DNA from: Orbicella franksi
Taxonomy: Eukaryota
Length of the DNA: 64,000 bases
Assembly (NCBI GenBank): GCA_964199315.1
Contig: OZ116708.1
Span: 2,914,001-2,978,000, forward strand
Reading direction: 5' to 3'
Numbering within the stretch: position 1 is the first letter of the stretch; each line of letters starts with the position of its first letter. Below the pieces are notes generated by a model. The model was given only the letters and a program-made list of their open reading frames with translations. It did no database searches and had not been told where the DNA came from. A program made the translations under genes and the position numbers. Of the stretch, positions 1 through 64,000 are shown piece by piece.

Positions 1-3000
1 TTCATTCCGGCTCTACAGTTAGTTACGCAAACAGCGAAACGCACAACGCTCTGTATCTTGCAATGAAGAAAAACATCGCAATGACAATTCACCTCAACGG
101 CGCAGCAGTGTTAGTGAAGACTTGCTAGACAATTGTTTTTTCGCTTGGCATTTTTACATCAATAATAATAATAGTTAAACAGGGCGGGGGAGAACTTGAA
201 CGACTCGCTCCGATTTGGGTCACCTGGTTCGGATTTGAGTCTGGCAAGGGACCTGGGCAATAACATAACTAAGCGGCATGTTACTCTCATGCTTAGGCCC
301 TCTCCTTACCCAGTAATATGAATGGGTACCTAACTTAGATAGCCTTGAAAAGTGTGAGCAATCATGGTCTGAGTACAGGCTTTGCATGGTATGGTAAATT
401 TAACTGCTACATATTGTGGCTTTTCAACCTACTAATAAACTTCACAGCGATGTAAACTTCAATATGAGACAACGGTCTCAAGCCATACTCGCCCCCAGAG
501 CCTTTCATATTTTTGGTTACGTGGTCAGCGAATTACGTTACGATATTTAAAAATCGAGTGGCCCTGGGGGCAAGCGTTGCGCAAATCTTAGGGGTTGCCC
601 GAATTCGGATCACTTACTTTTCAAGACAAGTACATATTTCAAAAACGAGACAGTAACATTACAAGAATTCTGTTTTTTCCAATGGTATCGTCAAAACGGC
701 TGTCAAACTCGTTTCCAGGGATTTTCCCTTATAATAAGGGAAAACCCTGGGAACGAAGCTAAACGGCATGTTCCCATGATGATGCCATATTAAAACCTTG
801 TGGTATTTTTCAATTTTAGGTCTATGAGGGCCTGTCCTCTTCTGGACAAACACTGGCATCACGTGTGTATCACGTGGACAAATATTGCGGGAAAACTTAA
901 TTTTTATATAGATGGAACCATAAAAAAGGCAAAATCAGAATTTAAAAGTGGGGCCGTTATCAGAGGGGGAGGGGTGGTGATTATCGGCCAGGATCAAGAC
1001 TCGCTTGGAGGGTCTTTTCAAACAATACAATCCCTCGCTGGCCTTCTGAGTCACGTGAACATGTGGAATTTCGTGTTGCGTACTTTTGCTCTGGTTGACA
1101 TGGCAACAGGGTTTGGCACGGAGGCTGGGAACACAATTGCTTGGAGAGACCTGGTCAGGAGTCAAGCGTACGGTCAGGTTAAAGTTGTGCCGATCTCCCG
1201 AGATCCTCCTAGACGTAAGTACAAAAAATCAGTATATAGAATTCAGATTGTTCAGACCTTCAGGGGAGAAGAAATATAGTTCGAATTAAGGTGGCCGAAC
1301 ACAGTTTTCGCGCGCGCTTTTGCTGATGCAATTCAGCGCGCGCACAAGGATTGCAAAAACAAACAAACAAACAAACAAACATGCCGTCAATAGAGCGCGA
1401 TCATTTTATTTACTCAGCACCCGCACTGTCTGTGCTATTTTTCTCTATAATTTAACGCAGTGTATTGATGGCTTTAGTCTTTTATTACAAAGATATTTTG
1501 GAAAAGGTAACGATGCAAAGAACCGAGCAAGTCTCAGCTTTTTCTTTGTTACCGAAAGAACCCAGTTAAATGCAGCGCATGCGTAGTAAGTCAAAAAATT
1601 GCGATTGAATGAAAAATTGCACTCTTGGAAATACGCCTATTTCTCGAGAACCACTCATTAGAATTTCACGAAATTTGGCACGAAAATACTTTAGGAAATA
1701 AGTAACTGGAGTATTGAAAATAATTGAACTTTAACAAAGGAAATTCTAGATATTCCAGTGAACCGTCAACAAGGGATAATTAAAGATCTCTCTGTTAACT
1801 TATTAGCAAAATGGTGTTAGCTTGTGAGAATCGTTACAAGCTTGTTGCACGCAAATTATAAAGAAAATCTAATGACTAGATTTTCTACAAATAAACAAAA
1901 GCGATTTTAAAGACCTGTATTCATGTTGCCATGGCAACGGCACATACGTCAGCTTTACCATCAAAAAACCAAAGTTTGTGTAGTTACCTTGCTTGCTGTC
2001 GTTTTTGGTGACCAAAGGATCAAGGGTTTTAGAGAAAAAGGTGACTGAAACACAGGTATCAAAAACTGTGTTCAGCCACCTTAATAGGATTTGAAATTTT
2101 TAGAACACGGAAAATGGAAAGGTATATATTCCTCGATAGAGCAGCTTCCAATTGATGGTTGATCAAAAGTAACGCGAACTGTTTTTAATTTGATTTACGC
2201 TGCTCTGTTGGTTTCTTGTTGTCGTTGGTTTATTGCGTTGTTTTTGTTTGCTGATTATAGCTTTGGTAGCTGCGGCTTCCTGTGGCTGTGATTGGTCTAA
2301 CGACACACAATTGAAAAACAAATCGCTTTTTTCATAACCTGCTACCATATGATAGTGACAACTGTACTGTCAAGACCTCGAGACATTCTCCTAGTATTGC
2401 CTTTCCTCTTGGTTAATAAGATATATAGAACGGTTCTTACTTCGGTGTCGAAAAGTTATTGGTTTTGCATTACCATGCTACACTATTGGTTTAAAAAACT
2501 CGCGCCACTTTTGATCCAAAACCAAAGCCAACGTAACTCGCTCGCACACTTTTTCCGCGCTTAACATCAGCTATATGTATTTGCTATGAGTTTTGATTGG
2601 TTCTCTGGATTGCCTATGTCCTCAGTTGTGATTGGCCAGAGTGATAACTTTGGTTTTGGTTTTACGGCACTCAGTGGCTAAAATTCCCTCTATGATGCGC
2701 GCCTGCAGGGAATCATAGTAGTTGTACTCATCAAAACTCATCAAGTATGCAGTCCAAGTTGATGAATACAGCTACCATGATTCCCTGCAGGCATGTCTTA
2801 TAGTGGAAATAGACGTTTCCGAATTACCTTTAGCCTCCTTCTCAAAGCGAGTCTTGGTGCCCACCTTACATGTGAAAATGAGATTTCATTCACACTCAAA
2901 TTAAACTCATTTTCATATGAATGACTGCGCACCAGGACTCGCTTTGATAGAGAGGCTTAATGCAACCCGAAAATGGGCTATTGGCCATTTAAAACTGTTC

Positions 3001-6000
3001 TATTCATGGACTTCAAATTTACACTGACCAGTGTTGTGGCCCTTTTGACTTAATTCGCAGGTCCAAAATCTGATTTCAAGTTCGTCTTTCCAACGCAAGG
3101 CACTGAAAACTTTGTCCAGCTTCACAATGCCACGTCAGATTTAGACATGGACCAGTTCACGGCCTGCGCATGGGTGAAGATCTCTGTAGAGAGCATCATA
3201 TCGCTCTTCTGTTACAGAACACCAGAACATCGAAATTCCATCGCCATCCAGCCAAAGGCTGATAGATTTAACGTCCTCATTAATGGTGTTTTTCTGTAAG
3301 TAACGCACCGTCCACACTACGCCGGAGAAATTTGAAAACGCAACAATCACCGGTCATTTTGGAGTTGTGCTCGAGGAAACCTCGGTCAGAGAAATCACAT
3401 GATTATTGCGATGTCATCGTTTTCAAAAAGCTCCGTTTTCAAAATGTTTTCCGTCCACACGAAAACGTGAAGCCGGCGTTTTCAAATTCCTCTGGTTGGA
3501 AGGGCGTTTTCGAAAAGCTCCCTTTTCGTGACGGATTAGTGCGGACTGTAGGCCTACCGTAACGATTCGATTTAGCGCCAGGGGTGCTTATTTACTTTTG
3601 GTACCTCAAGAGAGGGCAATTATTTGAGACAGGGCGCTTATTTCTTCTTTGAGAAACAGCATAATGTTCAAAACAAAAATTAATACTGTATGAACCTCCG
3701 TTGATAGGTACTGTGACGGCGCTGTAATATTATAACATAAGAATAGGGCGCTTATTAGAATGGAGGCGCTTATTGGAAGAGGAGCGCTTATTAATAAAAA
3801 CACATTCGAAGGAGGGCGCTTATTCGAAAGGGGGCGCTTATTGGATGGAGGGCGCTAAATCGAATCATTACAGTAACCGTAGAAATAAAGCTGCGGCACC
3901 TAAAATATACGGCTACGTCCATGTGTGCGTGAGATATAGCTTTCCCGAACTTTATCCATCATTGCCATATATTCACTCAATCCCCCTTACCATGAAATAC
4001 CCCTCCCCCCACACCCTCCACACCCAACCTTTCAAAACGTAGTGATTTGAATTTTCTTTGCTTTTCGTTTTTACGCAGGCATATCGACTACACGACTTTT
4101 TTCGGAACATTCGAGTGGAAACATGTTTGCTTTACGTGGGAAAATAATGCAGGAAACTGGAAATTATACATAAATGGAGAACTGGTCAAATCAGGAACCG
4201 GCTTTCAGATTGGAAAGGTATCTACTTTGTGATATGCATCATTTTCGACGTTTTTTGCGTGCAATTTTATTTCCATTGTCAGGGTCGTAGCAAACATTTC
4301 GCCTTGTTGGTATGGTAGACCTGGCCGCACCTTGCATACGACAGCTGCGCTCGCAGTACAAGCGGCAGTCAAAACTGAGCTGTCCTACCGAAACGACACG
4401 ACAATAGCCTTTTTATTCACAACTAACAAAAATTAAGACAATGCTAAAGTTGCTTTGGCCTCTTCTAATAGTTAATTTAAAAATGTCGGGTTTAATTTGA
4501 CGAGGAACAGTACATTTTGTTCAAAATAAGACAACTATTATCCTACCTGACGACACTCGACGAACTACGAGCGAGTTGCCATGCCGAACGCCGGCGACCC
4601 ATTTTTTGCGCCATATTAGAAGTTGGAGACACAAAATGTTTCATATTTTTCACTTTTTACAATCTGATATGATCTTGGGAATTGTAAATCCCTTTTCATG
4701 AATATTTAATGCCATCTCCAGTGAAAAAAGTTGCAGATTTCAATGCCTTTCCTGTTAACTTATATTGACGTCAGGACAGTAAGCTTTTTCCCGCCTGCTA
4801 AATCCAGATTGGTCAATTCAAATTTCAGGTGCGCCAGCCGTATGCGTGGCAGTTGTTCAAAGGGCGGATTACGCTATCCACTGGATAAATCACTATCCAG
4901 CGGATAGCGTGGTTTGTTTTGTTAACACTTATCCGATGGCTAGCGATTTATCCGGTGGATAACGTTATCCACCCACATGATGCGCAGGAATTTCTCTTTT
5001 CCACAGACCTGGGCGGAAAAATTGTAGACCCGAGCCAATGGATCTATAAGCTAGCTACGTCCTTGATTGTTCTTAACATGAAACTTGCAGATTCAACCAA
5101 ACTAGAGATCATGCCATACTCAAACGAAACGACAGACTTCCTTCATGATCTTTGTTTCTTTTTTCGTGCAGGGTAATGCATAGTGAGAGTCACTTAAGAG
5201 AAGAAAGTCTTAACAGTGAAGGTCAAAATGAAAGGGTAAAATCTGATTGGTCGAAAGCCGTCAAGTTGCATAATACGACTGCAAGTAAAGATCTAATTAA
5301 GGTGTCCCTGGCAACCAAGCCGCGATTGGGTTCATATTAACTGCAATGCCCCTCTCCTCCGCCCCCTGAAAGGTATCGCAGATATCCGCTGGAATCGTAA
5401 AAAAGGGAGCCTAGCCTGGATACCATGGCAGCCTAATTTTTTACTTGCATGCTTAGCCTCACGTCGCCTTACCTTTCTTCTCTTAACATACTCAGGCTCA
5501 TTTTCAATGGTCTTCGAGTCTCCATCTTCCCCAATAACAGAAAGCGTTGCTTTAATTTCAGGTTATTAAAGTAGGCGGTAAAGTTGTGCTGGGACAAAGA
5601 TACTCACAGGTCGCAGATTTTGATGAATTCAAAACAGGACAGTCCTTCATTGGTGAAATCAGTCATCTGAACATTTGGAATACCACGCTGGAGCCAAAGG
5701 TTGTCAGCTCCATGTATCGCGGGTGTGATTTTATTGGCGGGAATTGGTTCAACTGGGCAGCGATCTTACAGGGTGAAGTGGCGGGAGATGTTACCATGGA
5801 AACACCAGCAGACTGTACACTACCAGGTCAGATATAACGTCTTAAAAATGTGTCCCCTTGAAACAGCTAAGTCAGGTGGCACTTAGAAGTGAAGGGAGCG
5901 GAAAATCTTCTGACTTTCGACATTCGACATCCGACATCGAACATCCGACACCCGACATCCGACATCCGACATCCGACATCCGACATCCGACATCTGACAT

Positions 6001-6492
6001 CTGACATCTGACATCTGACATCTGACATCTGACATACGACATACGACATTCGACATTCGACATTCGACATTCGACATACGACATTCAACATTCGACATTC
6101 GACATTCGACATCCAATATCCGACATCCGACACCTGACATCTGACATCAGTCTGGAATCCGAAATTTTTTTTGTTTGACATCTATCGTTTTACGTAATTT
6201 GACGTTCGTTGTCTGAACGTTTGACATGGCACATTTGCGCTTGATGATTAACTTTTTCTGATTGCCTTCATTGTTTACAGATGAAATAAGTTCCAACAAA
6301 AGGAACAAGGTTTGTGCGACCGAGACAATGGATGGATGCACATCTCCTGTGCGTGCATTGTTTGATGGAAATTCAAATGGTCGCAGCAAGAAATGGAGGT
6401 GTTACTTTATAGACGCCTTAACAGATGATGCCTTTGGTCTTGAAGCGTACGACAATGATAAGAATTCAGCATGCTACAAAAGCTTAAATTGA
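1..6492 (+). CDS. Tandem pentraxin-domain protein, 3' part (begins upstream of window). Exons <1-109, 820-1214, 3061-3295, 4079-4217, 5562-5826, 6281-6492
   Basis: All introns GT..AG with consistent phases. Translation gives two pentraxin domains (WHHVCITW...GQDQDSLGGSF...LSHVNMWN; FTACAWVK...WKHVCFTW...FIGEISHLNIWN) and a short Cys-containing C-terminus ending TGA at 6492. AATAAA near 6613. Confidence 0.85.
1290..2080. mobile_element. Non-autonomous TIR element flanked by TTAA (Kolobok-like)
   Basis: TTAA|GGTGGCCGAACACAGTTTT ... AAAACTGTGTTCAGCCACC|TTAA; 19-bp TIR with 1 mismatch; GG..CC ends; no coding capacity. Confidence 0.7.
3304..3902. mobile_element. PIF/Harbinger-like MITE copy interrupted by a second MITE
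   Basis: Shares CGTCCACACTACGCCGGAGAAATTTGAAAACG and the internal body with copies at 31167-31564 and 39280-39658; interrupted at 3557-3873. Confidence 0.65.
3557..3873. mobile_element. TA-flanked (Tc1/mariner-pogo-like) MITE nested in the Harbinger-like MITE
   Basis: TA|CCGTAACGATTCGATTTAGCGCC ... GGCGCTAAATCGAATCATTACAG|TA; internal GGCGCTTATT repeats; related fragment near 17025-17135. Confidence 0.65.
5913..6150. repeat. 7-bp minisatellite (GACATCC/GACATCT/GACATAC/GACATTC)n
   Basis: Directly visible blocks of variant heptamers in the last pentraxin intron. Confidence 0.95.
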
Positions 6493-8628
6493 TTGTTAAA
6501 GACCAAAAAATAATATTTTATTGTATTAATATTAGTATTAGTATAGTTTTTCAGCAGTGTCCCCTAATTAGTATGGTGTATTATTTCCAGGCTATAAGGT
6601 TTTTGACACTTTAATAAAGTTCTCACTCACTCACTCACTCAATGTGGACTGATTGGAGTACGATTCAGAAAGTAATCGTGCGAATAATTTCAAAATTGGA
6701 CGAGCGCGAAGCGAGAGGCCGATTTGAAATTACGAGCACGATTAGTCACTGAATTGTACGACACGAGGACCAGTTACTAATTAATCGTGTCTATAACAAA
6801 TTACGAAATTAGAAAAGTCTTCTGAGAACGTCTTTAGAGCTAAAAAGTCACTAGTGCTCTCCATAAGTTTTAAAAACCGAGGAAACACTGAGAAGGAAAC
6901 CATTGAAGTGCGAGTAATTGACGTGCAGATAGCGTAGGTATCCAATTTAAAAACGTTGTAAATAGATACCTGTAATTGGACAGCCACGTAATCCCTTGCC
7001 GATTACGTGACAAATGGGCGCACGGAGAACCAGTTACGATCGAGAACTTTGTTATAGATATGATCAACTGAGAAAGAGGACTGGACGCAAAAACTAAAGA
7101 GTGCCTGCCTCGACCTTGATTATTCTGGATATCACAGAAACTGAATCTAATTATTGTTTTATTGTGCATTGAACGAAAAAACAAAAAATGGAAGTCATGT
7201 TTTTGCTTCTTCACTGACGGCAAGCAACACAAAGCGAGCGAACTTGACATGATTACCCTTAGAAATCATGCACCGCGGTCATACATGGCATGATTACCCA
7301 TGACCTTGAGTGTTCTTGACATGATTATTGTATAATCTGCAGCTATATGACGTCACAGGCGCTGATTTCGAAAATTCACTGTACGCTTTCGGCCAATCAG
7401 AAAAGAGATAGTGAGTTCAATGTATAATAATGTAAAATAATGAAATCACATCAATACATCCCAGTTGGCCGTGATAACGAGAGCAGAACAAAGAAATATT
7501 AATTTAGGACCAAACTTACTTTTATGAGACATACATCATTGACGATTACTGTAATCAGTTATATTGTTAAAGAAGTTTCGTTTTTGTCATATATTTCAGT
7601 TTTGACCTTGCTTTACTTCCTACTTTCAATTCTTTTATTTTATAACTGACATTTAACGGTATTCACGTTTGTGGGAGGCGCGGTGGCCAAAATGGCTGGC
7701 GCGCTTGACCCCAGTCCTCCGCAGGATGGGCTCCTGTCATCCATAGGAAAAAAGATGGCGACTCTACATTTTTCCACAATACCATACGAGGCTTACAGGG
7801 CCCATAAAATACAAGACCATACAAGGAAAGCCATAGTTTTTGCGATATTTCTCCCTGTGCTAACGACATCGTGTTTGCAAGTGAAGATTTTGAAACTTTT
7901 CTGCACGTTTTTATGAGCGCGCTGTTAATGTTTTCATGCGCTAGGAATCATAGGCAAATGTACCAGTTGCCACCTTTTTTCCTACGGAGGGTTCGAATTA
8001 AACCTATAATGAAGAGAGTGTATACAATATGCTGTATGCATGAGTATACTTATTCTTGTACAAAAGAAGTTGTTCTTGTTAAAATATGACTAAGCCTTAT
8101 TAGTTTCATAAGCTTAAAAGAGAGGCTTATTACTGAGAATAAATAGTTCTTGTTCATTTGATACCAATTGGATCTGATTGCGTCATAAAATATGAAATTA
8201 TGTTGTTTTTGTTGGTATATATATATATACCAACATATAGCCGACAAAACTTAATTTCCGATAAAATTGTCAGAAGGATTTTGTGGTAAAATATTTTTCT
8301 GCCACAAGTTAATATAAAAACGTTTTCGACTTCCAGGCTCCAAGAAGAAAGTTTTAAACAAGAAAAAGTTTGTTTAATTCTTACAACTGTATTAGAAATG
8401 TTGTTGTTGTCGTGTGAAAAGACCCCGAAAACAAGGTTGAAAGCGCATGTGACGAACTTCACGTTTTAACTTGCCCAAAAGGAAGGATAGAAGGAAACGA
8501 AGCCGACCTCTATTACTGTCTATTATATAGCTGAATTTTATTGTAAATGCCAAGACATTTTCTGAATTTTATCACGTACTGCGGTGAGATTATCTAGAGC
8601 TACTTTGTTGTGTTACAAATGTTAGAGA

Positions 8629-8869
8629 TATTTTTAGTGTGGTCTTAACTTGAAACCAGCGTCTCATATGGAGTGCCACCCCCTATATACCGGCTTTTTG
8701 TTGCATAATTTCTTTTATTTCAAACAGAACATAAAGACGTATAATAATAATAAGGACGTATAATACGTCTTTATGTTCTGCTTGAAATAAAAGAAATTAT
8801 GCGACAAAAAGTATAGGGGTGACACTCCATACGAGACGCTGGTTTCAAGTTAAGACTACACTAAAATAT
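8629..8869. repeat. Long near-perfect inverted repeat (fold-back, MITE-like)
   Basis: Arms of about 110 bp (TATTTTTAGTGTGGTCTTAACTTGAAACCAGCGTCTC... / ...GAGACGCTGGTTTCAAGTTAAGACTACACTAAAATA) around a loop of about 20 bp. Confidence 0.85.
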
Positions 8870-11800
8870 AACTAGTATTGTACTGAGTTTTGGTACGCGG
8901 AAGCTGTAATTTTTTTTTTTTTTTTTTTTTTTTTGGACGCCCGGTGAATCAATTAGGGTAAATAATCACTCGCTCTATCCCCGCTTTCTATCGATCGAGT
9001 TATCAACTTTTAGAGAAAGGCAATACTAAGACCTCTATAAGCGCTAAGTAAACAAATAAGGAACCGGCGAAAAGGCACCAGGAGCGAAAACTAAAATAAC
9101 GAATAAGAGAAAGCGGGTGATTTACCATTAACGCCAATAACTAAGTATGTTTACAAGCTTTTCTAGCGCCGTTTGCCAATCTTGGCAGCCGAAAAGTTAA
9201 CAAAACACGTTAAATGAATTGTTGTTCATGACTTTACAGCAAAAGACATCTGATCTTTATGTTTGAGGATGTGTAGTTTTCTTTTATCGTGAAATACAAG
9301 TCGCCCGATGACAGCTTGAAATCGAATATTTCTGCGTGCACCACGCTATCTTATGAGGTTCTTAAAATAATAAGCTTCTTTTTAAAAGCGTCGCGTCCCT
9401 TTAAACGCCTTGCTAGTAAAAAGCTGCAAATATTTAAAGCCGATTGTAAGGTATACCAGATGTATACTTGCCTTTTTGAAATTTTCCAGCACAGTCTATA
9501 GGAAAAAAAAAGGTGTGGAGTGTATTTTGTTCTATTTGAAGGGTTAATTAATTGTAAGTGTTTATGCAAATCAGAAGAGTGACAGTCACAAAACTGTATT
9601 TTTTTCATTGAAGTACAGCAATCTTTTGCCGTGTGCCTGTGTCTAGGTCCTGGTGACCCAGTGTCGACTGATGCAGTGTATTCTGAAACAGGTCGGCGCA
9701 TCTCTCTATCGCTTCTCTTGACCGGCTCGCTTTTCATCGCTCGCGCGCGTGGCAGTCTCAAGTTAACCTGTTCGGGCTACTCGATGAGAAAATAGTGGAC
9801 AAACATGCTTTCCATTTCGATTTTCGGTTAGAGTTCGTTGGGGTTAGCGTTTTCTTTTTAGGACCCTCTAAGTGGAATAAGATAAATAACGAGCGCGGCA
9901 TCGAGAAAATCGAGATTAGGAACGAAGTTATTGCTATGGCTTTCGTGCTTTTCAATGCGCTTTAGTTCCATTAGAATTTCGCGTTGAAAGCTCGGAAACG
10001 CCCAGAAATATCTTAACTGCTCTAGACAATTTAGATAACATCACGCCACTGTGAGCTTGTGTTATTTTTTTTTTAAGGACAGAGCTATATGCATTTGTCT
10101 ACAGCTCAGGGTAACCGTATATCTTTCCATAAAAAAAGTTACCTCTCACATAGTGCGGTCCTGTTGAAAGTAAATTGAACAAACTAAAATCTCTTCTCAG
10201 GTCCATGCTTCGTGACACGCACACATGCTGATAACACTAATTACGTGCTAATTCAAATTAGGAAACTGTGTCCATTTAAATAGGGGACCGGGGGGCACTC
10301 CCTCGTATGACCTGCACAGAATGGACTGTTTTTGGCCGTGCTGTCCTAATCAGTGTAAACAATGTACATACCTTTATGGACGTCTGTCCTAAGTAGGGTC
10401 CGAATCTGCCCTGAACAGGTGTGGTTGCAAGATTGTTGCCGTTAAACATGGTTTTACTCTACTCGGCAGTCCGAGACAAGAGACGCCTAATCTTGGGCGT
10501 TATTTGGCTTATTAGCCATGAGATAATTTTCAAGTAAATAGTTGTAAGGTTGCCAGTATCTCTGAATTCCATTCACTTTTTTGTCCCAAAGAGGGTTCTA
10601 GAATAGTAGGTGTTGTCCTAAACACGGCAGGGCTTCAATTCCACGGCTGCACCCTTATCTCCAAACATGGCTCAAGTCCTCCCCCCCCCCCCGGTCAATC
10701 GGTCAATTATTTATAGCTACATCTTTTCCTCCAGAAATGTGTAAAAATATGAACAAAAAGCATGAAATGAAAAAAAAAAAAAAGATTTTCTGTGCAAGCG
10801 CAAATGGTTGTGCTTGCATGTGTGTCTGGCTTTGTTTTTCATCGGCTTCTAGAGATCAGAAATTGCAGAAAACGTCCAAAGAGCACACCCAGTAGACAAA
10901 TTTCATGAACGAACTTTTTTCGAAAGACGCCTGCAGATAAAAGACAACAAACCAATCAATTCTATGCATGTTGCATGTTTTAATAATCAACAAAAGATTG
11001 AAATAATCTGTCAAGCATTACTTCAAATAGCCTTGATCTACATTGATCTTTTGACGATTAGTCTGGGTCACGCCAGAACTAAATGTACAAAGAAAAGGCT
11101 TGTTGACCCACAGCCTTGTTGAAGTTTTCCCAAGAGAATTTTAGCTATCTTTGTGCAAATTTTTCCACCTCACATTTACATAACAGTTGACGGGGTCCAT
11201 TCTTAGTCTGCTTCATATCCATTTTGGAACAAATTGTGTCAAGTGCCTGGTTGAAAAGATGGTTAAAAAACAACGCCAGATATTTGATAGATTTTCATGC
11301 CTGACATATCTAAAGGTCACAGCCCGATTTTCCCGAAAGTCGGAAACCCGGGTCGGAAAAACGACGCCAATTTGTGCCATATACACGCGCTGAAGAAGAA
11401 ATTTGAATTGAACATCGAACAAATTCATACGACAAATTCTTTCTCTACTTCTTTTCCTTCCAGGAAAATACAGACAAATATTGAGTTTGGAGACTGTCAA
11501 ACTGCAGAAACCTTATTGAAAATATTTTGTTTATTGAGAAATCGAACGCGACTGTCTTTGATACATCCGGTGTTTGTTTTCGTCGCCTTGAATTATGAGG
11601 CACGTGGACAAATTTAATTCACCCAAACAGCAGGTAATAAGTCCTAAAGATCATCTGAAAGATGCCAGAAACGCAAAAGTACTCACTAATCTTGTCGCAC
11701 CCTACAAATAGTTGGTTTGTCGAACTTTCTACACGGTACAAATGGCCTTATAAGATAACTGTTGTTAAATTATACGCACTTGCAAATTGTTTTTCAAAAC

Positions 11801-11998
11801 TCCTGGCTTCTAGCCGACGTGTGGGATCGGAAAAAAGCCGACAAAACGACCGTTAAAAGTTACCGCGTCCCTCGGGTGTCAATCAACAGAAGAGGTATAA
11901 ATTCGAGAGCGTCGGTTTGAAGGCGATCAGTTTAAAGCACGCTTGTGGTTGAAGAAGCTCCTTGTATTTGTCCAGTGTGTGTATTGCCTTCTGTTGTG

Positions 11999-24838: not shown

Positions 24839-27800
24839 TTAATTTGTCAAAAGGTCAAAGTGTAGGTCAGGAAAGGATTCATACAGCTTATCCTTGAATT
24901 TCTCTGCAACCTTTTTGGTGCCCTTCTCATTGACATCCAAATGACATTTTTGAACTTTACCACTTGGTTTGCCACTGCCTTCAAGAGTATACACATCAGG
25001 GGGGTCATCCGATTGAACTCCATTGAAGAATCCATTTTTTAAGCAAAACCACGTGCCTTTAAGCTGGTCTAGGAAAGAGTTTGGAACAGAATGTCTTTGG
25101 GTGGTGTGCTCATCAAAACCTTGTTTGGAGGAATATGCTTTCCTGACAGCTTTAAACAGATCAATACTAGACATTATCCTTTCACACATCTTCACTGAGG
25201 TATGTCCTAGAACGGAAAATTACAGACATATTACATAAGTGAGGGTTTTTTTTTCATATTTATAATAATTTCTATACTATGACAATGTTCTGACAACTAC
25301 TTAAAGACTAGACATTTTAAGTGATAGAATTTTTTTTTTTTGATATTTCATGTTCAATAGGTGTCCACAACATTAAAAGAGAGAGTGCCTTGCTTGGCCA
25401 TCTTTACACAAAAATAAAGTTTGATCAAATGAATTCATTTTTGTAAGGTATTTGATTGGTGATGATAACGATAGTTATTTATAACATAGCTAGCAGAGGC
25501 TTGCAATCAAATACCTCCATTGTGCTCACTAAAGCATGAACCAGTTGTTAACTGGCAAATATATATGATTATTTAATTCATTCACAACTTATCTTTAGAC
25601 CTGTGAGCTATATGAAATTTACAAAAGTTGACATGACAAAAATTGTTACAAAGCTGAAATTTTCCCCCAAGAACACATGCTCTTAAGTTCGCATGACATG
25701 TATCAATAAAACTGTTTCCTGCTATACATTGTAGTCTGGGCAACACTACAAAATCCATGATGTCAGAGGGTAACAGTACACCTTTGCCTGCAAATGTTGA
25801 GGGCCATCCTTATGTATTAATTATGAATTATAACAAATCACTTACTCCCTTAGGAAATCAATTAGTTAACTTTGTTTTCCTTGAACAAAATTAACTGTTT
25901 TCCCTCAGGACCAGTCATTTAGTATCAAGTGTATTCAACTGAGTGTCAAATTTGAATTAATTTCATCACTCAGACAATTTTCCCATATGATTAGGGCACT
26001 ATTGTGCTGGTTGGTCAGGACCACCTGTATAATCATTACAACTGAACTGCTCTTACCTGACACATAGATCTTGAGTGGCTGAACTATTTCAGCTTCCACA
26101 AATGCATCCAATTCCATGGCTCCCCCTTTCTTTCCAGAAAGGTTAACTGCACAATTCTTTTGAAGCAATTTGCGGAATGCCAAAGGCCATTTTCCAAGAA
26201 AATTGACAACATGAGCAAATGTTTCTGTGAAATAGTTCTTGAAATTCAAATGAGCATAAGTGGGCAACTGCAGAATATAGCAAACCTCTCTTGCTTGGCC
26301 TAAAACATGTGATGTGGAGATGTCAAACAGTTCAAGGAGAGGCCCATAGTACAGGAACATTCTTGAATAGTACCTGAAAGCAACATTCCTTTCACTTGAT
26401 TGCTCTATCCATTTAATGAATGCATCATATAGCACATCATTGTGGTTCCCTGACTTTCTGAGGCTAGCTGACCTATCTCTCGGACCTGGATAACAGTCAC
26501 TTTTAGCAAATTCAATTGCAGCAGCTATTCCATATGACCTAGCACAGTCTTGTACTGCTTCTTTTATTCGATCTTGATTTCCTGTCTCAAACTTTTTCTT
26601 CTTGAAAACATCAGAAATGAGCTTTGGTCTCTTCATTACCTTGTTGGCAATGTAGTGGAATCCACCAGGTCCTTGTTCTTTAAAACAGGCTTCACAAAGG
26701 TATCCTTTTGTATGCAGATCACCTGGTATTATCCCTGCCCACTCGTAAGCTGAAGCTCTCCCCATCACTCCCCTGATAGTTTTGCAGGTGCCTTGATCTC
26801 CTACTAAGCCTGTAACAAATCCTTCCGAGTTACGATCCACCTGTGATACTGGTTCATCAGATCCATCCCTGATCAAAATATCTGTTCTCTTAAAGGAGTC
26901 ATCATAACCTGATATGTCATCATCCTCATTATCTGACGTTTGTGGGTTCAGTACTTCATATATTTCAGCTAGTTGCATTTGTTCTGCAATTTTAAGTGGG
27001 CATGGAATATTTGTGAACAAAGGCCCTCTCACACAAGCTCTGTGATTAACCAGAAGTTCACAGACCTGTTTGTTTTTCTTTATCACTGCTATTACAAGAG
27101 GTGTTGCACCACACATTTCTTTTGCATTTGGGTTGCAGCCAGCTTGCATAAGACAACAAGCAAGGTCATAGTTTCCTTGTTCCACAGCCATATGTAACAA
27201 GGTACGGCCAAGATGGTCTCTAACATCCTGCAGGTTAATGTTGCTCAAGTCTTGAATAACACGTTCCACTGAATCACTTTGTTTAGATTCCCACACCTTA
27301 TCTGCAATGTTATTATACAGCGCAGTGAAAACTTGATCACACTTTGCAAAGCGACTCTTAGCTTGCTGAATAGTTGTTCTATTTTCATCATCAGAATCAC
27401 CTGCAAGCTCATCATCACCATCATCATTTGTGGTTAACTCTTGAGAACTGTCAAACTCTTTTTCTGTTGCCTCCAAGGTTTTTAATAAGTCAGCCATTTC
27501 ATCTCTGTGTTCATACAACATGATTAAAAACTCAACATGTTCCCTGGCTTTTTTAAGGCTGAAATTCCTGTTCCTTTTGTCAAATGGCAATGTTTCCAGT
27601 TTGTCCACTTTATTGCAAAGGCCAAATTCCTCAGCAAACTGATCTAGAATCACACTTGTTCCTGTAAGGGTTGCATTATTTTCTAATGACAGAGGTAATA
27701 TGTGAACATCAGTCTTCACTGTGGACATACTTGTGTCAAAAATGTTTTCAATGCTGGGAATGCTCAGTTTCACATTCTGTTGGGTACAACCATCAGCATT

Positions 27801-29619
27801 TGACAACCACTGGTTACATTGTTTTTCATTCATTTCACAAATGGGTTTTTCATGTGGTGGAATCTTGTTCAATCCATCATAAAGCAACTGGAGAATGTAA
27901 CTTTTACTGAACTTCTGCCAAATTAAAAAATGTTCATTACAGTTTTCCAATTGTATATTGTTAGCATTCCACCCTACCACATTGTCCTGGCTCTGCAGTG
28001 AAGTGTCAGGTGTACTCAACAAATCTTCAATGCCAGTGATGTCTGGGTTTAGTAATCCTCTAACAGTGAAATTCCACATGTTCACCTTTGGCACCTTAAA
28101 CAACCTATGGTGTCTTTGATATCCCCTGTGAATGTTCACATTGTCCAATAGCAAAAACAAGGGTTTCTCTGCTGGTATATTAGAGTGCAGTTTGTCAAAC
28201 TTTTTCCTGTTGTACCTGTCCAGGAATGACATAAGAGTGTCCCAGTGAAGAGTTAATCCAACTTTATTCAGCATATTGACCATTCGTGTACCAGCTCCAT
28301 AAGCAACCAGAAGAATTGTAAAAACTAATGTTACATCATTTTGGCACTGATTGTTTCTCAGGCTCATTAATAGGCTTAGAGAGTGAACTGCTCCTTTCTC
28401 CTTTCTCCTGTCGTCACTTGGAAAGAGAGTCTTAACAATGTCAAAGAGAAAGGGAAACTTCTCTGCAACATTGTTTACAAGATCTGTAAAAATCTCCTCA
28501 TTGATAAAGACTTCCTCACCACTTCTCAATCCAAAACTTAATGTTTTTGATAACAAGTCTACCTCCTCTGTAAGTTTTGTTTTCTCTGACTGAGAAAGTG
28601 TGGATGACTGATCAGTTCTCAATAAAAATTGAATTTCACGCTCATAGATCTTGTCAAGTAATTCTGATTTAGCAGTTAACAATTCAGTTTCCGTTTTGTA
28701 AGCCAACAAAAGTGCTTGCAAGGCATTAGTCTCTCCAGCAGTTACCTTGGCAATAATATCCTCCAGAAGATCATTTCCTCTTTTTCTTGACTCAGCAATA
28801 AGGGCTTGTACATTAGCTATTTCACTATCCACAGTAACTGTTCCTGATTTATCATCTTCACAGTTAAAAGAAACTGCTTTTCTGATGTTAGTATAAACCC
28901 CTTTTCTTTTATTTAATTTGGAAGAGGGGAATGTTTTTGTTACAGCACGTGTGGCCAGCCCTTTCTCTTCTTTGTTTAACTGTAAAGCACTGAGAATGGA
29001 TTCTTGTGTGGCTTGTTTCCCTGGACTTTCCACAAACCTTTCTTGGAGAACAGAAGAAAACGTTTCTTTCCTGTCCTTGTAAAATCGTCCACTTAAATTC
29101 TGTCGAGACCGTTTACTGGCGGGCTCAACCTTCGATGGTGTTAACTGTCTTTTCTGTGGGTCATCTAAAAAACCAAAGGAGGTTGTGAGGTTTTCGTTTA
29201 AAGGATTTACACATGGCAAAATGGCCACCAAAAGCACATAAAGCACTTAAAATAGAGCATTTCAATAACACAGCATATATATACAAAAGGAGATACGGCC
29301 GGATGTAGAAAAAAATTAAATAAGATTGAAACGGATTGCGATACCGATTTTTTGAAAAATTAGTGGACGGAACAGTTTTCAAAGTTTAAATCGTTTGTTT
29401 GTAACTTTTTATATGCTTAATTGTTACTTCCGAGAGACAGATTTGTTTGTAACGAAGCTATGGCTTTGTAAAGTTAGTGAACTAAAGGCCGAAATTTAAT
29501 AAACGAAATGCAGCTAGTAGGGATAAAAGACAAAAAGAAGACATAGAAGAGGAATATTTACCTTCAAGAGACATCTCTTGGAAGGAAATGTCAAGCGCCT
29601 CCTCTCTTGCTTCCGCCAT
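24839..29619 (-). CDS. Transposase-like protein (Academ/DUF6589-like DDE core) with ankyrin repeats, 1177 aa. Exons 29619-29562, 29164-26057, 25206-24839
   Basis: Phase-1 GT..AG junctions join MAEAREEALDISFQEMSLE to the 3.1-kb open exon and to the 24839..25195 ORF without stops. Candidate catalytic motifs LLLDNVNI, LVGDQGT, PGDLHTKG, LDAFVEAEIV; ankyrin repeats GRTLLHMAVEQGNYDLACCLMQAGCNPNAKE / GATPLVIAVIKKNKQVCELLVNHRA. Confidence 0.82.
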
Positions 29620-31166
29620 TTTGACATTTGACCTCCAAAAAACAACGTACTTGTCACTACTCCCCATAGTTTCAGCCAGGTTCCAGGGGGGGCTTCGGAG
29701 AACAATATTTTTGCTGTTTTTTGCGAAAATATGTAACGTTGTCTGGAAAATAACGATTGCTAATTGTAGTAGCATACCTAGCGCTGATTTTTGCCAAGTT
29801 TCAAGCTCGCAAAGTCCGCGAGGGCTGAGAAATTGATCAATGTACCAGAAAACGACAAGGATGTACCAGAAAACGACAAGCTTCTGGCAGAGGTTCCCCG
29901 CTCAGTGGATCCCGTTCTTTTGCGCCTGCACCCACCTTGCCCAGCGGATTTTTACAACGAAAGCCCCATTGGGAACCTCTGCGGAGGAGAGAGTAGTCTG
30001 TTGATGTTACCTCGATTCACCACGAGGAACAAGATATCTTGTTCAAGGTTTCATGTTTTTCATTTGCAACAATCTGTTCCGGTTTCTGGCATTTTAAACC
30101 CCTGTCTGTGAATATTTTATCGCTCTCTCTGTGAAGAAAAGTGGCGCGACTTCAATGCCTTTCTATTAACATAGATGTGTTATTCAGACAGTGCTGTTTC
30201 AGTTTTTGCCTGCTGAGTGCTGATTATTTTCAGTCAAATTTCACAGACACTGGCCTTATCGGCAAGTTAGTCATCTTAGCATCAAACCCCAGTCTCCCTG
30301 CTTATCTTGACGAATTGCAGCCTGGCGGCGCCTGGCCACAAGCCATTGGACATTTTTCTCACACCACTGCCCGTTTCTATGGAGAAATAAAAAAAACAAT
30401 GACAAAATTTGTACATCTTACGATCGTTCTTCAATCAGGTGCTTTAAGGACGGCCCAGTATAAAAATCAAAAACCGAAAGTTTACTTATTTTCACGGATG
30501 AGGTTTACGGATCATCTCACTTTGATCTCAAATAATGATCATTGAATTGATTCATAACGTCCTCAGAGGAAACAAAATTCAATCACAAAAATCATATAAT
30601 TATTTATTCTAGTTAATTAATTCTAACTTTAACAGGAGTACCGAATTGGGTCTAATTTCGTATTTTTTCTTTGTTTTTTCTACCAAACATGCAAACGACG
30701 TGTTTTCCGGCATTGAAACCACAAAGTTTTTAAAATGTTGGTCTACTTTATAAGCTTAGAAATTGAAAATAATGCTTCACATTTAATTACACGCAAATAT
30801 GTTTTCAAGAGAAAATGATGATTGATGTTTCCTAATACAGCAATCGCTCGCCAAACTAGGACAGGAAATGAGTCGCCAATTGAAGTGCCTTCAAGTCTAG
30901 AGTATATATTTGCGACAAATGAGCTAGGTTGATTATTACAAACAGGCTTCGAAGAAGTAAGATGCAATAATTCAGAACCAATGGCAGTTAACTGAATCAA
31001 AACACTGGAAATGCAGCATCCCAATATTTTATTTTTTAATAGAATTAACTGCGGCCGTGTATCGGTCTACGATCAGTTATACGATCCAGCCGAATTTGAA
31101 AATGATGATGCACATTTAAATGCAAGGAAATCTATTAATCTATTAATCTCCTGCCGTGATCGATTA

Positions 31167-31564
31167 AGACCCCGTCCGACACTACGCAGGAGGAATTTGA
31201 AAACGGAGCTTCATTTCTTTGTTTCTTTGTTTCTCGGGTTAGGCCTTCCGTCCGCACTAATCCGTCACGAAAATGGAACTTTACAACTGAAACGCTCTTC
31301 TAACCGGAGGAATTTGAAAACGCCAGCTTTGCGTTTTCGTGTGGACAGAAAACATTTTGTAAACGGAGGTTTTCGAAAACACGATGGCGTCACGATAATC
31401 ATGTGATTTCTTTGACAGAGTTTTCCTCAAACACAAATCCAAAATGGCCGGCTAATGTTGCTTTTTCAAATTTCTCCGGCGTAATGTGGACGGAGAACAT
31501 TTGTTGCGTTTTCAGAGTGAAACCTCTGTTTTAATATTTCTCCGGCGTAGTGTGAACGAGGCCT
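31167..31564. mobile_element. PIF/Harbinger-like MITE
   Basis: Imperfect TIRs (CCGTCCGACACTACGCAGGAG / CTCCGGCGTAGTGTGAACGAGG), TTA/TAA context; same family as 3304-3902, 39280-39658 and a partial copy near 32670-32840. Confidence 0.65.
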
Positions 31565-32988
31565 AAGGTTATTAGGATTAAATATCATATCTCAGTCTGA
31601 CATGTCATGGAGTGATTTCAAATGAGAAATGACTGATTTTAAACTTATTTCTCATTTCTCATTTCGTAATTTGTTCAAAAACAATTACGAAACCCATTTT
31701 CTTGGTAAACATTTACTTCTCGCAGATCGACGCACTGTGGGTAGTTAAAAATCGCTGATTTCAGTACAACACGGGTCCCATTGGACAGTTTACAGTAAAG
31801 GATCTCTACGTTTAGTCAGGTATTGCCAAACTTTGCTGGCGTTAGCAGTTTTAGAAGCACTTTTAGTGCAACGGAGGCGCAGTTTTCGCGACAATTTGTT
31901 TATACACCTCCACGAAATGTGAGCGCGGCACAGCAGCCTTGATTCTAGAACAAAATGTTATCTTTTTCTGCTTCGTAAAGTTAAACAAGTTAGGTTCTTT
32001 TCATTTATCTTAATCTTTCAACTTAAAGGACCGACGTCACGGTTTGTGCATTTTGAAAAGTCTAGCCGAAAATTTTCAAGTTCGTATTTTGTAAACCGTG
32101 TTAATCTTCCCCATCCTTAACCATCCTTGTTTCTTTATGTTTTGTTATTATATCTTTGGTGTTTTTCTATCTTAGTTACCTGCTATTTTCGGGTTTTCTT
32201 CAATTTAAAGATGATTTTGTGAGCGGCCAAAATAACTCAAAATGTTGTGATTAAGCTCCTTTAAGAAAGCTAGGTGTACAACATTTCGCGTGTGAACTTC
32301 CAGCAATAATGCTCAAATCCGTGATTGACCACATCAGGGACTTTGTTGTCCAACGCTGTTTACGGACAAAATCTGCTTGGCGACAACTTAACGCACGAAC
32401 AAGTTATAAATATATTATAATCAGATATTCGTATTCTGAAAGGTGCTAAGCACAATTCATGATCAAATTCAAAGCGGAGAACAAAAGATGTTGAAAGATT
32501 CTTGTCCTCAAAACTTTTCCTTCGGTAACAGATACAAAGCAAAATTTAGTTCTTTACTAACTGAAGGCATATGGAACTGCGGGTCACGTACGTTTGGAGT
32601 ATATGCTTGTGAGAACAATTTCCGTTGCCATGGCTATTAGCCCTGATGTATGGATAGGAAGTACGTTCAGCAAGTAAAATCATTTGATTTTCCTGTCCGA
32701 GTTTTCGTCAAACACAAATCCAAAATGGTTGGTGATTGTCGCGCGTTCAAATTTCTCGGGCGTAGTGTGGACGAAAAACATCTTATGCGTTTTTAGAGTG
32801 AAACCTCCGTTTTCAAATTCTTCCGACGAAGTGTAGCCGGGGCTGATATTGACAATAAGCTTTTTTGTCAACAATTGTGAGGAGATGGTGACATTCAAAA
32901 TGGCGCTGTGATTTAATGACGTCATTTGACATCATATATAAAGGAAATAAACAACTTATTTTTTAAAGTAAGCCCCAGGCTGGCTATG

Positions 32989-33299
32989 TGGGAGGCGCGG
33001 TGGCCTCATGGTTAGTGCGCTCGTCTCCGGATCGAGCGGTCCGGGTTCGAGCCCTGGCCGGGGACATTGTGTTGTGTTCTTGGGCAAGACACTTTACTCT
33101 CACAGTGCCTCTCTCCACCCAGGTGTATAAATGGGTACCGGCGAACTTAATGCTGGAATGCGAACTTAATGCTGCGATGGACTAGCATCCCATCCAGGGG
33201 GGGAGTAGAAATACTCCTAGGCGCTTCATGCTACGGAAACCGGGATAAGCTCCGGCCTGATGGGCCACTTGGCTCGCATGCAGACTTTACCTTTTTTTA
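32989..33299 (+). mobile_element. tRNA-derived SINE, full length, with 14-bp TSD
   Basis: A box TGGCCTCATGG and B box GGTTCGAGCC; TSD CCAGGCTGGCTATG at 32975-32988 and 33300-33313; related copies near 180-370, 43200-43400 (-), 45535-45830 (-) and 48950-49255. Confidence 0.85.
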
Positions 33300-33649
33300 C
33301 CAGGCTGGCTATGAGCTAAAAGCATAATGATTATTTTCTTCTTCTTATGGGATCTCATCTCTTCGATCCTTATGGGCCTACTGGCGCAATGAGAAGAGAT
33401 GATGGGAGATGACAATGATTTCAAAGTATTTTACAATCACATGGAGCTATGACGAGCTTGTGACGTCTGATTGCGCCCCTTGCCTAAAAACTACCACAAT
33501 ACTCTACAATGTGCAGGTTTCACGTCGCATGCATGTAAAAATTATTTCAGTCCCATTGTTTTATTGGCACAATGGAATTTAGAGAACATATAGCCAGGTT
33601 GGGCTTGAGGGGATATAATTCATGGTAGGATACATGTGTAGTTTGCTTT

Positions 33650-33772
33650 TATTTACTGCCGTTTGCTTGCGATTAGCATTTATATACTGTGTTTGCTTGC
33701 GATTAGCATTTATACACTGTGTTTGCTTGCGGTTAGCATTTATTTACTGCTGTCTGCTTGCGATCAGCATTT
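33650..33772. repeat. 30-bp tandem repeat, about 4 copies
   Basis: GTTTGCTTGCGATTAGCATTTATATACTGT repeated head to tail with few substitutions. Confidence 0.9.
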
Positions 33773-34049
33773 AAGGGATGAAGGGGAAAAGAAATAAATG
33801 TAACCTACCATGAATTATATGCCGGCTTGAGTGCCGCAAAAACACTAATTTATGTAGCCAGTGGAAACTAGGTTACAGATTAGTTACAATCAGAGGAAAA
33901 ACAATTTGTACCAATACCTTTAATCCTAAGCCCACTATCTTAAATTACGCAAATTTTGGTTTTGAGAACTTGTCGCATGGCATGTGCAGCTCCGACCTAG
34001 AACAAAAGATATGATAAAGGAAGCGGGAATGAACAAAAGACACGAGCGA

Positions 34050-34302
34050 GAGCAGGGATGGCGCAGTGGTGAGAGCGCTCACCTCCCGCCAATGTGGCCT
34101 GGGTTCGATTCCGGCCCAGTGCCATATGTGGGTTGAGTCTGTTGTTGGTTCTCGCCTTGTTTCCCGAGGATTTTTCTCTGGATTCTGCGGTTTTCCTCTC
34201 TCCACAAAAACCAACATCTCCAAATTCCAATTCGACCAGGATAGAGGACCTGTATGAAAACCAGATAAGGCTGACGTGGCTTCCTCTCTAAATATTGTAA
34301 TT
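34050..34302 (+). mobile_element. tRNA-derived SINE, second family
   Basis: GGGATGGCGCAGTGG (A box) and GGTTCGATTCC (B box) with an AT-rich tail; inverted homologous copy at about 49830-50077. Confidence 0.8.
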
Positions 34303-34641
34303 TGAATACATACATCCTGAATACGAGTCTAAACCTGCAGTTTCGAAAGATATATTATGGCATTTTTAGGAAAGTCGTACACAGTCAACTCTCATCATTT
34401 CCGGCCCTGTGCGATGAGATATAGTAGTGTACATTGTATGATGCACGCTATCTGCCGATCAGGCACAAGCACTGCGCTTGCCATAAAATGTACAATCATA
34501 TTAATATTCCAAACGTAGGAATAGTCTGCTATAAATTTAATAGCAGTTGAACATTTTACCTTTTTGTGATTCTTTTCAGGCTTCCAAGGCAGGAAAATAT
34601 CTCGGGATACTTTTTAGATATACTAAGGAGAAGGCCCCGTG

Positions 34642-36530
34642 ATGTCAAATTCAGTGCTCTTACTGGTCATGCTGGTGGCTATGGCCTTCATGCTCACAAG
34701 AGGAGATCAGGTTTCCTGGGACGTAAGTACTGTTACCTCGTTTTTGTTCTCTTTTCTTCCTCCTCCTCCTCCTCCTCCTGCTCCTCCTCCTTGTTGTTCT
34801 TGTTCCTGTTCCTGTTCCNNNNNNNNNNNNNNNNNNNNNNNNNNNNNNNNNNNNNNNNNNNNNNNNNNNNNNNNNNNNNNNNNNNNNNNNNNNNNNNNNN
34901 NNNNNNNNNNNNNNNNNNNNNNNNNNNNNNNNNNNNNNNNNNNNNNNNNNNNNNNNNNNNNNNNNNNNNNNNNNNNNNNNNNNNNNNNNNNNNNNNNNNN
35001 NNNNNNNNNNNNNNNNNNNNNNNNNNNNNNNNNNNNNNNNNNNNNNNNNNNNNNNNNNNNNNNNNNNNNNNNNNNNNNNNNNNNNNNNNNNNNNNNNNNN
35101 NNNNNNNNNNNNNNNNNNNNNNNNNNNNNNNNNNNNNNNNNNNNNNNNNNNNNNNNNNNNNNNNNNNNNNNNNNNNNNNNNNNNNNNNNNNNNNNNNNNN
35201 NNNNNNNNNNNNNNNNNNNNNNNNNNNNNNNNNNNNNNNNNNNNNNNNNNNNNNNNNNNNNNNNNNNNNNNNNNNNNNNNNNNNNNNNNNNNNNNNNNNN
35301 NNNNNNNNNNNNNNNNNNNNNNNNNNNNNNNNNNNNNNNNNNNNNNNNNNNNNNNNNNNNNNNNNNNNNNNNNNNNNNNNNNNNNNNNNNNNNNNNNNNN
35401 NNNNNNNNNNNNNNNNNNNNNNNNNNNNNNNNNNNNNNNNNNNNNNNNNNNNNNNNNNNNNNNNNNNNNNNNNCATCATCTTCAACTTCTTCTTCTTCTT
35501 GCGCTGCTGCTGTTGCTTTTGCTTCTTCTTCTTCTTCTTCTTCTTCTTCTTGTGCCGCTGTTGCACGGCAACCTAGAAAAAAAAGGTCAAAACGACAATT
35601 TCCGAATTGTCACTTTCAAGTTGTTCATACATTCAGGCTACAAGCGCGGCAAAAGTTTTAATGTTGTAATTAGTGAAATCACAGCTACAGAAACGTTTGC
35701 TATTGCAACCTAAAAAAGGAATTTGTTCCTTAACGAAAAAACTGCATATGGTTGTTCGTTTCAACCGTGCCTGATATCGAATATGACTTGCATTTACATT
35801 TACTTGTAATGACTTTGATCTCTTTGGTTCGTTTCGGCGCCCTCCAAAGTGTTGTTCCTCTAAATTGTAATTAATCCTTTCTTAAACAATTAGTGTAATT
35901 AAAGTGTTGATTCCTGTTTAGGTGGATGATCTTTTTAATGAATATGACGATGATGGGGATGGTCTTGTTGCGCCAGAAGAAATAGAGAACCATCTCTCTG
36001 CTGCGATGGTTACCATTAATAATTATGTGATGACATACGATTCAGATAATGATGGCAAGCTGAACAGCGAAGGTAAGAAACGTGATAAACTGTACTCTCA
36101 GTTCCAGATCTCTTGTGGGCGAAGCTTCGCCCGCAAGAGACCTGGGAACGAGATTGAATAAACTATTTCCGGGAACCGTTACAAGGGCGGCAGATATTCA
36201 GTGGAAATTTGAATGAAATCTCGTAAATGAGACCAGTCTGGGCGTGATTCAAACTTCATTTCACCCCTGGAGAATATTATTCTGAAAAAAATACATAGTA
36301 ACTCCAATGCATATGGGTATAAAGACTTTTTCTGCGGTGTTGATGGGAGTAGCAATAATGAAGAAATTCATACTAAGCTATAGTTACGGCAACTAGATGA
36401 GCCAAACTATAAAGTTTGCGAAAAGCTACTTTACTTTGTTCTTTCAATTTCACGTTAATAATCATGCTATTATTATTCATTTGCAGAATTCGCAAAATTT
36501 GCGGCATTTGCGAATATCCAAGATCAATAA
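34642..36530 (+). CDS. Small secreted two-EF-hand protein, 91 aa. Exons 34642-34722, 35922-36072, 36487-36530
   Basis: Signal peptide MSNSVLLLVMLVAMAFMLTRG; EF loops DDDGDGLVAPEE and DSDNDGKLNSEE, the second completed across a phase-1 intron. Intron 1 contains an N gap that could hide an exon. Confidence 0.75.
34758..35540. repeat. (CTC)n/(CTT)n microsatellites flanking an assembly gap
   Basis: Trinucleotide runs on both sides of the N run. Confidence 0.9.
36094..36156. mobile_element. Tiny palindromic MITE with degenerate 9-bp flanking repeat
   Basis: TACTCTCAGTTCCAGATCTCTTG...CAAGAGACCTGGGAACGAGATTG flanked by GATAAACTG / AATAAACTA; similar short elements near 486-575, 705-760 and 54548-54570. 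Confidence 0.5.
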
Positions 36531-37339
36531 AGAAACAAGATCACTGGCGTATTTAAATCGGGCGGGCAAATCAGCTGAAAAAACCTATTATGTTAAGTTA
36601 GCAATTAAATAAATGGAGACGATATCTGGGTGACAACTCGTGTGGCAGTTTTTCATACTCTAGAGGGGCTTTGGTTGCATAGGTAATCGTAATAAATGAG
36701 AGTGCAGTTATAAGGATTATATTACAGGTGATGTTTGAAATTTCTCTCCAAATTGCAAAAGCCTTTAGGCGAGTGCAACTTGCAAGAATTCAAGTATCAC
36801 GAGTAGTGTAAATCCTTAACTGTTCGAGCCTTCACACGATCACTCATTTGTTACATGACTGGGAAAATTGCGAACGCGCACGTCAATTTAAACTGCAGTG
36901 CAAATTAAGAATTAACAATAAATTGGCCTGCTCTCAGCCAATCACAATGAAGTAATTTTCTCAGTCAGATAATAATATAGGAAAATTCACTACCCGACGA
37001 GGGAATTCCACGTGTTATGAATTTTCCTTGAATCGCATAGCCTTCTTTTTAAATGAAAAAAAACTCCGTTTCATTCAAGTCTGTGTGAATGTTGCAATAT
37101 TCAACGTGCCTCGCTTTCAAGAGTTGCAATTCCACACTGAATACCTCGCCTAGGTAACCAATCAGGGTGCGAGAATTCTCTGAGCTAGGCGATTGTAGGT
37201 TATTATTACAATTTAATGGCAGATTTACAAAACAACAAACAAACAAAAAAATAAGCTATAAGGATAATTTGTAAAAGAGTTGGGTGACCCCATATAAAAA
37301 CAAATCACCTCATAAAATTATAAAAATTACAATAATCTC

Positions 37340-37700
37340 GCTAAAACTGTAATAATATTTACAATTTTGTTACAAATTTAATAACGTCAGCTTTAAACTT
37401 GTCAACACTGCATGCCGAACGGACCTCAAAAGGTAAACTGTTCCATTCATCCACAATCCTATAAAAGTAACTGTTTTTAAGTATATTTGTCCTGGCATAT
37501 TTCTTTTTTAAGGATTTATTGTCGAAATGTCTCAATAAGTAACGGTTCTCTTGGCTATAAAAATCTAAGAATTGAGAAAAGTCAAAATCTAAATGGCCAT
37601 TAAGAGTCTTAAACAAGAAGGTGACATCGACAAGGAAACGTCTTTTCTTTTTGTTAAATAAGCGTCCTCCGTAAACAAAAAGGGCCCGGTCTATACGCCT
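37340..37700 (-). mobile_element. 5'-truncated CR1/L2-group LINE fragment (ORF2 C-terminus)
   Basis: DVTFLFKTLNG...ARTNILKNSYFYRIVDEWNSLPFEVRSACSVDKFK matches the typical C-terminal signature of CR1/L2-group reverse transcriptases. Confidence 0.8.
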
Positions 37701-39002
37701 AAGGTGCTTTGTATTAAGCGTCACTATTCCAATATGCCTTAGAGCTCGAGTTATGATAGGCGACAACGTGTCAAAAAGTATCCGTTTCCGAATATGAAAA
37801 CGCAGTAGTGTGGACAGGTGAAAACAAACCGAAAACACTAGTGTGAACCAAAATATTTTGCTTCGTTTTCGTTCTGAGACGAAAATGGATACTATTGAGA
37901 ACGGAATTCGTGTAGTCGGGGCTACAACGCTCGAAAACGCCGATGGAAACGGAGGCTTTCAAAAACGGTTTCGAAAGTGTAGCGTTTTAAATACGCCGGA
38001 GGCTTTTGAAAACGGTGACAAAAAAGCGTCATACACTGCCGTTTCCATCAGCGTTTTCGAGCGTTTTAGTGTGGACGATAGGCAAAAACGTGCTAAAAAG
38101 TATGCGTTTTCGAATTATAACGTATCAGTGTGGACAGGTGAAAAAAAAAAAAAAAAAAAAAAAAAAAAACGAAAACGCTATTGTGGGCGAAAGTATTTTG
38201 AGGAAAACGGATACTCTAAAAAACGCATTAGTGAAATCTTCCATCCAGATTAAATTGTGAAATAATGTCGGATTTTAGATTAACACAGTATATTCAGTTA
38301 TACAAGTATATCCCCTTCATAAAAATTAAGAACCTGCTTAGCCTAAATTTACAAATATAGCAGGGATTGATCTAAAAACAACTTCTGAGGGATTGCCTTA
38401 GGAATAAAACTACATGAGAGATTCTTACCACAGTTATCATCTCTTGAAAAGCTCTCATCTTTCATCTATTAGCCATGTCGAGTAAACCGAGTTTGGTTTA
38501 GTTTTGGATTCCGAACAATTATTTTGGCAGCACTGAGTCACGGGGCACTTTCATTTCCATTCGATGAAAACTTCTGTTTTGAATTTCAGGAATTATCCAG
38601 TGACGGATCGAACAGCATTTTCCTGAATTTCCGAAAAAGGAGACAACCTTGTGAGTTTTATCCACATTTTCGGAACTTTTAGTTCCATCTGATTTTCCTA
38701 CCGCAATTTCCGAAATTTTCGGTTGAGTGTTCGCTTCAGGGGAAATTCAAAAATTCCTGATTATCGGGAAACTTTCGAAATTTTCGGAAATTTTGGTTGA
38801 ATAGATTGCGCTCATTTAAGAATCAGGTAGTTGGGCACTTTAGAGAGAGAAAAAAAAAACAAAACAAAAAAATTAATGAATAAAGCGCTCCCGTCCCGTG
38901 TAAGCGTTGTCCTTGATAACTGCCAAACTTTAATTGAAACTTTCACTCAGTGATGTATGGTCATTGTAACTCACTAACATAGGATCTTGAATCTTTATTG
39001 AG

Positions 39003-39271
39003 CCTTTCATTAACATGTGGACTCTAAAATTTAAAGCACAACCGACAAATGCGTTTTTCGCTACCGTCAATCAAATGTTCGGCGGCTCCGCCAAGTTTCC
39101 TACTAATGCCGAACACTGTTTCGTTGTCTGAACTGCGCACAAAGATTTGATTACCGCGCGCTCGGCAGTAGTCGGAAGCTGGGAGGAGCCGCCGAACATT
39201 TGATTGACGGTAGCGAAAAACGCATTTGTCGGTTGAGCTTTGAATTTTAGAGTCCGCATGTTATTGAAAGG
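39003..39271. mobile_element. MITE with long (about 85 bp) terminal inverted repeats
   Basis: CCTTTCATTAACATGTGGACTCTAAAATT...ATGTTCGGCGGCTCC versus GGAGCCGCCGAACAT...AATTTTAGAGTCCGCATGTTATTGAAAGG. Confidence 0.8.
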
Positions 39272-39279
39272 CGCAGTAA

Positions 39280-39658
39280 GGCTCCGTGCACACGACGCCG
39301 GAGGAATTGGAAAACGGAGCTAAGTTTTCCTGTGAAAACGCACCAAATGCTTTACGTCCACGCTACGCCGGAGGAATTTACAAAACGCAGCAATCACCCG
39401 TAATTTTGAATTTGTGTTTGAGAAAAACTCGGTCAGAGAAATCACATGATTATCGTGACAACATCGTTTTCAAAAAGCTCCGTTTTCAAAATGTTTTCCG
39501 TCCAAACGAAAACGTAAAGTCGGCGTTTTCAAATTCCTCCGGTTTGAGTAGTGTTTTCGAAAAGCTCCTTTTTCGTGACGGATTAGCGTAGACGGTAGGT
39601 CTCACCGTATAAATAAAGCTGCGTTTTCAAATTTCTCCAGCGTTGTGTGTACGCTGCC
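39280..39658. mobile_element. PIF/Harbinger-like MITE with TAA TSD
   Basis: TAA|GGCTCCGTGCACACGACGCCGGAG ... CTCCAGCGTTGTGTGTACGCTGCC|TAA. Confidence 0.7.
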
Positions 39659-40554
39659 TAAATTACAAGGCAGAGAATGGTGCCTCAATTTGTGGAATGA
39701 AAACTTTATGAACTTTCTCTAACAAATCAAAAAGGCAGGAATCATACTTTGATAACAGATAGCTTAAGCCAGTCAAAGAGAGGGTTCACGCCCTAAATAG
39801 CCTGCGTAACAAGCGAAGAGGTTCCCGCCTACTAGACACGCGAAAATTAGGGCGAGGGCATAAAATTGACAGAGATGGGGATGTGGCCGTAATGCAGAAA
39901 AAGCTGTTTCGTTCGTATGGGAAAGCTCACTATGGGAAGCTACGTCTTAGTCAGTTCAATTATCAAATGCTAATGCAGCCTTGGTATTTGTTCACAATCA
40001 AGTTAGACGGGGAAGGACTTAAATCTGGGGATTGGGGGGGGGGGGGGTTGCCATAAGCAGTACATTCCTCCACTTAGCGCACATGGGGCTAAAATCATGG
40101 CTGGACAGGGGGAAGCGAGCTTATGACTAGCATCTTACTATAAACTGCTACCTTTAAACTACTACACTCAAAGTGAAGCAGCCGTCATATTGTGTCAGCT
40201 TAATCCTCACTATAGAAGACAACTCATACTGTAAGAATCGATAAAAAAAATTAATTGCAAATTACATCACTAAATAATTTTAGCATTACTATTCAATTTA
40301 ACTTTAGATATATACTTAAAAGTTAAACGGCGGAGTTTTAGTTTCTTACGCTATACAGGAATATCTGCATTTTTAAAGGCAGCAAACCAGTGCCACATAC
40401 AGTTGCAGGGTAACTTTCAGGATTTTTCAAGGAAGGGGAAGGAGTTGCAGAATCAACAGGACATGACCCCTAATTTTAAAATTTGACAGTTGGAACCTAA
40501 TTGAAAACTGTTACAATAGTCTGGCTGTTAGAGAATAACATGTTTTTCCCCAGG

Positions 40555-41015
40555 GAGGAGGGGTGAGGTACTCCCAGGAAAATTGGGTGGCAGTGTGTGG
40601 CCTGCTTCCCAAAACCATTACCCTATTTATGACCAAAATCTGCGATATTCCCTACCCTATTTATGACCTGACCAAAAACGTGAAACCCTATTTATGACCT
40701 GGCTCTTAAATCAAAACCCTGTTTCAGGCCTGCATTATAATTAGTTCCCTAGCTCAGAGCAATGTTAAATTACCATAAACATAATTTGTGAAGGGCTTTT
40801 GTTGATTTTCTTTTCGATAATGATGAAAAAGTGGCTTCTTCTTAAAAACATACCCATATCAAGGCTAGAGTGTGAAAACCATACCCTATTTATGACCAAA
40901 ATGGCCATAATCAGCTAAAATCAAAACCCCATTTATGACCAAAACGGCTGAAAAACCATACCCTTTGGGGCGGCACATACCTATATAGCCCATATAAGGG
41001 AGTCCCCCCCCCCAT
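40555..41015. mobile_element. Dispersed repeat with G/C-run ends and internal ACCCTATTTATGACC repeats
   Basis: Four ACCC(T/C)ATTTATGACC units; elements with similar ends near 10290-10690, 42060-42365 and 55760-56570. Confidence 0.5.
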
Positions 41016-42792
41016 GGGGTTTTCACTTTTTCAGCTAGATAAAAAAAAATACTTGTAATTACAATAATGTACATGTCTAGAGTGCTTGTCTTTATTTCTG
41101 TCATAATATCCACAATCTTATTCATTTTCTTTTTCTTTTTTTTTTCATTTTTTGGTTCTCGAAAAGGGAGGGGGTGGCTAGCCAACCAACTCACCCCCTC
41201 CCCCCAAATCAATCCTTGAACTGGTCATGGAACATTGAAGCATTTGCGATGCTCATCTGCCAGTCAGAGGTGAGAACTATATACACAATAATTGAAGGCT
41301 TTTGTGCAAAAAGGAATCCTTCGAATCCTTCGAAGGTGGATTTTGACATGGTGCAAACTTAGACGGTTACTTTTAGCAGCTTTGAGAGCACGTTTTTTTT
41401 TTAAATAGGTGTTTTGATTTTTGAAAGAAGTAGAGAAATAGACTGGAAAAAAAAAACGACCAGCCTCGTATCGAACCGGTGTCATGGCAAAACAGACTAG
41501 AATCCGACCCGTTCAGTGCCTTATTCGCTTGCGCTAACAAAGCAACAGTAAGAGAATTGCGTAATTATATGAATACTAAAACTAGTGGCAAATACCATGC
41601 TTCGGCGACTTCATCGTTTAGCAAAACAAAAGGTTTCTTTTGTTTTTCGCTCAACAAAAGATCTCCAAAACATACCCTTGGAAAACTGAGTGTTTTTGCA
41701 CACGTTATTTCTCGAAAATGAAGCGCAAATCAACAAAAACAATTATGCAACAATGCTTTTCATGTCAAAACAAGTCAGTCTACCAAAAATTAGCTCGATC
41801 GTGCAAAAAATAAAAATCGGTCCAAAATGCTATATATGCCCTTTTTGCATGAAAGCCCTCAATTGTCCAATTGAAAGTTGTTAAAATTTACCTGACCAAA
41901 ATTAGTTCACTTGTTTGGCAACTTTAAAATATTTTTCACTTTCCACTGGAATTAAATACTTCAGATTTCTAGCCTGTGACAAAGCAGGGCTGTCTCTGTT
42001 GACGTGGGTCTGGGGAGGGTATGGGTGTAACTACATGTAGATAAATGTATGCCCCCCTCCTGCTCTCCCTTATAAAAAAGACAAGAGTACTTGTCATACC
42101 TTTTAGGGGTTAAAAAGCAAGTTTGGAATCTCTCAGGGTGTTCAGCATCAAAAGGTTAACAGCATGAGCTTTCAGGGCATCTTTTAGTGTATTGAGCCAA
42201 AAAAAGTCAGTGTCAGTTAATGTGTAGTTTAAGAACTGGTGCCTCTAAGGGGTGAAAAAAATTTCAGCCCACCCCCAAAAACAGTACCTTGATACCTCCT
42301 AGAGGTTCTTCTCAAAATTTCCAATGAGCACCCCTGTCCTTTTTATATGAAAGTCCCCCTCTGGTCCTACATGCATGCTTTCTTTTGTCAAGAGTAGATG
42401 TACCTCATAAATTGCAAGTAATTGTATTTCAGGGGGCCCTGTCAAACATGCACCCTGATCACCTAACCCCCCTCCCCAACCAATCAGAGACAATTCTGAA
42501 GAGGCAATAATAATACATCAAATACAATTTTTCCAGGACCCATCCAGGGTGCTTATTTCCAATTGCAGATTTACTCTTTTCAATTTCCACAATTGCACAA
42601 GATTTTTCATACTTCAACTACGTTTTTTGGCAAAAAAACATTTAGAGATTCTGAATTTACAGTGAATTCTTAATGCATTTGTCTGAAATCATTTATAAAT
42701 TCCATGATTCTATGGGGACCAGGGTGGCTGTTCAAGGAGGGGCACTTGATTGAGGAGATATGTAGTCTGGTATTTCAAACCCATTTGATCTG

Positions 42793-45700
42793 TTAAAGTG
42801 ATGGAAAGTGCAGTAGCAAAACTGCAGCTGCAAGTTGAAGAAAGCTCCAAGAAAAAATGTTACATGCTGCACTTTTAATAGTGGGTGTCGTCCCTACTGG
42901 TGGAGGTGCAGTTATTAAGTCCTGTGGAAACTCACTGCTACGAGCAAGGCTGCACCAGTCATCCACATCTGCAGTGAAACAAAATGATTGTCATTAAACA
43001 TGTGGGGCTAGGTGCATGTATAAAACAATCATTTAAATTTCCAACCCTCATGCTATAACAAATAAGACTAGGTCAGCTTGCTAGCCTTAAATTATCCACC
43101 AATAACCAGAATTCACCTATAATTTAATCAATATACCTGGATAGAGAGGGGCATTGTAAGGGTGGTCTTGCCATACCATGTAAGAATGCAAACTGCAACA
43201 ATGGCTCAGCTTGAGCACTTTTGATTGCTTGACTAGGAGTATTTCTACTCCCCCCTAGATCTGATACTAGTCCATTGCAGGGTTGCCCCCAGCCCCAGCT
43301 TTAAATTTGCCAGTACCCGTTTATAAATACACCTTGGTGGAGAGAGGTACTGTGAGAGTAAAGTGTCTACGGCCAGGGCTCAAACCCTGACCATTCAATC
43401 AAGAGTAGAGCATACCAGAACCATGAGGCCACCACACCTTCCACACAGATGTAGAATGTAGTTGATACAGAAAGGTCTCTTAACAGCCCTACAAACAGAA
43501 ACTCATGAAGGCTTTCCTCACCTGCTCCTACAGGACTTGGAGTTAGTCTGTACCAGAACTGAACATCAGTATCGCAGCCTGCTCCAGTGTCACAGTAGAA
43601 CTCAAATATCACTTTATCTGTTGTTGGACCCCAGCAGTCCACACTTAGAAAGCCACCCTTCAAAAGAGAGCGAAGTCTGAGTTGAGAAACATAATAATTA
43701 CCGAGTTGTATCATACATCTGCAATGTGTCAAATGGCTCTATCTACAAGCACAAAGAAGGAAACCATGGTGGCCATACACTACCTATAGAGTGCGACTTG
43801 AGCTATCATAACAATTCCATTATAAAAGAAATATTACAAATTTAGTTATCAATTATAACAATTTTGGCAAAGTATTTCTTTCTGCTCTGCAACCTTTTAG
43901 TTTGGCATTGTTGTTTATACAAGCAAACAGGTTTTGAAATTTTGATGAACGCCAGCAACTGAAACTAGTACTCTACCCTAATCCCCTTGTCATTTCGTCA
44001 AACTTACTAGCCCCCAGTTTTACTCCTGCAAAAGAGCGAGATTTTGAAGGGTAAAGTATTGTACATGTACCTCAGTAGTAATACAACAGCCAAGTGGCTT
44101 AAAATGTTCTAAGTACAATTGATACTGTCTGACTTGTAATGTTTGTTGCTTTATGCACGCCTACCTGAGTACATTCTTTCTTTGGAGTAGGCTTGCTGTC
44201 ATCTCGCACACTAGTCAGAAGCAATAAGAAATTGATAAGTATTATACACATTGTATAGTATGCATGTATTAACTGTTAATTAATGATTATTATCAATCAG
44301 GCATTGTGTAAAATAATCACACTGAGAACATACATACCATACTGTTTTGCCTGGGACACGGGTTTGAATCTGGTGAGGATAAAGAAAAAAAATATATAAA
44401 AAGTAAGAAATTATGAGCTGATCAGTAAACATCTTTTTGAAGAGTTGTTTCCTAGGATGCATGCACAAACTTAACTCTTTACATTCTTCTGAGATTTCAT
44501 GGCCACTAAAACTAATAAATTTAGCCACTGGTGGGAATTCCTAATTTGGGGCAGATCCAAGAGTTGGTGAAGGGATGTCCAGAAAATTGTCTGCCACAGG
44601 AGATTCATTCTCTTTGGTCAAGTCCAGGGGCATGCCTCCCCTGGCCCCTCCCCCAAAGATTTTGAGATTTAGACAATTGGAAAGGTGATTTCCAGTGTTT
44701 TGAGGGACGATTGTTAGTTGTATAATATTATCTTTGAAATCATCTCTGTTTGAGATGTTTAAACAAGCACTATATGAGAAAGTTTTGGGCTGGTGGCAAT
44801 GTTTTAGCTAAAACTGTGGCCCTCAAAACCTTCTCATTCCCTACGTAAAACAAGGAAAAGGTTCTCATCTATCAATCTTTACGTTATTTTTGCTCTTTTC
44901 CAGTTACTTTTTTTTTGTCCACTGAGGTTTTTGTCAGAAACAGCAAATGTAAAAAATTAGATTTTCATTTCAGTTTACTGTTCTGACCAAACCACCCTGG
45001 AAACCACCCCTGGATCTGCCCCGGCTACTTACTTACCATGACTTCCAGATCTCTTGATGTCAAATTTTTCACATATACACAAGGGTTTTCTATTTCAGAC
45101 TGAACACCAGGGTATTGTGCTGTTGCAATCATATATCCTAAGGGTCTCTTGGTAATATCATCTGCAGCACTGATGTTCCTGTCATACTGTTCAGGAGGAA
45201 TCAGCTTGAACTCTGGGCAGTCGCTAAGTTGTGAAGTGGACACTGAAATGTAATGAAATTACAAAAAGTGTATTTTCTGGGAACAACTCTATATACTGCC
45301 TTATCCATGATTGGCACTGAGGGTTGTGAAAGCTTTATGGTTAAAAGTAAACAGTGTGCCGGATTCTAGAGAAGCAAGCTCAAATCCTGTAGACCAAGGT
45401 TATTGTGTTATGTTCTTGAACACGTTAAGATGTATTACAAGTACTCTCACAGAAGTTGGGTGGAGGAACATACAAAATGAACAGAACTTCTGCATAACAG
45501 TGACTGGTCAATTACCATCAGAAATTTAAGAAGGAATGCCTGGCCAAAAGGAAACAGAATTGATATATCTGGAACCTCCATTGGAACTACCAGAGTGGAG
45601 AGGCACCCCATCCAGGGGGAGTAAAAGTAGTTCTCTCTGTTTCAGGGTACAGGTAAGGTTAAGTCTGGATGCGAGCCCAGTGGCCCATCAGGCCAGTGCT

Positions 45701-46749
45701 TATCTCCAGTTTCTAGGGCATGAAGCAACTAAGGGTAATTTTGCTCTCCCCACCCCTTCATAATGGATGGGATAATGGGATGCCAGTCCGTCACATGCTT
45801 AGAAGTAGAGTTAATCATTGCCACTCATGAGCCAATTTAATCCTGTTTTTCTCCCATAATTCTAATGCAATAATGTTTACTTGGATTTGAACTTATTTTT
45901 AGCTTGCAAACTCCAAGAACCACTTTGTTTTGCCAGTTTGAGAGTGTTAAATTCAAGCCATTGTGGCCCTCTATTCGAGTAGGGGTGGGGTGGTATATAT
46001 CAATATTTCATGGAAATGCAATTGGCGGCAGAAAATTCCCTTGAGCGCATGCACATGCCAGCTAGTGTGCAAATTTGTTTCCTAAAGAGTTTATGTTGAT
46101 GACAAAATTATCCCGATAAAACTTATAGTTTACAGTGACTAATTTACATCCACTATTCTTCATATTTCCTACAAGCTAGTTAAACAAACAAATATGTATA
46201 GTACAGTACTTGCAAAGAGTAATTGAAAATCTGTGGGCGGTCCTGTCCACAAATTTCCAGTTTTGTGTTCCTAACTCTCAAATCAAGACTTAATCTGACA
46301 ATAGATCTAATTAAACTTAATTAAACAGGACTTCCATTTGACGATCAACTGACAGAAGCAAGTATGACAGCTTCAAAACAACTGAAACGGCAAGTAGATT
46401 CCGTACCAAGTACAACGAGCACAACAAACACCTTTCATAGTATTCAGTATTAGCTTGGGCATCTGTACGAAAAACCGCAATCTGCCGGATTGAAACATCA
46501 AAGAAAGGAAACAAACTTCGTGGAAAGAATTGTAAGATCACAAACGGTGAACTTTATGCTTGTTCAAAAAAAAGACTCTAGAAGAAAATAAGCTTAGCTA
46601 CGAATTCTCTCGCTTTCCGCGCGATCAATTACTAAAATGATTGCCGTAATTTCAGCAAAAATTGTGACATGGTAATACTCACCTGGGCTTATTATTACAC
46701 TGAAGGTAAGGAAGATAAAGAAACAAAGGTTTCGAAATCTAAAATCCAT
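42793..46749 (-). CDS. Uncharacterised secreted/GPI-anchor-like Cys-containing protein, 220 aa. Exons 46749-46683, 45242-45037, 44369-44338, 44210-44165, 43657-43522, 42968-42793
   Basis: Six exons join with consistent phases into one ORF: signal peptide MDFRFRNLCFFIFLTFSVIISP, body with CPEF...NPCVYV...CVRDD...ECTQ...DCW...FYCDTGAGCD...WC, a Pro/Thr-rich stalk, and hydrophobic tail SWSFLQLAAAVLLLHFPSL. Confidence 0.75.
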
Positions 46750-47549
46750 TTTTTTGGCTGAACTTCCAAATATTTTGCCTAATGGGAATCACGCGCGACT
46801 TCCTCGCGTTTGAGAAACTGACATTCTTACCCAGGGTGGGCTGGGGATATGTCAGCCCCCGAAATGATCCCGAAATGATCCCGAAATGATCCCCAGTGAA
46901 TTTTAAGAATGCCGAAAAAACATGGGAATGTGGATAGACTGCTGGCAGTCTGTTTTTCTCTCGAAATTCAGTAGGGGCTATGAGGGGAGACGTTTTTGCT
47001 AAAGGGGAATGGGACGCGACATGGGCGCCGTACTCGACCTGCCCTTGTCCCGCCCTCTTCCCTACTCGGGAATTTGTAACAAATTGATATATGGTATCGA
47101 TAAGACCAAATAAAAGACAGTACAAGAAAAATAATAATCGGTAGCGACTTTATTATCCTGTACATTTTTTTAGCATTTTATGTCATTGTCACAGAGGGGT
47201 TTGTAATTCGCGTGACTGTCACGCATCCTTGCGTGACAACCGCTCTCCCAAATTTGGACAGTATTGCAAACGAGGTTTAGCTGGGTCCAGCTCCCGTCCA
47301 AACACAAAAGTTTTGCACAGAAACTGCACAGCTAAGTACAATCCATATTTCACGGCTAACAGGGCATATATTTAGACTTCCTGAAAGCTATCATGTTCTA
47401 CACATGACATATCGTATGAGCTTCCTTCTGAAGGTATCATATACAACTTATTCTTTGGAGAACGAAGTCGAAAAACGCTCGGTCGAAGAACTTGAACTTA
47501 TCCATGGCCAAGGAGTCTTTCATCACTTGAATGTTTTCGTCCCAAAATT

Positions 47550-50500
47550 ATGGATCTAGCTCCTAAAGTAGAATTTTTAAAATTTCATCAAGGATATGTC
47601 CGTGGAGTGGCATTTTCGCCTGTGGTAAGATTTAAAGTTATTAATACCAAACTATATACAACTATTTTGGAAATTCTGCTTTCATTTTATCGCAGTTTTA
47701 GACAAGTACTGAAATTAGACGTAGTTTAATAGTTTGCGGTGTCCTTTGTGGTGACGAGAGAATGTACTAGATATTATTTTTTCACCTTTTAGGATCGATA
47801 CTTGTTTTGCTCTGGTGCGTATGATGGGAAGGTCAACATCTACAGCGCCAAGAAGTGTCATCTTTTGGGGAGTTATCCGGTACAAACAATACCTTGAAAT
47901 CCTGACATAGTTTTTTGAACTGATCGCTTCGATCATATCCACCAACAAACTATGCCTTAAATGACAATTCATTGCGTCACTGTAAATTTCTTCTTTCAAT
48001 TCGAAACTCTTTAATTCCCTCTATCAATAATCTCCTATACATTCACTTTAATGTTTACTGTTTCTCTTTGTAGCAGGCATTTGAATGAAAAACATTGCAA
48101 GCTTGTTAATATTTTAATTTTTTTTTCTCATCATCTGTTATGTTGTTGATAGTGCGTTTATTTACATAATGTACTTCAAAATGATTGTTAGATTTTTATT
48201 GCTGAGGCTGTATTAGGGGGTTTCGGAATACAGGATATTTAGGTAAAAATAAAATGGCATTCCGAAAACCTCTTGGACCTAACATCAACAGGGCATCAAT
48301 ACTGTAGCATCCCTTGTGAGAAACAATATCAAACAGCGTGCAAACAATCCCAATAACAGACTCAGCATGGATGTGGAAAAAGAAAGATCAGCAGACCAAT
48401 ATAATTATTTTTCAGCAAAAGTTATCACTTGGCTTACTTTTGGAATTACTCTCTCATCAGTAAACACCAGTAGACAGGCCTGAATCTCTTTCATAAAATG
48501 CTCATCCTTTAATTTTGTTTTTCTTGCGATCAACAGATAACAACTCTGAGTTTAGCGAGGAATATAAAGGCTGTTAGATTTACAAGTGATGGACAAAAGG
48601 TACATTTGTGCATTCTATCCAAAGAAAGATTTCATAATTGTCAAGGGTTTCATTAAGATTTTCAGCAGGCTGGAAAAGGTTTTCATAGGCAAGCAATACT
48701 CTGGGCAAAATCATCCTCATAACTGGTCAGTTTGCCCATTGCTCAGCCCTTAATGGAACTGCTTGAGTTGCATAGTTTTTGAAGATTCACATATTTAACA
48801 CATAATAATATGGAACCACAATTACAGAATCGAGGACACCTAGTGTCCTCAATTCCGTAATAGCAGGGGTCGGTATCAGCAGGAATTGTTTCTATACATT
48901 TCTTTGTAGTTTCAGCCAGGGATTTAGCTTAGCTGTCCTTAGAAGCATGGAGGCACGGTGGCCTCATGGTTAGTGTGCTCCTCCCTGGATTGAGCGGTCC
49001 GGGTTCAAGCCCTGGCCGGAAACATTGGGTTGTGTTCTTGGGAAAGACACCTCACTCTCACAGTGCCTCTCTCTACCCAGGAGTATAAATGGGTACCAGC
49101 AAATTGTTGAGGAAACCTAACAAATTGCAGGGGAGTGACCTGCGATGGACTACCATCCCATCCAGGGGGAGTAGAAATACTCCTAGCCGCTTCATGCTAT
49201 AGAAACCAGGATAAGCTCCGGCAGCTATAAGCCAGTAGGCTCCAAGGCTTCACTCTCCCTTTAGTAGCAGGGTGTTCGCAAGGAAAGATTTGACTAGCTG
49301 TGTACTCTCCCTATAAAAAGAGCATGAACTGATAGCTGGACTTAATATTAAAGAAAAGATACATTGCCTTTTTCATTTTCACTTTCTTGTAAGCCCAGAC
49401 ATACATGTAAGGAAAAAGATACTTTCATTTTTTTTTTACAACCACAATAGTTTTAGGTACAGTACAATAAGCATTAGGCTGTCAAAAGTAACTTCAACAC
49501 GGCATGATTTTTGCTGGCAACTAATTAGAAACAATTTTTATTTTCAATTTTCAGATTTTGGCATCAACAAATGCCAGACGATTGATAGTTATGGATGTTG
49601 AGACAGGAGAACAAGTAGTATCATATGATAATTGTAAGTCACCATGTGGAATGAAGTCAGTCAATTTCATATTCATGTTGAAGTAAACTTCAACTCTTCA
49701 TGAATGGTGGCACAATCCTCTGAAAGCAGCGTTTAATTTTCTTGAGGATTGGAAAGGAGGGAAAACTTGCAAGACCTTTTTTTCTTATGGACACAAATCT
49801 AACCACTAATTAAAAATAAGTAAAAATAAATAAATTATTTAGAGAGGAAGCCACATCAGCCTTAGCTGGTTTTCATGCAGCTCCTCTCTCCTGGTCGCAT
49901 TGGAATTTGGAAATGTTGGTTTTTGTGGAGGGAGGAAAACCGGGGCACCTGGAGAAAAACCCTCAGAGCAAGGCAAGAACCAACAACAAACTCAACCCAC
50001 ATATGGCACTAGGCCAGAATCAAACCACATTCTTTGGTAAGAGGCAAGCACTCTCACCACTGTGCCATCCCTGCTCCACCCACTGACTTTTGCTGTTAAT
50101 TATTCAGTGTGAGACTGTGGTTTGAAATCAGTTGTTTTCTGCTAAAAAAAGAACTTCAAAATAAAAGGAGCTTAATTTGCTGTCAATTTCAGTGATTGTG
50201 ATTCTTTTTTTTTCTCTCCTTTCTTTGCTAGGTGTTTACAATGGTCCAGATCGGACTGGGTTGGCAGTGGATTCCCAGACAGGTCCTAACATTGCAACTT
50301 GCTGCTGTGTTAATGGGCGAGGTCTTTCCATGTTTGACCTCAGAATGCCCCTTCCAATGGATTTTATCTATGATGTGAGTTGTTTTTTTTATACTAGTAG
50401 CAGCAAGTTGTACCTTGATGTATCTAGTAGTTCATAGTCATGCACGCCCTACTCTCCCAACCTGTCTAGATGTATATGCACTGGCAATTTGCACTCGGGA

Positions 50501-53500
50501 ACTTTAGTATCTAAGTTCTTTCTTTTCCTTGCTTCCTTCTTTGTAATTTTTGATTGGTTAATATGTGACATATTTTCCATCCCTTTCCAGTTGCATAGCA
50601 ACGTTATTCGTGATGTAATGTTTCTTCATGAAAGTTGGCCATGGTGCAAGGGACAGAATGCATTGCTATCAGTTGCAATTGATGGCACAGCAAAGGTACA
50701 AATGAAGACAAGAACACAATTTTATTAACACACATCTCTCTCTTCATGCAATTCTTTCCCTGCTCAGGGTTATCCTCTGTCAATTATAGTCCAGCACCCT
50801 CCGGAGCTCCATAATTTTAGCATTTGTTATGGGTCTCGTGTATTGCTCTCTGATGGCTGAAAGCACTGCATCTTTCAGCAAGCTCGTGCAATCTTTAACA
50901 CTGAGGATATTGCTCTCACTATTTTTACAAGCTTCTTATCTATATTGATTTCTTTTTTTTAATATTGTCACTGAAAAAGCCCACCAGGAGAGTGTCAATA
51001 ATATTATTGTTTTACTGTAATTGCTTTTGTTCAAAGAGTGGATTTTTACATGTACATCCATAACTCTTTGAATTTAATTTAGAATTTGAAATGGCAACAT
51101 TGTCTATTTCAAGGTAGGGGAATGGAAAATTAAATAAAAATATAAAAAATGAATTTCTTCTTTTAAAATAAGAAAGGGTCATTTTAGACTGCTTTTCTGT
51201 TCTGATCACTGCTTTAGGTATCTACCATTGATGGACGTACTTTGCAAAGCACAGAGATAGGGTCCATGCTAAACACTGCTGCTCCAACTCCTGAGCCTTT
51301 TGGTTCTATGGCAGATGATGGGTTCTATAGTAAGTACAGCCATATTTCCTTGGTTACACATGATATAACTACTTCCACATAATTACTCTAAGTATTCTTC
51401 TTCAGTTAAGTGCTTCTTAGAATGATAAAACTTGAAATAAGTATCTACCATTTCTTCAAAAAGTAGGGCTTGAAAAAAACCTTCCAGCTTGTTTTCGAGC
51501 AAAAATTAAAGAAATTGTGAGGAAAATTCCAGCTTGCCCTTCTCACATGCAGTTCTCAATTTTTGCTTGCCCTGGGCAAGTCTTCAGCTATGTAATACTA
51601 TAATGTACCTTCTCTGGACCCTTGCCCATTGGGCAAGTAAAATTGAAAAGTTACTTGCCTGGCAGGAGAATCTACTTGTCCTGGATGACCAAACAGCACT
51701 TTTCCGAGCCCTGAAAAAGTAGACTAAGAAAGAGAATATGAACTGTCAGAAGGCAGCTTTTCTACTAAGTAAGCAACAAGATTCAGACTGATTTCAGGTA
51801 AACCTTTTCAGGCTCAATGCATTTGACACAAACTGAAATTGGTTTTAATTTGTTTTCTTTAGGTCTTATTATGTTTGGTGGTGAGTTTCTGACAAGTTTT
51901 GTCCCTGAAGTTGGAGTCCAAGAGCAGATGCGAGAGCATGGAAAAGATCCATTGTGGAAAATTAAGTATGAACAGCAAAATTTGTAGAGAGATATGTGGA
52001 GACACTAGAAGCCAGCTAATGTTTAGTGTGTTTAACAGTCTGCCCTCTGTCCAGATCAATAGATCTGGGTTCTTGCTCAGGACTAGGTCATTGTGTAATG
52101 TTCCTTGGTCTCACAGTGCCTCTCTCAGCTTAGGTGTGTGATTGGGTACCAGTGTGAAACGAAATCCTTTTTCTGAGCTTTTCCAGGCAGGCTGTACATT
52201 TAACTATGATGTACTAGCCGGAATGTTATCACCACTAGCCCCCTAAAATATCATCTCTTAAACAACACTTCTGTCAGTAATTTGCCTTTCCTCAAAAAAA
52301 ATTAGCAAGAAACTTAACTTGCCTCTCTTCAAGTAAAGGACAGAATCCACCAACCTAAATGCAAAATTAACAAGCTAAAGGCTATCGGACATGGCTTTTT
52401 ACATGGTGGTACCAACAAGTTGTCAAAATAACTTGGCAAAATAATGTACAAAATCTTGGGATAGACATGCTTCCAATCCAGGGAGGGGGGAGGGGGTATG
52501 CTTAGCAATAGGCCAATCTCGATATATTAAAATTCAGCCTAACACAGTCAGTGCTGTCATTCAGTTTTGAGTCACCTGTACCCGTGTTCTCCACACCCAT
52601 AGCAAACTTGTTACTTCGTGGGAGAATTCTTTCAACAACAGGCAATTTCACACGAAGCATCAAGGGAAAATCAAGCATATTCAGCCGTAACAGGTGGTAC
52701 GGCTGAATATAATGATAGCCCTGACACTAGACCTCAGCACAAGGCTCTGGGGAATAAACCCCACAAACTCTGTAGTTATTCCCAGAGCCTCATACTGAGG
52801 TCTATTGTTTTAGGCTGAATTTTATTGTAATATATTGAAATTGGTCCATTCCTAGTTGCTTCTTGGAGGTAACTAAATATTTGAATATGTAAGTAATATA
52901 AACTTTTGAGTTTATCGTTCAATTTTTTGTTTCAGGTACACTTCTAATGGTAGCACACTTTTTACTGCTTGTGACAGAGGTGTCATTCGAAAGTAAGGGT
53001 TCAGTAACAATTATGCTATCTTTTGAAATCTTGTCTACCATCTCTGCTTGGTTAGAATTTTGTTTTTGTCTGAGTGATTTCAGTTCCTGAACCGGACACA
53101 GAGAGGTTTTATCGTAATTGTTGTTGTAAAATCAAAAGAAATTGATAACAATCAGATTTTGCCAATCACCTCAGACAAAGATGATGCAAAGAATTGGAAC
53201 CTGAATTTAAACATGTGTCAGTCAAAATCAGGGTTACCTTTCCTTCTAAACACATACTAGATTGAGGAAGGAATGTTGAAGCTTAGCTCAGCACATCACG
53301 TGAGAGTCTGTATTGCAGGTATAAAAGGGAAGGGGCCAGGGAGGCATAAAACGCGAGGAAGAAGCCCCATCCTTCCATCTGCGCCTTGCCTCCCTGTCCC
53401 CCGTTCCCGTTTAACACCTTTTAGACAGGCTATACATAGACCAAATCAGTTTACATCCATTAGTCAATTGTTACACTTCCTAACATACTTATTATAAGCA

Positions 53501-54714
53501 AATTGTTTTGAATGTTACCTGAAAGCAGTCTTGGTGTTCAACTCACGCAATTCTCTCCACACATCAATCAATGCCTGTCAATTGTCATGCAATGCCCCTC
53601 ACTCGTCAGGCAATACCTGTTACCACTTGTGGACTGAAGGTTTTCATTATGACTCAAACACTACAGTGAAAGAGACCAGTAGTGACCAACTGAAGTAAAA
53701 ATAATGTGGTTTGAATGAAATGCTTGTCTGATTCTTGTAGATACAGGAGATATCCTGATCATCACGAGTTTGTAGAGGACTTGTTTTGCCATTCAGATGA
53801 CGTGGAAGACATTGATATTTCTCCTTATGATGAATGTATCCTTGGTAGCTGTTAGCAATTTTCGTGAATGCTTTTATTGATCGGGTTGTGGTTGAAAAAA
53901 GAAGATAAAAGCTGTATTCACGTTGTCCCAAAGTTTCACGCCTTTTTCCATTACTGCATGCAGAAACAAGACAAGTAATTGTATATATTATTGTATATAT
54001 TATTTTAGCTTTATGACAATTGTATTGTAAATTTCTGTTTCTCTTATTTAGACTTAGTAGTAGTAGGTCCACATCAGCTGTACAGTTGCTTATTTTAAAN
54101 NNNNNNNNNNNNNNNNNNNNNNNNNNNNNNNNNNNNNNNNNNNNNNNNNNNNNNNNNNNNNNNNNNNNNNNNNNNNNNNNNNNNNNNNNNNNNNNNNNNN
54201 NNNNNNNNNNNNNNNNNNNNNNNNNNNNNNNNNNNNNNNNNNNNNNNNNNNNNNNNNNNNNNNNNNNNNNNNNNNNNNNNNNNNNNNNNNNNNNNNNNNN
54301 NNNNNNNNNNNNNNNNNNNNNNNNNNNNNNNNNNNNNNNNNNNNNNNNNNNNNNNNNNNNNNNNNNNNNNNNNNNNNNNNNNNNNNNNNNNNNNNNNNNT
54401 TACGAATGACGTAACTGTACAGAGATCCATGCACAGTTCTAATTGGTTATTATTTTCGTGCCAAAATTCAAACCTGAGTAAGACCAAATAAGAGCACGAC
54501 GTGCTTGTGACGTCATCAGTATGGAATCTCAGACGTCTCTCGAGCAGCAACCTCGTTTCCAGGGTTCTTATTATCGTTATGTTCTTGGGAGTAAGCAGTT
54601 TCCTTCCTTGACTGCGTGTTAGATTTAGTAACAGCATCTAAAGACCAAAGTGTTGGTGTTTATAAACTTGGACCGCCCAGTCACGGCGTCACGGAGTATG
54701 GAGAGATTAGGTAG
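47550..54714 (+). CDS. WD40-repeat protein, at least 336 aa. Exons 47550-47624, 47793-47879, 48537-48599, 49555-49633, 50232-50374, 50591-50695, 51218-51329, 51863-51965, 52936-52992, 53741-53835, 54623-54714
   Basis: All junctions GT..AG and in phase (1011 nt). WD40 motifs FHQGYVRGVAFSP..LFCSGAYDGKVNIY and HSDDVEDIDISPYDEYLVTASKDQSVGVY. The true start may lie upstream (see findings). Confidence 0.8.
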
Positions 54715-57080
54715 CAACGGAGGAACATAACAACAGCTTAGACGTGTATTTACACATGTGCAGCCTTTGTCAAAGGTTTACCGTATTACTTCGGATGAGT
54801 CACACGGTGGATTTGAGGAGGCTGGTATGTAATCTTTCCGTGGTGATGGACTTGGCCCGGGCTACCTCGGTCAGCTCTCATCGTATGCTGGGCATGCGCA
54901 TAGATCTCCAGTTTTATCAAACTGTGTGATGTATGTATTTCTTGACATCACAAGGAACACAGCAAGAGGGTAACCCGAGAAAAAGGGTCTTTGTGTGAAT
55001 AGCTATGGAGTTAAATTAAAATTTGGTAATGGGAGATTCTTCGGCAGATTTTGTTTCCCAATATTGTGCTTCATGGGTATCCATGAGCGTTTATTTAGCT
55101 GGAAAGAAAAGAAGAGTAAAGAAAAGAAAGACTGTAGTCGATGATACTTACAGTTACTCGAATTCAAAACAGCATCTGAAGGACCAGAAATAGCTGAGAG
55201 AAAAACAGTAACAACAACTACTAAGCATGAGGAACAATATCATCAAAGAGTTATACAGTGGCAGATCTAGGGGAGGGGCCCGGGTCTCCCTTATTTGGGA
55301 TAAAAAAAATAAATCGCAGAAGGAAGAAAAGCCGGCAGGGAAAGCGAAAAAAACCGCCACTGTTACATAATAACTAACAACTCATTCCTGACAAAAAAAA
55401 GGTCAGCAAATGCACTGCAATATGTGCAGATAGTTTTCGCCAAATTGTGTGAGCAAAACTGAACAAGTCTCTCCACAATATTATTAGTGATGGTATTGTA
55501 TAATGTAAATAGATAGTTCCCCTTAACAGGTTGTTAACCAATTGGTTCGTGGATAAAAATCTTGCTTGTAAATGCTTTGCTTTCTAACTGTGTTTGTCAA
55601 GAACTGCGTAATACTGGTGTATTACACGAAAAAATCGATGGAATCATTCTCATCTTATTCCAGCTGACTCGAACCCCTTCTTATGTTTTCTGATACACGT
55701 TTTGTTTTTGTTGCAACTTTAGTTACAATAAAACAGAAATTGTATTGCATTGTGCCTTTTATTAAAGGATACTTAAGTGTAATTTGAAGCAGGGTGCACT
55801 CCCTATTAGTTATATGGGCTATATAGGTATGTGCACTCCCAAAAGGTATCAAGGGTTTTGAGTGATTTTGGTCTTAAAAGGGTATAGATTTTGACCATTT
55901 TGGTCTGAAATATGGTATAACTTTTTTTTTTTTGCTCTGGCTTGGCATTTGTTAACAAGGAACTATTTTTTCTGCATCAACATTGGCAAATTTGTAGCCC
56001 TTGCTAACTATTTACGTAAGTGAAAGGCGTCTCTGGTTAGCTGCGTTCTTATATTAGAGCCTTGTACTAGTTTTAGATGTCTGACGAGGGGTATCAATTC
56101 TTTGCTCAGGTGGGAGAAAGGGTATGGAAAATCGCAGATTTTTGGTCAGAAATGGGATACAGGTTTCAAGGTTTGATCCGTACACTCCCACCAAATACTT
56201 TTGGGATTACCCCGCCCTCCCCAATCTACAGTCAGTTAACCGGGTTTACTCAACCAACTTCTGCTGGTCCCCAGGGGGGACTGCCAGATAGAAATGACGG
56301 GGGTGGAGGTACCAAGGTCCTGTTTCATGGGTGTTCCTTGGAATGTTTTTGACCCTTAAGAGGTACCAATTCTAAAATAACACATGATCTCCTGTCATGC
56401 TTTCTCAGCTCAATAGTCTAAAAGGTAGCGCTGAAGCTCCCGCTGTGGACTTTTTGAGGCTAAATGAACAAAACACTTCAAGAGGTACCATAATTGCTTT
56501 TTTAACCCCTAAAAGGTATGACAAACACCCCGTCCTTTTCTTATGGGGGTCCCTCCTTCCGGGGTGTTATAATTGTTTTAGCAGAGTGGTCGAATGAAAG
56601 AGGTTCTCACATAAAATGACTTGGGTAGTGTTCGAGCCAAACAGTGGTGGTGATAACGGTGTAGGCTTTACATACAGTCAAAATTCTTTTGCGGACCCTT
56701 TGGGAATTAATATGGCATCTCTCTCGGCCTACGTGTAACCTCTCTGCCCCAGCAGTTTAGTTTGTATGTCTGGGAGAATCCGCTGAATGGAGTGAGCCGA
56801 TGGATTTTTTGACTCTTGTGCCTGCACTCACTTCGCTCAGCCGATTTCTGTAACGCTAGAGGAACTGTACAATACTTATATCCTAGGACTTATTCAGTGA
56901 TATTAAACAGAGTAAAAGCATAGCAATTTCGACGTACGATTACATCAACGACATCCAAAAACTGAACTAGAACTGTACTCGACAGTACTTTAACAGATCT
57001 ATATTTATTTTACTGGTAATTTAGCCTTTGTCTAACAAAACTTCAAAAGCCTCAAGGTCACTTTAAATAAATATAATTAG

Positions 57081-57285
57081 TATCACCCAACTAGTGGACT
57101 AATGCAAATCCTGCATTTTAATTGGCTACGCTAGTAGAGGACTATCAGTAATAGTCCTCCAGTGGCGAAAGTGGCACAATCGAGCGTGACGCTTTCTTTC
57201 GTTTTATTCTCAAACAAATATTTCTTCAACTTGCATATGCCAACTTTATTATTGCCTTTTCTGTCCGACTAGTTGGGTGATACCA

Positions 57286-57319
<34 letters not shown>

Positions 57320-57391
57320 GTCAATAGCCCATGAGGCTTCGCCTCATGGGCTATTGACCCGTAGCCCGCAAGGGCTACGGGTCTAATTGTT
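57081..57391. mobile_element. Repeat with inverted-repeat pair plus 3' multi-hairpin (Helentron/DINE-like, tentative)
   Basis: TATCACCCAACTAGTGGA (57081) inverted at about 57264-57282, followed by a 22-bp perfect stem (57316-57362) inside a 13-bp outer stem. Confidence 0.45.
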
Positions 57392-57452
57392 AATGAGTTA
57401 TATTCTGGTACACGGCTCAAAGCCGATGTCACCTTAATAGTCTCGTTCACTT

Positions 57453-57896
57453 TCAATCCTTAAAGCTTCGTATATACTCGGCATAGTCTTTCGGAATAAT
57501 GTCTTCTCCTTCAAGAATTTCGTTCAGAGAAGCTTCACTCGGTTTAAGCTGCTTGTTAACGAACTCTTCGTTAGCTCGATACGCTACAGCATTCACTGCT
57601 TCGCCATTTTTAGTTTCGACTTGAACAATAACACGGCAAAATCTGTTGCCTTCGTGAATGTGTTCACGATCCAAACTGGTCAAGGTTCCTTTTTCGCACG
57701 CGTAGAGGGCGCCATGAACCTCAGATCCTTCGTCGAGGACAATATTAGCGTAGCCAAAGCCGTCATCTTTCCAGTTGCTGCTGAATTCAAGACGAAATCC
57801 TGGAAGTGCTGCACTTTCACGTGAGAGGTACTTAGCACCGCGTTCTGCCATTTTTCTTTCGCTCAAGCTTGAAGCGAAGCCAAAGTACATCTCCAT
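57453..57896 (-). CDS. Gamma-glutamylcyclotransferase (GGCT/AIG2-like fold) paralogue B, intronless, 147 aa
   Basis: MYFGFASSLS...GFRLEF...ANIV...EVHGALY...LDREHIHEG; colinear with 58636-59082. Confidence 0.75.
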   Translation of the reverse strand: MEMYFGFASSLSERKMAERGAKYLSRESAALPGFRLEFSSNWKDDGFGYANIVLDEGSEVHGALYACEKGTLTSLDREHIHEGNRFCRVIVQVETKNGEAVNAVAYRANEEFVNKQLKPSEASLNEILEGEDIIPKDYAEYIRSFKD

Positions 57897-58635
57897 GATA
57901 TATATCGATGATGTGGTCTGGCTAACAGTTTGTGAAACCCACGCAGTCCTTCAGTCACCAGTCGCTACGAGGCCGAGAGCAAGCTGGTGACGAACGCGGG
58001 ACCCAACATCATTTTTTGGGGGGTGGGGGGAGAGAGGGGAGACTAGAGCAAGTGCTGTGTATCCAGGTCCTGTGTTTGACTATAGGAAATTCTTGTAACC
58101 GCCAAAAAAAATCATGCGCAACCCTCTTCAAAGTGAGAAAAAAACTTTCATGCCCCAGAAAAATGCCCAACCCCCACCCCCCTCAAAAAATCATGGTCTG
58201 ACGCTTACTCGTGAAGGTAAACATGATGGTTCTCAACACTGTTTATTTTTTTAACGTTCAAAATTTAATATATTGTATATGACCAAGGTGCAGCACGAAT
58301 ATTACAATAACAGTAGCGCTCAAAGTCCTCTCTTTGTTTACACCTGTTACTCCTGTGGATAAAAAAACACAGTTAAACCTTTGTAGGATATACCGGGTAG
58401 ACTGCCTTAATACGAAGGCTCTCCCGATGATTGAATGAAACATATGAAAGAATGTACAAAAGAAATATCTGCATATGAAGAATTTCACGCGGGCATTCAC
58501 AGATAGTCTCAAGGGTGTGCACGTTATTCAAATAACTGAAGAATAAGCTTCGCACTTTGTCTCACACTGATAAGAAACACAATCACTTCTGTATATATTT
58601 GCATTAATCATGTTTAACGCCAGCTCTGTTGCACT

Positions 58636-59082
58636 TCACTTTCCAGCTTTCAAACTTCTTAAATATTCGGCGTATTCTTTAGGAATGATGTCCTCTCCTT
58701 CAAGCATTTCGTTCAAGGAAGCCTCACTTGGTTTTAGGCCTTCTTTAACGAACTCGTCGTAAGCTTGAAAGGCTGAAGCCTCCACTAGTTCTCCGCTTTC
58801 CTTCTCAACCTTAACAATAATTCGATGAAGTCGACCGGCTTCGAATTCGTCCAACTTAGCCATACTGCCTTTTTCGCAGTAATAAAGAGCGCCATAAACT
58901 ATGGAATCATCGTCTGGGGCAATGTTAGCGTAGCCATAACCGTCGTCTTTCCAGATGGTGAATTCAACACGATAACCTCGAAGTATGGCGCTTTCACGCG
59001 AGACAAACTTCGTGCCTCGCTCAGTCATTTTTCTCTTGCTCATATTTGAGCCGAACCCAAAGTAGATCTCTTTTCCTTCCAT
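58636..59082 (-). CDS. Gamma-glutamylcyclotransferase (GGCT/AIG2-like fold) paralogue A, intronless, 148 aa
   Basis: IYFGFGSNMS (compare GGCT YFAYGSNL)...GYRVEF...ANIAP...VYGALY...LDEFEAG...KPSEA...PKEYAEYL. Confidence 0.8.
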   Translation of the reverse strand: MEGKEIYFGFGSNMSKRKMTERGTKFVSRESAILRGYRVEFTIWKDDGYGYANIAPDDDSIVYGALYYCEKGSMAKLDEFEAGRLHRIIVKVEKESGELVEASAFQAYDEFVKEGLKPSEASLNEMLEGEDIIPKEYAEYLRSLKAGK

Positions 59083-59463
59083 GTGAATGTATACTGAGCT
59101 GTAGTTTTCGGGTTTTAGAGGACCTCTGTGATCAAGTTTACCCAGCTTTTAAATTCTAGGTGTAGAGGTGAATAAGGGAGCTCATGGGAGCGTGTTATCG
59201 CGTGACAATTTTACTTGCAATCAAACCTCTCAGAGTCACGCCAGCTCGCGACCCATGCGACTTATACCACTCCTGTTATACTAGGTCAAGCCTTGATCGA
59301 GAGAGATATTTATGCAGCGCATGACCCTTGGGAAGATTCCCGAATGCATTCGCTGGGTCACTCGTAGTCCCGTCCCGCGAACCGTTATCTTTCGCTGGCA
59401 CGGCTTTTGGAAATGTAATCAACCTGGTCAGCGGAATTCATTCGAAGTCCAGGAAAATCCAAG

Positions 59464-62400
59464 ATGGAGGACGGTAAGCATGAGTGTTCCTTTACATTTT
59501 TCTTGATGAACAACTCTTTAATTCTTTACGTTGGAAGTTTGATAAAGTAAATTTCGCTAGGAAGCAGGTCTTTCTATTATTTAGAAGTAACAGAAACGAT
59601 TTTTCAAGCCTTGCGATGCTGAAATTCGAATTTAAAAGTAAACGCATCTCGTCAGCTCGCCCAGCTGCTGTACAACAACTTAGTTGTCAAACTTATTGAC
59701 GATATTATGAGCAGTGCCTTGATTGACTTAGTTCTTTGGCAATCTATTCTTCGAACAATTACTCTCTGTGGAGTAATTTAGAATTACTTTCTGTTTCGGG
59801 TTTCTAGTCTGCTATAACATTATAGCAACGAGGGATCCATATTCGCAGTCGTCTGGTCATCTGTGACAACTAAGAAATCAAAGGGAAGACCAAAAAAAAG
59901 CACAAAAACTCGTCCGCTGGAAGGTGCTAGAATGAACTTTATTTAAGTGTCAGAGTGTTAAGCTAGATATTAGCTAATATTTGTGGACAATTAGCTAATA
60001 TCAAAAAAGAAACACTCTAGCTTAGTGTTGAGAGTACGTGTAGGACTTGAACCCACTAACTCTGGATTTCAAGTCAAGTGCCCCAACCACTTGGCCACTC
60101 TGCCTCCTCTTACAAAATGTAGTGTAATGCCTGAGTCATCCCCAGTCGTCTTCATACAATTTAATACAGTGTGTGGCACCTGGTGCGGTGAGAGCGTGGT
60201 GCTGTGTGTGGTCTAAAGTCGACTTGGGATGAGTCAAGTAATGCTGTAGCCAAGAAGTCATTTTGCTTCTCCAACATCTAGAGTTGCAATGGACTTTGTG
60301 AGAAAGTGAAATGATTTTGAATCTTTTGTGTTAGATCTTGAACTGGAACATGAAGGAGCGAACCAAGGATCTGCGTCACAACCAGTGAGACGGAACATTT
60401 CCTTGAAGCTTAAAGCTAAGAGTAAATCAACAAGTTCACTGTCTTCTGGAAAGAGTAAGAAAAAGGAAGGGAAAAGCAGTGAAAGAACCAAAAGTGGATC
60501 ATCAGATGGTAAATTAATACCTCTTACTAACCAGGTTTGAGGGTCGTACTGTAAGTTACTTGCTAAAAAAGTTAAGAGCACTTGGCTATAAATAATGAAA
60601 TATTTTGGCGACAAAAACTGCGTTAAATTTTAAATTGACCAATCACAGCACATACTAACTGAGAGATATAATAATAACTATTAAAACTTGAGTTATAGTT
60701 TGCTAAGGACCAGCTTAAGCCAGCACATGCATGTAAATTTAAAATTGCTGTCTTGAACATCCATGCACTAGCATTGCATTAAAAACATGGCTATTAGTAC
60801 ATGACGATTTTTGTAATAAAGTGTAAAACACTACTAACATCTTCAAATCATAGTACTCTCATTATCCATAGTACTCTCATTATGTGGTGTGTCATAAAAA
60901 GTTGATCATAACTTAAATATGAAAGAAGTCTTACATGAACACATGACCTATTTTTATCTACCCCAAGAATACAAGCATGACATTCTGACCCTCAAAAGAC
61001 CAACACTGTCAAAGTAATTTCCAGGAGAGAACCTAGGCCATTGACGTATTCAACTTTTTAGCATCTTTTTCAACTGAAGAGAGAATCTTTTTACTTTAAT
61101 ATGTAGATGTGTAATTAGCTATTTTTCTGGTGGGCTTTGTACAGTTGTATTGGGTCAGGGTGAGAAGGAATGCTGGCTTCTCGAGAGCCATATATTTTTT
61201 GTTTGTAAAAGGGATTAACCACTGCCAAAGGTGTGGGCTACTCTGCTACAAGTAGGAGGTCAAACCCTAATCATTTTAACACATTTTTTCAGGTGATAAA
61301 GAAAGTAAAAAGAAGCAGAAATCTCCTGCATCCACGGGATCAGCTTCACAAGTGGTTGTCATGAGAGAACTCAAGTGGGATCACCAAGTAAGTCCTTTCT
61401 CTAATACTTATAATATGGTAATAAGACTGAGTGGAATTCAGTTCAGTTGTTAATGATATGAGTGATTAACAAAATGGGATGGATTCCAAGCAAGGGTCCA
61501 ATTTTGTCAATCACAAGTTTGATTACAAGTAGAAATGGAAGACAAGAAGGGGGGGGTGGGGGTTGTGTCTGGTATCTTGGGGTTGAAGAATCATTGGGGC
61601 ATACACCCAAAATGTTTCAATTTGAGAATGGGAACCTAATTAATATATATACTACTAGCAAAGCAAAAAGGTAGAAACTACAATGAGGTACCTGCCCAGA
61701 GAGTTTGCCTTATTGCACAAATAACACTTGCACTCTCCTATTTGAACTCAAATCAGCCTGCCTGCTGGTCAGTAATCAGATTTTATTGAAATGGCGGCGT
61801 TTTTGTTGCTATTTCAAGATTTCGTCCAGGCACAGAAAATCGAGGATTTAAGCGAATCCAAAAACTTTTCTGCAGAAGTATTTCAAATAACAATTAGGTT
61901 CATTTTAGCGAAAAAATTTTAGGGTTACATGTAGGTACACTTTAACACACTTTTGATTATGTGGGTGATTGCAGTTTTGGAATTTTTATTTGGGACACCT
62001 GAAAACACTATGTACAAAATACCACCTAGACATTAGAACCCACACTAAGAATATGCTATATCAACCGGCTGGTTCTGTAGTACCTCCAAGCTACATATCG
62101 GGCCTGGTTGAGAAAAATTCTGGACCAGAGTCTGTAGCAAGGTTCTTGTGCATAGGTCCTTGTAATAGTTGGCCTTGTTGCACATTTTTGTGCTTTATTC
62201 CCTCTAACAGTCTTTGGGATCCCACAGACTGTCATTGCAACAAATCTTCAGCATAGACAATGTTGCAGACCGTGTGATTCTTGAATGGACTTGTTGACTT
62301 TATTATCACTGTTCTGCAACTATGATAGTGATGTGTAATCTACATTGTGTATCAATTTATCTGAATGTCTGTGTCAAATGTTCTTTTTTAACTTCAGATA

Positions 62401-64000
62401 GTTTGATCTTCTGTTCTTATCTTTTTACAGATTGTTCCTATCGGGCAGAAAGTACAGGATCCACTTCTCCATCTGTGCGAGAAGTGTTCCCTGCCTATTC
62501 TGGTCTATGGTCGACTGGTTAGTACATGTGTTATTAACCCAGAAGGGCCAAGTTGATATGATGTAAACCAATTAGCATCACATGAAAGTACTGCTCAGTA
62601 GCTTTCATTTGAATGGTCACACACTAGGGTTTCATCCACAGACTTAAAAGTTAGAACCGCCTTGTACAGCATACATGTAATAAACAGTGCCACATGAAAG
62701 TACTACTCAATTGCTTTCATTTGAATGGTCACACACTAGGGTTTCATCCACAGACTTAAAAGTTAGAACCACCTTGTCTCAATTACTCATCAGATACTTG
62801 GCTAATTTTCCTGTTATATCGTTTTTTCCTGTGCAGAGTCCATGTAAACACTCCTTCTGCCTGACATGTGCTGAAAAGGGGAATGGAAAATGCCCAAGGT
62901 ACATTTGCATCAAAGAATAAAATGTCTGTAATGTTATAATGTATTACAAAGTCAAATATTTGTCTTCCACGGCAACAGTGTACACGTATTTGTTCAGCAC
63001 CGAGAAATTCAGTTTCATTGTCAAGTAAATAAACCAAAATGTGCATTCTTTTCTTTTCTTCCCTTTTCTTTTCTTTTTAGTTGGGAGGTATTACAAAACA
63101 CCAAAGTGCCTGGCCCCACGGGAAACAATGAGTTTTGTTTTCCTGAGACCATCAATGTTCACTTAGGCGGATATAGCCTACAGTGCAGGCGTCTTATTGG
63201 GGCGAGTTAGCGTTACAACCTTGAGACCGCCATGTTAGACGGTGGGGGATGGGGGAGGGGAAAAATGAGATTTTCTTCACCCCACTCCCTCCCCTATCCT
63301 TCCTCTTGCCTATCGTTCACCCCCTTGGTAGAACTTTCTTTCTCTCTCCAGTCTTCCACTGCATGAAAAATTCAAGATGGCGGCTAAACTTTTTACGATG
63401 TGAGCGCTCGCTCGAAAAAATCTCGCCTGCTCTGCAGGCTAAGGCGAATATTGTGGGTCTCGAGGAAACGAAACTACCTTTTTCCCTTGCGGTCAGTGAT
63501 TAAGTGCTTATTGACTCACAGACTAGAAAATGTTGCTCTAGCGTTTAAGACAACCTGTCAATCTCCAACTGATTCAATGAATCAAGGCATGACTCTCTTG
63601 ACGTCAAATTTCCCTTCAGGTGCGGAGATGGTGTTCAGCGGATCGAACGCGCACCGCTGGGCAGTGTGTACGTGTGTTCAGTTGGCGGAAGCCGCTATGG
63701 AATCTCGGGATGCCGTCGGAGTTATTTCTCCCAGCGAGACTTGCAGTCGCACATCAAGAGACGTCATCAGAGAGAGCAGGGGGGAGGGGAGAGTGATGGA
63801 GGAGAGGAGACTGATAACGAGATACAACGCGCCATGTTTCCTCAAGCAGTGCCCTTCTTTCCGGCCCCATTGCCGCACCGCGAGGTCCTTCCAGCCGTGC
63901 CCCCGCATCCTATTTTGCCGGGTGACAGGCCCTTTGGAAATGTCGCCGCTGTACCGGTTATGGATGGTCGCCATTTTCCAGGAGTACCCACGATACCTCG
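59464..64000 (+). CDS. CBLL1: E3 ubiquitin ligase Hakai, continues beyond window. Exons 59464-59473, 60335-60508, 61293-61387, 62431-62517, 62837-62898, 63620->64000
   Basis: Spliced translation gives [65 protein letters not shown]...[19 protein letters not shown], the Hakai RING plus C2H2 (HYB) region, followed by a Pro-rich tail. Confidence 0.9.
60003..60108 (-). mobile_element. tRNA-derived SINE head (degenerate)
   Basis: Minus strand GGAGGCAGAGTGGCCAAGTGG...GGTTCAAGTCC carries A and B boxes but has no paired acceptor stem; lies in Hakai intron 1. Confidence 0.6.
62579..62780. repeat. Local duplication of about 90-110 bp in a Hakai intron
   Basis: CACATGAAAGTACT...GAATGGTCACACACTAGGGTTTCATCCACAGACTTAAAAGTTAGAACC occurs twice. 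Confidence 0.85.
63174..63441. mobile_element. Non-autonomous TIR element with TAG..CTA ends and 9-bp TSD (Academ-like MITE)
   Basis: AGGCGGATA|TAGCCTACAGTGCAGGCG ... CGCCTGCTCTGCAGGCTA|AGGCGAATA; 18-bp TIR with 2 mismatches, TSD with 1 mismatch. Confidence 0.7.

Follow-up and report, generated by a model that had tools for sequence, protein, structure and literature searches.

The Academ elements are, to our knowledge, among the least studied superfamilies of eukaryotic DNA transposons, and we know of no Academ transposase that has been characterised biochemically or structurally. In animals, the accessory domain of the AcademH transposases is reportedly a PHD finger. DDE transposases are built around an RNase H fold, and we know of no structurally characterised member in which the loop between helix a1 and strand b4 serves as an insertion site. 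The domains inserted in Hermes, RAG1, Tn5 and the P element usually lie between strand b5 and helix a4 (PMC8230255). Target duplications of AcademH elements measure 9-10 bp (PMC10045372). A literature search, which covered sources other than the original AcademH description, found no ankyrin domain described in an Academ transposase or in the core of any DDE transposase. The coral transposase presented here is predicted to carry such a domain within its catalytic fold.

The window analysed, a 64-kb stretch of DNA from the coral Orbicella franksi, contains an intact element of 9.6 kb (20374-29993) with the transposase gene inside it. The element is bounded by terminal inverted repeats with 21-nt arms, of which the left one, CTCTCTCCTCCGCAGAGG... 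(20374-20394, plus strand), is 95% complementary to the right one (29973-29993, minus strand), and the perfect 18-nt inverted-repeat sequence occurs twice in the 64-kb window as opposed to an expected number of zero. Immediately outside both repeats lies the same 9-bp target-site duplication, TAGTCTGTT, on the left at 20365-20373 and on the right at 29994-30002. Between the repeats, and convergent with the transposase gene, an ORF of 533 aa on the plus strand (22427-24028) encodes a RecQ-like helicase, with Pfam matches to DEAD (1.4e-21), Helicase_C (5.3e-20), RecQ_Zn_bind (5.5e-9) and RQC (9.5e-8); the Pfam scan of the upstream ORF at 20483-20878 gave no match. A RecQ helicase neighbour is also present at five related loci (L001, L002, L003, L005 and L006), and similar inverted repeats and 9-bp duplications were found at L005 (AACCGGGTG) and L001 (GGGAAAAAA). 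With its 9-bp duplication, its terminal inverted repeats and a helicase gene inside the element, this is an AcademH-type cut-and-paste DNA transposon, as an earlier note on this DNA had proposed. The Pfam family DUF6589 is equated here with the Academ transposase on the basis of this context, namely the helicase and the length of the duplication; a grouping of this transposase with those of Academ and AcademH is suggested by its Pfam DUF6589 match and by structural matches to DUF6589 proteins from fungi and animals.

The main exon of the transposase is 99% identical to P0001, whose cluster comprises 50 near-identical members with many copies of 1069 aa, and the abundance of such near-identical copies suggests that the family was recently active; together with intact copies and target duplications, it may be an indirect sign of excision and integration. 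It is scarcely credible that we are dealing with a host gene of domesticated origin, combining ankyrin repeats with a former transposase domain, rather than the transposase of a mobile element: a predicted intron, relatives automatically named ‘BARD1’ or ‘ankyrin repeat protein’ and amphioxus copies conserved between species would be in keeping with domestication, but the copy is enclosed by perfect 18-nt inverted repeats and a 9-bp duplication, the helicase gene adjoins it, near-identical copies exist by the dozen and the catalytic residues are intact.

The transposase is encoded on the minus strand, where the ORF spans 25935-29246. Its main exon (26057-29246, aa 1-1064 of the ORF) is an open frame, and since the first ~295 codons contain no ATG, a 5' exon is likely. 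Following YVSG, a phase-1 GT-AG intron of 850 nt (25207-26056) is predicted, with the donor G/GTAAGA at 26057/26056 and the acceptor TTCTAG at 25207, and the 3' exon (24839-25206, AG acceptor at 25208-25207) supplies the conserved C-terminus HTSVKMCERIM...FPDLHFDLLTN and the stop codon. Splicing at 25208-25207 gives ...YVSG/HTSVKMCER..., as in the unbroken C-termini of P0010, P0012 and P0017, and the homologue P0010 has no intron at the corresponding site. Homology and splice signals thus point to a gene of more than one exon; the single uninterrupted exon noted earlier does contain both the D/D/E residues and the ankyrin module, but the gene as a whole extends beyond it. PolyA RNA-seq libraries contain essentially zero reads over the transposase coding region and no spliced reads or splice joints across the predicted intron, and the metatranscriptome contigs, which run colinear with the DNA including the retained intron, may for this reason be DNA-derived; in these RNA data, with polyA reads from the coding region essentially absent, there is no sign of the module being spliced away. 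Pfam scans of the N-terminal 249 aa and of the 3' exon gave no match.

Pfam DUF6589 matches the ORF at aa 809-1054 (E 2.3e-12). The AlphaFold (AF2) model (pLDDT 86.4, pTM 0.84) has the topology b1-b2-b3-a1-b4-a2-b5...a4 with an Asp in b1, an Asp after b4 and a Glu in a4. Strands b1 and b2 (aa 364-373 and 390-400; 28047-28157, here and below on the minus strand) comprise the motif LLLDNVNIHRG with D368 (28143-28145) and the motif MWNFTVRGLL, respectively. After a helical insert, the model continues with b3 (VHILPLSL, aa 513-520) and a1 (aa 527-541), which together occupy 27624-27710, and, beyond a module of ~270 aa, with b4, a helix and b5 (strands at aa 812-816 and 837-841; 26712-26813). This segment contains the second candidate catalytic Asp, D817, in VGDQGT (26796-26798) and, directly after b5, D843xH845 (26712-26720) in PGDLH (aa 841-845). 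An all-helical insertion domain of ~200 aa (aa 846-1045; 26112-26711) separates b5 from helix a4 (aa 1046-1063; 26058-26111), which bears D1047 and, in the motif LDAFVE, the candidate catalytic E1051 (26094-26096). D368 is conserved in 25/26 sequences and both Asn residues of DNxN in 24/24 covering sequences, D817, G842, D843 and H845 in 56/56, and D1047 and E1051 in 53/53; wherever a sequence covers the MWNFT motif, its F and T do not vary. The D/D/E assignment of the earlier note agrees with the predicted topology, and all its coordinates, among them those of the codons for D368, D817 and E1051, are correct on the minus-strand ORF.

The assignment of the transposase fold was taken from the structural matches of the first model, for which the top match in the wide search is the Drosophila P element transposase (Z 11.7, 325 residues, model residues 295-1068), and to which the catalytic core of SIV integrase (chain residues 57-164, with D64, D116 and E152) aligns at model residues 361-1064 (Z 8.8). 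For both models, Foldseek against the PDB yielded matches only to ankyrin proteins, and the wide structural search (VIA) with the second model was swamped by ankyrin domains; because of this dominance, the fold assignment rests on the first model. An ESM Atlas feature search was uninformative, with scores of at most 0.86. One structural match was to a PHD-type protein, which is in line with the PHD fingers of animal AcademH. According to the model, the transposase is a single RNase H-like DDE fold assembled from distant segments, and its topology together with the structural alignments suggests that D368, D817 and E1051 would meet at one site.

The module occupies aa 542-811 (26814-27623), is clade-specific and, as modelled, sits in the a1-b4 loop, within the catalytic fold and between the first and the second catalytic Asp, where the earlier note had expected the ankyrin segment. 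The DUF6589 profile breaks at this place: the Pfam match is split around aa 555-808, with the profile up to position ~108 ending at aa 554 and position 104 resuming at aa 809, and the weak matches to the N-terminal part (profile 10-108) fall on aa 457-554 and keep a single register. Structural models of DUF6589 proteins of fungi and animals that lack the ankyrin domain align with 394-477 residues over ~760 query residues, covering the whole span with ~300 fewer residues, and have only a short a1-b4 loop in place of the module; for a cnidarian cluster of this kind, 458 residues align at an rmsd of 4.4. These ankyrin-less relatives were recognised by structure and by the split Pfam match, whereas word-based sequence searches returned ankyrin-bearing relatives or unrelated ankyrin proteins and no ankyrin-less relative, and in an exhaustive profile search the best 150 matches were all close relatives. 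In the canonical topology, b4 would join the sheet at an edge distant from the catalytic carboxylates, so that an insertion in the a1-b4 loop need not disturb catalysis. The module may have been captured by the transposon; neither a donor gene nor intron boundaries around it were seen.

A very unlikely alternative places the ankyrin domain upstream of the catalytic domain, with the true core at aa 809-1065 (D817, D843 and E1051) and LLLDNVN in a separate N-terminal domain. The significant DUF6589 match does begin at aa 809, many database homologues have ~650 aa and start past aa 440, and D843 is invariant. However, D817 and D843 are 26 residues apart, enough for b4, one helix and b5 but too few for b2, b3 and a1, and the integrase core begins to align well before the module, as do the weak N-terminal DUF6589 matches. 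The invariance of the DNxN asparagines and of F and T in MWNFT likewise speaks against a separate domain, and the ~650-aa proteins are single exons; at L003, an upstream ORF (3362-3697) contains ILLMDNINMYRG...MWNFTGRG.

The module placed within the catalytic fold comprises a long helix, a disordered acidic linker, an ankyrin domain of four repeats and another acidic linker. Linker 1 (aa 601-625; 27372-27446) has a pLDDT below 50 in both models, and its content of D+E is 25-41% in 17/17 homologues although the identity is only 0.20. Linker 2 (aa 770-808; 26823-26939) bears the semi-conserved motif SDxEDDxIxxYD, and its pLDDT is low at aa 787-799. On either side of the ankyrin segment lies an acidic stretch, NDDGDDELAGDSDDE at aa 606-620 and SDNEDDDISGYDDS at aa 771-784. 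The ankyrin domain itself spans aa ~633-769 (26940-27350; pLDDT 90-97) and aligns with solved ankyrin domains and DARPins at Z ~14 over 123-130 residues. The HMM scan suggested in the earlier note finds both Ank and DUF6589 above threshold; at aa 657-737, Ank (E 4.9e-10) reaches 39.6 bits against a cutoff of 21.1 and Ank_2 (E 4.8e-9) 37.1 bits against 27.3. Ank_3 scores 31.6 bits against 22.3. The segment first noticed, 26950-27225, corresponds to aa 675-766 and is indeed ankyrin, with Ank and Ank_2 above the Pfam cutoffs. In structure, the domain has about four repeats: an N-cap, two canonical repeats (aa 677-744; 27015-27218) and a C-cap. The structure prediction likewise gives an RNase H-like fold with an inserted ankyrin domain in the AF2 model. 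A stacked fold of helix-turn-helix/hairpin repeats is found as well: solved ankyrin domains align over 120-130 residues with Z 13-14 and an rmsd of ~3 A, and the Foldseek probability to DARPins is 1.00. PDB sequence matches of the segment are ankyrins and DARPins, the best of them generic AnkR, AnkB and DARPins. A histone H4K20me0 reader of the BARD1/TONSL type was considered and rejected, as neither BARD1 nor TONSL is among the best 60 PDB sequence matches. The name ‘BARD1’ attached to the homologues P0012 and P0272 is an automatic annotation.

The same fusion, which the earlier note proposed to look for in cnidarians and other invertebrates, is present in octocorals, stony corals, anemones and amphioxus; the ankyrin domain occurs in every detectable relative that covers the region, and the module is kept in frame across all lineages examined. 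Mean pairwise identity is 0.46 for the ankyrin domain versus 0.16-0.20 for the linkers. In the ankyrin repeats dN/dS is ~0.09 compared with 0.05-0.12 in the core, values that are approximate because dS is near saturation (1.1-1.4). Over 56 sequences with identities down to 28%, D677, R681, H685, A687, E689, G703, N707, E710, C712, G713, T715 and P716 are at least 90% conserved. By these sequence comparisons, the module is under purifying selection. It is highly improbable that the ankyrin segment is a functionless passenger, neutral or decaying, of one transposon lineage: transposons do capture host fragments, the function of the segment is so far putative and in the amphioxus member P0054 the ankyrin match is weak (Ank_2 E 1.4e-4), but a dN/dS on par with that of the catalytic core, about a dozen residues conserved at such low overall identity and an intact frame in all lineages argue against it. 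R681, E689 and C712, located at classical ankyrin recognition positions, are invariant, which suggests one conserved ligand or interface.

We consider it quite probable that this AcademH-type transposase has a split RNase H fold in which the ankyrin module is a selected docking surface for a partner in transposition. Such a surface, maintained by selection, would tie the transposase to its partner during transposition. The partner would preferably be a conserved factor of the host chromatin or of the target site, in parallel to the PHD finger in a different lineage of animal AcademH; second in preference comes the RecQ helicase of the element itself, and third a further subunit of the transposase or else the core of the enzyme itself. 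Recruitment of the helicase does not generally need an ankyrin domain, since ankyrin-less AcademH elements also carry helicases.

A mainly internal role of the module is rather unlikely, either as a scaffold for oligomerisation or synapsis or as an autoinhibitory element with the acidic linkers as DNA mimics. The pTM of the whole model suggests that the ankyrin domain has a defined position with respect to the core, and because this high value may mean packing on the core, the conserved ankyrin surface could be an intramolecular interface; the acidity of linker 1 is kept without sequence conservation, and the insertion domains of other transposases work within the transpososome (PMC8230255). 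However, ankyrin domains typically bind between molecules, and relatives without ankyrin form the same core. We would only tentatively suggest that AcademH elements of animals have repeatedly gained tethering domains, PHD in one case and ankyrin in the core in the other. The ankyrin domain would then steer transposase and helicase to a specific chromatin state or host factor, or else provide a physical link between the active site and the RecQ helicase.

This clade provides an element that is intact and apparently young, along with a confident model, and the model indicates that the RNase H fold can accept a protein-interaction domain of generic type in its a1-b4 loop, besides the insertion domain that is usual at b5-a4. 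If the tethering or coupling reading is true, a DDE enzyme would have target choice or coupling to a helicase built into it in a way not known before. An ankyrin domain that selects targets or recruits the helicase would provide a direct experimental handle on the working of helicase-carrying transposons and on the acquisition of targeting modules by transposases, and would point to a site where DDE transposases could be permissive for engineered tethering domains; if it is only a scaffold, it would be a modest architectural curiosity.

Like AcademH elements (cited in PMC10045372 and PMC10799480), the coral element combines a DDE transposase with a RecQ-like helicase encoded by a gene of its own, has terminal inverted repeats and a target duplication in the 9-10-bp range, and occurs in animals. 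Its transposase matches Pfam DUF6589, as do the ankyrin-less fungal and animal proteins of the same fold, but differs in that its a1-b4 loop holds the ~270-aa module with the ankyrin domain of four repeats. In the P element transposase and THAP9 (PDB 6p5a), too, a helical insertion domain interrupts the RNase H fold between b5 and a4, and an acidic/His motif directly follows b5; this motif is D843xH845 here and, for the P and hAT groups, [C/D](2)H. However, the only insertion of the P element is its GTP-binding domain, located at b5-a4, to which the coral enzyme adds the ankyrin insertion at a1-b4; the two transposases have no sequence similarity, and the coral enzyme is without a THAP domain. 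Hermes, RAG1 and Tn5 resemble it in that the RNase H fold accommodates sizeable inserted domains, which take part in the reaction, whereas theirs are lineage-specific folds at b5-a4, none of them a generic protein-interaction repeat and none in the a1-b4 loop. With DARPins of the N2C type and the AnkR and AnkB repeats, the coral domain shares 24-29% identity at an rmsd of ~3 A over 110-130 residues and, with consensus ankyrins, the framework residues TPLH, GxxxN and those of the hairpin. Unlike these, it is nested in an enzyme fold with acidic disordered linkers on either side, and R681, E689 and C712, which are variable in generic ankyrins, are fixed here.

The transposase is encoded in an open frame of 1103 codons (25935..29246, minus strand), and inspection of this frame recovered every landmark of the earlier note at its coordinates, all on the minus strand: D368 in LLLDNVN (28143-28145), the acidic run NDDGDDELAGDSDDE (aa 606-620) before the ankyrin repeats, two canonical repeats and a degenerate one in the range delimited in that note (26950-27225, aa 675-766), the acidic run SDNEDDDISGYDDS (aa 771-784) after them, D817 in VGDQGT (26796-26798), PGDLH (aa 841-845) and E1051 in LDAFVE (26094-26096). 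Both domains expected in this frame were matched by Pfam: Ank, Ank_2 and Ank_3 all exceed the curated cutoffs at aa 657-737, and DUF6589 matches at aa 809-1054, corresponding to profile positions 104-361 of 410.

The fold was modelled with AlphaFold, first from the entire frame with 17 sequences (model 1), which gave a mediocre result (pLDDT 65), and then from aa 300-1065 with 56 sequences (model 2), which was confident (pLDDT 86.4, pTM 0.84); the order of the secondary-structure elements is identical in both. Strand b1 (aa 364-373), which bears D368, is followed by b2 (aa 390-400), a helical insert (aa 401-512), b3 (aa 513-520), helix a1 (aa 527-541), a long helix (aa 564-600), an acidic disordered stretch (aa 600-622), a helix (aa 626-657) that continues into the ankyrin helices to about aa 766, and a second acidic disordered stretch (aa 787-799). 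The chain then forms b4 (aa 812-815) with D817 immediately after it, a helix (aa 818-830), b5 (aa 837-840) with D843xH845 immediately after it, an all-helical region (aa 843-1030) and a helix containing D1047 and E1051 (aa 1046-1062). In an all-against-all structural search, the top match of model 1 was the Drosophila P element transposase (6p5a_A, Z 11.7, 325 residues, model 295-1068), and the catalytic core of SIV integrase (chain 57-164) aligned to model residues 361-1064 (Z 8.8, 104 residues, rmsd 3.0). These two alignments suggest that the segments flanking the ankyrin module form one RNase H-like domain, in which the proposed D/D/E residues would occupy the canonical positions, as predicted topology and structural alignments both indicate. 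Residue conservation agrees with this assignment at the sequence level, since D368 is kept in 25 of the 26 sequences covering its position, both N of the DNxN motif in 24/24, D817, G842, D843 and H845 in 56/56, and D1047 and E1051 in 53/53. A core lying only downstream of the ankyrin domain is very unlikely: the database proteins of about 650 aa that seemingly lack D368 are single exons, and in the related genomic locus L003 an upstream ORF carries ILLMDNINMYRG...MWNFTGRG.

Three lines of evidence identify the ankyrin module as an insertion in the RNase H-like fold, and its claimed position inside the catalytic core is borne out by a split Pfam match and by shorter ankyrin-less relatives in the AlphaFold DB and the ESM Atlas. 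The strong DUF6589 match starts at profile position 104 (aa 809), and two family members show weak matches to profile positions 10-98 and 58-108, which correspond in a single register to aa 457-544 and 504-554 of the transposase; aa ~555-808 are therefore extra relative to the family consensus. Ankyrin-less proteins annotated as DUF6589 domain-containing in the AlphaFold DB span the whole model with 394-477 residues as opposed to approximately 760 here (A0A0H2QZB8, residues 84-560 against query 6-765; A0A371CQR5, residues 14-448 against query 2-765), and a cnidarian ankyrin-less DUF6589 cluster in the ESM Atlas aligns over 458 residues at 4.4 A to model residues 1-757. In the canonical topology, the sheet takes in b4 on the side away from the catalytic carboxylates, at its edge, and this would account for a permissive site between a1 and b4.

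The module had been described as lying within one uninterrupted exon, which holds for the module and the D/D/E residues but not for the whole transposase gene, since splice signals and homology predict a GT-AG intron (26056..25207) directly after YVSG and a 3' exon (25206..24839) encoding the C-terminus, which is continuous in intronless homologues. The first ~295 codons contain no ATG, so a 5' exon is likely, for which an upstream ORF on the minus strand (29482-29775, within 29247-29972) containing MAEAREEALDISFQEMSLEG is a possible candidate. Near the N-terminus, a helix-strand-helix segment (28869-29081, minus strand, aa 56-126) matches a chain of a nucleosome-bound RFX5 complex (8zjr_M, Z 8.8) and is a candidate winged-helix-like domain that would bind DNA at the terminal repeats; beyond it, a long coiled coil is predicted (aa 142-235). 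Intron content varies among subfamilies: the homologue P0010 is intronless, and the Porites-type L003 (2102-7873) has the gene in at least four exons (ORFs 2102-2746, 3362-3697, 4792-6774 and 7487-7873), with no intron flanking the module. Two polyA RNA-seq runs, with the same species label as a run containing the sequence, gave zero reads across 25420-29500, a few reads at 24600-25419 and no joints. Metatranscriptome contigs follow the DNA colinearly including the intron and are possibly DNA-derived. Nothing in these RNA data thus points to removal of the module by splicing. Just 3' of the transposase stop codon, a stretch of ~33 bp (24608-24642) is very deeply covered by RNA libraries (word depth 686 in X1), with reads diverging on either side into many unrelated sequences; it is a short motif, either highly repetitive or common to many sequences.

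Exactly two copies of the 18-mer CTCTCTCCTCCGCAGAGG exist in the window, in inverted orientation at 20374 and 29993, where chance would give none, and the 9-mer TAGTCTGTT borders the element at both ends. Between the inverted repeats, the transposase gene converges with a RecQ-type helicase ORF (22427-24028, plus strand; DEAD, Helicase_C, RecQ_Zn_bind and RQC in Pfam). In a passage of PMC10045372 citing Kojima 2020, the defining features of AcademH are a helicase gene and duplications of 9-10 bp. The related loci L005 (78% protein identity) and L001 (44%) resemble this element in their termini, show 9-bp duplications and carry the same helicase in convergent orientation; L002, L003 and L006 have this helicase as well. 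The nearest database protein, P0001, is 99% identical to the transposase, and its 90% cluster has 50 members, many of them full-length copies of 1069 aa on different contigs, which suggests recent activity of the family. Just inside the left repeat and upstream of the helicase, a 132-aa ORF (20483-20881, plus strand) with a C2H2-like stretch (CPHKDC...HHFRIRH) has no Pfam match and possibly belongs to the helicase gene as a 5' exon.

Sequence searches for the same fusion found the ankyrin domain in every detected relative that spans the region upstream of the core. The named sources comprise octocorals (Paramuricea, Dendronephthya), a stony coral (Porites), several species of Branchiostoma, the anemone Actinostola and a eukprot entry. 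The homologues from Branchiostoma spp. (P0054, P0272, P0273, P0274) have a degenerate ankyrin segment and 82-97% identity across three species; one is auto-annotated as BARD1, and the group may have arisen by domestication or may simply represent shared transposon copies. In the Actinostola sp. gene model P0046, the DUF6589 core is joined to a reverse-transcriptase domain (PF00078); this model is probably a chimeric prediction spanning nested transposons.

The ankyrin domain (aa 633-769, model 334-470) superposes on solved four-repeat ankyrins and DARPins (Z ~14, 123-130 residues, ~3 A). Its sequence is generic and consensus-like, with AnkR, AnkB and DARPins as best matches, among which no special affinity to the BARD1 or TONSL ankyrins was seen. 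Across 56 family members with identities down to 28%, the framework residues H685, A687, G703, N707, G713, T715, P716, V721, L732 and A737 are at least 90% conserved, and likewise R681, E689 and C712, whose positions are variable in generic ankyrins and belong to the recognition surface of DARPins. Mean pairwise identity is 0.46 in the repeats, 0.52-0.66 in the catalytic core segments and 0.16-0.20 in the acidic linkers; the corresponding dN/dS ratios against a 78%-identical copy, approximate because dS is near saturation (1.1-1.4), are 0.09, 0.05-0.12 and 0.18 (linker 1). The linkers keep their composition (D+E 25-41% in linker 1) and not their sequence.

In this AcademH transposase, the RNase H fold is thus split by a conserved ankyrin module, which lies in the a1-b4 loop and is under selection; the module would act as a docking surface in use during transposition. 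One candidate partner is a conserved factor of host chromatin or of the target, by analogy with the PHD finger that another animal AcademH lineage reportedly carries; one PHD-type protein was present among the structural relatives. The RecQ helicase of the element is a further candidate, weakened as a general requirement by the helicases in ankyrin-less AcademH elements, and the high pTM is compatible with a third, namely a further transposase subunit or the core of the same protein. Nothing in the literature covered by our searches describes an Academ transposase, or any DDE core, with ankyrin repeats. Insertion domains of DDE transposases usually lie between b5 and a4 (PMC8230255), an insertion also present here, so that the a1-b4 module is an additional one at an unusual site. 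In the arrangement of D843xH845 after b5, the helical domain and the Glu helix, the enzyme resembles P, hAT and related transposases with their [C/D](2)H motif and insertion domain (PMC8230255).
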